From Syntrophales bacterium (GTDB lineage: Bacteria > Desulfobacterota > Syntrophia > Syntrophales > UBA8958), in the NCBI GenBank assembly GCA_035448805.1, contig DAOTJR010000002.1, positions 18,832 through 82,831 on the forward strand: a stretch of DNA of 64,000 nt, written 5' to 3'. Shown piece after piece: positions 1 through 64,000 of this stretch. The number at the start of each line of letters is the position of its first letter. The first letter of the stretch is position 1. Below the pieces are notes generated by a model. That model was not told the origin of the DNA. It saw nothing but the letters and a program-made list of their open reading frames with translations, and ran no database searches. The position numbers and the translations under genes were made by a program.

Positions 1-986
1 GTCGCCGACCAGTTCTTCACCTCCACCGGATCGGCATAGGTGGCGGTAAGATGGCCGTTGATCGCCTGGATCTCACCGGGAGAAACGGCGGCATCGGCCA
101 GGGCGTCTTCGATGCAACGGCGCACGCCGTCGGGATTCGGTGCCGTCATGGAACCTCCCCGGCGCTGACCGCCGCAGTTCACCGCCCCCCCCGCTACCTC
201 GGCATAGATCCGGGCCCCCCGGCGCCGGGCTGTCTCCAGTTCCTCCAGAACCAGGACCGCCCCCCCGGCGCCGGGGACGAAACCGCCGGCGCTGGCGCTC
301 ATGGGGCGTGAGGCCCGCTCCGGGGCGTCGTTGAATTTCCGGCAGATCACCCGCATGGCATCGAACCCCGACCAGATATACGGTGAAGCACCCTCGGACC
401 CCCCGGCGAGCATCCGCTTCGCGAGACCGGTGCGGATCCGCCACAGGGCCGCGACGATGGCCTCGTTGCCGGTGGAGCAGGCCGAAGAGTTCGAGGTGAC
501 CTGGTTGCCGAGGGCCAGCAGGCCGGCAATCCGGGCGCTTGTCCCGCTGTTCATCACCTGTTCCACAATCCGGCTGCCCATACGGCGGACCCGGCCGGCG
601 TTCACCATCGGCACGACGGTCCGGGCAATGGTATCCATGCCCCCGATACCCGAGCCGAGAATAACCCCCGTATCCCAGTCCACATCCCCGCCGTCCCCTT
701 CGGGGACCTCGAAACCGGCATCCCGCCAGGCGTCGATGGCCGCTACCGAGGCATAACCGATGTTGTCATTGATGGACATGAGCTTCTCGTGATCGAAATA
801 GCGCTTGCGAACCACTTCGAAATTTTCCGGGATGCCTCCTACCTGACAGGCGAAGTTCAGCTCCGCCAGTTCGTCGATACGGCGGATACCGGAACGTCCC
901 TCCCGAAGGGCGGCGGCAAAGGCATCCAAACCGTGGGCGTTCGGGGCGACCACGCCCATGCCGGTGATGACCACTCTCTTTTTCAT
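1..986 (-). CDS. beta-ketoacyl-ACP synthase I/II family (FabF/FabB-like), partial; C-terminus lies beyond the window edge
   Basis: Absent from the ORF track because it is open at the edge. My minus-strand translation from the ATG at 986 reads MKKRVVITGMGVVAPNAHGLDAFAAALREGRSGIRRID. Further on it reads LGNQVTSNSSACSTGNEAI (KS active-site Cys context), and INGHLTATYADPVEV near position 1. Confidence 0.85.
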   Translation of the reverse strand, partial: MKKRVVITGMGVVAPNAHGLDAFAAALREGRSGIRRIDELAELNFACQVGGIPENFEVVRKRYFDHEKLMSINDNIGYASVAAIDAWRDAGFEVPEGDGGDVDWDTGVILGSGIGGMDTIARTVVPMVNAGRVRRMGSRIVEQVMNSGTSARIAGLLALGNQVTSNSSACSTGNEAIVAALWRIRTGLAKRMLAGGSEGASPYIWSGFDAMRVICRKFNDAPERASRPMSASAGGFVPGAGGAVLVLEELETARRRGARIYAEVAGGAVNCGGQRRGGSMTAPNPDGVRRCIEDALADAAVSPGEIQAINGHLTATYADPVEVKNWSA

Positions 987-1065
987 ACCGATACTCCCTT
1001 TTGCACCTATTGAAACAAAGACAATTTCCCCGGCAGCAACGCCTCCCTCGCGACGGGGAGGGCGG

Positions 1066-1542
1066 CTACTCGATCTCCCGGACCCCGGTGCCGGCAAGAA
1101 TCCCCCGGCAGACGACCTCCCCGTTTGCCCGCGCCGCCGTCACCGCCGCCTTGAGGGTACCGCGGCGGAAATAGATCTTCGTCCCCCGGCAGACGATTTC
1201 CTCGCCCGGGGAGACGATGCCCAGGAATTCGACCTCTTCGGCAAGGGTGAAGAGTGTCGTCATTTTCTTCACCTCCGCCGGGGATGCGCCGGTCCGGACC
1301 ATGAGCAGGTAAAGGCCCAGCGCCACCACGCCCGTCTGGGCCATGGCCTCGATCAGGATCACTCCCGGGGTGACGGGACGACCGGGGAAATGACCCCGGT
1401 AGAAATACTCGTCGGGACGGAAGCGGTACGCCCCGGTTATATGCTCCTCATCCAGCTCCCGGATCTCGTCGAGGAAGCGGAAGGGGGGCTGCTGGGGCAC
1501 CGCGGCGAGAATTTCCGCCCGTAAGGACCGCTCAGCCCCCAT
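1066..1542 (-). CDS. FabZ-like hotdog-fold 3-hydroxyacyl-ACP dehydratase
   Basis: 158 aa. The motif YRGHFPGRPVTPGVILIEAMAQTG matches the FabZ HFPxxPvmPGvl.iEamaQ signature. Its start overlaps the upstream SDR stop by 11 nt. Confidence 0.8.
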   Translation of the reverse strand: MGAERSLRAEILAAVPQQPPFRFLDEIRELDEEHITGAYRFRPDEYFYRGHFPGRPVTPGVILIEAMAQTGVVALGLYLLMVRTGASPAEVKKMTTLFTLAEEVEFLGIVSPGEEIVCRGTKIYFRRGTLKAAVTAARANGEVVCRGILAGTGVREIE

Positions 1543-2260
1543 ACAGACCTCCGTTCACATGCAGGACCGAACCGGTGATGTACGTGCCGCCCGTGGCGAG
1601 AAAGGCCACCACCTCCGCCACCTCCTCCGGTCTTCCCAGGCGCTGGAGGGGGATGTTGGCCAGGATCCGTTCCCGGATTTCGCCGGGTAGAACCGCCGTC
1701 ATCTCCGTGGCGATGAAACCCGGGGCAACGGCGTTGACGAGGATGTTACGACCGGCGAGTTCCTTGGCGAGTGATTTGGTGAAGGCATCCAGGGCGGCCT
1801 TCTCCATGGTGTAGGGGATCTGGCCGCCGTTGCCCGTATGCCCCACGACGCTGGAAATAGAAATGATCCGCCCGTCGTTGCGGCGGAGCATAAAGCGGCG
1901 GAGAACACGTTTCGTCAGATACCAGACGCCTCTGCTCAAAAGACGCTGGGCGTCGAACTCCTCCAGGCGCATGGCATTGATATCGGCGTTCAGGGAAAAA
2001 CCGGCGTTATGGACCAGGACGTCCAGGCGACCGGCGACAGTCTCGATCTGCGTGATCAGGGCGTCGATGTCCTCGCTGCGGGTCAGATCCCCCGGCAGGA
2101 GAAATCCCTCGCCGATCTCCGCCAGCAGGGCCCGGGCACCTGCGGCACTGCGACGATAGTGGATCCCCACCATAAACCCCCTCCCTGCCAAAGCCCGGAC
2201 ACAGGCGGCACCGATTCCCGTTCCCGCACCGGTTACCAAAGCAATCTTTTTATCCATCAT
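1532..2260 (-). CDS. fabG: 3-oxoacyl-ACP reductase (SDR family)
   Basis: 242 aa. It has the N-terminal KIALVTGAGTGIG Rossmann motif, an NAG motif, and a classic FabG-like C-terminus ending ITGSVLHVNGGLY. Confidence 0.85.
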   Translation of the reverse strand: MMDKKIALVTGAGTGIGAACVRALAGRGFMVGIHYRRSAAGARALLAEIGEGFLLPGDLTRSEDIDALITQIETVAGRLDVLVHNAGFSLNADINAMRLEEFDAQRLLSRGVWYLTKRVLRRFMLRRNDGRIISISSVVGHTGNGGQIPYTMEKAALDAFTKSLAKELAGRNILVNAVAPGFIATEMTAVLPGEIRERILANIPLQRLGRPEEVAEVVAFLATGGTYITGSVLHVNGGLYGG

Positions 2261-2380
2261 CCGATCATTGACCTCCCATTACCGCCGACGGTAAAAAATC
2301 TCTCCTGCAAAACAATTATCAGCAATGCGGCCGGTTCGACCCGCCTCTCTACCGCACCCGGACAGGCTAAAACCGGAAGC

Positions 2381-2974
2381 TCAAGCCTGCAGACAAGCTG
2401 GGGCGCTCATCCCCGGAGACCAGGGATAGTCGCCATAGACGATGCCCCGAAAAAGGCCTGTCCGGGCCTGGCGGACTTCGGCGACAACCTCGCCGTCCAC
2501 GGAGACGATGCCGTCGCCGATGATGACCCCGGCCCCGGACTCCGCCAGGGAGGCAAATCTCCGGATGGAGATCTCATAGCGGACGACACGATGATAAGGC
2601 CTTATCTGTCCCATGAAATTCACCCCGTCGCAACCCAGGGCCCGTCCGGCTCCCAGCCCCCCCCGCCAGACCCCATAGAAACCCTGGAGCTGCCAGATGG
2701 CATCGACACCCAGGCATCCCGGCTGGACCGGATCACCGGGCATATGACACTGGAAATACCAGGCGTCGATATGGATATCCTTTTCCGCCACGATCCTCCC
2801 CCGCCGGCCGTCCGCTTCCAGCAGGAGGATTCGGTCGATCATGAGAAACGGCGGGGCCGGCAGGCGGGCGTCGAAGCCGGCCGGGGGATCGGCTACCAGC
2901 CGGCCATAGGCAAAAGCGATCAGGTCGTCCAAACCGAACCCGCCCTTCTTCTTGAATTCCTCATAGGTGAGCAT
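2381..2974 (-). CDS. FabA-like 3-hydroxyacyl-ACP dehydratase/isomerase
   Basis: LPAPPFLMIDRI...WYFQCHMPGDPVQPGCLGVDAIWQLQGFY...GRALG aligns block by block with E. coli FabA (LPAPNMLMMDRV...[29 protein letters not shown]). I place the start at MLTYEEF (ATG 2974) behind a GGAGGGG RBS. The ORF track start at 3019 is less likely. Confidence 0.8.
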   Translation of the reverse strand: MLTYEEFKKKGGFGLDDLIAFAYGRLVADPPAGFDARLPAPPFLMIDRILLLEADGRRGRIVAEKDIHIDAWYFQCHMPGDPVQPGCLGVDAIWQLQGFYGVWRGGLGAGRALGCDGVNFMGQIRPYHRVVRYEISIRRFASLAESGAGVIIGDGIVSVDGEVVAEVRQARTGLFRGIVYGDYPWSPGMSAPACLQA

Positions 2975-3154
2975 TTCCCCTCCCCTGTCCCCGCCGCAGT
3001 TCCCGGACCGGGGTTTCATTCCTTTCCCTCCATCGTCGCCGGCCTCATTTCAAGCCGTCACCGGTGCCGTCCGGTTCCCGACGGTTCTGCCCGTTCCGGG
3101 AACAGCGACCGCCGCCGACAATGACCCACAGAGCTTTTTCGCGCGCCGCCGACC

Positions 3155-4285
3155 TCACTCTGCATCCACCTCCCAGACCAGGGTAGCCCAGGTGAGACCC
3201 GCCCCGACCAGGGCCATGACCAAAACGTCACCGGCGCCAAGATCGTCGCGGCGCTGGCTGAGAACCGCAGGGGCGCCGGAACAGCCCGTATTGCCGAACA
3301 AGGTCACATTCCGCCAGTGGTTCTCATCGGGAATGCCCGACCGTTCGCAGACGGTGTTGAGCACACTCAGGTTCGCCTGATGACCGATGAATATCAACCG
3401 CCGGCCGTGGACGTCCCCCGGGGCGGCTCCCGCCGCCCCGTTCGTCGTCATGTACGTTCCTGGTCCGGTGGCGGATCGGAAATCTTCTCCCCCGGCCGTC
3501 CCCGCCGTTCCCTTGATGCCGGCGCGACACCGGCCCGCTCCCCGCGCTTCCCCTTCCCAATGTCCCTGAAATTTACGGACCGCCTCGGTCATCTTGCGGA
3601 TGGCAAAACCCTGCACGGCATTCCCCTCCTGCCGGAAATAGCCCCCCCGGGGAATAACCGCCTTCTGCCAGGACGCCGGGTGTGAGGCACACTCACCGGC
3701 CCGCAGGCGGATCCGTGCCGGTTCCACCGCCGAGACCACGGCGGCGGCGCTGCCGTCCCCGAAGAGGACCGCGGTGCTGCGATCTCCATAATCGACACAG
3801 CGCGTAAGGTTCTCCGGATTTACAACGAGGGTGAACAGCGGGAGGGTATCGGACCGCATCCGGTCGAGGAAAGTCAACTGCACCCCGAAGGTGGCACAGG
3901 CGGCGTTGATGTCCAGGCAGGGCGCCTCGATACCAAGTTCCGCCGCCACCGTGGCCGCTTCGGAAGGGGTGACGTGGTCCGGGGCGGAACTGCCGGAGAC
4001 CACGAGGCCGATGTCCCCCGTCCCAATCCCCGCCTGCGCCAGGGCCTGCCGGGCCGCCGCCGCCCCGGTCTGGGCATTGGTGTAACGGCTGGCCTCATGC
4101 GCCGCCCGGGGATCCCGGTTCTTAGTCTCCCGGATATAGGCGAGATCGAGAGAGGTGCGACGCTCCCGGATGCCTACCCGTTCCAGGACCCATTCGTCGC
4201 TGGTCCCGATGTCGAGATCCTCGAGGAAGCGGTTGGTGATGACGTTTTCCGGATGGAAATGTCCCAGGCCGTGGAGATACAGCAT
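3155..4285 (-). CDS. KAS III (FabH-like) 3-oxoacyl-ACP synthase with an internal low-complexity insertion
   Basis: 376 aa. FabH-like N-terminus (GLGHFHPENVITNRFLED...SDEWVLERVGIRERR), active-site Cys context DINAACATF, and GHQANLSVLN...FGNTGCSGAP (His/Asn). About 45-55 Gly/Ala/Arg-rich residues sit just before the GHQAN block. Confidence 0.8.
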   Translation of the reverse strand: MLYLHGLGHFHPENVITNRFLEDLDIGTSDEWVLERVGIRERRTSLDLAYIRETKNRDPRAAHEASRYTNAQTGAAAARQALAQAGIGTGDIGLVVSGSSAPDHVTPSEAATVAAELGIEAPCLDINAACATFGVQLTFLDRMRSDTLPLFTLVVNPENLTRCVDYGDRSTAVLFGDGSAAAVVSAVEPARIRLRAGECASHPASWQKAVIPRGGYFRQEGNAVQGFAIRKMTEAVRKFQGHWEGEARGAGRCRAGIKGTAGTAGGEDFRSATGPGTYMTTNGAAGAAPGDVHGRRLIFIGHQANLSVLNTVCERSGIPDENHWRNVTLFGNTGCSGAPAVLSQRRDDLGAGDVLVMALVGAGLTWATLVWEVDAE

Positions 4286-4287
4286 AA

Positions 4288-5487
4288 TCAGCAGATCTCC
4301 CGGCCGATGATCATGTTCTGCACCTCCCGGACCCCCTCGTAGATGTCGATGATATGGGCGTCCCGGGCCAGCTTCGAGATCTCGTATTCCGTCATAAAGC
4401 CGTAGCCGCCGTGAAGATGCAGCCCCTCGTTGGCGCAGAAGAGGGCCGCCGCGGCGGCGGTGTTCTTCGCCAGGGAGGCGTAGAGACCCCGGTCATCCCG
4501 CATTTCCTGGAGACAGCAGGCCGCCTTCATGAGGGCCATTTCCGCCAGTTCCACCTTCTTCCACATCGCCGTCAGGGTCTCCCGGGCCACGGGCAGGTCG
4601 CAGATCCGCCGGCTGAACTGCTTACGTTCCCGGGTGTAGTTCAGGGTCACGTCGAGGGCCCGGCGCGCCAGGCCGACGCCGATGGCCGCCACCATGGGCC
4701 GGGCGTAGTCGAGGACGTCGATGACATACTGGAATCCCCGGCGCCGGTCGCCGATAATCTGCTCCGGGGAGACGGTGACCTCTACGAAGGTTACCGCGGC
4801 GGTGTTGGAAAGGCGCTGCCCCAGTTTGTCTTCCGGACGGCCCACGCTGATTCGCCCCCCACCGGGCAGGACGATCTCCCGCCCGAAGGGGAAGCCGGTC
4901 GCCAACTCGTCCGGGGACGGCTCCGGCACCGGCACGACCACGCAGGCCATGAAATTCCCCGTGGGCTTCCCCGCCTTGGCGAAGACGGTGAACTGGGAGG
5001 CGAAGGAGGCATTGGTAATGAAGCACTTCGCCCCGTTGAGGGAATAGGATCCGTCCTCCCGGCGGCTGAGGAAGGTGGTCATGGCACCGTTGTCCGAACC
5101 GGCACCCGGCTCCGTGAGGCAGAAGGAGGCCAGCAGCGGCTTCTCCACAAAGGGGCGCAATAAGGCCTCTTGCTGCGCCGCCGTGCCGTGCCGGGCGATA
5201 ACGGCATTGGCCAGGTCGTTGCACATGGCCGAGGTGGCAATGCCGGAATCACCGTAGGAAAGCTCCTCGATGATCAGGGCGGAGGAAACGGCATCCAGTT
5301 CATAGCCCTTGACGGCGGCCGGGATACTCAGATTGAGGATGCCCAGCTCCCAGGCCTGACGGATGATGCCGTAGGGAAAATCGTGCCTGCGGTCCATCGC
5401 CAGAATGTGGGGGAGGATCTCTCCCCGGACGAACCGGCGCACCGTCTCCACATAGGCTCGCTGCTGATCGGATAAATTGAAATCCAT
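4288..5487 (-). CDS. acyl-CoA dehydrogenase family flavoprotein
   Basis: 399 aa. Typical ACAD layout, with an N-terminal FNLSDQQRAYVETVRRF, CLTEPGAGSD, and a C-terminal YEGVREVQNMIIGREI. Confidence 0.85.
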   Translation of the reverse strand: MDFNLSDQQRAYVETVRRFVRGEILPHILAMDRRHDFPYGIIRQAWELGILNLSIPAAVKGYELDAVSSALIIEELSYGDSGIATSAMCNDLANAVIARHGTAAQQEALLRPFVEKPLLASFCLTEPGAGSDNGAMTTFLSRREDGSYSLNGAKCFITNASFASQFTVFAKAGKPTGNFMACVVVPVPEPSPDELATGFPFGREIVLPGGGRISVGRPEDKLGQRLSNTAAVTFVEVTVSPEQIIGDRRRGFQYVIDVLDYARPMVAAIGVGLARRALDVTLNYTRERKQFSRRICDLPVARETLTAMWKKVELAEMALMKAACCLQEMRDDRGLYASLAKNTAAAAALFCANEGLHLHGGYGFMTEYEISKLARDAHIIDIYEGVREVQNMIIGREIC

Positions 5488-5490
5488 GGT

Positions 5491-6441
5491 TCAATTACTC
5501 CCAAAGATCCGCGTCGCCGCCGAAAGGGTGGTCACGGAAAGGCAGTTGACGCTGATGGTCTTGAAGAAATCCCGCAGGGGGCGCCCCGGACCGATCTCGT
5601 AGATCTCGTCGGCCTCGGCGGCCAGGATTTCCATGTTCTCCCGCCAGCGTACTCTGCTGCCCAACTGATAGGTCAGATAGCAAAGGAGATCCTCCCGGTA
5701 ACGGGTATGAAAGCGGCCGGTGTAATTGGAGGTGACCGCCACGGCCTTCCGGGCGTCCACACCCGCCTCCAGACCTTTCAAGACAATCGAGAACTCTCTT
5801 TCCACCGGCCGCATGAAACGGCTGTGGAAAGGGGCGCTGACATTGAGGGGGACGAAGCGGCAGGCGGCATCGGCGCCCAGGATATCGGTGATCCGTACCG
5901 CCGCGTCCGGCAGGGCCCTGGCATGGCCGCTGATGACAATCTGATGGGAGGAGTTGACGTTGGCCACATCCACGGGCAGATCGCTTAACGATCCCTCCAG
6001 CTCGTCGGCATCGAGATCGTCGGCAATGACGGCCGCCATGCCTCCCAGCCCCGGAGGAACGGCTTCCTGCATGAGGCGGCCCCGGGTATGGACAACCTGC
6101 ACGGCATCGCCGAGCGACATGACCCCTGCCGCCACCAGGGCGGTGAACTCTCCGAGGCTGTGGCCGCCGAAGTATTGCGGGGAGAACCCGTAAAGGCTCT
6201 GCAACCCTCGAAACATGGCGATTTCCGTGGTGAGCAGACAGGGTTGGGTGTAGGCGGTATGGTCCAGCAGCTCATTTGCCCCGAAGCAGAGTTCCGCAAC
6301 GTCCCAGCCGAGGGCGTCGGTCGCCTCTTCATAAGTCTGGCGGCAGATACTCAGTTTCTCGAAAAAATCCCTACCCATTCCCGGGCGCTGTGCCCCCTGG
6401 CCGGGAAAGACAACGGCAATAGTTTTCGATGGACTTGGCAT
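5491..6441 (-). CDS. fabD: malonyl-CoA:ACP transacylase
   Basis: 316 aa. It carries VFPGQGAQRPGMG and the GHSLGEFTALV active-site motifs. Confidence 0.9.
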   Translation of the reverse strand: MPSPSKTIAVVFPGQGAQRPGMGRDFFEKLSICRQTYEEATDALGWDVAELCFGANELLDHTAYTQPCLLTTEIAMFRGLQSLYGFSPQYFGGHSLGEFTALVAAGVMSLGDAVQVVHTRGRLMQEAVPPGLGGMAAVIADDLDADELEGSLSDLPVDVANVNSSHQIVISGHARALPDAAVRITDILGADAACRFVPLNVSAPFHSRFMRPVEREFSIVLKGLEAGVDARKAVAVTSNYTGRFHTRYREDLLCYLTYQLGSRVRWRENMEILAAEADEIYEIGPGRPLRDFFKTISVNCLSVTTLSAATRIFGSN

Positions 6442-6737
6442 ACGATCTCTCCTTTTTTAAGAAAGTCAACCGCCCCTTAGCACCATCCATACCAACAACG
6501 CCCGCATGGACATCGAAACAGATAAGAAGCTATAATAAGAAGGATTATTTTCCACCGCTCTCTTTCCCGCCGCACCGGAAAAAGGCAGCGGAAAGAGATA
6601 AAACCGGATAAACATCTTTGCAGTGCGAATTGATTTTTACAGGGAAGCGGGACAGCGGCGACGGCAGGTTCCGCGGGACCGAAGCGCGAAAGCCGGTCTC
6701 AGAGCAGGCCATAGCCTCTTCATCGATACACCCGGCC

Positions 6738-6864
6738 TTTTTTACTCGAAAATGCGTGCATATGTTATTGATCTACAACGGTTTATCACTGACGGGGCCG
6801 CGGCGGAGCGCGTCCCGAAATTTTCATCCTGTTTTGTGACGGCATACCGTCAAGAGGATTTCCC
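6738..6864 (+). repeat. family-1 intergenic repeat, copy A
   Basis: Aligns over its full length with the copies at 27069, 38183, 40772, 43091 and 60535. It has the core GCATATGTTATTGATCTACAACGGTTTATCA and the terminal hairpin TGACGG-CATA-CCGTCA. Confidence 0.9.
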
Positions 6865-6970
6865 TACCATATCGGCATATTACAGAGGCAAGTTTTTCAT
6901 CACAAACGAAGGGCCGCCTTCCCGAAGGAAAGGCGGCCCTCGACAAGCCTAAATTGTTCAACCGGCCCTC

Positions 6971-8326
6971 TTACATCACCCCGAATCCGATAAGCAGGGC
7001 GAAACCGCTCAGCACCAGCCCGGACCAGAGGAGGGTCATGGTCGTGTAGCCCATGATGTCCTTCGCCGAGAGCCCCGCCAGACCCAGCAGCGGCAGGGCC
7101 CAGAAGGGCTGGATCATGTTCGTCCACTGGTCGCCCCAGGCCACCATCATCGCCGATTTGACCATATCGATGTTCATCATCTTCGCCGCCTCGATGGTGA
7201 TGGGCCCCTGGACGGCCCACTGACCGCCGCCGGAAGGAACAAACATGTTGACCACCCCGGCGCCCCAGAACTGGAACATGTAGAAGGTCTCCGGGGTGGA
7301 GATGGCGACGAACCAGCCGGCGATGACCTTGGCCAGGCCCGTGCCGATGAGGATCCCCATGATGCCGCCGTAGAGGGGGAACTGCAGGGCGATGCCGCCG
7401 GCGGACCTGATGGCGATGTTCATGGCGCTTACATAATTGATGGGTTTACCGTGGAGGATCACGCCGGCGATAAAGAAGATGAAGATGACGATATTGAGGT
7501 TGAGGTCCAGGCCCTTGCTGGAGAAATGGAGGAAGAGATAGAAAACGCCCATGGCGGCAAAGATCATGTTGATGATGTAACTATGGTCGATGCGCTCCGC
7601 CAGGGTGGGATTCGCCGGCCGCTCCACCTTGACCGTCTGGTCTTCCATCTCCTTCAGGCGCTCCGGAGAGATGCTGATCGTATCCTCTTCCTTGGGGTGG
7701 ATCAGATAGAAGAGCACCGGCAGGCCGAGGATGATGATGGCGGCGGGGATCAGGTTCCAGGTCGCAAAGATCGTATCGGCCACGGGAACGATCTTGCCGG
7801 TAAGCTTTTCGATGAGGTTCTGGGGTGCCTTGGGCGTCGCCAAAAGCAGGCCGATGGAGCTGGAAAAGCCCATATGCCAGCAGATGAACCCGCTGTAGGC
7901 CGCCCCGATGAGGATGGGGAAGTCCGCCTTCTTCGTCCGCCGGGCCACCTCCAGGGCCAGGAGCCCCGCGAAGATCAGGCCGAAGCCCCAGTTGATCCAC
8001 GAGCCCACACCGCCCACAAAGGCGACGATCATCGCCCCCTTGACGGGGGTGTCGGCCATTGTCGCCACCCAGTCGAGGACCTTCTTCATGGGCGGCGTCA
8101 GGGCCAGGACGTATCCCGTCACCAGGATGAGGATCATCTGCATGGCGAAGGCGATGATCCCGTAGAAACCGCCTCCCCAGGTGGTGATCACCTTCATGAT
8201 GTCCGCCGGCGTGAAGATCAGGGCCAGGATCGCCGAGATGAACGTCAGCAGGATGGCGAACAGGTAGGCGTCGGGCAGGTAATGACGCATGAAATAGGTA
8301 AAGAATGACGCAAGTTTTCTTAACAT
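6971..8326 (-). CDS. short-chain fatty acid transporter (AtoE family)
   Basis: 451 aa polytopic membrane protein. The N-terminus FFTYFMRHYLPDAYLFAILLTFISAILALIFTP resembles E. coli AtoE (FMTRFVSRWLPDPLIFAMLLTLLTFVIALWLTP). Confidence 0.75.
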   Translation of the reverse strand: MLRKLASFFTYFMRHYLPDAYLFAILLTFISAILALIFTPADIMKVITTWGGGFYGIIAFAMQMILILVTGYVLALTPPMKKVLDWVATMADTPVKGAMIVAFVGGVGSWINWGFGLIFAGLLALEVARRTKKADFPILIGAAYSGFICWHMGFSSSIGLLLATPKAPQNLIEKLTGKIVPVADTIFATWNLIPAAIIILGLPVLFYLIHPKEEDTISISPERLKEMEDQTVKVERPANPTLAERIDHSYIINMIFAAMGVFYLFLHFSSKGLDLNLNIVIFIFFIAGVILHGKPINYVSAMNIAIRSAGGIALQFPLYGGIMGILIGTGLAKVIAGWFVAISTPETFYMFQFWGAGVVNMFVPSGGGQWAVQGPITIEAAKMMNIDMVKSAMMVAWGDQWTNMIQPFWALPLLGLAGLSAKDIMGYTTMTLLWSGLVLSGFALLIGFGVM

Positions 8327-8341
8327 GACAACACCTCCTCC

Positions 8342-8416
8342 TTAGAATAATGGTTTATGAAAATAAAAAAATCCGCCGTCGTATGCTGACGCGGATTTAT
8401 TGAACCTCATCCTCAT
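8342..8416 (-). promoter_or_regulatory. candidate 24-codon leader ORF (MRMRFNKSASAYDGGFFYFHKPLF) spanning the leader terminator
   Basis: The ATG lies 2 nt after GGAGGGGG (AGGAGGGGGTTATG). The reading frame runs through the hairpin and the T-tract. Its TAA overlaps the AAGGAGGAGG RBS of the transporter gene. Confidence 0.3.
8365..8400 (-). terminator. intrinsic terminator-like hairpin inside the 5' leader of the AtoE-like gene
   Basis: The minus strand reads AUCCGCGUC-agcauac-GACGGCGGAU followed by UUUUUUUAUUUU. It lies about 40 nt upstream of the ATG at 8326, and no upstream minus-strand gene exists for it to terminate. Confidence 0.55.
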
Positions 8417-8473
8417 AACCCCCTCCTGCAGGCGTTGATGAACGGAGAAGACAATGAAACGGTAACGCCGGGG

Positions 8474-8502
8474 ATTCTACAGGAAGGCCAGGAGAAAATC
8501 AA
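8474..8502 (-). promoter_or_regulatory. sigma70-like promoter for the AtoE-like gene leader
   Basis: The minus strand reads TTGATT, a 17-nt spacer (ttctcctggccttcctg), then TAGAAT. Confidence 0.5.
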
Positions 8503-8645
8503 TCCTTATTTGGGGTTGTTTCCTCCCCTTTTTCACTGACGAACAATGCGGATATTGTCACCAATGGCGGCAGGGAAAAGACCGGTACCGGAGCACCCCC
8601 TGCTGCTTCTTGATTTTCTCCCCCGCAACGGCATATAACACCGCC

Positions 8646-10688
8646 ATGGGTATTTCACTCGTCCACGCAATGGTCTTTCTGGGCGCCTTCCTCCTGTTTG
8701 GTATGGAACCCCTGACCGGCCGTCTCCTGGTCCCCTATTTCGGCGGGGCCGTGCATATCTGGCTGGTCTGCCTGATGTATTTTCAGTTTCTCCTGCTGCT
8801 GGGTTATCTTTACGCCCATCTCCTGGCGGCACGGGCGGGAAGATGGCATCTGGCCTTGATGCTGGCGCCCCTGCTGAATCTTCCCCTGGAGATGGCCGCA
8901 ACCGCCGTCCCTACCGGCGATGTCTGGCCCCTGCTGGCCACCCTGACCCGGCACATCGCCCTGCCTTTCGTTGTCCTTTCCACGACCGTCGTCGTCGTTC
9001 AGCTTTGGGTCGCCCGGTCCTCCCTGGCACGCCCCTTCAACCCCTATGTGCTCTATGCCACCTCCAACGCCGGCTCGCTGGCGGCCCTGCTGGGTTATCC
9101 CCTCCTCATGGAGCCCTTTCTGGGACTGCGGATGCAGAGTTTGATCTGGAGCGGCGGCTATCTGCTCTATCTCCTCGCCGCCGCCGGTGTCTGGGGATTT
9201 CTCCGCCCCCGGCTGCCGCAACGGCCTCCCCCGGCAGGCGAGACCGTAACGACAAAATGGGGGACAACGCCCGGATTCTCATCCTGGCTGCTTTTGAGCT
9301 TCCTTTCCTCGGCGCTGCTGGTCACGGTGACAAATCTGGTCGCCATGGAGATCGGCTCTTTCCCTCTGGTCTGGGTCCTTCCTCTCGCCCTGTATCTGGC
9401 CAGTTTCATCATCACTTTCCGTGACGGCGAAAAACTATCTCCGCACCTGATGTATTTCTGGCTGGAGATCGTCGCTTTGGGGATCATCCTGTTCTTTATC
9501 CCGGCCAGCCACTGGATCTTTCATCTCCTTTTGCTTTGCGTCCTGTTTTTGGTTTGTGTCATGATCCACGGCGATCTCTACCGGCGGCGCCCCGACTCCG
9601 GACAACTGACGCGGTTCTATTTCGCCGTGGCCCTCGGCGGCTTTCTGGGGGGGGCCTCCATCACCCTGGCGGCACCGTTGCTCTTTCCCGGGATATACGA
9701 ATATCCGCTCATGCTTGCCGTCGTGGCCGTTATCTTCGGGTGGAGGTACCGCAAGCTCATCTTCCGGACCTGGTCGCTCAGATACGCTTCCGTTCTGATT
9801 ATCCGCCTGGGAACCGTCGCCGCCCTCTATCTGGTGCTGATTCTCGTTTCCGGAGCGAATCTGGCCGGGGACAGGAAGGCGGCGTACCGCAATTATTACG
9901 GCGTGAGCCGGATCTACGATTTTCCCGCCGACAAGGACGCCCCGGCCGGGGTACGGATCCTCGTCCACGGTTCTACCATGCACGGCCTCCAGTTTCGGGA
10001 CCGGGATCGGGAAAAGATGCCGACCATGTACTATCATCGCCGGGCCGGCCTGGGTGATGTCTTCGCCGCCCTGCCCCCGCCCCGGCGCATCGCCGTCGTC
10101 GGCCTGGGGGCGGGCACGGCCGGGGCGCTCACCGCTTCCGGAGATACCCTCGATTACTATGAAATCGATCCGGACATGGAAATGATCGCCCGGCACTGGT
10201 TTTCATTTCTGGAGCACACCCCGGCAAAGCTCCGGGTGATCGTCGGCGATGGCCGGCTCAAACTCCAACAGGCAGGGGAAAAATACGATCTCATCCTGAT
10301 CGATGCCTTCAGCGGCGACGGCATCCCCACCCACCTCATCACCCGGGAGGCCCTGGAAATCTACCGGCAGCGCCTCGCCGCCCACGGCCTGCTGGTGCTG
10401 CACCTGACGAACCGTTATTATGATCTCCGTCCCGTCGTCAAGGCCATCCTGGCCGACATGAAACTCCCCGGGGTGATGAAGCTTTCCGCCCTTACGAGCA
10501 GCGACACCTATATGCCTATCGCCACCCTGTATCTCGTCATCTCGCCGGAGAGTGAGGAGTTGAAACCTTTTGTCGAACGGGGATGGATCATGCTGGGGGA
10601 GCAGGACGGGCTCCCGCCCGGGGTGGCCTGGACGGACGACTACATCAACATCCTCGCCCCGGCGGCGGTCAAATGGCGGGCCAAATGA
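8646..10688 (+). CDS. polytopic membrane protein fused to a C-terminal spermidine synthase-like (class I SAM-fold aminopropyltransferase) domain
   Basis: The N-terminal ~400 aa are hydrophobic helices. The C-terminal part has VVGLGAGTAG and YDLILIDAFSGDGIPTHLITREAL, typical of SpeE-like proteins. The ORF track starts at TTG 8610; the first ATG is at 8646. Confidence 0.7.
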   Translation: MGISLVHAMVFLGAFLLFGMEPLTGRLLVPYFGGAVHIWLVCLMYFQFLLLLGYLYAHLLAARAGRWHLALMLAPLLNLPLEMAATAVPTGDVWPLLATLTRHIALPFVVLSTTVVVVQLWVARSSLARPFNPYVLYATSNAGSLAALLGYPLLMEPFLGLRMQSLIWSGGYLLYLLAAAGVWGFLRPRLPQRPPPAGETVTTKWGTTPGFSSWLLLSFLSSALLVTVTNLVAMEIGSFPLVWVLPLALYLASFIITFRDGEKLSPHLMYFWLEIVALGIILFFIPASHWIFHLLLLCVLFLVCVMIHGDLYRRRPDSGQLTRFYFAVALGGFLGGASITLAAPLLFPGIYEYPLMLAVVAVIFGWRYRKLIFRTWSLRYASVLIIRLGTVAALYLVLILVSGANLAGDRKAAYRNYYGVSRIYDFPADKDAPAGVRILVHGSTMHGLQFRDRDREKMPTMYYHRRAGLGDVFAALPPPRRIAVVGLGAGTAGALTASGDTLDYYEIDPDMEMIARHWFSFLEHTPAKLRVIVGDGRLKLQQAGEKYDLILIDAFSGDGIPTHLITREALEIYRQRLAAHGLLVLHLTNRYYDLRPVVKAILADMKLPGVMKLSALTSSDTYMPIATLYLVISPESEELKPFVERGWIMLGEQDGLPPGVAWTDDYINILAPAAVKWRAK

Positions 10689-10734
10689 CGAGCGCCCACG
10701 GGAAGCGGCATCAACCCGCCGGCCCGCCCGCTGT

Positions 10735-10781
10735 AAAAAAAAACGGCGTCCCCCCCGCGGCCGGGAGCGGACGCCGTTTTG
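10735..10781. terminator. bidirectional intrinsic terminator between convergent genes
   Basis: An A9 run, then the stem ACGGCGUCC...GGACGCCGU, then UUUU. Read on the minus strand, the stem is followed by a 9-U run. Confidence 0.75.
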
Positions 10782-10784
10782 TCA

Positions 10785-12779
10785 TCAGTACAAGTTCCGG
10801 CCGAAGAGGCGTTTGCTCATCCCGGTGAGGTCCGCCCATTTCATGGGGCCGCCCTTGTCGGCGGGGAAGCCCACCCCCCAGATCATGCCGACATCGATCA
10901 TCCGCACGTCCTCCACGACCTTCCGGTCGAGGAGGTCCTTGCCCGTCTTGACCATGGCTTCAAGGAGACCCTCCTGGATCTCCGCCGCCGTCCGCTCCCG
11001 GTCGCCTTTTCTGGCGATGAGGGGCAGGACCTCGGGATCGACGCTCCCGTCCTTGAGGAAGAAACCCTTGCCGGATTTCTTCAGGCCCATACGTCCCGCT
11101 TCCACGACATTGGCCAGGGTCTCCTGGCGGATCCCCATGCCCTTGAAGATCTTGTAGGGCACGTCGATGCCCACTTCGTCGGTAAGGCGGATGGGTCCCA
11201 CGGGCATGCCGAAGGCCGTCATCGCCGCGTCCACCTGCTCGATGGCCGTACCCTCCTCGATATACCGGAAGGTTTCCAGAAGCATGGGGAACAGGAGGGC
11301 GTTCACCACGAAGCCCGCGTTGTCCCGGCAGACGAGGGGCCGCTTCCGGATGGCGGCGGCGAAGTTCAGGAGATTGTCCACCGTCTCCTGGCTCGTCTGT
11401 TCACCCCGGATGACCTCCACCAACTGCATGAGCCAGACGGGGGAAAAGAAGTGCAGGCCGCCGAAACGCTCCGGATTGGTCAGCATCGGCGCCATGGACT
11501 TGATGGGCAGGGAGGAGGTGTTGCTGGCCACGACACAATCGCCGGGGATCACCTGACAAAGTTCCTGATAAACCTGCTGTTTGATCTTCAGGTCTTCGAA
11601 GACCGCCTCGACGACGATGTCCACGTCCCGGAATTCCGGCCCGTATTCCGCGGTGGTGATGATCAGCTTCAGATAATCGTCCACGGCGCCCTTGAGGCGT
11701 TTCTTTTCCGCCATTCCTTCCAGGATCTTCCGGACGAAGGCCTTCCCCGGCTCCAGGGCCGCGGGGATGTCCTTGACGACCACGGGGATCTGCATATTCC
11801 GGACGATATCGATGACGATCCCCCGGCCCATGGTGCCGAAACCGAGGACGGCCGCCTTCTTCAGGGGCTTGGGCACGAAGCCTTTCGTCATCATCGCCTT
11901 GGGCTTGTCCGTCATGGTCTTTAGGAAAAAGGTGTTGATGCTTCCCTTGGACTCCCGGGACATGACGACCTCCACAAAGTTGGCCTTCTCGATCTCCAGG
12001 CCCTCTTCCAGGGATACCTTGAGGCCCTCCTGGATGGATTTCAGGGCCAGCATGGGGGCGGGGAGCTCCCGGCCCCGGGTGGCCTTGAGGATTCCCTGGC
12101 GGGCCAGGGCGGCGATCTCGTCGATCCGGGAGAAATCATGCGCCGGTCTTTTCAGGGCCGCCGTCCCGGCGATTATTTCCTCGATAAACCCCTTGGCCGC
12201 ACTGAGCAGGTCGGCATCCGCCGGGATGAGACGGTCGATGATCCCCGCCTCCAGAGCCTTCGCCGCCGGGAGCATGGTCCCCTTCAGGATCAGCTCGATG
12301 GCGGGATAACCGATGAGGCGCGGCAGGCGCTGGGTGCCGCCGCCGCCGGGGAAGAGACCGACGTTGCATTCCGGCAGACCGATAAGGGTGGTTTTCCCCT
12401 CCTTGGCGATCCGGGCCGTGCAGGCCAGGGCGAATTCCAGGCCGCCGCCGAGGCAGTGGCCGTGGATGGCCGCCAGCACCGGCAGGTTGAGCTCGTTGAG
12501 CTTCCGGAACGCCCCGTGGAAGAGTTCGAGCACCTCCCGCACCGCCGCCGGGGTTTCGATATCGGCGATCATCTTGAGATTCGCCCCGGCAAAGAAATTA
12601 TCCGGTTTCCCGGAGATGAAGATGACACCCCGGAGCCCTCCGGCCCGGGCCAGCTCCCCCATCAACTCGTCGAAGCTCGTGAAGGCCGCCTCGGTCCAGG
12701 TGTTCATGGCATCGCCGACGACATCGAAGGTCACCACACCGATGCCGTCTGCCACCTGCAATTGAAAAACCTTGCTCAT
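10785..12779 (-). CDS. bifunctional enoyl-CoA hydratase / 3-hydroxyacyl-CoA dehydrogenase (FadB/FadJ-like)
   Basis: N-terminal crotonase fold (GKPDNFFAGANL, AAIHGHCLGGGLE), a central NAD-binding region (AAVLGFGTMGRGI), and a 3HCDH C-terminal domain. I place the start at MSKVFQLQV (ATG 12779) behind a GGAGG RBS. The ORF track start at 12968 looks too long. Confidence 0.85.
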   Translation of the reverse strand: MSKVFQLQVADGIGVVTFDVVGDAMNTWTEAAFTSFDELMGELARAGGLRGVIFISGKPDNFFAGANLKMIADIETPAAVREVLELFHGAFRKLNELNLPVLAAIHGHCLGGGLEFALACTARIAKEGKTTLIGLPECNVGLFPGGGGTQRLPRLIGYPAIELILKGTMLPAAKALEAGIIDRLIPADADLLSAAKGFIEEIIAGTAALKRPAHDFSRIDEIAALARQGILKATRGRELPAPMLALKSIQEGLKVSLEEGLEIEKANFVEVVMSRESKGSINTFFLKTMTDKPKAMMTKGFVPKPLKKAAVLGFGTMGRGIVIDIVRNMQIPVVVKDIPAALEPGKAFVRKILEGMAEKKRLKGAVDDYLKLIITTAEYGPEFRDVDIVVEAVFEDLKIKQQVYQELCQVIPGDCVVASNTSSLPIKSMAPMLTNPERFGGLHFFSPVWLMQLVEVIRGEQTSQETVDNLLNFAAAIRKRPLVCRDNAGFVVNALLFPMLLETFRYIEEGTAIEQVDAAMTAFGMPVGPIRLTDEVGIDVPYKIFKGMGIRQETLANVVEAGRMGLKKSGKGFFLKDGSVDPEVLPLIARKGDRERTAAEIQEGLLEAMVKTGKDLLDRKVVEDVRMIDVGMIWGVGFPADKGGPMKWADLTGMSKRLFGRNLY

Positions 12780-12882
12780 AAGATACCTCCATTCATCTTG
12801 CTGCAATAAAATTAACGCCCCGGCGGCGGTATGGCGTACATCGCCCGCGCCGTCCGGGCATTTTCCATCTGAGGCCGGATAT

Positions 12883-13953
12883 TTACTTCTTTCCTCCGTA
12901 TTGCTCGTCGATCCACTTTTGATACTCTCCCGACCGGACCCGGTCCGCCCATTCCCGGTTTTCCACATACCAGCTCACGGTCTTCCGGAGTCCCGTGACG
13001 AAGGATTCCCGGGGCCGCCAGCCCAATTGCCCCCTGAGCTTGGAGAAATCGATGGCGTAGCGCCGGTCGTGCCCGGGGCGGTCCTGGACGTAGGTGATGA
13101 GGTCCCGGCGGGATTCGCCGCCGATCCGGGGCCGGATTTCATCCAGGATATCCAGGATCATGCCGACGATCTCGATATTCTCCATCTCCGCGGCGCCGCC
13201 GATGTTGTAGGTTTCCCCCCGCCGCCCCCGGTTCATGATCGTCCAGATGGCGTCGCAGTGATCGGTCACGTAGAGCCAGTCCCGGACGTTCCTCCCGTCG
13301 CCGTAGATGGGCAGGGGCTTCTCCTCCAGGGCGTTGAGGATCATGAGGGGGATGAGCTTTTCGGGAAACTGGTAGGGGCCGTAGTTGTTGGAACAGTTCG
13401 AAAGGGTGGTGGGCAGTCCGAAGGTCTCGTGGTAAGCCCGGACCAGATGATCCGAGGCGGCCTTCGACGCCGAATAGGGGCTGTTGGGCCGGTAGGGGGT
13501 CTCCTCGGTGAAGAGCCCGGTCGGGCCCAGGCTGCCATAGACCTCGTCGGTGCTGATGTGGTGGAACAGCCGGAAGGCATCGCCCCGGCTCCGGGCAATC
13601 TCCAGGAGGTTGAAGGTCCCGACGATATTGCTGAAGATGAAGCTGTCGGGCCGCTTGATGGAGCGGTCCACGTGGGATTCGGCGGCAAAGTGGCAGACGG
13701 CGTCGATCTCGTATTCCGCAAAGACGTCCTTCATGGTCTCCTGATCGCAGATGTCGGCGCGGATAAAGACATAGCGCCCCGGATCGGCCGCCGCCACTCC
13801 CTTGAGATTGTCCGGGTTGCCCGCATAGGTGAGGGCGTCCACGTTGACGATCCGCCCGTGAAAATCCTCCCGCGCCAAAAGGTAATGAATGAAATTGCTG
13901 CCGATGAAGCCGCAGCCGCCGGTCACCAAAAGGTTCTCCATACCGATTCCCAT
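12883..13953 (-). CDS. rfbB: dTDP-glucose 4,6-dehydratase
   Basis: 356 aa. It has [26 protein letters not shown] (YxxxK) and a typical RfbB C-terminus. The start may instead be MENLLV at 13941. Confidence 0.9.
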
Positions 13954-14141
13954 ATTTGTTGTTACTCCTCGTTAGATGTGACGATTTTTAAAACTGATTT
14001 GCCTTTTCTCCTCCCGCTGCGGGGGCGACTTCGTTGCTCCCCCCGCTCCGGACGGTTCGTTTCTCCCCCCGGCACATGTTTCTGTATCCTCGCCCTATCA
14101 AACCTTAGAGGTGCGGAGGGGGATGGGGAGGGGTCTCAACC

Positions 14142-15062
14142 TTACTTCAAAAAGCCCTGAATGATGCGGTTGACGGCCTCGTCGTAGTCCAGCCCCAGGC
14201 TCATGAGCTTCATGAGCTGGTCGCTGGCAATCTTGCCGATGGAGGCCTCGTGGGTGAGGGCGGCATCGGGATGATGGGCCTTCAGCGCCGGTATCGTTTC
14301 GTTCTTGCCGTTGTCCATGATGATGGCGTCACACTCGATGTGGCCGAAGCAGGGCGCCAAGGCCTCCAGGGTGGCGTGGAAATCCTGCCGGGAATCACCC
14401 TTGATGACGGAGCGGGAGATCATGTTCGCCCGGCTGCCCTCCCCGGCCATGGTGATGGTGTTGGTCGAAACCGCCCGCTGGCCGCCTTCCGTGAGAACCC
14501 GTTCGGTGATGAGCAGCAGGCTGTCCGGACCCAGGGTCGCCTCGTTGACCCGGTTCGCCTCGTCCACGCCGCCGATCTGGGTCAGCTCCATCTCCGCCGC
14601 CGCGCCCGCCGCGAGGATGACCTTCGTCGTGGGATTCAATGAGCGGCGCCCCCGTCCGGAACCCCGGGCGTAATGCTTTTCCACATATTTCACCTTCGCC
14701 CCTTCGCCGACGTGAAACTCGTGGATCCCCGCGTGGCCCTCCGGTTCCGGGCCGCCGCAGTGGATGCCGCAGCCGGCGATGATGGTCACATCGGATCCCG
14801 CCCCGATGAGGAAATTGTTGTACACCACGTCGTAAAGCCCCGCCTGGCTCAGAATGACGGGGATATGGACGGATTCGTTGACCGTTCCCGGCTTGATGGT
14901 CACGGTGATCCCCTTGCCGTCGGCCAGGGATTCGATATTGATATTGGCGGAAACCTCCCGTTTCAGCAGTCGGCCGTTCTTGCGGATATTGAAGGCCCCC
15001 TTGGGGAGGCCCTCCAGATCCGCCACCGTTTTCAGCAGTTCCCTATCGATAGCATCCAACAT
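14142..15062 (-). CDS. SufB/SufD family Fe-S cluster assembly protein
   Basis: 306 aa. A beta-helix-like repetitive core and a C-terminal HEASIGKIASDQLMKLMSLGLDYDEAVNRII, characteristic of SufB/D. It overlaps the SufC-like gene by 20 nt. Confidence 0.75.
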   Translation of the reverse strand: MLDAIDRELLKTVADLEGLPKGAFNIRKNGRLLKREVSANINIESLADGKGITVTIKPGTVNESVHIPVILSQAGLYDVVYNNFLIGAGSDVTIIAGCGIHCGGPEPEGHAGIHEFHVGEGAKVKYVEKHYARGSGRGRRSLNPTTKVILAAGAAAEMELTQIGGVDEANRVNEATLGPDSLLLITERVLTEGGQRAVSTNTITMAGEGSRANMISRSVIKGDSRQDFHATLEALAPCFGHIECDAIIMDNGKNETIPALKAHHPDAALTHEASIGKIASDQLMKLMSLGLDYDEAVNRIIQGFLK

Positions 15063-15774
15063 CTCGATCTCCTACGCATTTTCTATAGTTGCAGACGCTC
15101 AGGTCGTTGAGCATGGGCAGGGCTCCCTGAAGGTCGCCCCGATAGACGAGTTTTCCCTCACTGATCATCAGGACGATGTCCGCCGCCTCCAGGAAGGCCC
15201 GGTTGTGGCTGACCACCAGGGTGGTGGTGCCGTGCTCCTTCTGCTCCCGCTTGAGGAGACGGACCATGGGCTGGATCGTCCAGAGGTCGATGCCGGTATC
15301 CGGCTCGTCATAGATGGCCAGCTTGGGATTCCGGGCGATGGTGGTCGCCAGTTCGATCTTTTTGATCTCCCCGCCGGAGAGTTTCGTGTCCACCGGCTTG
15401 TCGAGAAAGGAAAGGGAACAGATCCCGACACGGCGCAGAAGGGCCAGGAGCATCTCCTCGTCCTCCGTTCCCGCCGCCATGGCCAGGAGATCCCGGAAGG
15501 TGATCCCCTTGAAACGGGCGGGCTGCTGGAAGCTGTAAGCGATTCCCTCTTTGGCCCGCTCCGTGATGGAAAGTTGCGAGATCTCCTTGCCGTCAAAGAG
15601 GATCGACCCGGAATTGGCCGCGTTGATGCCCATGATGAGTTTCGCCAGGGTGGTCTTGCCGCTCCCGTTGGGACCGGTGATCCCGTAGAATTTTCCCTGC
15701 TCGAAGGTGTAGTTTATCCCGTCGATGATGTTCCTCTCGCCGACGGAGAAATAAAGATCCTTTAGTTCCAGCAT
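15043..15774 (-). CDS. SufC-like ABC ATPase
   Basis: 243 aa. Walker A GPNGSGKTT, the signature LSGGEIKK, and Walker B IYDEPDTGID. Confidence 0.8.
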   Translation of the reverse strand: MLELKDLYFSVGERNIIDGINYTFEQGKFYGITGPNGSGKTTLAKLIMGINAANSGSILFDGKEISQLSITERAKEGIAYSFQQPARFKGITFRDLLAMAAGTEDEEMLLALLRRVGICSLSFLDKPVDTKLSGGEIKKIELATTIARNPKLAIYDEPDTGIDLWTIQPMVRLLKREQKEHGTTTLVVSHNRAFLEAADIVLMISEGKLVYRGDLQGALPMLNDLSVCNYRKCVGDRDVGCYR

Positions 15775-15842
15775 CGTCTCAACCTCCTTGCTGCTTGCTG
15801 CTTTCCAGCGGTCTTATTGATGATATTCCCGCCGATGTCAAA

Positions 15843-16304
15843 TCATTTATGGTCCGGGGAGGAGGCAACGAAACAAGTCTCGTCGATGACCACTCCCTGG
15901 GTCAGACAGTCGCCCACGGGGCAACGTTTCTTGACCAGGGCGGCAAACTCCCGGATCTTCTCCTCGGGGGCAGCGGCCCGGATGAACACCCGGGTCCGGA
16001 TCCGCTGGTACCCCGGCCTTACCCCTTCTTGTCCCCTGATGAATCCCGCGGGATCGATGTCCCCCTCAAGTTCCACCCGGTACTCCTGCAGGTCGATGCC
16101 GAAGGGCCGGGCCAGAAACCGGGCGGTGATGCATTGGCAGGACCCCAGGGCGCACAGGAGCATCTCCACGGGATTCATGCCCTCGTCCGTTCCCCGCATG
16201 TTCCGGGGTTCATCGGCAAGGAGCGTAAAGCCGGCGGTCCGGTTTTCCACCGCCATACCGTGATCCAGCAACCGCGATGCCGCCTGAAAAGTTATCAAGG
16301 CCAT
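15843..16304 (-). CDS. OsmC/Ohr family protein
   Basis: 153 aa. PVEMLLCALGSCQCI and a later conserved CPV are typical of the OsmC fold. Confidence 0.75.
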   Translation of the reverse strand: MALITFQAASRLLDHGMAVENRTAGFTLLADEPRNMRGTDEGMNPVEMLLCALGSCQCITARFLARPFGIDLQEYRVELEGDIDPAGFIRGQEGVRPGYQRIRTRVFIRAAAPEEKIREFAALVKKRCPVGDCLTQGVVIDETCFVASSPDHK

Positions 16305-16322
16305 GAACTGTTTTCCTCCCTG

Positions 16323-17204
16323 TCAAAGGTAATTCCGCGCCCCCAGGTAGCGCTTCCGGTAATAGTTGTTCGCCAGGACGTCACTCCGGATCTTCTTCCC
16401 CCGCCCCGGGGCGTGGATGAACCGGCCGTCGCCGATGTAAACCCCCACATGGGACACCTTGCCGCTCTTCCCGGTGGCGAAAAAGACCAGATCGCCCCGG
16501 CGCAGATCCTTTTCATCGACCTCCGCACCGGTCCCGAACTGTTCCCCCGAGGTCCGGGGCAGATCGATGCCGTTGAGCTGATAGACCGTCATCGTCAGGC
16601 CGCTGCAATCGAACCCGGTTTCCACGGAGGTCCCCCCCCAGAGATAGGGCACGCCGATGAAGCTCTGCGCCGCCTTGACGAGCTCCCGGCGGAGGTAATC
16701 CTCCCCCAGCTCCCCGGCCCGGGCCACGGCGTATTCCTCCGGGGCGACAAGATAATATTCCTCGATCAGCCCCAAGATCCTGAGGGCTTCGGCCTGGTTC
16801 GCCGCGCTTTCCCGGGTGGGGAAATTGCCGATGCGGACCTTGAAAAGCCCTGTTTTCGCCGCAAAATAGGTGGCGTCCAGTCCCTGGTCTTTCAGAACCT
16901 CCGTGAGGCGGGCGGCGTTTTCCGCCTGGGAAAAGGCGCCGGCCTGTATGGTGAAGCCCATGCGGGGGACCTTTTTCCCGGCGGTCATGGCCCGCTCCTT
17001 CTTTACCGGCGTCGCCTTGGCCCGGGGGGGAGGGACATACCCCTTGCGGCCGGAACATCCCGCCGCCGGCAGGAGACAGAAAAGACAGAGGACCACCCCC
17101 ACCAGGAAGCGATAATGCCGCCCGCCGGTCACCACGCCTACAGGCACCGGGCATGAACCCGTCTTGCGGTCGACCGTCGCCCGGGCCTTATCTTCACTCC
17201 TCAT
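16323..17204 (-). CDS. NlpC/P60 cell-wall peptidase lipoprotein with SPOR domain
   Basis: Lipobox LLPAAGC. A SPOR-like segment FTIQAGAFSQAENAARL...FKVRIGNF. NlpC/P60 motifs GVPYLWGGTSVETGFDCSGL and SHVGVYIGDGRFIHA. Confidence 0.8.
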   Translation of the reverse strand: MRSEDKARATVDRKTGSCPVPVGVVTGGRHYRFLVGVVLCLFCLLPAAGCSGRKGYVPPPRAKATPVKKERAMTAGKKVPRMGFTIQAGAFSQAENAARLTEVLKDQGLDATYFAAKTGLFKVRIGNFPTRESAANQAEALRILGLIEEYYLVAPEEYAVARAGELGEDYLRRELVKAAQSFIGVPYLWGGTSVETGFDCSGLTMTVYQLNGIDLPRTSGEQFGTGAEVDEKDLRRGDLVFFATGKSGKVSHVGVYIGDGRFIHAPGRGKKIRSDVLANNYYRKRYLGARNYL

Positions 17205-18442
17205 GTCAAAACGCTCACCAGGAGACCCTTCAGATAGCGTCCTTCACCGTGGGCCAGGATGGTCGGATGATCCGGCGCCGCGGCAAGTCTCCGCAAGAGG
17301 CGCAGGTTTTTTCCCGCATCCCGGGCGGCGCCGAGGACGATCTTCTCGAACAGCGCCTCGTCCACACCGTTGGAACACGAGAAAGTGGCCAGCAGTCCTC
17401 CCGGATTCAGGTGTCGCAAGGCCTGGAGATTGATATCCTTGTAGCCCCGGGCGGCTTGGGAAACCTCCCGGCGGCTTTTGGCAAAGGCAGGGGGATCCAG
17501 AATGATCAGGTCAAAAATTTCCTCGGTGCGGCGCAGATACTGGAAGCAATCCTCCCTGATAACAGGATGACCGGCCGGATCGAAGCCGTTGGCCGCCAAG
17601 TGCCGCCGTGTCGTTTCTCCGGCCGCTTCCGAAACATCGACGGAAACAACCCGCCGCGCCCCACCCCGGGCGGCGGCGACGGAAAAGGCCCCGGTATAGG
17701 CAAAACAGTTCAGCACCGACAACCCCCGGCTGAGGGTCTCGATCATCCGGCGGTTGTCCCGCTGGTCTAAAAAGAAGCCTGTTTTTTGCCCGGCCAGGAT
17801 GTCCACCTCGAATTCCAGCCCGTTTTCCCGAATGGAAACCGCCGGCGGGGGCGCCTCTCCCCAGACCACTCCCTGACGGTCGGTCAGTCCTTCCCGGCGC
17901 CGCGAACCTCCTTCGCTGCGTTCCAGGATGCCCCGGGGGGCATATTCCGCTGCCAGGGCCTCGATCAACTCCCCACGGCTCTTTTCCACCCCCGCGGTCC
18001 CGACCGCCATGACCAGGTAATCGCCGTAGCGATCCACGACCAGTCCGGGAATCCCGTCCCCCTCCGCGTTGACGAGGCGGCAGGCATTGTCTGCGGCGGG
18101 CAGGACCATCCTTCTCAGCGCCGCCGCGACCCGAAGCCGTTCCCGCCAGAAATCCCGGTCTATCCGGGCCCCGATATCCCTGGTTATCATTCGAAAGGAG
18201 ATATCGGACCGGGAATTGTAAAAACCGAGGGCCAGCGGGGCCCCCGAGGAAGACGTTACCAGCACCACATCTCCCGGTTCCGGATGGCCGGCGGTCCCGG
18301 CCATTGCCCCGGAAAAAAGCCAAGGATGACCGTTCAGGAGGGATCTCTCCCGGCCGGCTTTCAGAACAAGCCGGGGGTAATCGGACCAGGAAGGACCACC
18401 TTTAAGTTGCGACATCGTCATTTCCCGTTCCCCATGTATCAT
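17201..18442 (-). CDS. RlmI/RlmK-like SAM-dependent rRNA (cytosine-C5) methyltransferase (PUA plus MTase)
   Basis: N-terminal LKAGRERSLLNGHPWLFSGA, then GLVVDRYGDYLV, FLDQRDNR, VLNCFAYTGAFS and LDPPAF. Confidence 0.8.
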   Translation of the reverse strand: MIHGEREMTMSQLKGGPSWSDYPRLVLKAGRERSLLNGHPWLFSGAMAGTAGHPEPGDVVLVTSSSGAPLALGFYNSRSDISFRMITRDIGARIDRDFWRERLRVAAALRRMVLPAADNACRLVNAEGDGIPGLVVDRYGDYLVMAVGTAGVEKSRGELIEALAAEYAPRGILERSEGGSRRREGLTDRQGVVWGEAPPPAVSIRENGLEFEVDILAGQKTGFFLDQRDNRRMIETLSRGLSVLNCFAYTGAFSVAAARGGARRVVSVDVSEAAGETTRRHLAANGFDPAGHPVIREDCFQYLRRTEEIFDLIILDPPAFAKSRREVSQAARGYKDINLQALRHLNPGGLLATFSCSNGVDEALFEKIVLGAARDAGKNLRLLRRLAAAPDHPTILAHGEGRYLKGLLVSVLT

Positions 18443-18531
18443 ATCTGCCGCCGGGATGGAAACAGGGAGGCAGGATGATGACCTGCACGTACATTTTGAG
18501 ATTACCGGTGGTCGGAAAGACGGGTATGGAT

Positions 18532-19446
18532 TCAGCGGCTGGTTTTCAGCACCGCCTGTCGCTCCACAAATTCCGCCCCGGAAGATCCCGATGCCGAAGT
18601 TGTCCCGGTACTGCCGGGACGGCCGCCGACGATCTTGACACCCCGACTTTTGACCCCGATGTCGGCACCGCGGGTCTTCACCCCGTAAACTTCACCGGCG
18701 GCGGCCAGTTCCAGGTCCCCAAGGGGGGCGGTGCTGGCGTGGAGGATCAACTGCTCATCTCCGAAAGGGGGAGCGATCTCCAGACGATAACGGTCCTTCT
18801 CGCCCTCGGGCAGCTCATAGATTACCCCGCCCTGGAAATAGTTGTCCCGGCGGTAGGGATTGGGAAGAAGCTGGATCGTCTGCCCCCCGGCGTCCCGGTA
18901 GAGGATGCGGGCGTAAAAGGGCCGGTTTCCTTTGATAAAAATCCGAATATGCTCCCCCTGCCGGTATTCCTTCCGACCCGTCCAGATCCGGACGTTCAAC
19001 GGTGCGGCCGGGTCATCGGCCAGCTCTTCTTTTTTGGCGAGCTTATCCATGAAGCCGGCATCCGGGATCACCTCCGCCTTGATCCGGTAACGGAAGCAAT
19101 CACCCGCCTTGTCGTCCCGGTACCATCCCGTTCCCTCCTTCAGCTCTTCCACCACCGTGACCTCCGCCCGGGAATAGGCCTCGACAAGGTCTTTTTCCAC
19201 CTGAAAATCCTTCACGCTGGTCTGACTTTTGATAAAGGTCCGGGCCTGCTCCACGGCATTGCGCCGTGCCTCGGACCGGGCTTCCTTTTCCGTATCCCGC
19301 CGGGACTTGTCCACCCCCAGACACGAGTATCCTTCCGCCACGACGATGGCCGACTGGCCGGCAGCGGCATGCCGGACCATCACCGCGGCCGGCGGCAGGG
19401 CAAGAAAAGGCAGCAGCATTAAGAACAGCCATCTTCGGTTCTTCAT
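18532..19446 (-). CDS. secreted DUF4384 domain protein
   Basis: Signal peptide MKNRRWLFLMLLPFLALPPAAV. The C-terminal segment RIWTGRKEYRQGEHIRIFIKGNRPFYARILYRDAGGQTIQLLPN matches the DUF4384 pattern. The ATG at 19446 follows a GGGAGG RBS. Confidence 0.6.
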   Translation of the reverse strand: MKNRRWLFLMLLPFLALPPAAVMVRHAAAGQSAIVVAEGYSCLGVDKSRRDTEKEARSEARRNAVEQARTFIKSQTSVKDFQVEKDLVEAYSRAEVTVVEELKEGTGWYRDDKAGDCFRYRIKAEVIPDAGFMDKLAKKEELADDPAAPLNVRIWTGRKEYRQGEHIRIFIKGNRPFYARILYRDAGGQTIQLLPNPYRRDNYFQGGVIYELPEGEKDRYRLEIAPPFGDEQLILHASTAPLGDLELAAAGEVYGVKTRGADIGVKSRGVKIVGGRPGSTGTTSASGSSGAEFVERQAVLKTSR

Positions 19447-19692
19447 AGGGCAACCTCCCGATAACAAAGAGGGAATGGGACTATCGGCATCCGCCGGAGT
19501 ATTTCCTGCTTTAGCGGCATGTCCGCCCCCGGACGCAGGGGTTAAGGGCGGTATACATTAACTGTAAACGATTAACAAGCCCTATCGAAGCCCGCGGGGA
19601 AAAGGAAAAACCCCGCTCGTTCCCGGACTACAGGTTGACGAACTCTTAACCCCCATGCCCCGTAGGACGCCGGGAAGCATGAAAACGGCATT

Positions 19693-19797
19693 TTCATAGC
19701 AAGGTCGCGAATGTCACTTTATGAAAATTCTTACCTAATAATTACAGCACGTTACAAAGCCACTTTTGGCAAGTTCCGACTTGTTACGGGCTCATCG
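19693..19797 (+). repeat. family-2 intergenic repeat, copy a
   Basis: Aligns over about 105 nt with 43222..43326 (+) and 41335..41427 (-). The shared core is TCAC-TTyATGAAAATTC...CCTAATAATTACrG...TTACAAAGCC-CTTTTGG...TTACGGGCTCrTC. Confidence 0.85.
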
Positions 19798-19939
19798 AGG
19801 TTTGTTTTCCGCCCGGCACGTCTCCCCGGGTCGGGCAAATGATCGATTGCAAATATTCGGCGTTAATGGCAAAGGACGCTGAAGCACATTTCAAGCCCGG
19901 CGGGGGCCAGCCACGGGCAGGATACTTTATCGACAAAAA

Positions 19940-21124
19940 ATGAGCAGCAAGCAATCGGCAGACGGCAGCGGCAATCTCTTCCACGAACCGCTTTTCCCCG
20001 CCGTCATACCCGGCCGTTTCCGGCGGCGACTCAACCGTTTCGTCATCGAATGCGACTGCGGGGTACGGGTGGTGCAAGCGCACCTGCCCAATCCCGGTCG
20101 TCTGTGGGAACTCCTCGTTCCGGGCCGGACCGTATCCCTGGTTAAAAATGCCCCGGGGCCCGGACACAAGACCCCCTATACGGCCGTAGCCGTGGAAAGG
20201 GACGGCGTCACCGTTCTTCTCCATACGACAAAAACCAACGATACCGCACAATTCCTTCTCCAGGAGCGACTGGTGCCGGGACTGGAGGGAGCCGAGATCT
20301 TAAAAAGGGAAATCCCCCTGGGAAACAGCCGCTTCGATTTTCTCCTCCGGGAAAAAAAAGAACGGATTCTCCTCGAGGTTAAATCCTGCACCCTCTACGG
20401 ACGCTCCCTGGCCATGTTCCCCGACGCCGTCACCGCCCGGGGCCGGCGTCACCTGACGGAACTGGCAACCCATGCCGAAAAAGGCCGGCGTTGCGGCGTC
20501 CTTTTTATCGTCCATTCCCCCGGTCCGGAATTCTTTCTGCCCGATTATCACACCGATTACGAATTCGCCCGCACCTTCCAAACCCACCGGAATCGTCTTT
20601 TTTACCTAGCACTCCGCATCTCCTGGCGTAAAGACCTGTGCTTGAACGCAATCACCGGCGCCGCGCCAATCCCTTGGGCGCTGCTGGAACGAGAGGCCCG
20701 GGATGAGGGCTGCTACATCCTCATCTTAACCCTCACCGCCACTCTCCGTATTCCCGCCGGTAACCTGGGCAGACTTGATTTTCCCGCAGGCTACTATCTC
20801 TATGTCGGTTCGGCGCGGAAGAATCTCTCGGCCCGGCTGGCACACCATTGCCGCCGGGACGGCCAAAACCTTCACCGCCATATCGATTGTCTCCGGCCCG
20901 CCGCCGCTTCCTGCCTGGCTTTGCCGATAAGAACGCAAGACGATATCGAATGCGAACTGGCCGCCGCCGTAAGTGCCATCGCCGTAAGGACGATCCCCGG
21001 ATTCGGCTCTGCGGACTGTTCCTGTCCCGGACACCTCTTCTTCATGCCCGTCCACCCCCTCCACAGCCCGGAGTTCCGGAAGCTGCTCCAGTATTACCGG
21101 ATGGACCGCCTCAACCCCTTCTGA
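19940..21124 (+). CDS. sfsA: SfsA family protein fused to a C-terminal DUF123 (GIY-YIG-like) domain
   Basis: The N-terminal ~235 aa contain GRFRRRLNRFVIEC...AHLPNPGRLWELL...SRFDFLL...LEVKSCTL...FPDAVTARGRRHL (SfsA). The C-terminal part reads GCYILIL...GYYLYVGSARKNLSARLAHH...HRHIDCL...ECELA...GFGSADCSCPGHLFF, which is the DUF123 pattern. Confidence 0.75.
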   Translation: MSSKQSADGSGNLFHEPLFPAVIPGRFRRRLNRFVIECDCGVRVVQAHLPNPGRLWELLVPGRTVSLVKNAPGPGHKTPYTAVAVERDGVTVLLHTTKTNDTAQFLLQERLVPGLEGAEILKREIPLGNSRFDFLLREKKERILLEVKSCTLYGRSLAMFPDAVTARGRRHLTELATHAEKGRRCGVLFIVHSPGPEFFLPDYHTDYEFARTFQTHRNRLFYLALRISWRKDLCLNAITGAAPIPWALLEREARDEGCYILILTLTATLRIPAGNLGRLDFPAGYYLYVGSARKNLSARLAHHCRRDGQNLHRHIDCLRPAAASCLALPIRTQDDIECELAAAVSAIAVRTIPGFGSADCSCPGHLFFMPVHPLHSPEFRKLLQYYRMDRLNPF

Positions 21125-21353
21125 AGGGGAGGGGGTGAAATGCCGTACCCGGCAAAGCCCTTGTCGTCAAACCGTCAGGGGGCTTAAAAATCCGGTCCTG
21201 CAGAGACAAATCACGGCCTTTTTCAACTGGGAAGCCGCACCGGCGGCGCTGTCTATCCGGGAATCGAACCGTTCCCCGGCCCCATCGCCGCTTGACGAAG
21301 GCAGCCCGGATGTCCGAAACAGGATTGTCGATGACGTTTAGTGTGTGGTGTCT

Positions 21354-21803
21354 TTACCGGTCTTGAATATTCATACCCATCCGCTTCAAACTGCCTTTGA
21401 AGAGGACGTCCATCCGCTGGTTTTCGAGGATCTTTTCCACAAAACCGATGCCGAAGGAAGGATGATCGATGATATCGCCGCGCTGATAGCGGTCGGTCAT
21501 CCGATAAGGGATGATCTTGGCATCCTGCCCCAGTTCTTCGTACCGCTGCAGCCAGCGCTGTGTCTCCACTGCCTCGGCCTGCCGGCTTTCCTCCGCCGCT
21601 TTCGTACCGGTACGACGGGAGCGGTCACTGGCGGGCGCAGCCTTTCTTTCCCGGGATTTGGCGCCCCGGTATTTGTGTTCCGCTCCGCAGGTCTTACACT
21701 TGACGCGGGCGATGACGCCGCTGACCTCATAAAGGACGATATGGGCCAACGTCAAGCCGCACCGCGTGCAGAGACAGTCAACGTTTTTTCCCACCAAGGA
21801 CAT
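21354..21803 (-). CDS. hypothetical zinc-ribbon protein
   Basis: CTRCG...CKTCG pair, a basic linker, and a C-terminal GDIIDHPSFGIGFVEKILENQRMDVLF SH3/Tudor-like segment. I place the start at MSLVGKN (ATG 21803) behind an AAAGGGG RBS. Confidence 0.5.
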   Translation of the reverse strand: MSLVGKNVDCLCTRCGLTLAHIVLYEVSGVIARVKCKTCGAEHKYRGAKSRERKAAPASDRSRRTGTKAAEESRQAEAVETQRWLQRYEELGQDAKIIPYRMTDRYQRGDIIDHPSFGIGFVEKILENQRMDVLFKGSLKRMGMNIQDR

Positions 21804-22128
21804 GATTGTACCCCTTTCCCAGCCTGGTTTTTTCATTGCCCGCCTGTCACCGGAGGGCAAACCGTTCCCGGCGCTTACCTATTCGGGCTGCCGCCCCCTG
21901 CGACGGTCTGAATCCACAACCCGCGCCCGTTCACACCACCGCTTCTATTGATACGCAAATTCCTGCAATTAGCAAGGAAAAATATCTCTTGCCGCCTCTG
22001 GAATAACTGATGCAAAAGCTCCTGTTTAGTGCTAAGAGGAACGCGGCATCCCGCCGGCGGGGATTATCGACCCTCCCGGAGACCGGGCCGACCGCCGAAT
22101 CGACCACCGAAAGGATTATTTTACCGTT

Positions 22129-23205
22129 ATGTATACCGTCATCATGGCCGGGGGCAAGGGATCGAGGTTCTGGCCCCGGAGCAGGAACCGCCTCCCCAAA
22201 CATCTCCTCGATATTTGCGGCGAAAGGACCATCATCCAGGAAACCGTGGCCAGGATCCTCCCCCTGACGCCGCCGGAGAAGATCCTCATCGTCACCGGCG
22301 CCGCCCATGCCGAGGAACTGATCGCCCAACTGCCCGAGATCCCCCGGGAGAACATCCTCATCGAGCCCGTGGGCCGCAACACCGCCCCCTGCATCGGCCT
22401 GGCCGCCCTGGTGGTAAAGCACCGGTCCGGCGACGACGTCATGGCCGTTCTTCCCTCGGATCACCGGATCGGAGATGAAGAAACATTCCGGCGCGTGCTG
22501 TCCGCCGCCGCCGACATAGCCGCCACGGGGGAGCACCTGGTCACCGTCGGCATCAAGCCGACGGGTCCGGAAACCGGCTACGGCTACATCGAACAGGGAC
22601 CGCCCGTGGCCCGGAAAAGAGGAGAGGAAATTTACAGCGTCCGGTCCCTGCGGGAGAAACCGGATCTGGATACGGCAAAGGCCTTCATCGCCCGGGGGGG
22701 ATTCTTCTGGAACAGCGGGATGTTCATCTGGCGGGCCGCGACGATCCTCAAGGAAATCGCCGCCTCTTTGCCGGATATTCACGCCGGCTTGGTGGAAATC
22801 GACGCCGCCCTGGGAACGCCGGCGGCGGCGGCGGTCATCGCTGCGGTCTATAACCGTTTCCGCTCCATATCCATAGATTACGGCGTCATGGAGAAGGCGC
22901 GGGACGTTCTGATCATACCCGCGGATTTCGCCTGGTCCGACGTGGGGAGCTGGGACGCCCTGTGGGAGGTCTCGGCAAAGGACGGCTCAGGAATCGCCGC
23001 CCGGAACCCTGGCGGGCTGATCAGCGTGAATGCCCGGAATTCCCTGGTCCATTCCCCCCGGAAGCTGGTGGCCCTGGTGGATGTGGAGGATCTCATCGTC
23101 GTGGAGACGGACGACGCCCTGTTGATCTGCCGGCGTGGGGCGTCCCAGGATGTCCGCCGGGTTGTGGAACTCCTGGAGGAGAAGGGAGAAACCCGCTATC
23201 TCTAA
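22129..23205 (+). CDS. mannose-1-phosphate guanylyltransferase (nucleotidyltransferase domain only)
   Basis: 358 aa. MYTVIMAGGKGSRFWPRSR, EPVGRNTAPCI, GYGYIE, FFWNSGMFIW and YGVMEKA are typical ManC/CpsB blocks. Confidence 0.85.
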   Translation: MYTVIMAGGKGSRFWPRSRNRLPKHLLDICGERTIIQETVARILPLTPPEKILIVTGAAHAEELIAQLPEIPRENILIEPVGRNTAPCIGLAALVVKHRSGDDVMAVLPSDHRIGDEETFRRVLSAAADIAATGEHLVTVGIKPTGPETGYGYIEQGPPVARKRGEEIYSVRSLREKPDLDTAKAFIARGGFFWNSGMFIWRAATILKEIAASLPDIHAGLVEIDAALGTPAAAAVIAAVYNRFRSISIDYGVMEKARDVLIIPADFAWSDVGSWDALWEVSAKDGSGIAARNPGGLISVNARNSLVHSPRKLVALVDVEDLIVVETDDALLICRRGASQDVRRVVELLEEKGETRYL

Positions 23206-23233
23206 CCTCCGGACGGGGATGCTCCCCCCGTGG

Positions 23234-23566
23234 TCAGGGGCGGGGAGCTGTCGACGTCCGGAGCGGAACGTACACCGGCTTCCCCTGGACGGTAAACCTC
23301 CCGTTCTCCATGGCCCGGACGATTTTCGCCGGGGAAGTCCGCTGATCGTCGAAAACGACCACCACCAGACCCGCACTCGGCATTTCATAACTGATCATCC
23401 CGGCGACATTCTTCAGGACGGACCCCATCCTGGCGCGTTCCCCTCAGGTGTGGCACCCGGCCACCCGGAGCTGCACCGCCCTGGTCGCCGCCCAGACCGT
23501 TTGCCCACTGTCCGGGATCAGCAGCAGGCATATCAGCGGGATGATTATCCCCCCAAGTATTTTCAT
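23234..23566 (-). CDS. candidate selenoprotein: secreted MerP-like heavy-metal-associated (HMA) domain protein with a C-x-x-U motif (in-frame TGA at 23446..23444)
   Basis: ATG 23566 lies behind a GAGGA RBS. The signal peptide MKILGGIIIPLICLLLIPDSGQTVWAA is followed by TRAVQLRVAG-C-H-T-[TGA]-GERARMGSVLKNVAGMISYEMPSAGLVVVVFDDQRTSPAKIVRAMENGRF. The ORF track only lists the part after the TGA (23234..23428). The layout parallels MerP (VWAATQTVTLAVPGMTCAACPITVKKALSKVEGV...VVTFDD). Confidence 0.65.
23414..23432 (-). other. putative bacterial SECIS hairpin
   Basis: The RNA after the UGA has an 11-nt spacer GGGGAACGCGC. It is followed by CAGGAUGG-GGU-CCGUCCUG: 8 bp including one G-U pair, with a G-rich apical loop. 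Confidence 0.55.
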
Positions 23567-23834
23567 CTCCCTTTCCTCAGTTATCTACCGCCTTGCCAGC
23601 GGTCACGGCTGCCCTCCGGACGGCGGCGCCAACCGTCCGCCCGCTGCCCGGCGGCACCCCTGCCGCCACCGCCGGCCGGGTATTTTCTAACGGCGCGGTG
23701 CTTTGCTGTCAAGCGATATTCACTAAGGCACGGCGGCGCCATTATTGCCGGCACATGGACAGACGGAGAAAACTGTGCTAGTCAGAAGGAAAAACATCTG
23801 CCGCGGCGCCGCCGGAACCTGAAAATTAAACTTC

Positions 23835-24434
23835 ATGGCCCTGATGCTCACCCACCCCCTGATTCTCGCCTCCGCCTCGCCCCGGCGGGAGGAGTTGCTG
23901 CGCCTCCTGGGGTTGGATTTTCAGGTCATTCCCAGCCGGGTGGACGAAACCTTCTTCGTCAATGAGAGGCCCGCCGAACATGTGCTGCGGCTGGCGGAGA
24001 ACAAGGCCCACGCCGTCGCCCAGCTCCACCCCCGGGCCTGGGTCCTGGGGGCCGACACCATCGTCGTCATCGACGGCGAGGTATTGGGAAAACCGGTGGA
24101 CCCCCCGGCGGCGGCAGCGATGCTCGAAAAACTCAGCGGGCGGACTCACGAGGTCTTTACGGGTTTTGCCCTCCTCCGCGTCGCCTCCCGGGTCGCGATC
24201 GGGCAAGCGGTCCGGGCATCCGTAACCTTTCGTAATATTTCCCCGGAAGAAAAAATGTGGTATATCCGCTCTCCGGAACCGTACGACAAGGCCGGGGCTT
24301 ACGCCGTGCAGGGACGCGGGGCCTTTTTCATCAAGGAAATAAACGGCTCCTACACCAACGTCATGGGTCTGCCCCTCTGTGAGGTCGTGGACGCCCTGAA
24401 AGAGGCCGGGGCCCTGGCCTTTGCGCCCGGATGA
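23835..24434 (+). CDS. maf: Maf-like nucleoside triphosphate pyrophosphatase
   Basis: 199 aa. LILASASPRREELL, GADTIVV, SGRTHEVFTG and GAYAVQG. Confidence 0.9.
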   Translation: MALMLTHPLILASASPRREELLRLLGLDFQVIPSRVDETFFVNERPAEHVLRLAENKAHAVAQLHPRAWVLGADTIVVIDGEVLGKPVDPPAAAAMLEKLSGRTHEVFTGFALLRVASRVAIGQAVRASVTFRNISPEEKMWYIRSPEPYDKAGAYAVQGRGAFFIKEINGSYTNVMGLPLCEVVDALKEAGALAFAPG

Positions 24435-24541
24435 TGGCGGTCCCGGAGGATTAGTTGCGGAAGACTTCGCACCGCGGAAAATTGTTTCGCAAGCAGCGAA
24501 GCCGCGGGCCAATTTGTTAATGAAGTCATAAGATAAAGACG

Positions 24542-25255
24542 ATGGACGATTCTGTAGCCAGGAATATCGGGATTATCCGGGGGCGTATCGCGGCCGCCGC
24601 GGCCCGGTCGGGTCGCCGGGCGGAAGAGGTGCGCCTCATGGCCGTCACCAAGACCGTGGACGACGGGCGGATCGCCGCGGCCATCGCCGCCGGCGTGGAT
24701 ATGATCGGCGAGAACTACGTTCAGGAGGCGAAACGCAAGATCGAAATCATGGGGCGGACCCGGGAGTGGCATCTGATCGGTCATCTCCAGACCAACAAGG
24801 CCAAATACGCCGTCAAGCTATTCGATATGATTCATTCCGTGGATCGGATCGAAGTCGCCAGAGAGCTCGATCGCCGGGCTGCCGGGGCGGGTCTGATCGT
24901 CAAGATCTTAATCGAGGTCAATGTCAGCGGGGAGATGACAAAGCGGGGGGTGCCCCGGGAAGAGGCGCTGAACCTCATCGAGGAGATTGCGCCGCTGGCA
25001 AACATCTCCATCCGGGGTTTGATGACCATGGCCCCGTGGAGTGACGACCCCGAGGAAGTCCGTCCGTGCTTCGCCGCCCTGAGGACCCTCCGGGATCGGA
25101 TCGCCGCGGCCGGCATCCCCGGTGTAGCCATGGAAGAACTTTCCATGGGGATGTCGGGTGACTACGAGGTGGCCGTCGAGGAAGGGGCGACCATCGTCCG
25201 GATCGGCCGCTCCCTTTTCGGGGAACGGCCGCTCCGGAGCTCGGCAAAGGATTGA
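24542..25255 (+). CDS. YggS family pyridoxal phosphate homeostasis protein
   Basis: 237 aa. LMAVTKTV, IGENYVQEA, WHLIGHLQTNK, LSMGMSGDY and IVRIGRSLFG. Confidence 0.9.
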   Translation: MDDSVARNIGIIRGRIAAAAARSGRRAEEVRLMAVTKTVDDGRIAAAIAAGVDMIGENYVQEAKRKIEIMGRTREWHLIGHLQTNKAKYAVKLFDMIHSVDRIEVARELDRRAAGAGLIVKILIEVNVSGEMTKRGVPREEALNLIEEIAPLANISIRGLMTMAPWSDDPEEVRPCFAALRTLRDRIAAAGIPGVAMEELSMGMSGDYEVAVEEGATIVRIGRSLFGERPLRSSAKD

Positions 25256-25398
25256 GCATGCGTCGTTTCCTGCCCCCGAGCCCTGCCGTCACAAGCATTT
25301 TTCAGCATTTCTAAATGGTTAGCACAAATTTCACGGGTTGACATTTACGCCGTGATCATGGTAGGGGGTTGCCCCTGAACCAGCTTCAGGAGGTGCAA

Positions 25399-26031
25399 AT
25401 GTTTCTCAAACAGCTACAGGTGAGTCAGATGGCGGTTTTTGCCTATCTGGTGGGCGATGAGGATTCCGGCGAGGCTATGGTTATCGATCCCGCTGCGGAG
25501 ACGGCAAAGATCGCCTCTCTGGCGACAACGAACAATTTGAAGATAAAATATATCGTCAACACCCATGGTCATGTGGATCACATTTCCGGCAATCGGGACA
25601 TGCAAGAGCTTACCGGCGCCAAGATCATCATCCATGAGGCCGACGCGGCCCTGCTCGTCTCCACTCCCGCCCTGTACCTCCGGATGTTCGGAGCCAAACC
25701 GTCCCCCCCCGCGGATATTACCGTCCAAGAAGGCGACAGGATTTCCGTAGGCAATATCGTCTTTCAGGTAATCGCCACTCCGGGGCACTCCCCCGGCAGT
25801 ATGTGCCTGCTCGGCGAAGGACTCGTTTTTACCGGGGACACGCTGTTTGTAGGCGCCATCGGCCGGACGGATCTGCCGGGGGGATCATGGAGTACCATGG
25901 CCCGTTCCCTGAGAGACAAGTTGTCCGTCCTGCCCGACGAAACCAGGGTGCTGCCGGGCCACAATTACGGCGCCGCACCCACCTCGACCATCGGCTATGA
26001 GAAACGGCACAACCCTTATCTGAAGTTTTGA
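25399..26031 (+). CDS. MBL-fold metallo-hydrolase (glyoxalase II-like)
   Basis: NTHGHVDHISGN (HxHxDH), TPGHSPGS and GDTLFVGAIGRTDLPGG. The ATG at 25399 follows a CAGGAGG RBS; the ORF track start at TTG 25369 is less likely. Confidence 0.85.
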   Translation: MFLKQLQVSQMAVFAYLVGDEDSGEAMVIDPAAETAKIASLATTNNLKIKYIVNTHGHVDHISGNRDMQELTGAKIIIHEADAALLVSTPALYLRMFGAKPSPPADITVQEGDRISVGNIVFQVIATPGHSPGSMCLLGEGLVFTGDTLFVGAIGRTDLPGGSWSTMARSLRDKLSVLPDETRVLPGHNYGAAPTSTIGYEKRHNPYLKF

Positions 26032-26080
26032 CCGCTGACCCGGTTACCTTTTTTATACCGAAGGCAAGGAAAAACAACCT

Positions 26081-26977
26081 ATGGGGGATCTAAACATGAC
26101 TGCGCCGCTGATTACCACGTCAATGCCCGACCTGAAGTTGATGGGACGGGGAAAGGTCCGGGACATATACGCCCTGGATGATCGGTTGCTGATAGTGGCC
26201 ACGGACCGGATATCCGCATTCGACGTCATTATGCCCAATCCCATCCCGGGAAAAGGAAGGGTCCTCACCCAGATGTCCGCCTTCTGGTTCCGGACGATGG
26301 CGGATATCATCGATAATCATTTGCTCTCCACCGATCCGGAAGATTATCCCGAGGCGTGCCGTCCCTACCGGGAGATGCTGGCAGGGAGAAGTATGCTGGT
26401 CAAGAAAGCCCGGCCGTTACCGGTGGAATGCATCGTCCGCGGCTATCTCAGCGGTTCGGGATGGAAGGACTACCAGCGTGAAGGGACCGTTTCGGGAATT
26501 CGCCTGCCCGCGGGCTTGAAAGAATCTTCCCGCCTTCCGGAACCTATCTTTACGCCCTCCACGAAAGCGCCGGAGGGGGAACACGACCTGGCCATCACCC
26601 GTGAGGATATGGAGCGGATGATCGGCAAGGAATTGACGGATAAGATCATCACCATCAGCATCGCCATCTATAAAAGGGCGGCATCCCTGGCCGCCGCTCG
26701 GGGGATCATAATCGCCGACACCAAAATGGAATTCGGTATTTACGAAGGGCAACCGATCATTATCGACGAACTTCTCACCCCTGATTCTTCCCGCTTCTGG
26801 CCCCGGGACAGTTATGAGGAGGGGCGGGGACAGAGTAGCTTCGACAAGCAGTTTCTCCGGGACTATCTTCTGTCCCTCCCGTGGGATCAGCGCCCGCCGG
26901 CCCCTCCTCTACCGGAGGAAATAATTATAAAAACAGCGGAAAAATATGAAGAGGCGTTGAGGCGTTTAACGGCCTGA
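26081..26977 (+). CDS. purC: phosphoribosylaminoimidazole-succinocarboxamide synthase
   Basis: 298 aa. [47 protein letters not shown] and DKQFLRDYL. Confidence 0.9.
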
Positions 26978-27068
26978 AAAGGTCACGACCATCTTGACAC
27001 TACCGGCAGCGCTAATTAAATTACGTACGTTTGCCTGGAACGAACCCGTTCGGAATGATTTACATAAA

Positions 27069-27200
27069 GGAAACCCATATGACGGCGTGCCGTCACAAAG
27101 CAGGATGAAAACGGCGGGACGCGCTCCGCAGTGTCCGCAGCGCTTCCGTTAATGATAAACATTTGTAGATCAATAACATATGCGCGCTTTTGCGAGTGAA
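27069..27200 (-). repeat. family-1 intergenic repeat, copy B
   Basis: Its reverse complement aligns with the other copies. The terminal hairpin is TGACGG-CACG-CCGTCA. Its 5' end lies 27 nt upstream of the dnaJ ATG on the opposite strand. Confidence 0.9.
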
Positions 27201-27226
27201 GAGGGGAAAAGGGATCAGGACAACCC

Positions 27227-28285
27227 ATGACAAAGAGATGTTACTACGAGATCCTGAATGTAAGCCGTGACGCCACAGAAGAGGAAATAAAGAAAAGTTA
27301 CCGCCGGTTGGCCATGCAGTATCACCCGGACCGGAATCCCGGCAATCGGGAGGCGGAGGAAAGATTCAAGGAAGCCGCCGAGGCCTACGAGGTACTAAGC
27401 GACCCGCAAAAGCGGGAAATTTACAATCAGTACGGCCATGAAGGACTGAGCAGTTCCGGGTTCCAGGGCTTCTCCGGTTTCGACGACATCTTCAGCAGTT
27501 TCGGCGATATCTTCGGCGATATCTTCGGCTTCGGCAACGGCCGCTCCCGCTCGCGGACTTCGGCCCGGGGGGGTGCGGATCTCCGGTATGACCTGCAAAT
27601 ATCCTTTATGGAAGCCGCCTTTGGCCTGACCAAAGACATCGAAATAGAAAAATTCGCCCGGTGTCATGAATGCGGAGGTTCAGGGGCGGCACCAGGAACG
27701 TACCCGGAGGCATGCCCCCGGTGTCGCGGCCGGGGACAGGTGACCCAGTCCAGCGGGTTCTTCAGTATCAGCACCACCTGCCCGAATTGCCGCGGCCAGG
27801 GGCAGATCATTAACCAGCCCTGTAAGAACTGCCGGGGCTCCGGACGAGAAAAAGTAAAGAAAACAGTACAGATAAAGATACCGGCCGGTGTCGAGACGGG
27901 ATCGCGTCTCCGGCTCCGCGGGGAAGGAGAACAGGGGGAGTTCGGAGGCCCCAACGGGGATCTGTATATCTTCATTCATGTCCAGGAGCATGAATTCTTT
28001 CAACGTTCCGACGACGACATAATTTGTAAGGTACCCATATCCTTTGTTCAGGCAGCCCTGGGTGACAGCATCGAAGTACCGACCCTGACGGGAACGGAAA
28101 AGTTGAAGATTCCCCGGGGCACCCAGAGCGGCAAGATTTTCCGTTTGAAGGGAAAAGGAATCGCCCATCTCCGCGGCTTCGGCCGGGGCGACCAGATAAT
28201 CGAGACCGTTGTGACCATCCCTACCAACCTCAACAGGAGGCAGGAGGAAATATTAAGGGAATTCGCCCGGATCAGTAACGATTAA
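27227..28285 (+). CDS. dnaJ: molecular chaperone DnaJ
   Basis: J domain [32 protein letters not shown], a G/F region, four CxxCxGxG zinc-finger repeats, and a C-terminal substrate-binding domain. Confidence 0.95.
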
Positions 28286-28341
28286 TCCCTCAGCCAGGGA
28301 CCGGGCCGAACGATATTTTATATATTCCAGGGAGGTAGAAA

Positions 28342-28749
28342 ATGGATAAAAAGCTTCGCCTTTCCTCATCACTGCTCGTCATGGGGATCCTGTTCCTGCT
28401 GTCGGGTTGCGCCGCCGCCCTGATAGGCGGCGCCGTGGTCGGCGCCGGCAGCGGCACATATGTGTACCTCAACGGCGAGTTGAAAACGGATTACAATGCC
28501 GGCTACGACCGGGTCTGGGCTGCCGTGGAAAAGACCGTTGCCGACATGCGCGGCACGGATGTCATCCCGGCAAAAGGTATCGGTAAAGGTCATGTCGAGG
28601 CGATAATCAACGGGGAAAAGGTACGCATCGCCGTCACTTTCAAAGAAAAAGCCATCACCGAGGTAGGGGTGCGGGTCGGCTTGATTGGCGACGAGACGGC
28701 GTCCCGGCTGATTCATACGAAAATAGGAGGCAATCTGAAAACCAAATGA
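28342..28749 (+). CDS. DUF3568-like lipoprotein
   Basis: Lipobox LLSGC followed by AAALIGGAVVGAGSGTYVYLNGELKTDY. Confidence 0.55.
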   Translation: MDKKLRLSSSLLVMGILFLLSGCAAALIGGAVVGAGSGTYVYLNGELKTDYNAGYDRVWAAVEKTVADMRGTDVIPAKGIGKGHVEAIINGEKVRIAVTFKEKAITEVGVRVGLIGDETASRLIHTKIGGNLKTK

Positions 28750-28781
28750 TTTTTAACTATAAAACGAAGATTTAACCAAAG

Positions 28782-29720
28782 ATGACTCCCCGGAGGTGGA
28801 CAGGGGTTAAGCTAAGGGCGTCCGACGCGATTTGCCGGGTCGTGTTCTGCCTGTTTTTCTATCTGTGTTCTCAGCCCGCCGTCGTCTCCGGACAGCAGAT
28901 CCCGATTCATCAATGGCCGGACGGGTTGACCCTGTGCGGCGAAGCGGTACCCCTGGAACGTCAGGACGTCGGGGAGATGATGGATCAGGCCTTTATCAGC
29001 TCCGTCTATAATCATCCGCAGGTCATCCTCTGGATCAAACGGGCCCACCGCTACTTTCCTTACCTGGAAAAACGCCTCCGGGAACGAAATCTGCCCGATG
29101 ATCTCAAATACATCGCCATCGTGGAAAGCGCCTTGAAGACGTATGTAACTTCCAGCTCCCAGGCCGTGGGTCCCTGGCAGTTCATAAGCGGGACAGCAAA
29201 GAGGTACGGCCTCCGCACGGACCGTTGGATCGACGAGCGCTACAACTTTGAGCGGGCGACGGAAGCGGCTCTCGATTACCTGACTGACCTGTACGGTGAA
29301 TTCAGAAACTGGCCCCTGGCTATCGCCGCCTACAACTGCGGAGAAAACCGTATGGCCAGAAGTCTCCAGGCCCAAGAAGTCAAAAGTTTTTATGACTTGG
29401 ATCTCCCCCTGGAAACGGAGGCGTATATCTTTCGCATCCTCGCCGCCAAGACCATCCTTTTACAACCGGAAGTCTACGGGTACGCCATACCGACCGCCCA
29501 ACGCTATCCACCCTTGAAGTACGACGAGATCAATGTCATCAGCCAAGGGGAAACGCCCCTGCTCGCCATAGCCCGCGCCGCTGGTACCACCTATAAGACC
29601 ATCAAGGAAATGAATCCGGAAATCCGCCAGAATGTCCTGCCGGCGGGGAATTACAAGGTGCGGATTCCCATGGGAAAGGCCATGGACTTCGCTGAGCGGC
29701 TGAAGAAAGAACTTCCTTGA
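28782..29720 (+). CDS. lytic transglycosylase (SLT domain)
   Basis: YIAIVESALK (catalytic Glu context), AVGPWQFISGTAKRYGL and AIAAYNCGENRM. Confidence 0.8.
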   Translation: MTPRRWTGVKLRASDAICRVVFCLFFYLCSQPAVVSGQQIPIHQWPDGLTLCGEAVPLERQDVGEMMDQAFISSVYNHPQVILWIKRAHRYFPYLEKRLRERNLPDDLKYIAIVESALKTYVTSSSQAVGPWQFISGTAKRYGLRTDRWIDERYNFERATEAALDYLTDLYGEFRNWPLAIAAYNCGENRMARSLQAQEVKSFYDLDLPLETEAYIFRILAAKTILLQPEVYGYAIPTAQRYPPLKYDEINVISQGETPLLAIARAAGTTYKTIKEMNPEIRQNVLPAGNYKVRIPMGKAMDFAERLKKELP

Positions 29721-29797
29721 CCGCCAGACCAACCGATCTTTGACAGTTTTAAAAATATATTTAACGATATTGGACATATAGATGTCCTAAAAAATTC

Positions 29798-29828
29798 TTG
29801 TCACTACACTTTACGGTTCTTATATAAT
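29798..29828 (+). promoter_or_regulatory. near-consensus sigma70 promoter with no annotated downstream gene
   Basis: TTGTCA (29798-29803), a 17-nt spacer, then TATATAAT (29821-29828, containing TATAAT), set in an AT-rich context. The next 185 nt on the plus strand hold no convincing ORF and run into the 3' end of a convergent gene. Confidence 0.55.
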
Positions 29829-30017
29829 CTATAGCTCTCTGATTGTGGGGGGATGGCAACGCCAGCCGCGGCCCGTCCGCAGGAGAGGACCTTCCCGGCA
29901 GAATCTTATCGGAAAGGTCCGTTTGCATTCATGGAACCGTTGCGGAGGCTCCGCGCCCGACAGCCTCGAAGGAGGAACGTGTCATAAATATTTCTTCCTT
30001 ATCGGGCTTAATCGCCA

Positions 30018-31439
30018 TCAGAAGTCGCCGGGAGGAATCTGAAACAACCCGGCGATGACGACGTCAAAATAGTCCGGCAGGTAGCGGTTCCAAAGCTTTA
30101 CGGGAAGATCTTTCAATTCCCCCCGGGGCGAAGAAAGGGGAAAAAGAAAAAGATAACGCATCAGATATTCCACGTTCTTCGCCAAATGGCCACGATATTG
30201 CTGGCGAAGGCGCTGGTTTATGGTCCGGTCCTCATGCATGCACCGGCCGATTTCACTCTCCAGCATCTCCTGGTAGTCGGTGATAATGATTTCCAGATAG
30301 ACATCCTTCTCTCCGGTCAGAACGAAAGCGGCGAAATCCCGGTCGGCCTGGGCCGGCGGCAGGCCCCGTCCGGTCATGACGGCACGGATGGTTTCCGGCA
30401 GGGGCTCCCGGATCAATTCATCTCGGGGCGGCTCGATGCGGATCACAAGATTGACGGCATTATACAAACCACGGTGATGTTCCTCCTCGACGACGCGGCA
30501 ATGATCGATATTGTTGAGCGCCGCCCTGACCCGACCCGTATCCCCGTCATCCATCAGCACCTTGACCCCGGCTACATCATTGATGATCAGCTCGGCCGGC
30601 CCCTTGATCTCCCGCTGCTGTCGCAGATCCTCGATAAACCGCTGTTCCGCATCGAGAAATTCCGCGAGCATCTCCTCCGGAGTGGAGAGGAGGTATTCCC
30701 GGGAGATACAGAGGCGGGCGGCCCTTTCATCCGCCATAGTTTCGGCGTTCCGTTTGATCGCCGCAAAGATCCAGTCGATGATCCGCCGCGCCCCTTTTTC
30801 CGCCAGACGGCGGATCCGTTTGATCCGCCACGAACCCAGATATTCTTCTCCTCCTTCCCGACGCCGGAAAAACAGCATGGCCTGGCAGGGTGTCTCCCGG
30901 TAGAACCTGCCGGGGTAAGTTTCATAGTCCCGGATCAACTCCTCGATCCGGTGGTTGCGGTACGGCGGTCTGCGGACCATGGCATCCTTGATTTCACCCT
31001 TACGGTAAATACGCTCCCAGCGCAGATCCCCGCCATGTAACTCCCGGAACAGCTTCACGGCAAAATCTTGAAGATACCGGAAAACATACAGCTGGTTGAA
31101 ATGGACCAGACGGGTGATCAACTCTCCGTCGCCTGCCTCCACCACCCCGTACATCCAGCGGCGGATAATGTCCTCCAATTCCCGTCGGTGTAGATAGCTG
31201 TTGATCGTGATCACCAGGGTCCTCCTGCACCGGCGGGCAACGTCGGTGCTGATCCGCGTCCCGGCCCGGAAAATGGGTTTGCCACGCTCATCATCGTTTC
31301 CCTGTCCCCCACCCCACCCCAAAATAAGGTCTCGGCATGGTGAATATGGGGTGTTCACCCGATAGACCGTTCCCCGTTTGCTTTCTATTCTACTCCCCGA
31401 AAAACGATCTTTCAATCGCCAATATCGCCGCAGCGGCAA
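30018..31439 (-). CDS. hypothetical protein with a divergent RelA/SpoT-like (RSH synthetase / nucleotidyltransferase-fold) region
   Basis: 473 aa. IINDVAGVKVLMDD ... VVEEEHHRGLYNAVNLVIRI ... VYLEIIITDYQEMLESEIGRCMHEDR parallels the RSH blocks DIAGLRI, GYRSxHLIV and EIQIRTxxxxxWAxxEH, but several catalytic positions are substituted. The true start is uncertain because no internal ATG occurs before residue ~96. Confidence 0.4.
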   Translation of the reverse strand: MPLRRYWRLKDRFSGSRIESKRGTVYRVNTPYSPCRDLILGWGGGQGNDDERGKPIFRAGTRISTDVARRCRRTLVITINSYLHRRELEDIIRRWMYGVVEAGDGELITRLVHFNQLYVFRYLQDFAVKLFRELHGGDLRWERIYRKGEIKDAMVRRPPYRNHRIEELIRDYETYPGRFYRETPCQAMLFFRRREGGEEYLGSWRIKRIRRLAEKGARRIIDWIFAAIKRNAETMADERAARLCISREYLLSTPEEMLAEFLDAEQRFIEDLRQQREIKGPAELIINDVAGVKVLMDDGDTGRVRAALNNIDHCRVVEEEHHRGLYNAVNLVIRIEPPRDELIREPLPETIRAVMTGRGLPPAQADRDFAAFVLTGEKDVYLEIIITDYQEMLESEIGRCMHEDRTINQRLRQQYRGHLAKNVEYLMRYLFLFPLSSPRGELKDLPVKLWNRYLPDYFDVVIAGLFQIPPGDF

Positions 31440-31523
31440 AACAGCGGCATCGGCTTTCAGAATTACGGGTTACATTAAAAAGCAGGAACGGCATTAACAA
31501 ACGGACATCGCAGAGGTGAAGAC

Positions 31524-32126
31524 ATGACACAAGACGACGCAGCGGACCGTACCTTCACAGATATCAACATCGGCAGAAAAGTGAAGGAGCTCAGGGAAAA
31601 GAGCCAGTTGACCATCATGGACCTGGCGGCCAAAACCGGCGTCTCCAAATCCGTCCTGGCCGAGATCGAATCCGGAGACGTCATCCCCCCCGTCGCCACG
31701 CTCCTCAAGCTCGCCAAGGCCATGAACGTCGGCATGGCCTTCTTCTTCCAGGACACGACATGGACCGACAAGATATCCGTGACCCGCAAAGACCAACGGA
31801 TTCGGATTCGACGGCGCCCCCATCACCATGAGGGAGAGGTGGACTATATCTACGAGTCCCTGGAGACAAGAAAACCAGACAAACACATGGAACCGCTGTT
31901 CGTGGAGTTTCAGCCCATGGAGACGGGGGATATGGTCTTTTCCTCTCACGAAGGAGAGGAATTCGTATATCTTTTGGAGGGGAGACTGGAATTTCGTTCC
32001 CACGAGCGCATCGAGGTCCTGGCGCCGGGAGACGCCATCTATTTCGATTCGGACCTGAGCCACGCCTTCCGAGGTCTGGACAACACGGCCGCCCGGGCGA
32101 TCGTCGTCGTCTGGAATAAACCGTAG
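31524..32126 (+). CDS. XRE-family HTH transcriptional regulator with C-terminal cupin domain
   Basis: HTH_3 segment IGRKVKELREKSQLTIMDLAAKTGVSKSVLAEIESG, and cupin segment GEEFVYLLEGRLEF...GDAIYFDS..H. Confidence 0.85.
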   Translation: MTQDDAADRTFTDINIGRKVKELREKSQLTIMDLAAKTGVSKSVLAEIESGDVIPPVATLLKLAKAMNVGMAFFFQDTTWTDKISVTRKDQRIRIRRRPHHHEGEVDYIYESLETRKPDKHMEPLFVEFQPMETGDMVFSSHEGEEFVYLLEGRLEFRSHERIEVLAPGDAIYFDSDLSHAFRGLDNTAARAIVVVWNKP

Positions 32127-32146
32127 GCAGGATGGGGAGGCGAAAA

Positions 32147-32710
32147 ATGTTGGAAATCCGTTTTCACGGTCGGGGCGGGCAGGGCACGGTAGTGGCGACG
32201 ATCCTTCTTTCCAAGGCCTTTTTCCAGGCCGGCTACGAGGTGCAGAGTTTTCCCTTCTTCGGGGTGGAACGCCGGGGCGCGCCCGTGGAGGCCTACCTCC
32301 GTCTGGACCGGAAGAAGATCCTGGCCCGGACCAACGTCACCGCCCCGGATCATGTAGTTGTACAAGACCGGACCCTGCTGCAGAGCATCGACGTCACCCG
32401 GGGTTTGAAACCGGGGGGATGGATTCTCCTAAACAGTCCGGCCTTACCGGCTGATCTCCAACCTTACCGGGGAATGAAACTCGCCGTCGTGGATGCCACC
32501 CGGATCGCCCTCCGCCATCTCTTAGGAAGCCGCACCCACCCCATCGTGAACACAGCCATGATCGGCGCCTTTGCCAGGATGATGGAAATGCCGCCTCTGG
32601 AGGCCGTCTGCAGCGCCATCCGGGAAGAGGCGCCTGCGGAACCGGAAGCGAACATCGCCGCCGCCCGGGACGCTTACGAGGAAGTACTTTTACCGGGTTT
32701 GATATCATAG
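32147..32710 (+). CDS. 2-oxoacid:ferredoxin oxidoreductase gamma subunit
   Basis: MLEIRFHGRGGQGTVVATILLSKAF...FGVERRGAPV is the canonical POR/VOR/KOR gamma signature. The ATG at 32147 lies 6 nt after GGGGAGG. Confidence 0.85.
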   Translation: MLEIRFHGRGGQGTVVATILLSKAFFQAGYEVQSFPFFGVERRGAPVEAYLRLDRKKILARTNVTAPDHVVVQDRTLLQSIDVTRGLKPGGWILLNSPALPADLQPYRGMKLAVVDATRIALRHLLGSRTHPIVNTAMIGAFARMMEMPPLEAVCSAIREEAPAEPEANIAAARDAYEEVLLPGLIS

Positions 32711-32719
32711 GTGAGGAAT

Positions 32720-34480
32720 ATGGAAGCACCCATCCCTTTGAAGAACATCCTGTACATGCCGCGGACCTCCACCACCACGGAGATGAACAAGACAGGTTCG
32801 TGGCGGTTTCTCCGTCCCCGCTACGAAGAAAAGACCTCCCCCTGCAGCGCCGCCTGCCCGGCGGGAGAAGATATCGCCCGGATCGAGATGCTCATCACCC
32901 AGGGCGCCTTCAAAGAAGCCTGGGAGACGATCCTCCTGGAAAACCCCCTCCCCGGCGTCTGCGGCCGGGTGTGCTATCATCCCTGCGAAGGAAAATGCAA
33001 CCGCCGGGAGTTCGATGCCGCCGTGGCCGTTCACACCATGGAGCGCTTCCTCGCCGATGCCGCCGCCCGCAACGAGACCAAACCGGCCTTGCCGCGGCAA
33101 CCGGCCACAGGCAGGAAGATAGCCGTTATCGGCTCCGGACCTTCGGGATTGTCCGCCGCCTGGTTTCTGAACCTTCTTGGATACGAAGCGGAGGTCTTCG
33201 AGGCCATGCCCGCCCCGGGCGGGATGCTCCGCTGGGGAATTCCCGCCTACCGTCTCCCCGAAGCGGTTTTGAACCGGGAAATCAACCGGATTGTAGACCA
33301 GGGGGTCAGCATTAAAACCGGGGAGACCGTTTCCGCCGGCCGCTTCGAAGAAATGAGAAAGTCGTATGACGCGATCTTCCTCGGCTGCGGCTACTGGCGC
33401 GACCGGCATCTGAACATCCCCGGCGAGGACGGCCCGGGGGTGGAGGACGGCCTCTCCTTCCTCCGGGAGATCCGCAGCGGCGTAAAACGGAAAGTACCGG
33501 GCCTGGCGGCGGTCATCGGCGGCGGGAACACAGCCATCGACGTGGCCAGAAGCGTTATCAGGCAGGGAGGACAAGCGGTCATAATCTATCGACGCCGTCG
33601 TGATGACATGCCCGCCTTCGCCGAAGAGGTACAGAGCGCCCTGGAGGAAGGGGTTGAACTCCGGGAGCTGCTGGCGCCGGTGGAAATCACCGCCGTCGGT
33701 CCGGACTGTCTGCTGACCCTTCAGCCGATGCAGATCGCCGGCCGGGATCGGGACGGGCGGGGTAAAATCGCCCCCGCCGCCGCCCCCCCGATACAGATTA
33801 CCGTGCAGCGGGTCTTTACGGCCACCGGCGCCGAGGCGGCCGCTTCGTGGTACAATCCCACCGCGGGCGGGGCGCCGGAAACGGGTGTGATATTCAGCCA
33901 CTGCCGCTTACATGCAGACGGACGGGGTGCCCCGGTGGTTTACGGCGGCGATCTCACCACCGCCGACAAGAACGTCACCCAGGCCATCGCCTCGGGGAAA
34001 CAGGCCGCCCTGGCCCTCGACATCTTTTTCCGTCACGGCGCCGACGCCATTGAAGAACGTCTCGCCCCCTGCCGGGTCGGCAACGGCCCCTCCCTCTCCC
34101 TGGAAATTTACATCGGCGGCCGACGTAAGGAGCGCAACGCCCACATCGTCACCTATGGGGAGATCAACACCGATTATTTCCAATACGAGGCCCGGATCGT
34201 CCAACCCCGACTCCTCATTGAAGAGCGGCATGCCTCCTTCGACGAGATCGAGCTGAAAATCTCGGCCCATACCGCCATGCGCGAGGCGGGGCGCTGCTTC
34301 AACTGCGGCATCTGCAACGCCTGTGACAACTGCTATCTATTCTGTCCCGACGTCTCGATCCTCCGGGCCCGGGATATGACGGACCGCCGGATCAATTATG
34401 ACTATTGCAAGGGATGCGGTCTCTGCGTCGTGGAATGCCCCCGGAACGCCATGACCCTGGACGAGGAGGAAACATCATGA
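32720..34480 (+). CDS. GltD/NfnB-like NAD(P)H-dependent FAD oxidoreductase fused to an OFOR delta-type 2x[4Fe-4S] ferredoxin domain
   Basis: The N-terminal Cys clusters are CSAACPAGEDI and CGRVCYHPCEGKCNR. There are two dinucleotide folds, KIAVIGSGPSGLSAAW (followed by APGGMLRWGIPAYRLP) and AAVIGGGNTAIDVA. The C-terminal part reads CFNCGICNACDNCYLFCPD...CKGCGLCVVECP. Its stop overlaps the alpha-subunit start (ATGA). Confidence 0.8.
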   Translation: MEAPIPLKNILYMPRTSTTTEMNKTGSWRFLRPRYEEKTSPCSAACPAGEDIARIEMLITQGAFKEAWETILLENPLPGVCGRVCYHPCEGKCNRREFDAAVAVHTMERFLADAAARNETKPALPRQPATGRKIAVIGSGPSGLSAAWFLNLLGYEAEVFEAMPAPGGMLRWGIPAYRLPEAVLNREINRIVDQGVSIKTGETVSAGRFEEMRKSYDAIFLGCGYWRDRHLNIPGEDGPGVEDGLSFLREIRSGVKRKVPGLAAVIGGGNTAIDVARSVIRQGGQAVIIYRRRRDDMPAFAEEVQSALEEGVELRELLAPVEITAVGPDCLLTLQPMQIAGRDRDGRGKIAPAAAPPIQITVQRVFTATGAEAAASWYNPTAGGAPETGVIFSHCRLHADGRGAPVVYGGDLTTADKNVTQAIASGKQAALALDIFFRHGADAIEERLAPCRVGNGPSLSLEIYIGGRRKERNAHIVTYGEINTDYFQYEARIVQPRLLIEERHASFDEIELKISAHTAMREAGRCFNCGICNACDNCYLFCPDVSILRARDMTDRRINYDYCKGCGLCVVECPRNAMTLDEEETS

Positions 34481-35646
34481 AAAAGGTCTTAGAAGGCAGC
34501 CATGCCGTGGCGGAAGCGGTCAGGCTGGCCAAGGTACAGGTCATTTCCGCCTATCCCATCACCCCGCAGACCCATATCGTGGAGATCCTTTCGGATTATG
34601 TCACGACAGGAAAGATGGACGCCAAGTTCCTCCGGGTGGAAAGCGAACACTCCTGTCTGGCCGCCCTGATCGGCGCCCAGAGTACGGGTGTGCGGAGCTT
34701 CACCGCCACCTCCTCCCAGGGGCTGGCCCTGATGCACGAACTGCTCCACTGGGCATCCGGGGCCCGCCTTCCCATCGTCATGGCGGAGGTGAACCGCGCC
34801 CTCGCCCCCGGCTGGAATATCTGGAGCGACCAGACCGACAGCCTCGCCCAGCGGGACACGGGATGGATGCAGTTGTACTGCGAAGATGCCCAGGAAGTCC
34901 TCGACACCACCATCCTGGCCTACCGCCTGGCGGAAAGGGTCAATCTTCCCGCCATGGTGGTCTTGGACGCCTTTTTCCTCTCCCACACGTATGAACCGGT
35001 GGACATCCCCTCACCGGAGGACGTGGACCGTTTTCTTCCCCCCTATGTCCCGGCATTCATCCTCGATACCGCTCATCCCTGCTCCCTGAGTCCGCTGGTG
35101 ACACCCAACGCCTATCTGGAGATGCGTTATGACATCGCCACGGCCATGGAAGACGCCCTGGAAGCCTTTGTTGCGGTGGACGGTGAGTTCGCTGACATAT
35201 TCGGACGCCGTTACGGGGCCGTGGAAGAGATCGCCGGCAGTGACGCCGATACGATCTTCGTGACCTCCGGAACCGTCACGAGCACCGCCCGCATGGCCGT
35301 GGAAGAACTCCGCGCCCGGGGGGAAAAGGTCGGGGCGCTGAAGATAAAGCTTTTCCGTCCCTTTCCCGTGGAGGCGGTTCGCCGGGCCTTGGCAAAAGCC
35401 AAAAAGGTCATTGTGGTGGACCGCAATTTTTCCTTCGGGGCCAGCGGCATCTTCGCCCAGGAGGTTCGGGCCGCCTTGTGCAACCTCCCCGGGCATCCGC
35501 CGGTCTTCGGCTATATCGCCGGACTCGGCGGCCGGGACATCACGACGAAAATGTTGTTGGACATATATTTCGAGGTAAAAAGGAGCGATATGCCCGTCCA
35601 GGACAGTATCTGGGTGGGGCTCCAGGAGGTGAACCGTGCAACTTGA
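34477..35646 (+). CDS. 2-oxoacid:ferredoxin oxidoreductase alpha subunit
   Basis: MKKVLEGSHAVAEAVRLAKVQVISAYPITPQTHIVE and later blocks are typical of PorA/VorA/KorA. Confidence 0.85.
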   Translation: MKKVLEGSHAVAEAVRLAKVQVISAYPITPQTHIVEILSDYVTTGKMDAKFLRVESEHSCLAALIGAQSTGVRSFTATSSQGLALMHELLHWASGARLPIVMAEVNRALAPGWNIWSDQTDSLAQRDTGWMQLYCEDAQEVLDTTILAYRLAERVNLPAMVVLDAFFLSHTYEPVDIPSPEDVDRFLPPYVPAFILDTAHPCSLSPLVTPNAYLEMRYDIATAMEDALEAFVAVDGEFADIFGRRYGAVEEIAGSDADTIFVTSGTVTSTARMAVEELRARGEKVGALKIKLFRPFPVEAVRRALAKAKKVIVVDRNFSFGASGIFAQEVRAALCNLPGHPPVFGYIAGLGGRDITTKMLLDIYFEVKRSDMPVQDSIWVGLQEVNRAT

Positions 35647-36517
35647 AGCCTTGGACAGGGAATTGATGTGTTCCGGCCATGTGGGCTGCCCGGGATGCGG
35701 CGCCACGATCGCCATGCGCTTCATGCTGAAGGCCCTGGGGGAAAAGACCGTTTTGGTGCTGCCGGCGTGCTGCTGGTCCGTCATCGCCGGCCCTTATCCG
35801 CAATCGTCCCTGAAGATACCGGTAATCCACACCGCCTTCGAAACCGGGGGCGCCACCGCCAGCGGGGTCCGAGCGGCGCTCGATATGAAGGGGGATCGTG
35901 AAACGACGGTGGTCACCTGGGCCGGGGACGGCGGCACCTTCGACATCGGTTTTCAGGCCTTGAGCGGTGCCGTGGAGCGAAACGAGGATTTCATCTATAT
36001 GTGTTACGACAACGAGGCCTATATGAATACCGGCATTCAGCGTAGCTCCTCGACCCCTTACGGGGCCTGGACCACGACGACGACCGGTGCGGACTGGAAG
36101 AAACTCCGGAAGAAAAACATCGTCGAAGCCCTGGTCGCCCATCGCATCCCCTACGCAGCCACAGCCAATATCGCCTTTCCGGAAGACCTGGTCCGCAAGG
36201 TAAAAAAGGCCAAAGAAGTCAAAGGGTCACGATTCCTGCACATCTACGCGAGCTGTCCCACGGGCTGGCGGATCCCCTCGGAGATGTCGATCAAGATCGC
36301 GCGCATGGCCGTCCAGACTAACATCTTTCCCCTCTACGAGGTGGAAAACGGGGTAAACTATACGATCAACGTCAAGCCACGGGAATACCTCGTCCGGGAG
36401 TACTTCAAACTGCAGGGCCGCTTCCGCCATCTCAGTGAAGCCGATCTCGACCAGATCCAGGCCATGGTAAACGAGGACTGGGAACTCCTCTTGCGCAAGG
36501 CGGGAGAACACGCCTGA
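35636..36517 (+). CDS. 2-oxoacid:ferredoxin oxidoreductase beta subunit (TPP-binding)
   Basis: CSGHVGCPGCGATIAMR, GDGGTFDIGFQALSGAVERNEDFIYMCYDNEAYMNTGIQRS. The start is either GTG 35636 or ATG 35666. Confidence 0.85.
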   Translation: MQLEALDRELMCSGHVGCPGCGATIAMRFMLKALGEKTVLVLPACCWSVIAGPYPQSSLKIPVIHTAFETGGATASGVRAALDMKGDRETTVVTWAGDGGTFDIGFQALSGAVERNEDFIYMCYDNEAYMNTGIQRSSSTPYGAWTTTTTGADWKKLRKKNIVEALVAHRIPYAATANIAFPEDLVRKVKKAKEVKGSRFLHIYASCPTGWRIPSEMSIKIARMAVQTNIFPLYEVENGVNYTINVKPREYLVREYFKLQGRFRHLSEADLDQIQAMVNEDWELLLRKAGEHA

Positions 36518-36753
36518 GAATCGAACCGACTCACGACAACCGCCGGCACGGGTTGCCTTTCCGCTCCCCGTACCGGGGCGGCGGCCCGGCCGTTCTCCCG
36601 GCATTGCGGCCAGTTTTCGGCAGGCCCGCGAGTCCGTTTTCACCAGCATCATCCCCTCCTGAACCCGGTCGCGGCAACTTATCCCCGCCTCCCGATCGCC
36701 GATACCCATTCCCTCATCCCGGACCCGGCCGGGATCGGGAGAGTCTTTCGGCT

Positions 36754-37674
36754 TCAGCCTTTGACGACGAGTTCTCGATAAGCCCGGTCGTGAAGGGGGG
36801 TCGCGATTCCCAAAGCACGGCCGGACTTGACAATGAACCCCGTGAAGGTATCGATCTCCGTCTCCCGTCCCTTCTCAAAATCCAACTGCAGGGAGGTCTT
36901 CGTCTCCGGGGGAAACTGCCGGATCTTCTCCAGGGTCGCCGCGGCAATATCGGCGGGAAGGGCTATTCCTTTGGCCCTGGCGATCTGCTCGACCTCGCTG
37001 ATCATACCGGCAAGCAGCTCTCGGGCTTCCGGATCATCCATGACGGCACCGAAGGACTTCCGCAGCAGCGAAGTGACGCTTGCGGCGGGACAGATGAAGA
37101 TAAATTTCGTCCACAACGCCGCCCTGGGTTCCGTTGTCAGTTCCGATGCGATACCGGCATCTTGAAACAGTCCATCAATGCCCTGGAATTTCTCTACCGC
37201 ACCATCGGCCGGACCGAAGATCAGTTTCCCGGCCGGACTGACCTGTCTGACAACCCCCGGGGCCTCGATGAAGGCCGAGACATAAACCGTCCCGTACAGG
37301 AATACCCCCCGGGGTAGGACCCCCAGCAGCCGCTCGGTGATATCCACACCGTTCAAAAGGGGGATGATAATGGTTTCCCCATGGACATTATCGGCGACGG
37401 ACCGGGCCGCCGCTTCGAGACCGTAACTCTTGACGGCAAAAAGGACCAGATCGAACGAACCCGCCTCCAGGGGATTGTCCGTAGCCAGGGTCGGTCGGGC
37501 AAGCAATTCCCCTGCCGATGTAAGCAGGCGGAGGCCCTTTTCTTTGATGGCCCGTAAATGTTCCCCCCGGGCGATAAACACCACTTCATGATCCGGCACC
37601 GAGCCGTAACGGACCGCCAATCTTCCGCCGAAGGCCCCGCCGACACCGCCTACACCAACAACCGCAATCCGCAT
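36754..37674 (-). CDS. panE: 2-dehydropantoate 2-reductase (ApbA/PanE family)
   Basis: MRIAVVGVGGVGGAFGGRLA, FAVKSY, LLNGV and SLQLDFEKGRETEID. Confidence 0.8.
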   Translation of the reverse strand: MRIAVVGVGGVGGAFGGRLAVRYGSVPDHEVVFIARGEHLRAIKEKGLRLLTSAGELLARPTLATDNPLEAGSFDLVLFAVKSYGLEAAARSVADNVHGETIIIPLLNGVDITERLLGVLPRGVFLYGTVYVSAFIEAPGVVRQVSPAGKLIFGPADGAVEKFQGIDGLFQDAGIASELTTEPRAALWTKFIFICPAASVTSLLRKSFGAVMDDPEARELLAGMISEVEQIARAKGIALPADIAAATLEKIRQFPPETKTSLQLDFEKGRETEIDTFTGFIVKSGRALGIATPLHDRAYRELVVKG

Positions 37675-38041
37675 CTTTCGTTTCTCCTTCCCCAGATTTT
37701 TTCACCGGCACCAGAACCGGATGTCGACCCGGCTGCCCACCCTGTCGCCGGCGAAGAAACCTTTTAGAAAAAAATCACATCATCTCAGTTGGATATCCCC
37801 AGTCAGCATGAAGATGCATCGGCATGATCTCCCTTAATCCATTTTCATCCTTCGTGGGTGTCGGACAAACATGAAAATTTATAACGCCAGCTTCCTTTTT
37901 ATCTTACCATGCCGAGACAGGAAGCGAAAGAAAAAAGGCCCGGCCCGGCAGCGCCTGCCGGAAGGGGAATATTTTTTCCGAGCATGTTGACAGCTTCGCC
38001 AAACCATGCTACCTCCATGGCCCCTGAAATGGACGTCCTCC

Positions 38042-38118
38042 GCCCCCGTAGCTCAGCAGGATAGAGCAACGGATTCCTAATCCGTGTGCCGCGCGTTCGA
38101 ATCGCGCCGGGGGCACCA
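38042..38118 (+). tRNA. tRNA-Arg (anticodon CCU)
   Basis: Manual cloverleaf. Acceptor GCCCCCG/CGGGGGC, D arm GCTC-AGCAGGATA-GAGC, anticodon stem ACGGA/TCCGT with loop TTCCTAA, T arm GCGCG-TTCGAAT-CGCGC, discriminator A, and an encoded CCA. Confidence 0.9.
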
Positions 38119-38182
38119 ATATTTTCCGGGGACTGCTCCATCAGGGTACCACCTGTGTCATAAGGACAGGCCAGTCACGGGA

Positions 38183-38321
38183 TTTCTCACTCGCAAATGC
38201 GCGCACATGTTATTGATCTGCAACAGTTTATCATTAACGGGGCCGCTGCGGACACGGAGGTCTGCGTCCCAGCATTTTCATCCTGATGTGTGACGGCAGG
38301 CCGTCATGATAATTTCATTCC
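38183..38321 (+). repeat. family-1 intergenic repeat, copy C
   Basis: Starts 65 nt after the tRNA-Arg. The terminal hairpin is TGACGG-CAGG-CCGTCA. Confidence 0.9.
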
Positions 38322-38458
38322 CTTTTGCATGCAACGCCAGGACGTATCGCGGACAAGCTGACCTGAAACTATTCATGATGTTTGTTTCCGTGTTCCGGAA
38401 AGGGATGGATGTTGCGGGTTGGTTCAAAAAACTAAAAACACCGATTTGAAGAGGTTAA

Positions 38459-38956
38459 ATGTCCATGCGGCTCAATCCGGGATCCATGGCGCCGGGATTC
38501 ACGGCGACAGACAGCGGCGATAGAATAATCTCGCTCGACGATTTGAGAAAAGAAGGGCCTTTGGTTCTTGTCTTCTTACGGGGCTTCAGCTGACCATTTA
38601 CGAGAAAACATCTCGGGCAGATGAAAGCTGACCATCAGGAATTCCTGAAAAGAAAAGCCCGGATCGCTGTGGTTGCTCCCCATGGGGCCGAGAAGGTGAA
38701 AAGATATTGGCAAAAAGAAGGCCTGCCGTTTATCGGTATCCCGGATAAAGACGGGGCCATCGGCAGGCTTTATGGACAGGAATGGAGCCTGATTAAATTG
38801 GGAAGAATGCCGGCGCTGTTTGTCATCGACAGGAAGGGCGCTGTAATTCTTGCTCAATACGCAGAGAATATGGCGGATATCCCTGAAAACAGAGGATTAA
38901 TCCAGGTTCTGGAAGGCATCGATATGGAGGAAAGACACAGATCATCCCTATCCTGA
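38459..38956 (+). CDS. candidate selenoprotein: peroxiredoxin-like (AhpC/TSA, PRX_like2-type) thiol oxidoreductase with U-P-F-T redox motif (in-frame TGA 38591..38593)
   Basis: ATG 38459 follows a GAAGAGG RBS. The sequence reads MSMRLNPGSMAPGFTATDSGDRIISLDDLRKEGPLVLVFLRGFS-[TGA]-PFTRKHLGQMKADHQEF..., in frame with track ORF 38621..38956. The TGA sits where this family has the first Cys of FYRGxWCPxC. Confidence 0.65.
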
Positions 38957-39274
38957 CGGAGAAACGATCCTCATCGGCACCATCTCACCCGTGACGCCGA
39001 AAATGATCCGTTTTTTTAGCTCGCCCCCGGTCCATCCTCTTTTATCTTCCCGATCCATCACTTCTTTTAAAAGTTTTTAAAGGATCGTTACAAATTTCTT
39101 CACGATCAAGCTTAAACTATATCATGCCGGTCGTGAGGAGATCCCGTAATCCCCAGTTGTTTCAACTACATAATTGCTGCTCCATTTCCCGTCAAGCCGG
39201 TTGGCACGCTTTACGCATTAAATAAAGTCAAACAAAGACAAACAAAAAATAAAAATAAACGGAGGACACAGAAG

Positions 39275-39550
39275 ATGAAAAAGACATTGGGAACCTTGGT
39301 AGCGGCGGTTGTGGTCGTTCTTTGCACCGGGACCTTCGCCCTGGCCGAGTATGCGGCGGCGGGTGTGGCGAACTTCCCCTACTTCCAGCTGGGCTGCCTG
39401 ATCGTGGGCGGCATGGTGATCATCAGCCTGAAGCACAAGTACGAGAAGATGTACACCGGCGAGGTGGCCGGGGTTTTCGCCCTCTACACGATCCTGATCG
39501 CCCTGTTCACCAATCCGGTGATCGAAGGCATCAAAAACCTGGTGGGGTAA
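39275..39550 (+). CDS. small hypothetical membrane protein
   Basis: 91 aa. A signal/TM segment MKKTLGTLVAAVVVVLCTGTFALA plus two further hydrophobic helices. A GGAGGA RBS lies 8 nt upstream. Confidence 0.5.
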   Translation: MKKTLGTLVAAVVVVLCTGTFALAEYAAAGVANFPYFQLGCLIVGGMVIISLKHKYEKMYTGEVAGVFALYTILIALFTNPVIEGIKNLVG

Positions 39551-39590
39551 GGAATCATCGTTCAGGAGACACGAAGGGAGGAATGGAAAA

Positions 39591-39830
39591 ATGGCAACGA
39601 TTCAACAGACAAAAAAGGCCCTTTACCACAAATACAACCCCGTGATGATCGTGAGCGCCTATGGATTCGTGATCGCCATCGCCTCCTTCCTGTTCCTCTG
39701 GTTGGGCTTCAAGATCGACCAGTACTTCGGCACGGCACCCAATTTCATGTTCGGGATGTTCTTCCTGGCCCTCTTCCTGTCAATAGGCAGGTTGTATCAG
39801 GAAGCCTGGTTGAAGCGAAAAGAGGTTTGA
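39591..39830 (+). CDS. small two-TM protein, possibly AtpZ/AtpI-like (ATPase_gene1 family)
   Basis: 79 aa. WLGFKIDQYFGTAPNFMFGMFFLALFLSIGRLYQ resembles the AtpZ pattern (LD..lgT.Pwf.l....lG...g.y). This is pattern recognition only. Confidence 0.35.
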   Translation: MATIQQTKKALYHKYNPVMIVSAYGFVIAIASFLFLWLGFKIDQYFGTAPNFMFGMFFLALFLSIGRLYQEAWLKRKEV

Positions 39831-39888
39831 AAAGTCAACTCCATGGCATACAAAAGGCACATCTTTTAAAGATCTGTGTCCCAATTTA

Positions 39889-39932
39889 AGAGCCCCCTGG
39901 TAAAACCGGTTTACCAGGGGGCTCTTTATTTC
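39889..39932 (+). terminator. intrinsic terminator
   Basis: AGAGCCCCCUGGUAAA-acc-gg-UUUACCAGGGGGCUCU followed by UUAUUU. Confidence 0.85.
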
Positions 39933-40136
39933 GATAGATAGTTGGAACCGTCCGACGGCATCATCCCGGCGTTTGTTTCAAGATTGAGAAAGCCGCGGCG
40001 GTCACCGGGAGCCAGGCGGCGGCCGGCGACAGATGCCTTTACTGATATTTATAGGCTGCTGACCAAGGGTGGAATGACGCGACAGCATGCCGCCACGAAC
40101 CGACTGCTTGCCGTTGATGCCCTGGAATTGAGGACA

Positions 40137-40655
40137 TCACCATCGTTCCCGGTGAATTTTTTCCTTTTTGTATTTGTCTTTAGCTTTATCCTTTCCAGTA
40201 GGGACACCTATGGGAATGACATTCAAGGGAATGACTTCCTCAGGTATATTGAGGACTTTTTTCACATGCTTCATCCTGTCGGCATAAGGATAAGCGGCTG
40301 TCCAAACGCCCCCGAGACCAAGTGCCTCTATCGCCAAAAGGATATTTTCGCCCGCCAGGGAGGCATCGATTATCGCCATGTCCCGACTCCTTTCGTATGC
40401 CTTCTCCGGCTCAGTGCAGACGATTATCGCCGCGCCGGCTCCGCCGAGCATCTTTGCATAAGGAAGTCCGGCGGCAAGTTCATCAAGAATTTTTCGTTCC
40501 GTTACCACGACAAACGACCATGGCTGCATATTGACTGCCGATGGCGCCGCCATTCCCGCCATGACGATCTTTTCGATGTCCTCTTCTTTCACCGGCTCAC
40601 CGGTATAATTCCGGACACTTTTTCTTGATAAAATGACAGCAAGAGCATCTTTCAT
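40137..40655 (-). CDS. nitroreductase family protein
   Basis: 172 aa. ILSRKSVRNYTGEPV...AAPSAVNMQPW and a typical compact NADH-oxidase/nitroreductase fold length. Confidence 0.8.
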   Translation of the reverse strand: MKDALAVILSRKSVRNYTGEPVKEEDIEKIVMAGMAAPSAVNMQPWSFVVVTERKILDELAAGLPYAKMLGGAGAAIIVCTEPEKAYERSRDMAIIDASLAGENILLAIEALGLGGVWTAAYPYADRMKHVKKVLNIPEEVIPLNVIPIGVPTGKDKAKDKYKKEKIHRERW

Positions 40656-40771
40656 CCCCTCATCCTCCTTCCTAAAAAGTCTCCCCTTCCGGCAAAATCC
40701 CTCAAGCGTATTAGAAGTGGGTATACTTCAACCCCGGAACCGGGGAAAAGTCGTTCGACAAAAAACCATTG

Positions 40772-40896
40772 TTTAACTCGCAAATGCATGCATATGTTAT
40801 TGATCTGCAACAGTTTATCATTAACGGAGACACTGCGGAGCACGTCCCGCCATTTTCATCCTGTTTTGTGACGACGTGCCGTCATGCGGGTTTCCC
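40772..40896 (+). repeat. family-1 intergenic repeat, copy D (short form)
   Basis: Lacks one CTGCGGACA unit. The terminal hairpin is TGACG-ACGTGC-CGTCA. Its last base abuts the GNAT stop codon. Confidence 0.9.
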
Positions 40897-41331
40897 TCAA
40901 TGAGTAAAACCCTTTTCCTTCATGATCTCAGGACGTAGAAACTTTGCCATTGCCGTATTCATCAGACGAAAACCGAATTTTTCATAAAAAGCTTCCCGGT
41001 CGATGTTGGCGTAGAGGATGATATTACAATTCGAAACTTTCTTTAAGATTCTTTCCATGATCAATTTGCCGATGCCCCGCCTCTGGTAGGCAGGAATAAC
41101 AACCACGTCATATACCGCTGCCTGGTATGCACCGTCAGAGACAGCACGACCAAAACCAATCAACTTGTCGTGAACAAACACAAAGACCACGCAGAAGCTG
41201 TTCAGGAACGCCTGGCGATGGGATTCCGGTTTATGATACCCCATGCCGACAAGTTTCAGATGTTCCCGGACTTGATACCAGTCGATGTTTTCACAGTCTT
41301 CCTGTATCCTCAATTCCATTTGACGACTCAC
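40897..41331 (-). CDS. GNAT family N-acetyltransferase
   Basis: VVVIPAYQRRGIGKLIMERIL (the Q/RxxGxG/A acetyl-CoA motif). The track start is GTG 41331; the first ATG (MELRIQ) is at 41319. Confidence 0.8.
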   Translation of the reverse strand: MSRQMELRIQEDCENIDWYQVREHLKLVGMGYHKPESHRQAFLNSFCVVFVFVHDKLIGFGRAVSDGAYQAAVYDVVVIPAYQRRGIGKLIMERILKKVSNCNIILYANIDREAFYEKFGFRLMNTAMAKFLRPEIMKEKGFTH

Positions 41332-41334
41332 TTA

Positions 41335-41427
41335 TTGACGAGCCCGTAAAAAAAGCCGGAATTTACCAAAAGCGGCTTTGTAACCTACCGTAATTATTAG
41401 GCGCGAATTTTCATGAAGTGACACGAC
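41335..41427 (-). repeat. family-2 intergenic repeat, copy c
   Basis: The reverse complement GTCGTGTCACTTCATGAAAATTCGCGCCTAATAATTACGGTAGGTTACAAAGCCGCTTTTGGTAAATTCCGGCTTTTTTTACGGGCTCGTCAA aligns with copies a and b. Confidence 0.85.
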
Positions 41428-41889
41428 TTTTTGCCGGTTCTTCAACAATCTAAACAGAAGATTTTTTCCGTGTCCGTATCGGGAAATCATTACCCTCACG
41501 GCTTATACACGACAAATTGATCTCTTGGGGTGAGTATATTGAAAATGCACGGCGAGGTCAAAAAGAAAACGCCTCTTTTAAATCTTACCCCCATCCGGTT
41601 GGTAAGGAAGGTGGAGATGAGGCGCGGATGTTCATCCCCTTTGCAGCGGGATGCCGCCCCGTTTTCTTAATTTCGCCGGACGCGTGCTCCGGCATATTTT
41701 TCTTGATTTTATTGGTTATGGTCAATAGAGAAAAGGATTACAAAAACTGGTTGCGGGGGTGAAACGCTCCTGAAGGTCAGCCTTCACGAGGGGTTCATAT
41801 TTCGTTGTGCCCGCCTCCGGACATGTAGCTCGGAAAACCACAACGACAAATCGACAATATGGCGAGGTTGAAAAATCGGGGAGATTGGT

Positions 41890-42201
41890 ATGATAAACCG
41901 CAGGTCCTTGATATGTAAAAGATTTTTCTCCGGATTCATGTGCTTTGCTTTCCTGAGCGGCATCGGCGGCTGCACCCCGCACGTCTGGTATCACCGCGAT
42001 CAAAAAGAACCATTGAATTTTCAATACGACATTTCCCAGTGTGACCAAGAGGCAACCGAATTCGGTGCTCAGATAGCCGAAAAAGATAGAAAAGCCGCCG
42101 TCAAGGAGCGGAGGAAACAGTGCATGAAAGCCCGCGGCTATGGTTGGGGTACCGTCAATGACGTTCCTGATGATTCCTACGTTTATGAGGACAAGAAATG
42201 A
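41890..42201 (+). CDS. hypothetical small lipoprotein
   Basis: 103 aa. Signal plus lipobox FLSGIGGC, and a GGGGAG RBS 7 nt upstream. I prefer it over the overlapping antisense ORF 41722..42360. It lies in a lower-GC region. Confidence 0.45.
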   Translation: MINRRSLICKRFFSGFMCFAFLSGIGGCTPHVWYHRDQKEPLNFQYDISQCDQEATEFGAQIAEKDRKAAVKERRKQCMKARGYGWGTVNDVPDDSYVYEDKK

Positions 42202-42633
42202 ACCCCCATGAAGTCTTGCCGTCACAAAGGGTCGCGGCAATGATCTCAGAGAATAAAATCCATTATGAATCAATCTGTTACAAGTGCATTTCCGGTGGAA
42301 CGACCATATATAATCAAGGCTGTTTGTTTTCGACGACGGCATAAAGAGTCCCCACAACACCTTGTGCCATCCTTCACCGGTGAAGCGGGCACATAACTAT
42401 ACTTCAGCCCTCCTGGGTTTTATAACCATAAATTTTCAGCATCACCGTGATAAAATGCTTGACAGCTTGCTGATGTCGTATTATACGGACCGCAAAGATT
42501 ATATATCTCCAAAGCATTCACCAGCAGCGGGGAAACAAGTAGTAAAGGTTGGAAAAAGGCATTTTGAAGTACAGCGGATCTTTTCTTTCTGTCAGAGATG
42601 CAATCCGACTTTACGGAAAGGAGGATGCAGAAA

Positions 42634-42834
42634 ATGCCAGAAGGAAAAGTGAAATGGTTCAATGAGCAAAAAGGCTTCGGCTTCATCGAAAAAGATGAAG
42701 GCGGCGATGTTTTTGTTCACTACAGCACCATCCAGGGCTCCGGTTTTAAAACCCTTCAGGAAGGTCAGCGCGTAAGCTTTGACATCCAGCAGGGCAAAAA
42801 GGGTCCTGCGGCAGAAAATGTAAAGCCCTTATAA
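42634..42834 (+). CDS. cold-shock protein (CspA family)
   Basis: [34 protein letters not shown] contains the RNP1 and RNP2 motifs. The ATG at 42634 lies about 9 nt after AAGGAGG. Confidence 0.95.
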
Positions 42835-42855
42835 AACTTTACGAAAAGCGACTCA

Positions 42856-42895
42856 AAAGGCGTCTCGGTTCCCTTTATCGAGACGCCTTTTTTTA
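42856..42895 (+). terminator. intrinsic terminator after csp
   Basis: AAAAGGCGUCUCG-guucccuuua-UCGAGACGCC followed by UUUUUUUA. Confidence 0.85.
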
Positions 42896-43090
42896 TCCGG
42901 AAACGGCAGGCAAACCAGGAACCGCGCCCTAGCTGAAAAACCTACCCCAAATACAACCCCTTTAAAAGATGACGGACCCTTTAAAAACCCTAATGCCCCG
43001 TGGGGCGCTCCGAAGCGTGAAAAAGTATCCGTCCGGCGATCCCATATCGGCATTTGTTCCAAAGTTTGATTAAGGTGCGGCAATCGGCAC

Positions 43091-43220
43091 TTTTACTCGA
43101 AAATGCGTGCATATGTCATTGATCTACAACGGTTTATCATTAACGGAGCCGCTGCGGACACTGCGGAGGGCATCCCGCAATTTTCATCCTGCCTTGTGAC
43201 GGCGTGCCGTCATGGGGGGG
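43091..43220 (+). repeat. family-1 intergenic repeat, copy E
   Basis: Terminal hairpin TGACGG-CGTG-CCGTCA. It is followed directly by a family-2 copy. Confidence 0.9.
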
Positions 43221-43221
43221 G

Positions 43222-43326
43222 TTCATAGTAAGTCTGAATGTCCGTTCATGAAAATTCACACCTCATAATTACAGCAGCTTACAAAACCGCTTTTGATGAA
43301 TTCTGACTTTTTTACAGGCTCATCAA
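43222..43326 (+). repeat. family-2 intergenic repeat, copy b
   Basis: TTCATAGTAAGTCTGAATGTCCGTTCATGAAAATTCACACCTCATAATTACAGCAGCTTACAAAACCGCTTTTGATGAATTCTGACTTTTTTACAGGCTCATCAA aligns with 19693..19797. Confidence 0.85.
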
Positions 43327-43394
43327 AGACGATTCCGGCACACGCTTGCTTGATTCCCGCGGCTACCAACATAACGACGATGGGGTGAACGACG

Positions 43395-44303
43395 TCAACG
43401 GCAGTCGAAATTTTCCTGCCAATGGGTCTCGATTATTCTTCGCGGTGAATATTCCTTCAAAAGGATTGCCGCGGCCGTTTCCTCATCCAGCGCGGCCCGG
43501 GGAGCCAGTCCGATGAGCTCCGACTCCATGATCTCCACCCCGGCCGCCGTTGCCTCCCGACTCACGAACGCGAAGGCGTCCCGGAGAGAGGTCAAACGAA
43601 AATCGGTCAGATTCATGGACACCTGCGCCAACCCGCGGCTGGCCAGGAACACACCGATGGCCTTGACACCGGGCAACCCGCCGCCGGCCTCCCTGATTTT
43701 TCCGGCAATCCGCTTCGCCAGGGCAATATCCGGGGTCTTAAGGTTGATATTGTAGGCCAGCAAGGGCATCCGGGCCCCCACCGCCGTGGCGCCGATACTC
43801 TCAACACAGGTGCGGGGCCCGGCATCCGGAAGCCAGCTCCCTTCCCGCAAACGGGCCATCAATCCCGGCAGTCCCCCCCGGCGAATCTCCGATAGCTCCC
43901 GACAGGCCGGATTCAGAGCCGCCTCCCCGTAAAAGAAAACCGGAACATGGTGTCTTGCCGCCAGGTCAGTCCCGAAATGGTGCGCCCAGAATACCGCGTC
44001 TGCCATTTCCGCATCCCCCAAGGGGACGAAAGGGACGACATCCACAGCGCCGATACGGGGATGAACCCCGTCATGCCTGCCGAGATCGATAATCTCCAGA
44101 GCCTTGCCGGCTGCGGCAAGGGCGGCTCGACAAACATCCGCCGGTGCCCCGAGAAAGGTCAGGACACTCCGGTTATGATCCGCATCCCAGGAACAGTCCA
44201 GGAGTCTTACCCCTGGAACCGCGGTTACCGCCGCCGCCACCGCACGGACTTTATCCGGGTCCCTTCCTTCACTGAAATTGGGAACGCATTCAAGGATTTT
44301 CAT
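43395..44303 (-). CDS. glutamate formimidoyltransferase (FtcD N-terminal type)
   Basis: MKILECVPNFSEGRDPDKV is the hallmark N-terminus. The 302 aa length fits a transferase-only protein. Confidence 0.85.
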   Translation of the reverse strand: MKILECVPNFSEGRDPDKVRAVAAAVTAVPGVRLLDCSWDADHNRSVLTFLGAPADVCRAALAAAGKALEIIDLGRHDGVHPRIGAVDVVPFVPLGDAEMADAVFWAHHFGTDLAARHHVPVFFYGEAALNPACRELSEIRRGGLPGLMARLREGSWLPDAGPRTCVESIGATAVGARMPLLAYNINLKTPDIALAKRIAGKIREAGGGLPGVKAIGVFLASRGLAQVSMNLTDFRLTSLRDAFAFVSREATAAGVEIMESELIGLAPRAALDEETAAAILLKEYSPRRIIETHWQENFDCR

Positions 44304-44311
44304 GGGCGTAT

Positions 44312-45256
44312 TCAGGGAGTTCCATTTCCGAACAGGGCTTCCACAAAGGCATCGCCGTCAAAGGGCTGGAGATCTTCCAAACCTTCGCCGACACCGATAT
44401 AGCGGATAGGGATGTTCAGCTCCTTGACGATTCTGACCACGATCCCGCCTTTGGCCGTCCCGTCGAGCTTTGTCAATACGATTCCCGTCACGCCGATCTC
44501 CTCTTGGAACATCTTGGCCTGAATCAGACCGTTCTGGCCCGTTGTGGCATCCACGACCAGGAGGATTTCCTGGGGCGCCCCCGGCAGCTCTCTCGCCACG
44601 ATACGTTTCATCTTTTTCAGCTCTTCCATGAGGTTGAGCTTGGTATGGAGCCGTCCCGCCGTATCGATGATGAGCACCCTGCCTTTACCCGCTTTGGCGG
44701 CCTGGATGGCATCGAATACCACTGCCGCCGGATCCGAGTTGGACTGCTGTTTGATCAGCGAGGTACCGGCACGCCCGCTCCAGACCTCCAGTTGTTCGAT
44801 CGCCGCCGCCCGGAAGGTGTCCGCAGCTACCAGCAGGACCCGTTCCCCGCGTTTTTTTAGGTCATAAGCCATTTTGCCGATGGTGGTGGTTTTACCGGTC
44901 CCGTTGACCCCCACCACCATGATGACATAGATGCCGTCGGGAGGGATCCCATGGGGGGCCTCCTGTTTGGTCAGTATCTCTTTCATGGTCTCCCGGAGGA
45001 TCTTCTTAAGTAAATCGGCCCGGCTCAATTCCTTCCTTTTTACCTGCTCCTTCATTTTATCGATCAATTCATAAGTGCAGGCCGGTCCGATATCCGAGCG
45101 GATCAATACCTCTTCCAGCTCGTCAAACAGGGCCTGATCGATCTTTTTTTCTCCCAGGATCAGATCGTCCACATCGGTAAGCAGGATGTCCCTGGTCTTG
45201 GCCAGTCCGGCCTTCAATTTGTCGAATAAATTTTTCTTTTTAAAAACATCAAGCAT
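44312..45256 (-). CDS. ftsY: signal recognition particle receptor FtsY
   Basis: NG domain with VVGVNGTGKTTTIGK, DTAGRL, LTKLDGTAKGG and IRYIGVGE. Confidence 0.95.
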   Translation of the reverse strand: MLDVFKKKNLFDKLKAGLAKTRDILLTDVDDLILGEKKIDQALFDELEEVLIRSDIGPACTYELIDKMKEQVKRKELSRADLLKKILRETMKEILTKQEAPHGIPPDGIYVIMVVGVNGTGKTTTIGKMAYDLKKRGERVLLVAADTFRAAAIEQLEVWSGRAGTSLIKQQSNSDPAAVVFDAIQAAKAGKGRVLIIDTAGRLHTKLNLMEELKKMKRIVARELPGAPQEILLVVDATTGQNGLIQAKMFQEEIGVTGIVLTKLDGTAKGGIVVRIVKELNIPIRYIGVGEGLEDLQPFDGDAFVEALFGNGTP

Positions 45257-45523
45257 TTGTCACCTCTTCATATCATCAGTCCCGGCAGACGACACAGTCC
45301 GTTCCAAGCCGCCATAAACGGGTCCATCCTTTAGCCGTTTTTGCCGGATAAGTAAAGAAGGGAGGTAGGCATGGGGGGACTAAGAAGTAAAAAGCTCCCG
45401 AGGCAAGGCGCGCGAACACCGGGGCATGAGAAGTACTTGTGCTAACACCGCCGTGACGAAAAAGGAAACGCTTGCACTGCCTGGGGAATTTTTTAGGATG
45501 TCGTCAGCATTACCAGGCCGGAA

Positions 45524-48500
45524 TCAGTTCAGGGAGACGGAGACCACGGTGGAGATTCCCTGCTTCTGCATGGTGACGCCGAAGAGATTTTCCGCCACTT
45601 CCATGGTCCTTTTATTGTGGGTGATCAGGATGACCTGTGAGTTGATGGCTATTTCCTTGATGATCTTTGCAATCAGGGAGATGTTGGTATCGTCGAGGGC
45701 GGCATCCACCTCGTCGAGGACAAGAAAGGGCGTCGGCCGGTAGAGGATTATCGCCAGTATGAGAGCTATCGCCGCCAGGGATTTTTCTCCCCCGGAGAGG
45801 AGACTGATGTTTTGAGGCCTTTTGCCGTGCATCCGGATATCGATGTCCACCCCGGTTTCCAGCAGGTCACTTTCATCGGTCAGGTAAAGCTCCCCGCTGC
45901 CGCCGGGAAAAATTCGGGAGAAGACATCCCGGAATGTCCCCTGCACCGCCGTGAAGGTCGCGGCGAATCGCTGCCGTGAAACCCGGTTGATCTTAGCGAT
46001 GGTCTCCTGCAGGGTAGCGAGGGAGGCTTCGAGATCCCGTGACTGGGAGGTGAGGAAATCAAACCGCTCTTTCAACTGCTCGTATTCGGTGATCGCCAGC
46101 AGATTGACCTCACCGAAGGCCGCAATGCTCTGACGGTTTTTCTCGATCCGGTCCTGCAGAACCTGACGTGTCTCCGCACTGAGGGGCGGCGCCGACGGTG
46201 CCGCCAGGCTCAGGTCCGTTTGGTATTTTTCCGCGCACATTCGGACCAAACCGTCCATCTGGTAGGCAACCTCACGCGCCTCGGCCTCCAGTTCGTTTTC
46301 CTGCCGGGCAACCTGCTCCCAATGTCCTTTGGTTTCCCGCAGCCTTGCCTCCCTTTCTTGCAGCGCCGCTTCGGCCTGGTCGTAACGATCTTTCATTGCC
46401 GCCAGATTTGTTTCCCTGGCTGTCAGGGAAGCATAAAGGCCTTCCAATTCCCTCTTGTCGGCGGCGACCGCCGTTTGTAATGCTTCGAGCTGCCGCTCCC
46501 AGTTGCGGGCATCGTCGCCGCTTTTCCCGATTCTCATCTTCAGGTCCGCAACTTCGGATTCCAGGCGGTCCCTTGATTTCATCACGGATTTTTGCTTCTC
46601 GGCAAGGGCCGCCTGCCGGACCTTCTCCGCCGTCAGTTCCCCGGACAGGGTTTCCAGTTCCCGGCGCAGCCTACCGACCTGCTCCTCCAGTCCCCCCACC
46701 GCCTCCCGGACGGATTCCTCACGTCGCTTTTGACTCTCCAGATCGGCCTGACTTCTTTTGAGCTTCTCATGGATGAGGCGCTGCTCCTCGGCTTGGCTTT
46801 CGTCATTGAATTCCAGAATTTCCTGGGTCTGCTGCAGACGGCGGATTTCTTCGCCATATCTTTCGAGATCTTTTTGACGGCCGTTCCGCTGCAGTTCCAG
46901 CGCATGGATGGCGGCGGTAAGTCCCTCGATATCTTCTTCTCCCTGCGCCACCCGGACCGCCAGCTCCTTTTTCTGCTCCCCCTCCTCCCGGAGGGAGGCA
47001 GACAGGACGCGAATCTCTTCCTCCAACGTCTCCATTTCCCGCTTGTTTTTCAACAGACTCCGGGCGCCGTTACCGTTACTGCCGCCGGTCAGGACCCCTT
47101 GCGGGCTGATCATGTCCCCGTCCCGCGTGACGAAGGTCCCACGAAATCCGTTTCTATTCCAGAGGGCAAGTCCGTTCCGGAGGTCGGGGATGAGGAGGAC
47201 ATCTCCCAGGAGATACTCGGCGATACCCCGGAAAGTGTCCCGCACCTCTATGCGGTCCAGGAGACGCTCTGTTTCCCGCAAATGCTCGGCTTGCATACCC
47301 GGCGCGGCGGCATGACGGACCGCGAGCGGGACAAAGCTGCTTCTGCCCACCGCCGCCTCTTTTAGATAATCGATGGCCTTGACACCGGCCTCCTGACTCC
47401 GGACGATCACATACTGCAATTTATCCCCCAATACGGCCTCCACCGCCGCCTCGTAATCCCGGGGAACACGAATCTGCTCGGCCACGAGACCGACCACCTG
47501 GTCCTGATCTATCCCTTGGAGGCCGTTGGTCTCCTTGGCCATCATAATCGATCTGGTAGCCTCGTTGCACCACGCGTAACCGTCATGTAACTCCTTCAGC
47601 GACGCCAGACGGGAAGTCCGGGAACTCAATTCCTCCTTGAGGCCGGCAATCGTCTCCTCTCCCGCCTCCATTTCCCGGACGGCGGCTTCCCACTCCTCCG
47701 TCACCGTCTCCCGGCGGCGGCGTAACGCCTCAAGTTCAGAAAGGTCTTCACTCAATTCCGCCTCAATGTCCTTAAGCCTTGCCTGCAGATTTTTTATATG
47801 CTCGAGATTTTCCTCGATCTCCCTGGCGTTTCTGTCCTGTTTGCGCTTCAGATCCTCAAGGTTTTTCAGGAGATGGGTGCAATTGTTGGTCAGTCGTGAT
47901 TTCTCCGCCGCGACGTCGATGAACTGAGACTTGTTCTCCTCCAACAGCCGTTGTTTGGCCTGTAATTCCGCCTTCAGGGACGAAATCCGCCCCTCCCGAT
48001 CCCGCACGTCCGCTTCGATCCCGGCGATATCGGCGGTGAGGAGTTGCTGCAAAGAGGCAAGTTTTTCCCGCTCCCGAATGAGTTCCTCCTGACGGTCCTT
48101 TAAAAGACGGCCATCCTCCGCCAGGCGTTGCTGCCGCGCCTTCAAGTCGGCTATCTTTCCCCGGGAATATTCTATCCCCTGTTCTTTGACCTGCAGGGAG
48201 GAACGGAGCCGGTAGATCTCTTCGTGGCACTGGGCACGCTCTGCCTCCAGGTTCATAAGCTCCAGTCGCGCCGCTGCGATTAAAGCCTCACCGGACGACA
48301 GGGCGGCTTTGAGTTCATCTTTCCGTTCCCGGCAGTCCTGAAGCTGCCGCCCCCGAATTTCGTTTTCCTGCCGCAGGTTTTCATAGGCGTCCCCGGCGAC
48401 CGCCAGTTCGTCCTCCCGGAGAGCGGACTTGAGGTTTCGGTACTGCTCAGCCCGCCGGGCCTGCCGGGATAGGCTATGGAGCTGGCTTTTCACTTCCCGG

Positions 48501-49093
48501 AGAATATCATTCAAGCGGAGGATGTTTTGCTTGGTGGCATCGAGCTTCCGCAACGCCGCCTCTTTACGCGTCTTGTATTTGGCGATGCCCGCCGCTTCCT
48601 CGATAAACTGCCGTCGGTCCTCCGGCTTCGCCTCGACCAGGGAGGCCACACTGTTCTGTTCGACGATCGAGTAGGTTCGGGCGCCGACCCCGGCACCAAG
48701 GAAGAACTCACGGACATCAAGGAGGCGGCAGGACAGACCGTTGATGGTATATTCACTCTCGCCGCCGCGTAAGAGGCGTCGGGAAACGGCGACCTCGGCG
48801 TGGTCCCCGTACGGCTCGGGGAAGGGAAGCCCTTCCGCCGCCAGGAGCATGGTTACCTCCGCCATCCCCACCGGTTCCGCCTCCTGGGAACCGTTGAAGA
48901 TGACATCCTCCATCCTGACGCCCCGAAGACTTTTGATCCGCTGTTCTCCCATCACCCAGCGGATGGCGTCCACCACATTGCTCTTTCCGCAACCGTTGGG
49001 ACCGACGACGGCGCTTATCCCCGGAGCGAAGTCAAGGACGACCTTGTCTCGAAAGGATTTAAAGCCATTGATTTCCAGATGTTTTAACTTCAT
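45524..49093 (-). CDS. smc: chromosome segregation protein SMC
   Basis: 1189 aa. N-terminal MKLKHLEINGFKSF...VVGPNGCGKSN, long coiled coils, a hinge, and a C-terminal LSGGEKSLAAIAL...LDEVDAALD. Confidence 0.95.
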   Translation of the reverse strand: MKLKHLEINGFKSFRDKVVLDFAPGISAVVGPNGCGKSNVVDAIRWVMGEQRIKSLRGVRMEDVIFNGSQEAEPVGMAEVTMLLAAEGLPFPEPYGDHAEVAVSRRLLRGGESEYTINGLSCRLLDVREFFLGAGVGARTYSIVEQNSVASLVEAKPEDRRQFIEEAAGIAKYKTRKEAALRKLDATKQNILRLNDILREVKSQLHSLSRQARRAEQYRNLKSALREDELAVAGDAYENLRQENEIRGRQLQDCRERKDELKAALSSGEALIAAARLELMNLEAERAQCHEEIYRLRSSLQVKEQGIEYSRGKIADLKARQQRLAEDGRLLKDRQEELIREREKLASLQQLLTADIAGIEADVRDREGRISSLKAELQAKQRLLEENKSQFIDVAAEKSRLTNNCTHLLKNLEDLKRKQDRNAREIEENLEHIKNLQARLKDIEAELSEDLSELEALRRRRETVTEEWEAAVREMEAGEETIAGLKEELSSRTSRLASLKELHDGYAWCNEATRSIMMAKETNGLQGIDQDQVVGLVAEQIRVPRDYEAAVEAVLGDKLQYVIVRSQEAGVKAIDYLKEAAVGRSSFVPLAVRHAAAPGMQAEHLRETERLLDRIEVRDTFRGIAEYLLGDVLLIPDLRNGLALWNRNGFRGTFVTRDGDMISPQGVLTGGSNGNGARSLLKNKREMETLEEEIRVLSASLREEGEQKKELAVRVAQGEEDIEGLTAAIHALELQRNGRQKDLERYGEEIRRLQQTQEILEFNDESQAEEQRLIHEKLKRSQADLESQKRREESVREAVGGLEEQVGRLRRELETLSGELTAEKVRQAALAEKQKSVMKSRDRLESEVADLKMRIGKSGDDARNWERQLEALQTAVAADKRELEGLYASLTARETNLAAMKDRYDQAEAALQEREARLRETKGHWEQVARQENELEAEAREVAYQMDGLVRMCAEKYQTDLSLAAPSAPPLSAETRQVLQDRIEKNRQSIAAFGEVNLLAITEYEQLKERFDFLTSQSRDLEASLATLQETIAKINRVSRQRFAATFTAVQGTFRDVFSRIFPGGSGELYLTDESDLLETGVDIDIRMHGKRPQNISLLSGGEKSLAAIALILAIILYRPTPFLVLDEVDAALDDTNISLIAKIIKEIAINSQVILITHNKRTMEVAENLFGVTMQKQGISTVVSVSLN

Positions 49094-49184
49094 TGCCTTC
49101 CTGCGTCCGCCCCTGCTTTGATTGCCGGCACCTTATCAAAAGGGCGCTTCTTTGTAAAGCAAAAATACAACATATACGCAACAC

Positions 49185-49478
49185 TTGTGTTCCACCACAA
49201 TATGTAGTATGATTACCTACATGGAACAGGAAGAGAAAGATTACTGGCGGGAGGTCTGCCGGGTCGGGGGACTGAACATCGCCCATATCATCGTGGGCAG
49301 ACTGACGGCGGAAGGGATACCGGCCCGTCTCAGCTATGAAGCGGCGGGTGCTGTCTATGCCATCACCATTGACGGCCTGGGCGAGGTAACGGTCGTCGTC
49401 CCCCACCGGGAATGGGAACGGGCCAAGGCTATCCTCGAACAAACCTATGACGATGCAGAACTCGACTGGAGGGATTAG
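49185..49478 (+). CDS. DUF2007-like putative signal-transducing protein
   Basis: About 90 aa. The pattern AHIIVGRLTAEGIPARL...V.VP....ERAKAIL is typical of DUF2007. The start is ambiguous (49185 or an internal ATG). Confidence 0.5.
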   Translation: MCSTTICSMITYMEQEEKDYWREVCRVGGLNIAHIIVGRLTAEGIPARLSYEAAGAVYAITIDGLGEVTVVVPHREWERAKAILEQTYDDAELDWRD

Positions 49479-50485
49479 AAAATCCCATCCAGCGGGGTCC
49501 CGCAATGTAAGCATGCGGATCCTTTCAGCATCACACCGGCAACGTGGAAGCCGTACCGGCTGATCAAGAGTTTGCCGCATTCCGGACAAAAGGTGCTTTC
49601 CCCTTCGTCCCCCGGCACGTTACCGGTATAAACATACTTAAGCCTTCGGGCCCTGCCGATCTCCCAGGCCCGCCGGAGACTTTCCCGGGATGTGGGCTGA
49701 ACGGCGGGCATTTGGTAACGGGGATGGAATCGGCTGATATGCCATGGGGTTTCTCTTCCCAGGTCATATACCAGGGAGGCGATCTGTTCGATCTCCGCTT
49801 CGCTGTCATTGAGCCCCGGAATCAACAGCGTCGTGACCTCCACCCAAATCCCGGCCTGCTTCATTCTCACCAGGGTATCCAGAACCGGCTGGAGCCGGGC
49901 GCCGCACTGTTCCCGGTAGAATTCCTCCCGGCATGATTTCAGATCCACATTGGCCCCGTCGAGATAGGGAGTTATGGCATCCAAGGCGGCTGCAGACATA
50001 TAACCATTCGTCACAAATACGTTTTTTATTCCCTGACCCCGTGCGAGCCGGGCAATGTCATAGGCAAATTCAAAAAATACCGTCGGTTCCGTATAGGTAT
50101 AGGCGATGGTCCGGGCACCGGCGCCGACGGCGCGGGCGACAACCTCTGCCGGGGAAGTGTTCCTTCCCGGAATCAGCCCCTCCAGACGGGGGAGTTGGGA
50201 AATCTCGTGGTTCTGGCAGAACCGGCAGCGAAAGTTGCAACCCACGGTGGCCAGAGAATAGGATCGCGATCCCGGATAGAGATGAAAAAAAGGTTTTTTC
50301 TCGACAGGGTCGACATTTTCAGCAATCAAAGCCCCATAGACAAGGCTGTACAGAACCCCGTCCCGGTTCTCCCGGACACCGCAGACACCCCGCCGCCCGT
50401 CGCCGATCAGACAGGTATGAGCGCAGAGGCCGCAGCGTACCTGCTGATCCGGCAGCACTTCGAAAAACATGGCCTCTTTGATCAT
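49475..50485 (-). CDS. AmmeMemoRadiSam system radical SAM enzyme
   Basis: N-terminal Cys-rich VRCGLCAHTC...GVCGVREN, the radical SAM motif CNFRCRFCQN, and a C-terminal CPECG...CLHCG. Confidence 0.8.
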   Translation of the reverse strand: MIKEAMFFEVLPDQQVRCGLCAHTCLIGDGRRGVCGVRENRDGVLYSLVYGALIAENVDPVEKKPFFHLYPGSRSYSLATVGCNFRCRFCQNHEISQLPRLEGLIPGRNTSPAEVVARAVGAGARTIAYTYTEPTVFFEFAYDIARLARGQGIKNVFVTNGYMSAAALDAITPYLDGANVDLKSCREEFYREQCGARLQPVLDTLVRMKQAGIWVEVTTLLIPGLNDSEAEIEQIASLVYDLGRETPWHISRFHPRYQMPAVQPTSRESLRRAWEIGRARRLKYVYTGNVPGDEGESTFCPECGKLLISRYGFHVAGVMLKGSACLHCGTPLDGIF

Positions 50486-51288
50486 TTAATCACCCTCACC
50501 ACCCCCGGCACGGGCCGCCGGCCTTCGGCACCGAGATTCAAAACCTCCCGGATCGGTTCCTGGATGGTCACCTGGGTAAAGGTAACGGGAAACGACAAAC
50601 CCAGGAAGGCGCCGAAAGGATTGTTCATAACCGGGATCAACTCCTCGAGCCCGCTGGCGAATCCATACCAGCCATAGGGCAGGAAGATGACGCTGCCCCG
50701 GCGGATCCGGACCCCGGCCAGTTGGCGGCGGATCATGGACACCAGCTCAGGGCTGCTGAAAAAACGGGCGCGGTTGTATATGGAAGGGCCGAAGGCGCCG
50801 GTAACTGGCCGTAACAGGCCGAGGCAGGAGAATCTATTGAGGACGCCGATAAACACCCGCCCCCGACATACCCGGATGGCTTCGTTAATCGCCTGCATGG
50901 GATGGACGGTGAATTCCAGGGAGGTGATCAGGGTAACGATGTCAAACTCGTTGTCGGAAAAGGGAAGATCCTCCGCATCTCCCAGGAAGAAATCCGCCTT
51001 GTTGCCGAGTTTTCGTCTGGCCCGCTCGAGCATGGGAGGTGAGGAATCAAGACCGGTCACATCACATCCCTTGCGCCGGAAGAGCCAGAGATGATCGCCG
51101 GTTCCGCAACCCACGTCCAGAAGGCGCTCTCCACCGCGGGGTTGGGTCAGATCGAGAATGAGGCTTTTCTCCCGGCTGTCGATATACCGTCCCGTGGGTG
51201 TATCCCGCCAGGCATCGTAGGATTGGGCGATCTCTTCCGTAAAGATCAAGGCCTTCAACCTCCGATCACGGACATGTTCTTCCCGCAC
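50482..51288 (-). CDS. class I SAM-dependent methyltransferase
   Basis: LLDVGCGTGDH motif I and a Methyltransf_11-like layout. It overlaps both neighbours. Confidence 0.75.
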   Translation of the reverse strand: MREEHVRDRRLKALIFTEEIAQSYDAWRDTPTGRYIDSREKSLILDLTQPRGGERLLDVGCGTGDHLWLFRRKGCDVTGLDSSPPMLERARRKLGNKADFFLGDAEDLPFSDNEFDIVTLITSLEFTVHPMQAINEAIRVCRGRVFIGVLNRFSCLGLLRPVTGAFGPSIYNRARFFSSPELVSMIRRQLAGVRIRRGSVIFLPYGWYGFASGLEELIPVMNNPFGAFLGLSFPVTFTQVTIQEPIREVLNLGAEGRRPVPGVVRVIK

Positions 51289-52247
51289 TCGCGGCGGGGG
51301 CTTCCTTCCGGACGGATCTCGTGCCGGCGCGGCTTTTTGGCGATGGCCTCCAGGATCAGTCCTTCGAGATGCTCATCCCCGCAACCGGCGCGGAGGGGCC
51401 CTTTCAAATCTATCTCCTCCTCGGAAAAAAGGCAGGACCGCAGATGCCCCTCCGCCGTGAGGCGCAGGCGATTGCAGCGGTGGCAAAAATGGTTGCTCAT
51501 CGCGGTGATGAAACCTATCTCCCCCGCGCTCCCGTCAATGCGATAGACCTTCGCCGGCCCATCCAGATGCTCCCGGGTACCGTTTACCGGCTTCAGGGGA
51601 TATTTTTCCTCGATGGCGCTCATGATTTCTTCACTGGCCAGATAAACACCCAAATTGTCCCGGCCGGCGTGACCCACCGGCATCAATTCGATGAACCGGA
51701 CCTGAAAGGGCCGGTTCATAGTCAAACGGGCAAAGTCCAGGATCTCGTCGTCATTGAACCCTTTCATGGCCACGACATTGATCTTGATCGGCGCGAAGCC
51801 ATGGCCGTAAACGGTGTCGATACCCCTCATCACTGCCGCCAGCGAGCCGCCGCGAGTAATCTGAAAGTATTTTTCCCGGTTCAGAGAGTCCAGGCTGATG
51901 TTGAGGCGGCGCACGCCCGCGCCGAACAATTCCGCCGCATATCTCTCCAGGAGGACGCCGTTGGTGGTCAGGGCAAGATCCTCGATTCCCGGGATGGACT
52001 TCAGGGCCGCCACAAAGGCGACAACTCCCCGCCGTACCAGCGGTTCCCCGCCGGTTATCCGGACCTTGGCAACCCCCAGGCGAACGGCGATCCGGACGAT
52101 CCGGAGGATTTCTTCATACCTCAGGATGTCGTCATGGCCGATGAGCGACAGACCTTCTTTGGGAACACAGTACCGACAGCGCAGGTTGCAGCGGTCGGTA
52201 ATGGAAACCCGTAAATAGTTTATATCTCTTTGATAATTATCATACAT
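51255..52247 (-). CDS. moaA: GTP 3',8-cyclase MoaA
   Basis: YLRVSITDRCNLRCRYCVP, ITGGEPL, and a C-terminal CxxCNRLRLTAEG. I place the start at MYDNYQ (ATG 52247) behind AAGGAG. Confidence 0.9.
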   Translation of the reverse strand: MYDNYQRDINYLRVSITDRCNLRCRYCVPKEGLSLIGHDDILRYEEILRIVRIAVRLGVAKVRITGGEPLVRRGVVAFVAALKSIPGIEDLALTTNGVLLERYAAELFGAGVRRLNISLDSLNREKYFQITRGGSLAAVMRGIDTVYGHGFAPIKINVVAMKGFNDDEILDFARLTMNRPFQVRFIELMPVGHAGRDNLGVYLASEEIMSAIEEKYPLKPVNGTREHLDGPAKVYRIDGSAGEIGFITAMSNHFCHRCNRLRLTAEGHLRSCLFSEEEIDLKGPLRAGCGDEHLEGLILEAIAKKPRRHEIRPEGSPRRECGKNMSVIGG

Positions 52248-52423
52248 CCTGACGCTCCTTAACACAAAGCGCATCCCGACGCAAGAGGTTGGCCGGGCGG
52301 GAACCTGTCCCATACGTTCAAGGGCGTCAATCTTTTCAAATCTGCCTTGACAGCGGGGCGTTTATCCATTAGGGATGAACAATCACAGCAGGCGGGGTTT
52401 TGCCGGCGGGGAGTGGGAAGATC

Positions 52424-52906
52424 ATGAAGAAAGCACCGATCACCAAAGCAGGTTTTGAAAAGATCAAGAAGGAACTGGAGTATCTGAAAACCGTCGCCGT
52501 ACCGGAGAATGTCCGGGACATCGAAACGGCCCGGGCCCACGGGGACATCTCCGAGAACGCCGAATACACCGCCGCCAAGGAAAGGCAGGCCTTCATCCAC
52601 GGCAAGATCCAGGAACTGGAAAACAACCTCGCCACTTCCGAGATCATCGATCTCAAAAATCTCACCACCGACCGGATCGTCTTCGGAACCTCCGTGGTCA
52701 TCGAGGACGTCAAGACAGGCAAGGACACCACTTACCAGCTGGTCGGCCCCCATGAATCGGATATCGGACGGAACAAGATTTCCGTAACCTCCCCTATCGG
52801 CAAGGCCCTGGTGGGCAAATCAATCGGTGACACCGCCCGGGTCAACGCCCCCGGCGGGGTGCGGGAGTTTGAAATCGTCGATATCTTCATCGCCGCCGAG
52901 GACTGA
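52424..52906 (+). CDS. greA: transcription elongation factor GreA
   Basis: MKKAPITKAGFEKIKKELEYLK...RAHGDISENAEYTAAKE...SVTSPIGKALVGK. Confidence 0.95.
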   Translation: MKKAPITKAGFEKIKKELEYLKTVAVPENVRDIETARAHGDISENAEYTAAKERQAFIHGKIQELENNLATSEIIDLKNLTTDRIVFGTSVVIEDVKTGKDTTYQLVGPHESDIGRNKISVTSPIGKALVGKSIGDTARVNAPGGVREFEIVDIFIAAED

Positions 52907-53228
52907 CGACTCACACTCACCATGTAAACGTCATATCCCTGCTCCGCGGTGTCCCAAGGGGGATGAGGGTCGTTCGCGAGTCAATCGTGATTGACAACCC
53001 GATGTCGATAACGCTCTTTCGCCCTCAATCCCTTACCGGCGACAAGCACCTCTCTTGCGGCGGCGGCCTCAACTTCCCGTCCCGGCCCGGGTCGGCGGGT
53101 CAAAATACCATTGTCAAATATCGTACCGACGCCGGCCGTTATCTCGGACCAACGGCCGCACCTGAATCGAATTTGCAACAAATGCCAAGATGAGTTCACC
53201 AGACGGTTACATTATGCCGGCCGCTGAC

Positions 53229-53273
53229 AAAATCAAACAAAAGAGGCCGGAGAAAAAACATTCTCCGGCCTCT
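53229..53273 (-). terminator. intrinsic terminator after atpC
   Basis: The minus strand reads AGAGGCCGGAGA-auguuuuu-UCUCCGGCCUCU followed by UUUGUUUGAUUUU. Confidence 0.8.
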
Positions 53274-53299
53274 CGTATCTTCTCTCACCAGAGGTCTGG

Positions 53300-53707
53300 T
53301 CAGCCCTTTTCCGCCACCCTGAGGCGCGTCTCGGCTTTGGTGACCGCCGCCTTGATCCGCTCGTAGTCGGGATCCTCCTTGGCCATCTTGGCCAATTTCG
53401 CCTCCGCTTCGTCCTTGTCTCTCCGGGCCTGATCCTTATCGATCATATCGGATCGTTCCGCACCTTCGACCAGGATGGTCACCTTGCTGGACAGAACCTC
53501 GGCATAGCCGGTGTCCACCGCATAGGCCACCTTCTTGTTGTCTTTGGTATAGCTCAACTCGCCGATCTGGATGGAGCTCAGCAGCGAGGCATGGCCTCTC
53601 AGGACGCCGAATTCCCCTTCACTTCCCGGTACGGTCACCTCTTCCACCTTGCCGCTGAAGGCAAGTTTCTCCGGGGTGACGATTTCCAACAACAGTTCAT
53701 CAGCCAT
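53300..53707 (-). CDS. atpC: F1 ATP synthase epsilon subunit
   Basis: 135 aa. LLLEIVTPE...F.G.V..V.VPG.EGEFGVL.GH. Confidence 0.9.
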
Positions 53708-53721
53708 GTGCCATCCTCCGG

Positions 53722-55149
<1,428 letters not shown>

Positions 55150-55159
55150 TTAGTGTTTT

Positions 55160-56035
55160 TTATCCTTTTGCCAAGGCCTCGGTACCGCCGACGATATCCA
55201 TCAGCTCCGCGGTGATCGCCGCCTGCCGGGCCTTGTTGAACTTCAGCGACAACGAACCGATCAAATCTTCACAGTTGCGGGTGGCGTTATCCATGGCCGC
55301 CATCCGTGCCCCGTTTTCTCCCGCATAGGTTTCCAGCAGGGCGCGGTAGATGAGAACGCGGACATACATGGGAAGGATCCGGTCCAGCAGGACCTCGTCG
55401 GACGGTTCATAGATGTAATCGATGCGCTTTTCCGGATCCGTCGCCTCCTCCTGGCCGATGGACGGCAGGGGAAAGAGCCTGACGACGGCGGGCTTTTGAA
55501 CGGAGACATTCCGGTACTCGTTGTAAACGAGATACAGCTCGTCATACTCCTCCTTGATGAAGGAGGGGATGATGTCGTTCGATATCTCCACGGCGAGGCT
55601 CATATCGAACTTCTTGAACACATCCACCCGTTCGTTCATGATCTTGGCCTTCTTCCGGAAGTAGTCGCGCCCCTTCCGGCCTACGGGGACAAGGGTCACT
55701 TCCTTGCCTTCCCCGAGCTTTTCCTTGACGAACCTTTCGGTGGCCTTGATGATGTTGGTATTGAAACCGCCGCACAACCCCCGGTCGGAGGTCATGCAGA
55801 TCACCCGGAGTTTCTTGGGGGGGCGCACCGCCAGGAGAGGATGGGAACTGGCGTCGACGCGCAGGGCCAGGCTGTTGAGGACCTCCATGAACTTCCCCGC
55901 GTAGGGGCGGAAGTTCTCCATCCGCATCTGGGCGGTCCGGAACTTGGAGGCCGCCACCATATTCATGGCCTTGGTGATCTGTTTCGTCTTCTGAACGGCG
56001 GCTATCTGTCTTTTAATGTCCTTGAGTGCGGCCAT
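55160..56035 (-). CDS. atpG: F1 ATP synthase gamma subunit
   Basis: 291 aa. N-terminal IKRQIAAVQKTKQITKAMNMVAASK and C-terminal NKARQAAITAELMDIVGG. Confidence 0.95.
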   Translation of the reverse strand: MAALKDIKRQIAAVQKTKQITKAMNMVAASKFRTAQMRMENFRPYAGKFMEVLNSLALRVDASSHPLLAVRPPKKLRVICMTSDRGLCGGFNTNIIKATERFVKEKLGEGKEVTLVPVGRKGRDYFRKKAKIMNERVDVFKKFDMSLAVEISNDIIPSFIKEEYDELYLVYNEYRNVSVQKPAVVRLFPLPSIGQEEATDPEKRIDYIYEPSDEVLLDRILPMYVRVLIYRALLETYAGENGARMAAMDNATRNCEDLIGSLSLKFNKARQAAITAELMDIVGGTEALAKG

Positions 56036-56090
56036 TAATTATCACTCCCTTTTCAAATCAACTTTATATTTTCCGGCAGCGACGCGATCG

Positions 56091-57602
<1,512 letters not shown>

Positions 57603-57605
57603 GCG

Positions 57606-58151
57606 CTACATCTCCTCCCCTAAGAGATTCCTTATATTGTTCAGTTGGGTCCTTATGCTGTTATCGTAAACGGTATCTCCGACTCTGACCACGATGCCCC
57701 CCAGGAGCGAAGGATCTTCGATGACGGTCATGTCCACCTTTTTCTGGGTCTGACCTTCCAGTCCCTGCTGCAGTTTCTGGATCAGCTCCGGCGAGAGCGG
57801 GAAGGCCGTTTTGACACTGGCCCGTACCGTTTTCAGGGCTTCGTCCATCAGTTCCCGGTAGCAATCCACAATGTCGGAAAGGATGACGATCCGCTGCTTG
57901 TCCGCCAGCAGCTTGAGGAAGTTGGCCGTAATTCCCGAGATGTCCGTCCTTTGCAGGATGCTTTCGATCACCGCCTTCTTCTCGGATTGATCAAAGATGG
58001 GATTGGCCAGAAATTCCTTCAGGTCCTTGCTGCTGTTGATAATGGCGGCAAAACCGCTCAACTCCCGGTAATACTTTTCGAGCTGATTCTCCTCGGCCGC
58101 GATCTCATAAAAGGCGCGGGCGTAACGCTTGGCTATCGTGCTTCCGATCAA
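57606..58151 (-). CDS. atpH: F1 ATP synthase delta (OSCP) subunit
   Basis: 181 aa. IAKRYARAFYEIA N-terminus and the operon position. Confidence 0.85.
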   Translation of the reverse strand: MIGSTIAKRYARAFYEIAAEENQLEKYYRELSGFAAIINSSKDLKEFLANPIFDQSEKKAVIESILQRTDISGITANFLKLLADKQRIVILSDIVDCYRELMDEALKTVRASVKTAFPLSPELIQKLQQGLEGQTQKKVDMTVIEDPSLLGGIVVRVGDTVYDNSIRTQLNNIRNLLGEEM

Positions 58152-58747
58152 TGTTTTATCACCACCTTGTCCAAATATTCTTTGACCATGTTCTCATGAT
58201 CCGTGATCGTGATGTTTCTCTTGAGGAGTTCCTCGGCAAGCTGGATGGAAAGCTGGGTCGCCTCGGCCCGCAACTGATTGCGCGCATTGCTGAATTCCTG
58301 CTCCATCCGGGCCTTGGTATCTTCCTCGATCTTCGCGGCGGCCTTTTTGGCCTCCTCGATCATCTTTTCCTTCTCCGCCATGCCCTGGACTTTGATCATC
58401 TCGGCGATGCCGTCGATCTCCTCCGTGGCCTTCTCGATTTTGGCGACGTACTCCTTGTATTTCCTTTCCGCTTCCTCCTTGGCCGCCAGGGCCTGATCGA
58501 GCGATTCCTTGATATCGGCACGCCGGCCGGCAAAGAATTCCTTCACCTTCTTCGCCGACAGCCACCAGAGGAAACCGGCGAGAATGGCAAAATTCAGCAG
58601 CCGGTAACCAAAATCTTTCCAATCGATATCATGGTGCGCTTCCCCGCCGCCGCCACCCGCGGCATAGGCCGCCGCCCCCGTCGCCAGGACCAAAAAGCCT
58701 GCCGAAAGCACGGCCTTCATCATTTGTCGACGCCGATCTTTTTTCAT
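58148..58747 (-). CDS. atpF: F0 ATP synthase subunit b
   Basis: 199 aa. One N-terminal TM helix and a long charged helix (AKEEAERKYKEY...). Its position is immediately upstream of atpH. Confidence 0.8.
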   Translation of the reverse strand: MKKDRRRQMMKAVLSAGFLVLATGAAAYAAGGGGGEAHHDIDWKDFGYRLLNFAILAGFLWWLSAKKVKEFFAGRRADIKESLDQALAAKEEAERKYKEYVAKIEKATEEIDGIAEMIKVQGMAEKEKMIEEAKKAAAKIEEDTKARMEQEFSNARNQLRAEATQLSIQLAEELLKRNITITDHENMVKEYLDKVVIKH

Positions 58748-59172
58748 TGGAGACTCCTTCCCAGCACCTTTTCAGCGATCTCGGCCGATATCTTCTCGGA
58801 CTGACTCTTCAGGATCTGCCGGGCGCCGTCCACTTCCTTCGCCACCCGCCCCTGAAACTCGGCCAGCATGGCCGGGATCTTGCCGCGCTTCTCGTCGATG
58901 ATGGCCTTGGCGCTGTCGGCCGCTTCCTTGAGAATCTCACCCTTCTTGTCCAGGGCGGCCTGCTTGGCCTGGCGGAGCTTCTCTTCATACTCCGCCGCCT
59001 TCTGTTCTACGGAAAGATTGAGACGCTTGATCTCGTTCTCCGATTCATCGAGGCGCTCCTTCCGCTTGTCGAGGATGGAAAGGATAGGTTTGTAAAGCAG
59101 ATAATTGAGAATCACGATCAGGACCAGAAAATTGGCCATCTGGATAAACAGGGTAAGATTTATATCGACCAC
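58744..59172 (-). CDS. F0 ATP synthase subunit b' (second b-type subunit)
   Basis: 142 aa. TM helix LFIQMANFLVLIVILNYLLYKPI followed by a charged coiled helix. It is translationally coupled to atpF. Confidence 0.75.
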   Translation of the reverse strand: MVDINLTLFIQMANFLVLIVILNYLLYKPILSILDKRKERLDESENEIKRLNLSVEQKAAEYEEKLRQAKQAALDKKGEILKEAADSAKAIIDEKRGKIPAMLAEFQGRVAKEVDGARQILKSQSEKISAEIAEKVLGRSLQ

Positions 59173-59345
59173 TTTTTTTACCTCACGATGATGTCTTTTT
59201 CAAAAAAAAACCGAGTGCAGAGGGATTCTCTTCCACCCGGTGTCTTCGTCAATCTTGAATTCCTACTACGAGTTCGATAAGATCAAAACCGCGGTCATGT
59301 AAAGGTAAATACAAAACCCGAACCTCCCTTGCCAAAAGCGCGGCT

Positions 59346-59374
59346 TACTAATCATAAGTCGTATTGCTTGTCAA
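59346..59374 (-). promoter_or_regulatory. possible sigma70 promoter of the atpF'FHAGDC operon
   Basis: The minus strand reads TTGACA, a 17-nt spacer, then TTAGTA, about 175 nt upstream of the first atp gene. Confidence 0.35.
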
Positions 59375-59404
59375 GCTTTTTTTGGTCGCAATCTCGCCCC
59401 GTCA

Positions 59405-60517
59405 TCACGGCAGCAGGATAAAACGCCGCATGCTGATATTGATCAATAACCCAATGGACATCATGAGAACCACGATCGAAGAACCGCCGTAACTTAGGAA
59501 CGGCAGGGGAACCCCCACCACGGGAAGGATGCCGATAACCATCCCGATATTGATAAAGACACCCCAGAAAATCATGATCGTGATCCCGTATGCCATGATC
59601 GTTCCAGGCAAGTCCCTGGAGTTGTTCGCGATCTTGAATCCCCAGAGCACCAGGAAGAGAAACAGGATCACCAGCGAGACCCCGCCGGCAAAACCCCATT
59701 CTTCGGCAAAGACGGAAAAGACGAAATCCGTCTGCTGTTCCGGAAGGAATTTCAACTGGGTCTGCGTGCCTTTCAAAAAACCTTTGCCGAGCAGACCTCC
59801 CGAACCGACGGCAATCATCGACTGGATGATGTGATAACCTGCACCGAGGGGGTCCCGTTCCGGATCGAGAAAGGTAAGGATCCTTTCTCTCTGATAATCC
59901 TTAAGAAAATGCCAGGCCAGCGGGATCATGAGCAGACCCGAGATCCCCCCGATCAGCAGATCCCTGATGCGGACGCCGACAAAAATGATCACCGACAGGA
60001 AGATAATCAGCAACAGCAGCGCCGTGCCCAAATCGGGCTGACGAAGAATGAGGATAAAAGGGAGCAGGACGAGCGCCAGGGGCACCAGCAAGTCCCCGAA
60101 CCCATAACGGGTACCGCTGACCCCGTGGGTGCTGAAATACCTGGCCAGGGCCAGGATCAACGTGAACTTGACCAACTCCGAAGGCTGAAAGGTGAACCCC
60201 CCCAGGGCGATCCAGCGCTGCGAGCCATGGGTCGTGTATCCGTAGAGGCTTACGAACACGAGCAGCAGGATGGAAAAGCCATGCAGTACATATGCGTACC
60301 GGTTCAGCAGTCGGTAATCGACGGAGACGATCACCAGCAGGAAAAACAGGCCGATGACGATCCACTGAATCTGCTTGAGATACAGGGGGATCTTGGTCGA
60401 GGTAAGGCTGAAACCGGTACTGTATATGTTCAGCACACCGATGGCACAAATGGCAAGGGAAACGATCAGCAGTGTCCAGTCAAAGCTCAACAGCCACTTT
60501 TTTTCGATTTTGATCAA
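59405..60517 (-). CDS. rodA: rod shape-determining protein RodA (SEDS family)
   Basis: 370 aa, 10-TM FtsW/RodA/SpoVE pattern, with PSELVK, FLPEQQTDFVFS and a C-terminal GVPLPFLSYGGSS. TTG start with a GAGGTGA RBS. Confidence 0.9.
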   Translation of the reverse strand: MIKIEKKWLLSFDWTLLIVSLAICAIGVLNIYSTGFSLTSTKIPLYLKQIQWIVIGLFFLLVIVSVDYRLLNRYAYVLHGFSILLLVFVSLYGYTTHGSQRWIALGGFTFQPSELVKFTLILALARYFSTHGVSGTRYGFGDLLVPLALVLLPFILILRQPDLGTALLLLIIFLSVIIFVGVRIRDLLIGGISGLLMIPLAWHFLKDYQRERILTFLDPERDPLGAGYHIIQSMIAVGSGGLLGKGFLKGTQTQLKFLPEQQTDFVFSVFAEEWGFAGGVSLVILFLFLVLWGFKIANNSRDLPGTIMAYGITIMIFWGVFINIGMVIGILPVVGVPLPFLSYGGSSIVVLMMSIGLLINISMRRFILLP

Positions 60518-60534
60518 ATCTCATCACCTCGTAG

Positions 60535-60668
60535 TGAAACCCGCATGACGGCCCGCCGTCACAAAGCAGGATGAAAATGCTGGGACGCGCTCCGCAGTGT
60601 CCGCAGCGGCTCCGTCAATGATAAACCGTTGTAGATCAATAACATATGCATGCATTTGCGAGTGAAAA
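60535..60668 (-). repeat. family-1 intergenic repeat, copy F
   Basis: Lies inside the 377-nt mrdA-rodA spacer and is co-oriented with the operon. The terminal hairpin is TGACGG-CGGG-CCGTCA. It ends about 10 nt before the rodA RBS. Confidence 0.9.
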
Positions 60669-60894
60669 CGCCGCTTCGCCTGCGGTGCAGGCTGCTTCCG
60701 TGTGATTTTGGTAACATGTCGACATCAAAGCGTTAACTATACACGAAGACATCAATAAATGCGCATGTTGAAGGTTCTTTAGAATTGGCGACGTCATATT
60801 CATGCGCAAATAATTCCGACGCTGTGTACAGGCACCGCCGCGGTGACGCCGGTCGTTACCGCATCAGGTCCTGAAAATCCGCCCCGGCCGTCGA

Positions 60895-62850
60895 TCACTC
60901 TTCGTCGCCGTCGTCTGCGGGCGCCCTTTCCCTTTGCTCCCCATCGCCCGGCTTCATGCCGGCCCGGGCGGCGTTGCCCCCATGGTCCGCCGGTGCGACC
61001 TGCGGTTGCGCCCGCTCCTGCTTGAGGCGGAAATAGGCGTCGATTATCTTCCGGGCTACCGGTGCGGCAACCGCACCGCCGTGACCCGCATTTTCAACGA
61101 TCACCGCCACGGCTATCTCCGGTTGCCTGTAAGGTGCGAAACAGGCAAAAAGGGCGTGATCACGAAAGCGCCCGGAGTAAGACATCGGTCGCCGATTCCT
61201 TTCCTCCCGGGGCATTCCGACTACTTGCGAGGTACCGGTCTTACCCGCCACGTCCGCCTCCGGGCGCCGCAGCGCGCCGCCGGTGCCGCCGGGTTCGTTG
61301 ACCACCCCCCAGAGCCCTTTCCTGATCATCTCCAGGTTCGCCGCCGAGAGTGACAGCTCCCCGGTCTTCTCCGGGGGAAAGGTCTTTACGATCCTTCCGT
61401 CCGCCTCTTCGATCTGCCGGACGAGACGGGGGCGCCACAGGGTGCCGCCGTTGGCCAGAGCGGCGTAGGCGCGGGCAAGCTGCAGGGGCGTCACCAAATC
61501 GAATCCCTGACCGATGGCGATGGGGATGTTTTCCCCCTGCTGCCACGGTTCTTTGAATCTTTGCAGTTTCCAGGCCTTGGTGGGCACCAGTCCCGGTTTC
61601 TCCCGGGGCAGATCGATGCCGGTGCGGGCTCCGAAGCCGAAAGAGCGGGCATATTCCGCCAGTTTATCCACACCTAAGGCCTTGCCGAGATTATAGAAAT
61701 AAACGTCGCAAGATTCCACCAGGGCCCGGTGCAGATTTACCCAGCCGTGACCGTGGCGCTGCCAGCATCGATAGTTACGGTTGCCGAGGGCAAAGGAACC
61801 GTTGCAGAAAAAGCGTGTTTCCGGTGTAATCATGCCTTCGGAAAGCGCCGCCGCCGCCGTAACCACCTTGTACGTCGATCCCGGGGGATACTGCCCGGAT
61901 ACGGCCCTATTTTCCATGGGGTGACGCGCGTCCCCGGCCAGCTTGTCCCAGTCCCGCCGGGAAATTCCGCCGTTGAAGAGATTCGGATCGAAGGAGGGAG
62001 AACTTACCATGGCCAGAACGGAACCATCCCTGGTATCGAGGACTACGGCGGCGCCGCTTCTTCCCGCCATGGCCGCATCCGCGGCCGTCTGCAGATCGAA
62101 ATCGATCGTCAAGACCGCATTGTACCCCGACACCGGCGCGACGCTCCCCAGGGATTTGATCACCCGGCCCGTGACGTTTACTTCCACCTGTTCGGCTCCG
62201 GGTCTGCCGGACAGATAAGCATCCAGAAGCCTCTCGATCCCGGCCTTGCCGACGATGTCTCCCGGACCGCTGTCATCGCCTTCCCTTTGTTCCAGTTCCT
62301 CCCTGCTGATCTCCCCGGTATAACCGATAATATGGGATGTGATAGCACCGCCGAGATATTTTCTTACCGGCGCGACCTCCACCACCACCCCCGGCAGTTC
62401 GAGGGCGTGGATTTCCACCAGGGCGATCTTCTCCGGGGGGATGTTCCTTTCCAGGCGAATCGGCATGAAGGGCCTGGTTCTACTGGGCAACTGGACATCC
62501 TCCTCCATAGCCAGGCCTTTTTTTGCATAAACCGCGGCCACGGCCGTGGTTATCTTATTGATATCCGTAATCCGGTTCGGAACATAAATCAAATCGAAGG
62601 CGGGCTGATTATCCACCAGCACCCGACGCCGGGCATCCATAATCAACCCCCGGAAGGGCTTGAGTTTGCGCAGCCGGACGCTGTTGCTCTCCGAACGGAG
62701 TTTGTATTCATCCCCCTTGACCACCTGCAGATAAGCCATCCTGATGATCAGGACGGCAAAGGCGATCAGGACAAGGGCGAAGAGCCGCCGGAAACGTACC
62801 CGGTAATCAGATGCATCATGGCCGTTCAATCGACCGGACATACCCATCAC
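60895..62850 (-). CDS. mrdA: penicillin-binding protein 2 (elongasome transpeptidase)
   Basis: 651 aa. PBP dimerisation domain, STYK (SxxK in PPGSTYKVV), a SxN region, KTGTSQ (KTG), and a low-complexity acidic C-terminal tail. Confidence 0.9.
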   Translation of the reverse strand: MMGMSGRLNGHDASDYRVRFRRLFALVLIAFAVLIIRMAYLQVVKGDEYKLRSESNSVRLRKLKPFRGLIMDARRRVLVDNQPAFDLIYVPNRITDINKITTAVAAVYAKKGLAMEEDVQLPSRTRPFMPIRLERNIPPEKIALVEIHALELPGVVVEVAPVRKYLGGAITSHIIGYTGEISREELEQREGDDSGPGDIVGKAGIERLLDAYLSGRPGAEQVEVNVTGRVIKSLGSVAPVSGYNAVLTIDFDLQTAADAAMAGRSGAAVVLDTRDGSVLAMVSSPSFDPNLFNGGISRRDWDKLAGDARHPMENRAVSGQYPPGSTYKVVTAAAALSEGMITPETRFFCNGSFALGNRNYRCWQRHGHGWVNLHRALVESCDVYFYNLGKALGVDKLAEYARSFGFGARTGIDLPREKPGLVPTKAWKLQRFKEPWQQGENIPIAIGQGFDLVTPLQLARAYAALANGGTLWRPRLVRQIEEADGRIVKTFPPEKTGELSLSAANLEMIRKGLWGVVNEPGGTGGALRRPEADVAGKTGTSQVVGMPREERNRRPMSYSGRFRDHALFACFAPYRQPEIAVAVIVENAGHGGAVAAPVARKIIDAYFRLKQERAQPQVAPADHGGNAARAGMKPGDGEQRERAPADDGDEE

Positions 62851-63325
62851 GGAGCCAACCTATGCCATGGAACATTTTAAACAAGAAGGGGCTGAACATG
62901 CTCACCAGCAATAATTGGGGCAGGAAAAACCTCACGAGATCAAAAAAGACATTCGTGCCGTTGAGCAGACGGTGCAGCAGCAGCAACAGCAACCCTTCCA
63001 ACAGACCGCAACATAACGTGAGGACGATCAGAAAAAGAGTGCTTTCCGCATAGATATGGAGGGATAGCATATAAACAAGAAGGAAGACCGTCACATAGAC
63101 AAGGGCATAGCTGCCGGATCCGGCCCCGGTGATGCAGTCCATCATCAAACCGAGGAGGGGTACCAGAATGCTGCCCCGTACGACTTCCATACGGAGACCT
63201 GCATAGATAACCAGGACCAGGGATATTTCCACGGCAATGCTGTGAAAAAAAACGGCCCCCAGGACGGTGTGTTGAAAAACCACGAGGAGCAACAGAAACC
63301 AGGGGATCATGAGATAAAAGATCAT
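62816..63325 (-). CDS. mreD: rod shape-determining protein MreD
   Basis: 169 aa, multi-TM protein sitting between mreC and mrdA. Confidence 0.75.
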   Translation of the reverse strand: MIFYLMIPWFLLLLVVFQHTVLGAVFFHSIAVEISLVLVIYAGLRMEVVRGSILVPLLGLMMDCITGAGSGSYALVYVTVFLLVYMLSLHIYAESTLFLIVLTLCCGLLEGLLLLLLHRLLNGTNVFFDLVRFFLPQLLLVSMFSPFLFKMFHGIGWLRDGYVRSIERP

Positions 63326-64000
63326 CTCTTTTTACCCCCGGGCAAGAGAAGCACCAGCGCCTCTTCCATCCGCGTGAAGTCGACCGCCGGGACAACTTCT
63401 ATCCGCTGGAACAACCCGGGATCTTTCTTGTCCGCCCGGAGTACCGTCCCCAAAAGCAATCCCTTGGGGAACACTTCCGTCATTCCGGACGACACCACCA
63501 GGTCTCCATCCCGGATGTCTTCCGTCTTGACAATATACTTCAAGACACAACGTTTCGCTCCCGTTCCCTGCAGTATTCCCTGCACCCGGCTGCCGTGGAC
63601 GAGGGCGTCCACATTACTGTTACCGTCCGTGATCAGAAGGACCCGTGAAACATGCCAGGAGGTCTCGATTATCCTGCCCACCACCCCCTGGTCGTTGATC
63701 ACGGGGAGCCCGTTCCGGACACCGTGAGCGGAACCCTTGTTGATCAGGATCGTCTTGAGCAGTGATTTCTGATCGATCCCGATGATCCTCGCCGGCAAGG
63801 CCTGATATTCGCTCTGTTCCTTCAGGGCGAGGAGTTTCTGCAGCCGCAGCCCCTCCAGGTATCCTTCCCGGTATTGGAGCAACTGATTCTGCAAGCGGTC
63901 GTTTTCCTTCTTCAGCCGCCGGTTTTCCGTTTCCATCCCCACCAGGAAAAGGTATCGGGACCAGATCTCGACGATCTTGTCCATGGGCGCCCTGACGATC
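63322..64000 (-). CDS. mreC: rod shape-determining protein MreC (N-terminus probably beyond the window edge)
   Basis: ENRRLKKENDRLQNQL coiled segment, then beta-rich domains (GLPVINDQGVVGRI...GDLVVSSG). The reading frame stays open upstream of the listed ATG 63984 out to position 64000. Confidence 0.85.
   Translation of the reverse strand, partial: IVRAPMDKIVEIWSRYLFLVGMETENRRLKKENDRLQNQLLQYREGYLEGLRLQKLLALKEQSEYQALPARIIGIDQKSLLKTILINKGSAHGVRNGLPVINDQGVVGRIIETSWHVSRVLLITDGNSNVDALVHGSRVQGILQGTGAKRCVLKYIVKTEDIRDGDLVVSSGMTEVFPKGLLLGTVLRADKKDPGLFQRIEVVPAVDFTRMEEALVLLLPGGKKR

What the first reader, a model, noticed from the sequence alone, without database searches (positions are those of the whole stretch)
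6738..6864. Family-1: a structured intergenic repeat of about 125-139 nt present six times in 64 kb
The copies are at 6738..6864 (+), 27069..27200 (-), 38183..38321 (+), 40772..40896 (+), 43091..43220 (+) and 60535..60668 (-). All are intergenic, they occur in both orientations relative to neighbouring genes, and no transposase is present in the window. The consensus layout is TTYACTCGMAAATGCRYGCATATGTTATTGATCTRCAACRGTTTATCATTAACGG - variable CTGCGGACA unit(s) - GCGTCCC..ATTTTCATCCTG.TTTG-TGACGG-N4-CCGTCA-TGCGGGTTTCC.

Several features suggest selection on structure:
- The terminal stem TGACGG/CCGTCA is constant, while its loop differs in nearly every copy (CATA, CACG, CAGG, CGTG, CGGG).
- The core can fold as GTTATTGAT/ATCATTAAC around a 12-nt loop.
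- The 5' GAAAATGCG or AAATGC pairs with the 3' CGCAATTTTC or GCATTT, and the changes between copies look partly compensatory.
- A 9-nt CTGCGGACA unit is present once (copies A and D) or twice.

This could be a MITE/REP-like element, for example an IS200/IS605-type hairpin-ended PATE mobilised in trans. It could also be a family of small RNAs or RNA-processing/terminator modules. I do not recognise it as a named family.
Basis: seen in the sequence. Interest (0 to 1): 0.7.

Follow-up and report, generated by a model that had tools for sequence, protein, structure and literature searches.

The report
Species-specific mosaic intergenic repeat family
The six copies are real members of a roughly 130-base repeat that has multiplied between the genes of one uncultured Syntrophus species; it is most likely a non-autonomous mobile element, an ordinary kind of thing, with an unusual way of joining head-to-tail to other short repeats at a shared TTTCAY motif.

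Summary
All six copies lie at the stated coordinates (covariance-model scores 127-157 bits). A seventh, decayed copy is at 42197-42301(-).

- **Distribution:** The host is an uncultured Syntrophus from anaerobic digesters. Its metagenome contigs hold about 40 further insertion sites. No copy was found in 80 related species (1.2 Mb), GTDB representative genomes, viral contigs, plasmids, phages or Rfam.
- **Location:** Copies are always intergenic and lie in either orientation. One splits mrdA-rodA, which are adjacent in relatives.
- **Ends:** There are no terminal inverted repeats and no target duplication. Each unit is preceded by TTTCAC or TTTTAC and ends in TTTCAY. Neighbouring units share a single TTTCAY; these are further Family-1 copies and two other short families, F2 and F3.
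- **3' hairpin:** The 3' third is a REP-like hairpin module that F3 also carries, inverted. Two of its stem pairs differ between the families by compensatory changes.
- **Structure within Family-1:** Covariation is not significant, and folding is only slightly better than shuffled sequence.

My best reading is a lineage-specific, non-autonomous BIME/PATE-like mobile repeat that inserts at TTTCAY. It may be moved by a single-strand HUH (Y1) enzyme. A RAYT gene exists in this organism, but it is flanked by a different repeat.

This is a new member of a known kind, of modest interest.

The parts
6740..6864 (+). Family-1 (F1) copy A, the finding itself. It lies between the stop and terminator of a short-chain fatty acid transporter gene and a FabD-like gene, and is antisense to both.
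   Evidence: R1 score 127.3 bits. Sequence read. Gene context.
6740..6745 (+). Left junction hexamer TTTTAC, a variant of the consensus TTTCAC. The unit proper starts after it with TCGAAAATG.
   Evidence: Across 46 copies the hexamer is TTTCAC in 30, TTTTAC in 7 and GTTCAC in 3.
6764..6793 (+). Hairpin P2: GTTATTGAT, a 12-nt loop, then ATCACTGAC. This is the most conserved block of the family.
   Evidence: 97% of cells are paired across 44 copies, and one-sided changes are mostly G-U-preserving on this strand. The block is nearly invariant in alignment A4.
6820..6827 (+). Internal ATTTTCAT, which marks the start of the 3' hairpin module (H module).
   Evidence: The segment TTTTCATCCTG is almost free of shared variants (0.27 per column). 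The same motif opens the homologous module in F3.
6837..6852 (+). Hairpin P4: TGACGG, loop CATA, CCGTCA.
   Evidence: The stem is 93% paired and the loop varies between copies. The homologous F3 stem TGCCCG/CGGGCA differs by two compensatory pairs.
6859..6864 (+). Right terminal hexamer TTTCCC, a variant of the consensus TTTCAY.
27068..27201 (-). F1 copy B, between purC and dnaJ and antisense to both. Its 5' end is 27 nt upstream of the dnaJ ATG.
   Evidence: R1 score 155 bits. Gene context. The purC-dnaJ spacing is identical in 8 strain contigs.
38185..38318 (+). F1 copy C, 67 nt downstream of tRNA-Arg(CCT), at the edge of a low-GC island.
   Evidence: R1 score 136.4 bits. tRNA. GC content.
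40772..40896 (+). F1 copy D. Its 3' end abuts the stop codon of a convergent GNAT acetyltransferase gene.
   Evidence: R1 score 136.1 bits..
43091..43224 (+). F1 copy E, between cspA and a formiminotransferase gene. An F2 unit follows it directly.
   Evidence: R1 score 150.5 bits..
60534..60667 (-). F1 copy F, in the sense orientation between mrdA (PBP2) and rodA. It ends 18 nt upstream of the rodA start.
   Evidence: R1 score 157.4 bits. In the five closest relatives examined, mrdA and rodA are adjacent or overlap's reading of the sequence (at most about 40 nt apart), against 378 nt here.
42197..42301 (-). Decayed F1 copy with a 29-nt internal deletion and many substitutions.
   Evidence: R1 score 16.4 bits, E=0.058. 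Alignment to the consensus.
43217..43341 (+). Family-2 (F2) unit that starts immediately after the terminal TTCAT of copy E (TTCAT|AGTAAGTC).
   Evidence: nhmmer score 123 bits. Sequence.
19691..19811 (+). F2 unit that starts right after the terminal ATTTTCAT of a short F3 unit (ATTTTCAT|AGCAAGGTC).
41321..41439 (-). Third F2 unit.
19647..19698 (+). Short F3 unit, an inverted H-type hairpin module that ends in CGGCATTTTCAT.
   Evidence: H-module HMM hit at 19647-19687(-). Sequence.
41794..41830 (+). Isolated H-type hairpin module (TTGTGCCCGCCTCCGGACATG).
   Evidence: nhmmer E=5e-6..

Best explanation
**What it is.** Family-1 is a lineage-specific, non-autonomous interspersed repeat, that is, selfish mobile DNA, in an uncultured Syntrophus species.

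**Composition.** Each unit of about 128 nt is built from two parts:
- A left module of about 93 nt, TCGCAAATG...CGCAATTTTCAT. It holds a short hairpin (CAAATG-N4-CATATG) and the strongly conserved hairpin GTTATTGAT-N12-ATCATTAAC.
- A right REP-like hairpin module of about 41 nt: CCTG..TG-ACGG-N4-CCGT-CA-TGGGGGTTTCAY.

**Proposed mechanism.**
- Units insert immediately 3' of a TTTCAY (mostly TTTCAC) sequence and bring their own TTTCAY at their right end.
- Every insertion therefore recreates a target.
- This would explain why F1 units are found head-to-tail with other F1 units and with units of two other short families (F2, F3), always sharing one TTTCAY. The result is BIME-like mosaics.

**Shown:**
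- the anatomy of the unit;
- the junction rule;
- restriction to one lineage;
- the intergenic distribution;
- decayed and truncated copies;
- the homologous hairpin module in F3.

**Inferred:**
- That movement is by transposition in trans.
- That the enzyme is a single-strand-DNA HUH (Y1) transposase of the IS200/IS605 or RAYT type, recognising the hairpins. This enzyme assignment is the weakest step, at about one chance in three.
For: **1. Real, abundant and narrowly distributed**
- There are 6 full copies and 1 decayed copy in 64 kb.
- Metagenome contigs of the same organism hold about 40 further distinct sites.
- No copy was found in a GTDB-wide pattern scan or in viral contigs.
- None was found in 1.2 Mb from 80 Syntrophus/Smithella relatives, by nhmmer or by the covariance model.
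- Plasmids, phages and Rfam also gave nothing.
- The nearest RodA relative is only 83-84% identical.

**2. It behaves as an insertion**
- Every copy lies between called genes.
- Among the 35 sites with both neighbouring genes called, all four gene-orientation classes occur: 14, 9, 7 and 5 sites.
- Copy F sits in a 378-nt mrdA-rodA spacer. In the five closest relatives examined these genes are adjacent or overlapping (at most about 40 nt apart).

**3. Junction rule**
- The left hexamer is TTTCAC in 30 of 46 copies and TTTTAC in 7. The right end is TTTCAY or a near variant.
- Left and right variants differ within single copies, so this is not a target duplication.
- Ten of about 40 sites abut another unit through one shared hexamer.
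  - Four abut another F1 unit: L041, L021, L058 and L070.
  - Six abut an F3 unit: L034, L056, L011, L064, L021 and L095.
- F2 follows F1 at 43225 and follows F3 at 19698 in the same way.
- F3 copies standing alone also end in (T)TCAY.

**4. Range of ages and forms**
- There are subfamilies with shared indels, 5'-truncated copies, a lone right module (L036 5175-5205), and a decayed copy.
- At one site two strains carry different units, L038 versus L058.

**5. Where the constraint falls**
- Variants shared by several copies concentrate in the middle and tail: 5.5-8.5 per column, against 0.3-1.9 in the conserved blocks.
- Private mutations are spread far more evenly than shared variants, at 0.32-0.71 per column in the internal blocks and 1.1 in the 5' end.
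- This is the pattern expected if constraint acts on the source elements rather than on each inserted copy.

**6. The hairpin is kept as a structure**
- The F1 right module and inverted F3 are homologous. Their stems differ by two compensatory pairs, AU to CG and GC to CG. The covariation score is 0.329 against 0.117 for shuffles, with 0 of 500 shuffles reaching it.

**7. A candidate enzyme class exists**
- A 409-aa protein on contigs of this organism matches Y1_Tnp (E=4e-11). It also matches the NCBIfam model for REP-associated tyrosine transposase at 92 bits, above the 80-bit cut-off.
- Its gene lies 1.6 kb from an F1 copy.
Against: - No autonomous element or transposase carrying F1 ends was found in the window or in about 0.8 Mb of contigs.
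- The one RAYT gene found is flanked by inverted copies of a different 24-29 nt repeat. It is not flanked by F1 or H modules.
- No empty-site allele was seen. Copy A is present in 6 of 6 strain contigs, and the purC-dnaJ spacing that holds copy B is identical in all 8 contigs shown, so there is no direct evidence of current mobility.
- Hairpins near the left end and the right end have unrelated stems. IS200/IS605 ends normally carry similar hairpins.
- There is no orientation bias relative to local GC skew: mean 0.005 +/- 0.007, with both orientations present in a window of uniform skew. This is a weak test.
- The internal core is more conserved than the extreme ends. Private mutations are mildly depleted there, at 16 observed against about 27 expected. 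This leaves room for a function in place.
- The two compensatory pairs amount to only two evolutionary events.
Confidence: 0.6

Rival explanations
1. A family of small RNA genes or cis-acting RNA modules, for example processing, stabilising or terminator elements, that acts as RNA folded into the P2 and P4 hairpins.
For: - The P2 and P4 hairpins recur in the minimum-free-energy folds of most copies on the + strand. The mean z-score is about -1.3 on the + strand against about -0.4 on the - strand.
- One-sided changes in P2 are mostly G-U-preserving on the + strand.
- The internal core is more conserved than the ends.
Against: - There is no Rfam match even at E<=10.
- No convincing sigma-70 promoter was found; one copy scores 9 of 12. 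No hairpin is followed by a U-run at the 3' end.
- Orientation relative to flanking genes is mixed, at 14, 9, 7 and 5 sites per class.
- Covariation within the family is no better than shuffles.
- Fold energies are close to shuffled sequence.
- Tandem, truncated and decayed copies, and junctions shared with unrelated repeat families, are not expected of RNA genes.
Confidence: 0.1
2. A repeat that arose as mobile DNA but is now kept for a host function at the DNA level. One candidate function is a binding site for a nucleoid or regulatory protein at the near-invariant palindrome GTTATTGAT-N12-ATCATTAAC and the repeated ATTTTCAT motifs, as proposed for some REP/BIME elements.
For: - The core is nearly invariant.
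- Private mutations are mildly depleted in P1 and P2, at 16 against about 27 expected.
- Copy A is present in all six strain contigs retrieved, and the spacing around copy B is the same in all eight.
- Several copies lie within 30 nt of gene starts, for example dnaJ and rodA.
Against: - Position and orientation relative to genes are not consistent.
- The family is absent from all relatives, so it serves no conserved cellular role.
- By my reading, the core shows no good match to IHF, Fur, sigma-54 or CIRCE consensus sequences.
- Decayed copies exist.
Confidence: 0.12
3. Short cassettes moved by a site-specific recombinase, either IS110/IS1111-like or integrase-like, that recombines at a TTTCAY core. 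This would leave the core at both ends and one shared core between neighbouring units.
For: - The same hexamer sits at both ends.
- Exactly one copy is shared at each junction between units of different families.
- There is no target duplication and there are no terminal inverted repeats.
Against: - No recombinase was seen near any copy.
- Targets share only the hexamer.
- There is no attC-like R''/R' organisation (my reading of the sequence).
- Copies are scattered rather than held in one array.
Confidence: 0.1
4. A classical MITE derived from a DDE-transposase insertion sequence.
For: - The size, copy number and intergenic location fit a MITE.
- The same genome does hold a classical MITE bounded by terminal inverted repeats (F5, TATACACARCG ends) right next to copy F.
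- F3 followed by F1 places two inverted hairpin modules at the outer ends.
Against: - F1 itself has no terminal inverted repeats. Its 5' end is TTTCACTCGCAAATG, and the reverse complement of its 3' end is RTGAAACCCCCATGACGG.
- The flanking hexamers are constant rather than site-specific duplications, and they differ between the two ends of a single copy.
Confidence: 0.03

Closest known systems
REP / REPIN / BIME repeats and their RAYT (TnpA-REP) Y1 transposases (PMC2817692, PMC3116915, PMC3479197, PMC8266576)
   Same: - High-copy extragenic repeats built around a short GC-rich hairpin with conserved flanks.
- Assembled into mosaics with other short motifs and with inverted partners, as in F3 followed by F1.
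- Tolerated inside operons.
- Restricted to a narrow lineage.
- A RAYT-type gene is present in the organism.
   Different: - The unit is about 130 nt rather than 20-40 nt.
- The hairpin has a 6-bp stem and lacks the unpaired GTAG or CGTC tag that defines the two REP superfamilies (PMC3733652).
- Most units are single and not inverted doublets.
- The RAYT gene found is flanked by a different repeat.
- Units join head-to-tail through a shared TTTCAY. Head-to-tail dimers are rare for REPs (PMC3733652).
IS200/IS605-family insertion sequences and their non-autonomous derivatives (PATEs), which move by single-strand 'peel and paste' transposition. Features are given from my own knowledge and from the abstract of PMC6006769.
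   Same: - No terminal inverted repeats and no target duplication.
- Subterminal hairpins.
- A conserved short sequence immediately 5' of the left end, analogous to TTAC for IS608 or TTGAT for ISDra2.
- The conservation profile is a left block, a variable middle and a right block.
   Different: - The left and right hairpins are dissimilar.
- The flanking target and the right terminal sequence are the same motif.
- No orientation bias was detected.
- No tnpA or tnpB with these ends was found.
- At 128 nt, the unit is smaller than described PATEs.
MITEs with terminal inverted repeats, such as Correia, ERIC/IRU, RUP and Nezha (from my own knowledge; PMC3184786)
   Same: - About 100-150 nt in length.
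- Intergenic and sometimes co-transcribed with neighbouring genes.
- Lineage-specific bursts, with subfamilies that share indels.
   Different: F1 has no terminal inverted repeats and no target-site duplication.

Membership tests
Any Rfam RNA family | A match to a curated covariance model | tested here: not met
   Only a tRNA reaches gathering score in the window. No hit at E<=10 overlaps the three copies in 38100-43400.
IS200/IS605-derived non-autonomous element (PATE) | No terminal inverted repeats | tested here: met
   The 5' end TTTCACTCGCAAATG has no complementarity to the 3' end ...CCGTCATGGGGGTTTCAY.
IS200/IS605-derived non-autonomous element (PATE) | No target-site duplication, and insertion 3' of a fixed tetra- or pentanucleotide | tested here: met
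   The left flank is TTTCAC or TTTTAC in 37 of 46 copies. Left and right hexamer variants differ within single copies, for example TTTTAC versus TTTCCC in copy A. Units of F1, F2 and F3 all start right after a TTTCAY. No true empty site was available.
IS200/IS605-derived non-autonomous element (PATE) | Similar subterminal hairpins at both ends, recognised by one TnpA | tested here: not met
   Hairpins are present: CAAATG-N4-CATATG and GTTATTGAT-N12-ATCATTAAC on the left, and TGACGG-N4-CCGTCA on the right. Their stems are unrelated.
IS200/IS605-derived non-autonomous element (PATE) | A cognate Y1 tnpA (with or without tnpB) bounded by the same ends somewhere in the genome | tested here: inconclusive
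   None was found in the window or in about 0.8 Mb of contigs from the organism. I estimate that only about a tenth of the genome was available.
IS200/IS605-derived non-autonomous element (PATE) | Orientation bias relative to the direction of replication | tested here: inconclusive
   There is no association with local GC skew: mean 0.005 +/- 0.007, split 23 to 13. The window holds 4 + and 2 - copies despite uniform skew. Local skew is a poor proxy for replication direction.
REP / REPIN / BIME with RAYT | A 20-40 nt palindromic unit with an unpaired GTAG or CGTC tag | tested here: not met
   The hairpin module has conserved TTGTG and CATGGGGG flanks and no tag. The CGTC in CCGTCA is paired inside the stem. 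The CTAC in the P2 loop changes to CTGC in 10 copies.
REP / REPIN / BIME with RAYT | High-copy extragenic distribution, with mosaics that include inverted partners | tested here: met
   About 40 intergenic sites were found. F3, an inverted hairpin module, sits directly 5' of F1 at 6 sites. F3-F1-F3-like arrangements occur in L011 and L064.
REP / REPIN / BIME with RAYT | A RAYT gene flanked by the repeats it is thought to mobilise | tested here: not met
   A RAYT is present at L059 916-2145(-), matching NF047646 at 92 bits against an 80-bit cut-off. It is flanked by inverted copies of GGGGGTCAGGTCTTGTTTTTTAGCG, with no F1 or H module next to it.
Classical MITE from a DDE transposase | Terminal inverted repeats plus a target-site duplication of variable sequence | tested here: not met
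   For contrast, the neighbouring F5 element has 11-bp terminal inverted repeats.

The most novel reading that the evidence does not exclude
F1, F2, F3 and the lone hairpin modules may together form a previously undescribed mobilisation system in Syntrophia. In it, several non-autonomous families would share one terminal logic: they start T[C/A]GCAA, end TTTCAY, and insert after TTTCAY. A single trans-acting enzyme would drive them all. That enzyme could be an atypical long RAYT/Y1-HTH protein or an unrecognised HUH or recombinase. The strongly conserved internal core could carry a second function, for example a guide-RNA-like or protein-binding scaffold that keeps the elements in the genome.
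Probability: 0.12. Interest if true: 0.6.

Novelty: new member of a known kind. Interest (0 to 1): 0.3.

Why it matters
- **Scale:** If the window density of about one copy per 10 kb holds genome-wide, this one species carries on the order of a hundred or more copies. They would shape its intergenic regions, lengthen operon spacers such as mrdA-rodA, and sit next to gene starts and stop codons.
- **Practical use:** The family is a species-specific marker for this digester syntroph. It is also a likely cause of assembly breaks in its metagenome-assembled genomes.
- **Mobile-DNA biology:** The shared-TTTCAY junction rule across several repeat families, together with a hairpin module kept through compensatory changes, gives a concrete and testable case. 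It shows how REP/BIME-like mosaics could be built by target-recreating insertion in a phylum where such repeats are little studied.
- **Limit:** It does not change any general picture.

Tried and rejected
- **Short peptide on the minus strand.** The candidate is ATGAAAATTGCGGGACGC...TAA, 15 aa. The 9-nt and 6-nt indels keep the frame, but 8 of 44 copies have a 1-nt deletion that shifts it. Rejected.
- **Distant relatives in other organisms.** Weak nhmmer hits (about 18 bits) lie inside LysR-type regulator genes and are chance matches to the search pattern.
- **Terminal inverted repeats or target duplication.** Neither is present.
- **Insertion into pre-existing hairpins or terminators.** Flank complementarity is 4.37, against 4.60 +/- 0.16 in controls. 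Rejected.
- **Orientation bias against GC skew.** None was found.
- **Empty sites among held contigs.** Only artefacts from tandem copies turned up.
- **Empty sites among strains.** Strain contigs all show the same spacing around copy B.
- **Empty sites in a close sister species.** None exists in the collections; the best RodA match is 83% identical.
- **Covariation within F1.** It was not above shuffles.
- **Known binding-site consensus sequences.** I compared the core by eye with integron attC, dif/Xer, Fur box, IHF, sigma-54 and CIRCE. There was no convincing match.
- **Longer repeated elements.** An all-against-all BLAST of contigs found no insertion sequence.
- **Plasmid and phage BLAST.** No match.
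- **The RAYT gene as the F1 mobiliser.** Its flanks carry a different repeat, so the link remains only a lead.
Full report
**Observation**

- A multiple alignment shows about 76% mean column identity, with long invariant blocks.
- The 34-nt core with up to 3 mismatches is found exactly six times, against zero expected from shuffles.
- Pairwise identities are 81-91%.
- A covariance model built later scores the six copies at 127-157 bits with all filters off.
- That model also finds a seventh, decayed copy at 42197-42301(-), with a 29-nt internal deletion.
- An eighth full copy lies about 2.3 kb beyond the left end of the window.

**Organism and distribution**

Exact-protein look-ups place the window in an uncultured Syntrophus from anaerobic digesters, in MAGs GCA_035368305.1 and GCA_035452285.1 and in many ENA and JGI assemblies. 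The closest representative genome has a RodA only 84% identical, and the closest protein in the large collection is 83% identical.

A scan of metagenome contigs for the core pattern returned 90 stretches. nhmmer then recovered about 49 distinct sequences at about 40 distinct genomic sites, all in this organism's population. The other pattern hits lie inside LysR-type genes of unrelated bacteria and are chance matches.

The family was not found anywhere else:
- a GTDB-wide pattern scan;
- viral contigs;
- 1.2 Mb around rodA in 80 Syntrophus, Smithella and Syntrophales species, by nhmmer or by the covariance model;
- plasmids and phages;
- Rfam, even at E<=10.

It is therefore a high-copy family restricted to one species-level lineage.

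**Context**

Every copy lies between called genes. Relative to the element, the flanking genes fall into all four orientation classes, at 14, 9, 7 and 5 sites. So the element has no fixed relation to transcription.

The window itself holds housekeeping genes: fatty-acid synthesis, purC, dnaJ, pyruvate:ferredoxin oxidoreductase, SMC, the atp operon and mrdA-rodA. No transposase appears in the precomputed Pfam annotation up to about 59 kb.

Copy F lies in the sense orientation between mrdA and rodA, 18 nt before the rodA start. In the five closest relatives examined these genes are adjacent or overlapping (at most about 40 nt apart), whereas here the spacer is 378 nt. The rest of that spacer is filled by another repeat, F5, a classical 95-nt MITE with TATACACARCG terminal inverted repeats.

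At six sites the stop codon of a convergent gene lies inside the terminal TTTCA, whose complement is TGAAA. One example is purA in L059.

**Anatomy and the junction rule**

F1 has no terminal inverted repeats.
- The unit is preceded by TTTCAC in 30 of 46 copies, by TTTTAC in 7 and by GTTCAC in 3.
- It ends with G-run-TTTCAY or a near variant.
- The left and right hexamer variants differ within single copies, so they are not a target duplication.

Where two units meet they share exactly one hexamer:
- F1 followed by F1 occurs in L041, L021, L058 and L070.
- A 68-nt family, F3, ends in ATTTTCAC and sits directly before F1 at six different sites. It also occurs alone, still ending in (T)TCAY.
- A 110-nt family, F2, starts right after the TTCAT of F1 copy E, and right after the ATTTTCAT of a short F3 at 19698.

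All three families begin with similar bases (TCGCAA, AGCAAG/AGTAAG, AGCAAC).

F1 also contains an internal ATTTTCAT. This splits it into a left module of about 93 nt and a right hairpin module of about 41 nt. The right module occurs alone (L036 5175-5205) and also directly after an F1 end (L013/L055).

The simplest reading is that these units insert just 3' of TTTCAY and carry their own TTTCAY at the right end. Each insertion would then recreate a target, and mosaics would build up. One site carries different units in two strains, L038 and L058. No clean empty site could be obtained.

**Structure**

Within F1 the hairpins are well kept: P2 is 97% paired and P4 is 93% paired. RNA folding is only slightly better than shuffled sequence, with z-scores of -0.5 to -1.9 on the + strand and about -0.4 on the - strand.

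The claim of partly compensatory changes inside the family is therefore not supported. However, the F1 right module and inverted F3 are clearly homologous: ATTTTCAT-N9-TG-4 bp-loop-4 bp-CA-TGGGG(G)TTT. Their stems differ at two pairs by compensatory changes, AU to CG and GC to CG. The covariation score is 0.329 against 0.117 for shuffles, with 0 of 500 shuffles reaching it. These are only two events, but they show that the hairpin, not its sequence, is what is conserved.

**Where the constraint acts**

Variants shared by several copies are concentrated in the middle and the tail, while private mutations are spread far more evenly than shared variants. This fits constraint acting on propagating source lineages, through cis-acting left and right blocks, followed by largely neutral decay after insertion.

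Private changes are mildly depleted in the P1/P2 core, at 16 against about 27 expected. This leaves some room for a function in place.

**Enzyme**

- Pfam assigns it to Y1_Tnp at E=4e-11.
- NCBIfam assigns it to REP-associated tyrosine transposase at 92 bits, above the 80-bit cut-off.
- It has a long C-terminal extension with a helix-turn-helix.
- It lies 1.6 kb from an F1 copy, beside purA and tRNA-Lys.

However, it is flanked by inverted copies of a different repeat, GGGGGTCAGGTCTTGTTTTTTAGCG, and not by F1 or hairpin modules. So a RAYT-class enzyme exists, but its link to F1 is only a lead.

Two other tests gave nothing. There is no orientation bias against GC skew, and there is no targeting of pre-existing hairpins.

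**Comparison with known families**

F1 works most like REP/BIME mosaics and like IS200/IS605-derived non-autonomous elements.
- **REP:** It is not a member as defined, because it has no unpaired GTAG or CGTC tag, its stem is 6 bp, and the unit is 130 nt.
- **IS200/IS605:** It fails one defining feature, similar hairpins at both ends. It meets two others: no inverted repeats, and a fixed flanking motif with no duplication.
- **Classical MITE:** It is not one.

**Verdict**

The best explanation is a lineage-specific, non-autonomous, BIME/PATE-like mobile repeat that inserts at TTTCAY. Confidence is about 0.6 for the mobile-repeat reading and about one in three for the HUH enzyme step. This is a new member of a known kind, of modest interest.

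Noticed in passing
window 19691-19811(+), 41321-41439(-), 43217-43341(+): A second repeat family (F2, about 110-120 nt) has three copies in the window and none in the other contigs held. Two of its copies start right after a TTTCAT that ends another repeat unit.
   Followed up: partly
window 19647-19698(+), 41794-41830; L034, L056, L011, L064, L021, L095, L041, L062, L036, L008: A third family (F3, about 50-68 nt) consists of a GC-rich hairpin, ACAACGAAGCATGAAAATAATCGG, and a terminal ATTTTCAY. Read in reverse it is a paralogue of the F1 3' hairpin module.
   Followed up: yes
window 60738-60828; L095 6160-6250, L062 9408-9498, L056 7808-7898: A classical MITE of about 95 nt (F5) has 11-bp terminal inverted repeats TATACACARCG, probably flanked by TA. 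It fills part of the enlarged mrdA-rodA spacer next to F1 copy F.
   Followed up: partly
L059 916-2145(-) (also L065, L066): A 409-aa RAYT-type Y1 transposase with a C-terminal helix-turn-helix is bracketed by inverted copies of a 24-29 nt repeat, GGGGGTCAGGTCTTGTTTTTTAGCG. That repeat occurs four to five times within about 6 kb. A nucleotidyltransferase/HEPN-like gene pair lies next to it; that identification is from reading the ORF translations and is not confirmed.
   Followed up: partly
window 38100-43400: A low-GC island (0.52, against about 0.6 in the left third of the window) starts at tRNA-Arg(CCT) 38042-38118. It holds three F1 copies, one decayed copy, two F2 units, a hairpin module and small genes. 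It also holds what looks like a frameshifted redoxin/AhpC gene (38462-38956).
   Followed up: partly
window 42544-42894(+): A sub-threshold Rfam match to the cspA thermoregulator (42.6 bits against a gathering score of 78, E=1e-8) covers the 5' leader and coding region of the cold-shock gene just upstream of F1 copy E.
   Followed up: no
L052 629-762, L092 4257-4385, L094 88-221 (one site in different samples): The G-run before the terminal TTCR of F1 differs between strains at the same site (GGGGAGG against GGGGGGGGG). Across copies it ranges from about 3 to 9 G, which suggests slippage-prone homopolymer variation.
   Followed up: no
L038 10930-11110 versus L058 1171-1434: At the same genomic site, between a GTTYAC and a resident F1 copy, one strain holds a 32-nt unit ending in GTTTCAC. 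Another strain holds a 121-nt, 5'-shortened F1 copy.
   Followed up: partly
window 42943-42972 and L044, L036, L014, L023: A short motif of about 26-32 nt in the spacer left of copy E recurs in several other contigs of the organism. It was not characterised.
   Followed up: no

What the first reader, a model, noticed from the sequence alone, without database searches (positions are those of the whole stretch)
23234..23566. Secreted MerP-like HMA protein with a C-x-x-U (selenocysteine) metal-binding motif and a hairpin exactly 11 nt after the UGA
The ORF track lists only a 64-aa fragment (23234..23428). The same frame continues upstream through one TGA (23446..23444) to an ATG at 23566 that has a GAGGA RBS and a clear signal peptide. 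The joined product reads MKILGGIIIPLICLLLIPDSGQTVWAATRAVQLRVAG-C-H-T-U-GERARMGSVLKNVAGM...VVVVFDDQRTSPAKIVRAMENGRF. This has the beta-alpha-beta-beta-alpha-beta layout and spacing of MerP/HMA domains, down to VWAAT and FDD, and the TGA falls at the second metal-ligand position of CxxC. Eleven nt after the UGA there is an 8-bp hairpin, CAGGAUGG-GGU-CCGUCCUG, with a G-rich apical loop. That is the geometry described for the minimal E. coli fdhF SECIS. A periplasmic Sec-containing metal chaperone would be an unusual selenoprotein class, and routine annotation would miss it or call it a fragment.
Basis: partly seen in the sequence, partly recalled or inferred. Interest (0 to 1): 0.75.

Follow-up and report, generated by a model that had tools for sequence, protein, structure and literature searches.

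The report
Unannotated secreted selenocysteine metal-binding (HMA) protein
A small gene that every public annotation splits in two at a TGA "stop" most likely encodes one exported metal-binding-type protein, in which the TGA is read as selenocysteine; it belongs to a previously uncatalogued family in syntrophic anaerobes, a modest addition to a known kind of protein.

Summary
On the minus strand, 23566..23234 is a single frame with one TGA (23446..23444). Upstream lie a GAGGA ribosome-binding site and a signal peptide. An 8-bp hairpin with a GGU loop starts 11 nt after the TGA.

Comparative data support selenocysteine (Sec):
- The C-x-x-TGA is present in the DNA of 9 divergent lineages.
- Three relatives carry Cys at that column.
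- The 14 codons before the TGA show 4 synonymous and 0 non-synonymous changes between two species.
- The hairpin meets the published bacterial SECIS (Sec insertion sequence) consensus. It is 98.6% paired, with compensatory changes at two pairs. It is disrupted in the one Cys form with DNA.

The heavy-metal-associated (HMA) fold is supported at family level:
- The family profile hits solved HMA domains at E = 7e-13.
- An AlphaFold model of a Cys-form relative best matches MerP (TM 0.80).
- The window protein alone gets no Pfam HMA hit.

It is not a MerP orthologue. It scores 24.9 bits against a 92.55 cutoff, lacks GMT, and has no mer operon. It also fits no curated selenoprotein model.

Two things were not shown: Sec-decoding genes in this genome (none in the 64 kb) and the ligand.

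Verdict: a real, mis-annotated selenoprotein gene, a new member of a known kind (Sec-containing HMA-type proteins are already catalogued). Interest is moderate.

The parts
23574..23578 (-). Shine-Dalgarno-like GAGGA, 7 nt upstream of the ATG
   Evidence: Read directly from the sequence. Orthologues have GAGGAG or AGGAGG at similar spacing.
23234..23566 (-). Full selenoprotein ORF. It has 110 sense codons including Sec41, and its stop is at 23236..23234. Public gene calls split it into a 40-aa ORF and a 64-aa ORF.
   Evidence: Translation. The same split is called in all public records. Selection acts in this frame on both sides of the TGA.
23489..23566 (-). Predicted Sec-type signal peptide, residues 1-26: MK, a hydrophobic core, and V-W-A before the predicted cleavage site
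   Evidence: Sequence features. Every full-length relative has an equivalent N-terminus ending A-x-A or similar, except P0024. The AlphaFold model of relative P0036 has an N-terminal helix separate from the domain. No signal-peptide predictor was available, so this part is inferred.
23444..23455 (-). C38-H-T-U41 motif; the UGA (Sec41) is at 23446..23444
   Evidence: The motif aligns with the C-x-x-C of MerP and CopA. The TGA is conserved in 9 lineages. Cys occupies this column in P0033, P0024 and P0036.
23433..23443 (-). 11-nt spacer between the UGA and the hairpin
   Evidence: The spacing is constant in 8 of 9 Sec forms and is 14 nt (one extra codon) in L020. E. coli fdhF has the same 11-nt spacing.
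23414..23432 (-). SECIS-like hairpin: 8-bp stem (23432..23425 pairs with 23421..23414) and apical loop GGU (23424..23422). The ATG formerly taken as the start of the 64-aa fragment (23428..23426) lies in the 5' arm.
   Evidence: 98.6% of cells are paired across 9 lineages, against 35-47% when the 3' arm is slid. The closing pair occurs as C-G, G-C and A-U, and pair 7 as G-C and A-U. The Cys form keeps only 4 of 8 pairs. The hairpin meets the bSECIS consensus quoted in PMC13188914.
23279..23485 (-). HMA-type beta-alpha-beta-beta-alpha-beta domain, about residues 28-96
   Evidence: The family profile hits PDB HMA domains at E = 7e-13. Pfam HMA is hit by 8 of 12 members. The AlphaFold model of P0036 has pLDDT 86.8. 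The top Foldseek hit is MerP 1osd, with TM 0.80.

Best explanation
Window 23566..23234 (minus strand) is one gene for a small exported selenoprotein. It has an N-terminal signal peptide followed by a single HMA (ferredoxin-like beta-alpha-beta-beta-alpha-beta) domain. The metal-binding loop reads C38-H-T-U41, so selenocysteine replaces the second cysteine of the canonical C-x-x-C.

The UGA at codon 41 is recoded by the bacterial Sec pathway. An 8-bp hairpin with a G-G-U apical loop starts 11 nt after the UGA, inside the coding sequence. It acts as the SECIS element that recruits SelB carrying Sec-tRNA(Sec).

The mature protein most likely sits in the periplasm and binds a thiophilic ligand between the Cys thiolate and the Sec selenolate. 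The ligand would be a soft metal of the Cu(I)/Hg(II)/Cd(II) type. The protein works as a stand-alone binding or buffering protein, not as part of a mer or cop operon.

Shown:
- one conserved reading frame through the TGA;
- the Sec/Cys column;
- hairpin covariation;
- the HMA fold at family level.

Inferred:
- actual Sec insertion;
- export;
- metal binding and the identity of the ligand.
For: 1. The TGA is real: five independent assemblies of the species are identical.
2. The C-x-x-TGA is present in DNA of 9 lineages down to about 35% protein identity: window, L001, L015, L017, L018, L019, L020, L021 and L022.
3. Cys forms exist at the same column: P0033 (CSAC), P0024 (CMAC) and P0036 (CFHC). 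P0036 is 74% identical to the Sec form P0016.
4. Selection acts in this frame on both sides of the TGA. Codons 27-40 show 4 synonymous and 0 non-synonymous changes between the window and L001. The five codons between the TGA and the next ATG change mainly at third positions.
5. In L015 and L020-L022 the codon at the position of the window's ATG is GTA or ATA. No start codon is therefore available there for a separate downstream gene.
6. The hairpin is 98.6% paired, has two pairs with compensatory double changes partly at synonymous sites, and no shuffle out of 500 reaches its covariation score. The Cys form L016 keeps only 4 of 8 pairs.
7. The hairpin meets all four bSECIS consensus constraints quoted in PMC13188914: a 3-nt loop, an 8-bp stem, G in the first loop positions, 19 nt from the UGA to the loop, and MFE of -17.4 kcal/mol. 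The spacing equals that of E. coli fdhF.
8. For the HMA fold, the family profile hits CopA HMA domains at E = 7e-13, MerP at 1e-7 and CopZ at 4e-6. Pfam HMA is hit by 8 of 12 members. All 12 members hit the MerP model TIGR02052 below its cutoff. The AlphaFold model has pLDDT 86.8 with C-x-x-C at the beta1-alpha1 junction. Foldseek's top hits are MerP 1osd and other HMA domains.
9. The lineage is Smithellaceae/Syntrophobacterales. Its cultured relatives are among the most selenoprotein-rich bacteria: Syntrophus aciditrophicus has 19 and Syntrophobacter fumaroxidans 31 (PMC1794560).
10. TGA is the commonest ordinary stop codon in the window's genes, which excludes a TGA-sense genetic code.
Against: - No selA, selB, selD or tRNA-Sec is present in the 64-kb window or in the fetched loci, and the rest of the genome could not be read.
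- No Rfam model matches the hairpin.
- The single-sequence fold energy is not better than shuffles.
- The window protein itself has no Pfam HMA hit, and its MerP model score is far below the cutoff.
- The gene has no operon partner that would indicate a metal: maf is divergent and manC is convergent.
- A sister clade has lost the N-terminal half, including the C-x-x-U, yet keeps an open remnant ORF and an intact hairpin.
- Only one Cys form had DNA available for the test of hairpin loss in Cys forms.
Confidence: 0.85

Rival explanations
1. The protein is the same selenoprotein, but it is a redox-active thiol/selenol protein and not a metal binder. The C-x-x-U at the N-terminus of helix 1 would cycle between a selenenylsulfide and the reduced form. 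It would act as a periplasmic oxidoreductase or as a sulfur/selenium carrier.
For: Most bacterial C-x-x-U and U-x-x-C selenoproteins are predicted oxidoreductases (PMC2398784; PMC13188914). MerP itself crystallises with an oxidised disulfide (1osd). The canonical GMT of the metal loop is missing and the loop is two residues shorter. No metal transporter or regulator lies next to the gene in the window.
Against: All detectable homology and all structural matches are to metal-binding HMA domains, none to thioredoxin-fold or other redox proteins. The catalogued Sec-containing HMA-type families are annotated as metal-binding or metal-transport proteins. The one Cys-form locus with context sits among metal(loid)-related genes: ArsP, MarR, DUF2703 and a TehA-like gene.
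Confidence: 0.2
2. The TGA is a true stop, giving two separate small genes: a 40-aa signal-peptide micro-ORF and an independent 64-aa protein that starts at ATG 23428.
For: All public gene callers annotate it this way. A GAGGGG lies 11 nt upstream of the ATG. A sister clade retains only the downstream ORF.
Against: - The region between the TGA and the ATG evolves as coding sequence.
- In L015 and L020-L022 the equivalent codon is GTA or ATA, not a start codon. The conserved residues after the TGA would then be untranslated.
- Cys forms read straight through the column.
- A 64-aa piece would lack strand beta1 and the binding loop of the fold.
- The ATG is buried in the hairpin stem.
- The sister-clade remnant diverges five times faster than the neighbouring maf gene, shows no third-position bias, and has a frameshift in L006.
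Confidence: 0.04
3. The gene is a pseudogene: a nonsense mutation (TGC/TGT to TGA) in a formerly C-x-x-C HMA gene.
For: TGC to TGA is a single-base change. The gene family is clearly dispensable in one sister clade, which deleted the N-terminus.
Against: The same TGA is kept in 9 lineages separated by up to about 65% protein divergence. dN/dS is 0 to 0.39 on both sides of it. No additional stops or frameshifts are present. The downstream hairpin covaries.
Confidence: 0.03
4. The UGA is read as a standard amino acid (Trp or Gly, genetic code 4 or 25, or near-cognate read-through) and not as Sec.
For: Several public records translate the codon as W.
Against: TGA is the most frequent terminator of ordinary genes in the window, so the organism uses the standard code. 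The aligned residue in relatives is Cys, never Trp encoded by TGG. The W calls are on very short contigs and fail to translate under table 11.
Confidence: 0.01

Closest known systems
MerP, the periplasmic Hg(II)-binding protein of mer operons (TIGR02052; PDB 1osd, 1afi)
   Same: Both have a signal peptide followed by a single HMA domain of about 70 residues. MerP is the best structural match of the family model (TM 0.80, 2.1 Å) and the best NCBIfam hit for all 12 members. The UGA aligns with MerP's second metal-ligand Cys. Local motifs are shared: VWAAT at the signal-peptide junction and VTFDD in strand beta3.
   Different: It scores 24.9 bits against a cutoff of 92.55. The loop reads A-G-C-H-T-U instead of G-M-T-C-x-x-C, two residues shorter. 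It has Sec in place of Cys. No merR, merT or merA lies nearby, and the gene is monocistronic between maf and manC. It occurs in strictly anaerobic syntrophs.
NF041115 'metal-binding (seleno)protein', U-x-x-U (listed as 'putative mercuric reductase' in PMC13188914)
   Same: It is an HMA-type small protein in which Sec replaces the metal-ligand cysteines. Seven of 12 family members hit the model weakly, best E = 6.7e-9.
   Different: The window protein scores 15.6 bits against a cutoff of 95. It has one Sec (C-x-x-U) and not two. The NF041115 profile begins at strand beta1, so it carries no signal peptide.
Other catalogued Sec-containing metal proteins: the E1-E2 cation ATPase (U-x-x-C), the MerT-like protein (C/S-x-x-U, PF02411), the MerT/CopZ fusion selenoprotein NF045683, and 'Mercuric transport protein MerP' in the GOS selenoproteome
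   Same: In all of them Sec sits at a metal-ligand position of a C-x-x-C-type site in heavy-metal handling proteins.
   Different: Those are membrane proteins or fusions. The GOS 'MerP' is an entry of two marine sequences with no motif or Pfam assignment given, and identity with the present family could not be checked. None is described as a widespread exported C-x-x-U HMA family of Desulfobacterota.
E. coli fdhF SECIS (the minimal 17-nt upper stem-loop)
   Same: Both hairpins lie inside the coding sequence and begin 11 nt after the UGA. Both have a small apical loop starting with G followed by G or U.
   Different: The stem here is a perfect 8-bp stem with a 3-nt loop and no bulged U. There is no sequence similarity, and no Rfam match.

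Membership tests
Bacterial selenoprotein gene (Sec-UGA plus bSECIS) | An in-frame UGA conserved at the same column in homologs | tested here: met
   The TGA was seen in DNA of 9 lineages. About 11 more cluster representatives print W at that column, and about 35 are called only from downstream of the column.
Bacterial selenoprotein gene (Sec-UGA plus bSECIS) | Cys-containing homologs aligned with the UGA | tested here: met
   P0033 has CSAC, P0024 has CMAC and P0036 has CFHC. This meets the criterion of at least two Cys homologs used in PMC1088965.
Bacterial selenoprotein gene (Sec-UGA plus bSECIS) | The bSECIS consensus: 3-9 nt apical loop, 4-16 bp upper stem, G in the first two loop positions, 16-37 nt from the UGA to the loop, and MFE of -7.5 kcal/mol or lower (PMC13188914) | tested here: met
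   The loop is GGU (3 nt), the stem is 8 bp, the UGA-to-loop distance is 19 nt, and MFE is -17.4 kcal/mol. All 9 Sec forms comply, the weakest being L015 at -7.7. The base rate of compliance for random TGAs in this window is 2.9%.
Bacterial selenoprotein gene (Sec-UGA plus bSECIS) | A stem supported by covariation and relaxed in Cys forms | tested here: met
   98.6% of cells are paired and two pairs carry double changes; slid controls give 35-47%. The Cys form L016 keeps 4 of 8 pairs. This rests on a single Cys form.
Bacterial selenoprotein gene (Sec-UGA plus bSECIS) | selA, selB, selC and selD present in the same genome | not testable with these tools
The lineage-level prior is high (PMC1794560).
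Bacterial selenoprotein gene (Sec-UGA plus bSECIS) | Selenium demonstrably incorporated (75Se labelling or mass spectrometry) | not testable with these tools
   This needs an experiment.
HMA domain (Pfam PF00403) | The window protein scores above the Pfam gathering threshold | tested here: not met
   There is no HMA hit even at E up to 10, with Cys substituted for Sec.
HMA domain (Pfam PF00403) | Homology to HMA domains at family (profile) level | tested here: met
   The profile of 12 members hits CopA HMA domains at 7e-13, MerP at 1e-7 and CopZ at 4e-6. Pfam HMA is hit by 8 of 12 members, best 1.3e-8. P0030 and P0040-46 carry precomputed PF00403 hits.
HMA domain (Pfam PF00403) | A beta-alpha-beta-beta-alpha-beta fold with C-x-x-C at the beta1-alpha1 junction | tested here: met
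   The AlphaFold model of the Cys-form relative P0036 has pLDDT 86.8. All of the top 31 Foldseek PDB hits are HMA domains. The window protein itself was not modelled.
MerP (TIGR02052 equivalog) | A score at or above the curated cutoff of 92.55 bits | tested here: not met
   The window protein scores 24.9 bits and L001 scores 27.0 bits.
MerP (TIGR02052 equivalog) | The G-M-T-C-x-x-C metal loop | tested here: not met
   The loop is A-G-C-H-T-U. M and T are absent and the loop is 2 residues shorter.
MerP (TIGR02052 equivalog) | Location in a mer operon with merR, merT and merA | tested here: not met
   The neighbours are maf (divergent) and manC (convergent). No mer genes lie within 10 kb on either side in the window, L001 or L019.
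MerP (TIGR02052 equivalog) | An N-terminal signal peptide for export to the periplasm | tested here: inconclusive
   Sequence features fit: a basic N-terminus, a hydrophobic core of about 15 residues, and V-W-A at positions -3 to -1, conserved in type across the family. No dedicated predictor was available.
NF041115 UxxU metal-binding selenoprotein | A score at or above the 95-bit cutoff, and a U-x-x-U motif | tested here: not met
   It scores 15.6 bits and the motif is C-x-x-U.

The most novel reading that the evidence does not exclude
This is the founding example of a lineage-wide, so far uncatalogued family of exported Cys-Sec HMA proteins in syntrophic Desulfobacterota (Smithella, Syntrophus and Syntrophobacterales types). 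The proteins would act as very high-affinity periplasmic binders or buffers for thiophilic trace or toxic metals in sulfidic, metal-limited habitats. The selenolate would be the feature that lets them compete with sulfide. This would be the first exported selenoprotein metallochaperone with a defined SECIS.
Probability: 0.3. Interest if true: 0.6.

Novelty: new member of a known kind. Interest (0 to 1): 0.45.

Why it matters
Practical value:
- The gene is wrongly annotated in every public record examined. It appears as a 40-aa plus 64-aa pair, as an N-terminally truncated "hypothetical protein", or with a spurious Trp at the Sec position.
- The family is therefore invisible to protein-based surveys of selenoproteomes and metalloproteomes.
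- A profile built from alignment A5, together with the hairpin, would recover it.

Biological value:
- It adds an exported, single-domain C-x-x-U HMA protein to the short list of selenoproteins in which Sec is a probable metal ligand and not a redox catalyst.
- It occurs in syntrophic anaerobes that dominate methanogenic digesters and depend heavily on trace metals and selenium.
- It gives a small, tractable model of about 85 mature residues with natural Sec and Cys variants. This model can be used to ask what a selenolate ligand contributes to metal affinity or selectivity.

It does not change any concept of Sec decoding.

Tried and rejected
- Rfam, at gathering thresholds on the whole window and permissively on 23300-23600, gave no SECIS or other relevant model. 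Bacterial SECIS elements are poorly covered there, so this is a weak negative.
- Single-sequence Pfam and PDB searches were non-significant. Only the family profile resolved the fold.
- The first genome scan with the single protein found nothing. The alignment-based scans found only the N-terminally deleted sister clade.
I used the C-terminal fragments for the search and a natural Cys form for the model.
- P0004, a 3084-aa protein with 24 short matches to the PVYVPL-type tail, was treated as a repeat or low-complexity artefact.
- The 46-aa plus 72-aa pair in L016 looked like a second split selenoprotein, but it is TAG-split and unrelated.
- A scan of the window for other TGA-interrupted coding ORFs, as evidence of Sec use in this organism, found none convincing.
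- Pfam on 20 large window ORFs found no SelA, SelB or SelD.
- tRNA-Sec was not found in the window or in 8 loci.
- The promoter and terminator scan found nothing.
- A suspected gene gap at 34.4-35.6 kb is an intact POR alpha subunit.
- The literature search for a prior description of a Sec-containing exported HMA/CopZ/MerP family found only the catalogue entries cited above.
Full report
**Observation.** On the minus strand an ORF starts at ATG 23566, with GAGGA 7 nt upstream, and runs to the stop at 23236..23234. It has a single in-frame TGA at 23446..23444. The product reads MKILGGIIIPLICLLLIPDSGQTVWAATRAVQLRVAGCHT*GERARMGSVLKN...GKPVYVPLRTSTAPRP. Eleven nt after the TGA lies CAGGAUGG-GGU-CCGUCCUG (23432..23414), an 8-bp hairpin with one U.G pair. 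Five independent assemblies of the same species (an NCBI MAG, two JGI assemblies and two ENA assemblies) are identical here, so the TGA is not a sequencing error.

**How much the hairpin alone is worth.**
- The fold energy of the region is no better than shuffles (z = -0.19).
- No Rfam model matches it.
- 2.9% of all TGA trinucleotides in this GC-rich window are followed by a hairpin that satisfies the bacterial SECIS spacing and loop-G rule.
- The exact geometry occurs twice in 1950 TGAs, and the other case is non-coding antisense.

The case therefore has to rest on comparison with relatives.

**Relatives.**
- A word-indexed search found only two other clusters, both called as C-terminal fragments.
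- Their contigs show the same arrangement. L001-L005 (a second species, 80% identity) have a 40-aa ORF, a TGA, and then the fragment...AVWAATRAVQLRVAGCHT*GDRTRMGS....
- An exhaustive HMMER search with the fragment profile and a second search with a full-length family alignment raised the family to more than 60 cluster representatives.
- I read DNA for nine lineages: window, L001, L015, L017, L018, L019, L020, L021 and L022. Every one has a signal-peptide-like N-terminus, then [PA]-[GA]-C-x-x-TGA, in frame with the conserved C-terminal part.
- Several public records print W at this column. Their DNA shows TGA, and they fail to translate under table 11, so the W is a code-4-type calling artefact.
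- Three relatives have Cys at the column: P0033 (CSAC), P0024 (CMAC) and P0036 (CFHC). P0036 is 74% identical to the Sec form P0016.

**Selection.**
- Between the window and L001, the 14 codons just upstream of the TGA (ATRAVQLRVAGCHT) carry 4 synonymous and 0 non-synonymous changes.
- The five codons between the TGA and the next ATG change at codon positions [1,0,3].
- The C-terminal part has dN/dS of 0.37.
- In L015 and L020-L022 the codon at the place of the window's ATG 23428 is GTA or ATA, so a separate downstream gene has no start codon there.
- TGA is the commonest ordinary stop in the window, which excludes a TGA-sense genetic code.

**Hairpin.**
- All nine Sec forms have an 8-bp stem. 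It starts 11 nt after the UGA, or 14 nt in L020, which has one extra codon.
- The apical loops are GGU, GGG, GGA or GUU.
- On the alignment, 98.6% of cells are paired, against 35-47% when the 3' arm is slid.
- The closing pair occurs as C-G (5 lineages), G-C (3) and A-U (1), with both partners at third codon positions. Pair 7 occurs as G-C (5) and A-U (4). No shuffle out of 500 reaches the covariation score.
- The one Cys form with DNA (L016) keeps only 4 of 8 pairs at the same place.
- The element satisfies the consensus quoted in PMC13188914: a 3-9 nt loop, a 4-16 bp stem, G in the first two loop positions, 16-37 nt from the UGA to the loop (here 19), and MFE of -7.5 kcal/mol or lower (here -17.4).
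- The 11-nt spacing equals that of E. coli fdhF. There, TGA-CACGGCCCATC precedes the 17-nt upper stem-loop. I verified this 41-mer as 100% identical in the fdhF gene of 5,419 genomes. The minimal SECIS is quoted in PMC10945757.

**Fold.**
- The window protein alone gives no Pfam HMA hit. Its NCBIfam hits are weak: MerP TIGR02052 at E = 2e-5 (24.9 bits against a cutoff of 92.55) and NF041115 at E = 0.013.
- The family profile hits solved HMA domains strongly: CopA at 7e-13, MerP at 1e-7 and CopZ at 4e-6.
- Eight of 12 members hit Pfam HMA, and all 12 hit the MerP model below its cutoff.
- An AlphaFold model of the Cys form P0036, built with the family alignment, has pLDDT 86.8. It shows a signal helix followed by beta-alpha-beta-beta-alpha-beta, with C-x-x-C at the beta1-alpha1 junction.
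- Foldseek's best PDB match is MerP 1osd (TM 0.80 normalised to the target, 2.1 Å), followed only by HMA domains.
- In the sequence alignments the UGA aligns with the second metal-ligand Cys.

**Context and organism.**
- The gene is monocistronic. It is divergent from maf (followed by yggS, an MBL-fold gene, purC and dnaJ) and convergent with manC.
- L019 keeps this synteny. L001 and L018 have other convergent neighbours.
- No mer, cop or transporter partner is present.
- The Cys form P0033 lies among ArsP, MarR, DUF2703, rhodanese and TehA-like genes.
- The window's ATP synthase beta subunit clusters at 90% identity or more with MAGs named Syntrophobacterales or Smithellaceae bacterium.
- Related cultured syntrophs are very rich in selenoproteins (PMC1794560).
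- No Sec-machinery gene or tRNA-Sec lies in the window or the loci. This defining feature remains untested.

**Sister clade.**
- L006, L012 (a Syntrophobacterales MAG) and L013/L014 have lost the signal peptide and the C-H-T-UGA. Only 73 nt separate the maf start from ATG TGG GAA CGG.
- The remnant ORF diverges by 8.6-9.1%, against 1.7% in adjacent maf coding sequence.
- The remnant shows no third-position bias and has a frameshifted 3' end in L006. Its dN/dS is 0.47-0.79.
- It therefore behaves as a decaying remnant, which argues against the C-terminal piece being a gene in its own right.
- The former SECIS stem is still fully paired there, with a G-C to G.U to A-U series of changes. This remains unexplained.

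**Comparison with known families.**
- The element works like a standard bacterial SECIS, and the protein is an HMA domain.
- It is not a MerP orthologue: the score, the GMT motif and the operon context all fail.
- It is not a member of NF041115 (U-x-x-U).
- Sec-containing HMA-type or metal-handling proteins are already catalogued. These are NF041115, the MerT/CopZ fusion selenoprotein NF045683, the U-x-x-C P-type ATPase, a MerT-like protein, and a two-sequence 'MerP' entry in the GOS table.
- I found no description of this exported C-x-x-U family in the 2022 and 2026 catalogues, in the main texts of BSepDB or deep-Sep, or in NCBIfam release 20.

**Verdict.**
- This is a genuine, systematically mis-annotated selenoprotein gene, a new member of a known kind.
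- Confidence is about 0.85 that the UGA encodes Sec in a single exported HMA protein.
- Confidence is about 0.5-0.6 that the Cys-Sec site binds a soft metal and does not act in redox chemistry.
- The ligand is unknown.

Noticed in passing
L006:330-620; L012:9920-10210; L013:1245-1530; L014:2095-2380: A sister clade (Syntrophobacterales MAG Gw_SlDig_bin_168 and digester contigs) has deleted the signal peptide and the C-H-T-UGA of this gene. The remnant ORF diverges five times faster than the adjacent maf gene and has no third-position bias. Even so, the former SECIS hairpin still pairs 8 of 8, with a G-C to G.U to A-U series of changes.
   Followed up: yes
L015:224-520; L020:538-825; L021:240-503; L022:132-656 (proteins P0016, P0030, P0010, P0022; also P0026 and P0037-P0046): Public metagenome gene calls print Trp (W) at the Sec column. 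The DNA has TGA, so these are code-4-style calls on short contigs. Such 'C-x-x-W' entries may hide other selenoproteins in protein catalogues.
   Followed up: partly
window 23320..23350 (minus strand): A 31-nt stretch, GACGATCAGCGGACTTCCCCGGCGAAAATCG (codons DDQRTSPAKI), has no synonymous change between the window, L001, L006 and L012, although dS elsewhere in the gene is 0.3-0.75. More distant relatives do differ. It could reflect an RNA-level constraint, codon bias or chance.
   Followed up: partly
proteins P0047-P0061 (no DNA fetched except L017): The Syntrophus/Smithella-type subgroup carries a long Pro/Ser/Gln-rich C-terminal extension that ends in a conserved ...QELPLYxTSPDSSGTMSR motif. 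The window protein lacks this tail. Its function is unknown.
   Followed up: no
L016:1-8534: The Cys-form homolog P0033 lies among two ArsP-type permeases, two MarR regulators, DUF2703, a rhodanese and a SLAC1/TehA-like transporter. This is the only member seen in a metal(loid) or sulfur-stress neighbourhood.
   Followed up: partly
L016:2576-2944: A 46-aa plus 72-aa ORF pair in one frame is split by a TAG, not a TGA. It is unrelated to the HMA family and may be a pseudogene.
   Followed up: partly
window 33975..33977 (minus strand): This is the only other TGA in the window followed by the exact 11-nt, 8-bp, G-first 3-nt-loop geometry. It is antisense to the 32711..34480 gene and is not in a coding frame, so it is a chance match that illustrates the base rate.
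   Followed up: yes
window 8610..10688 (+), 30018..31439 (-), 21354..21860 (-): Three ORFs (692, 473 and 168 aa) have coding-like codon-position GC content but no Pfam hit at E = 1e-5 or better.
   Followed up: no
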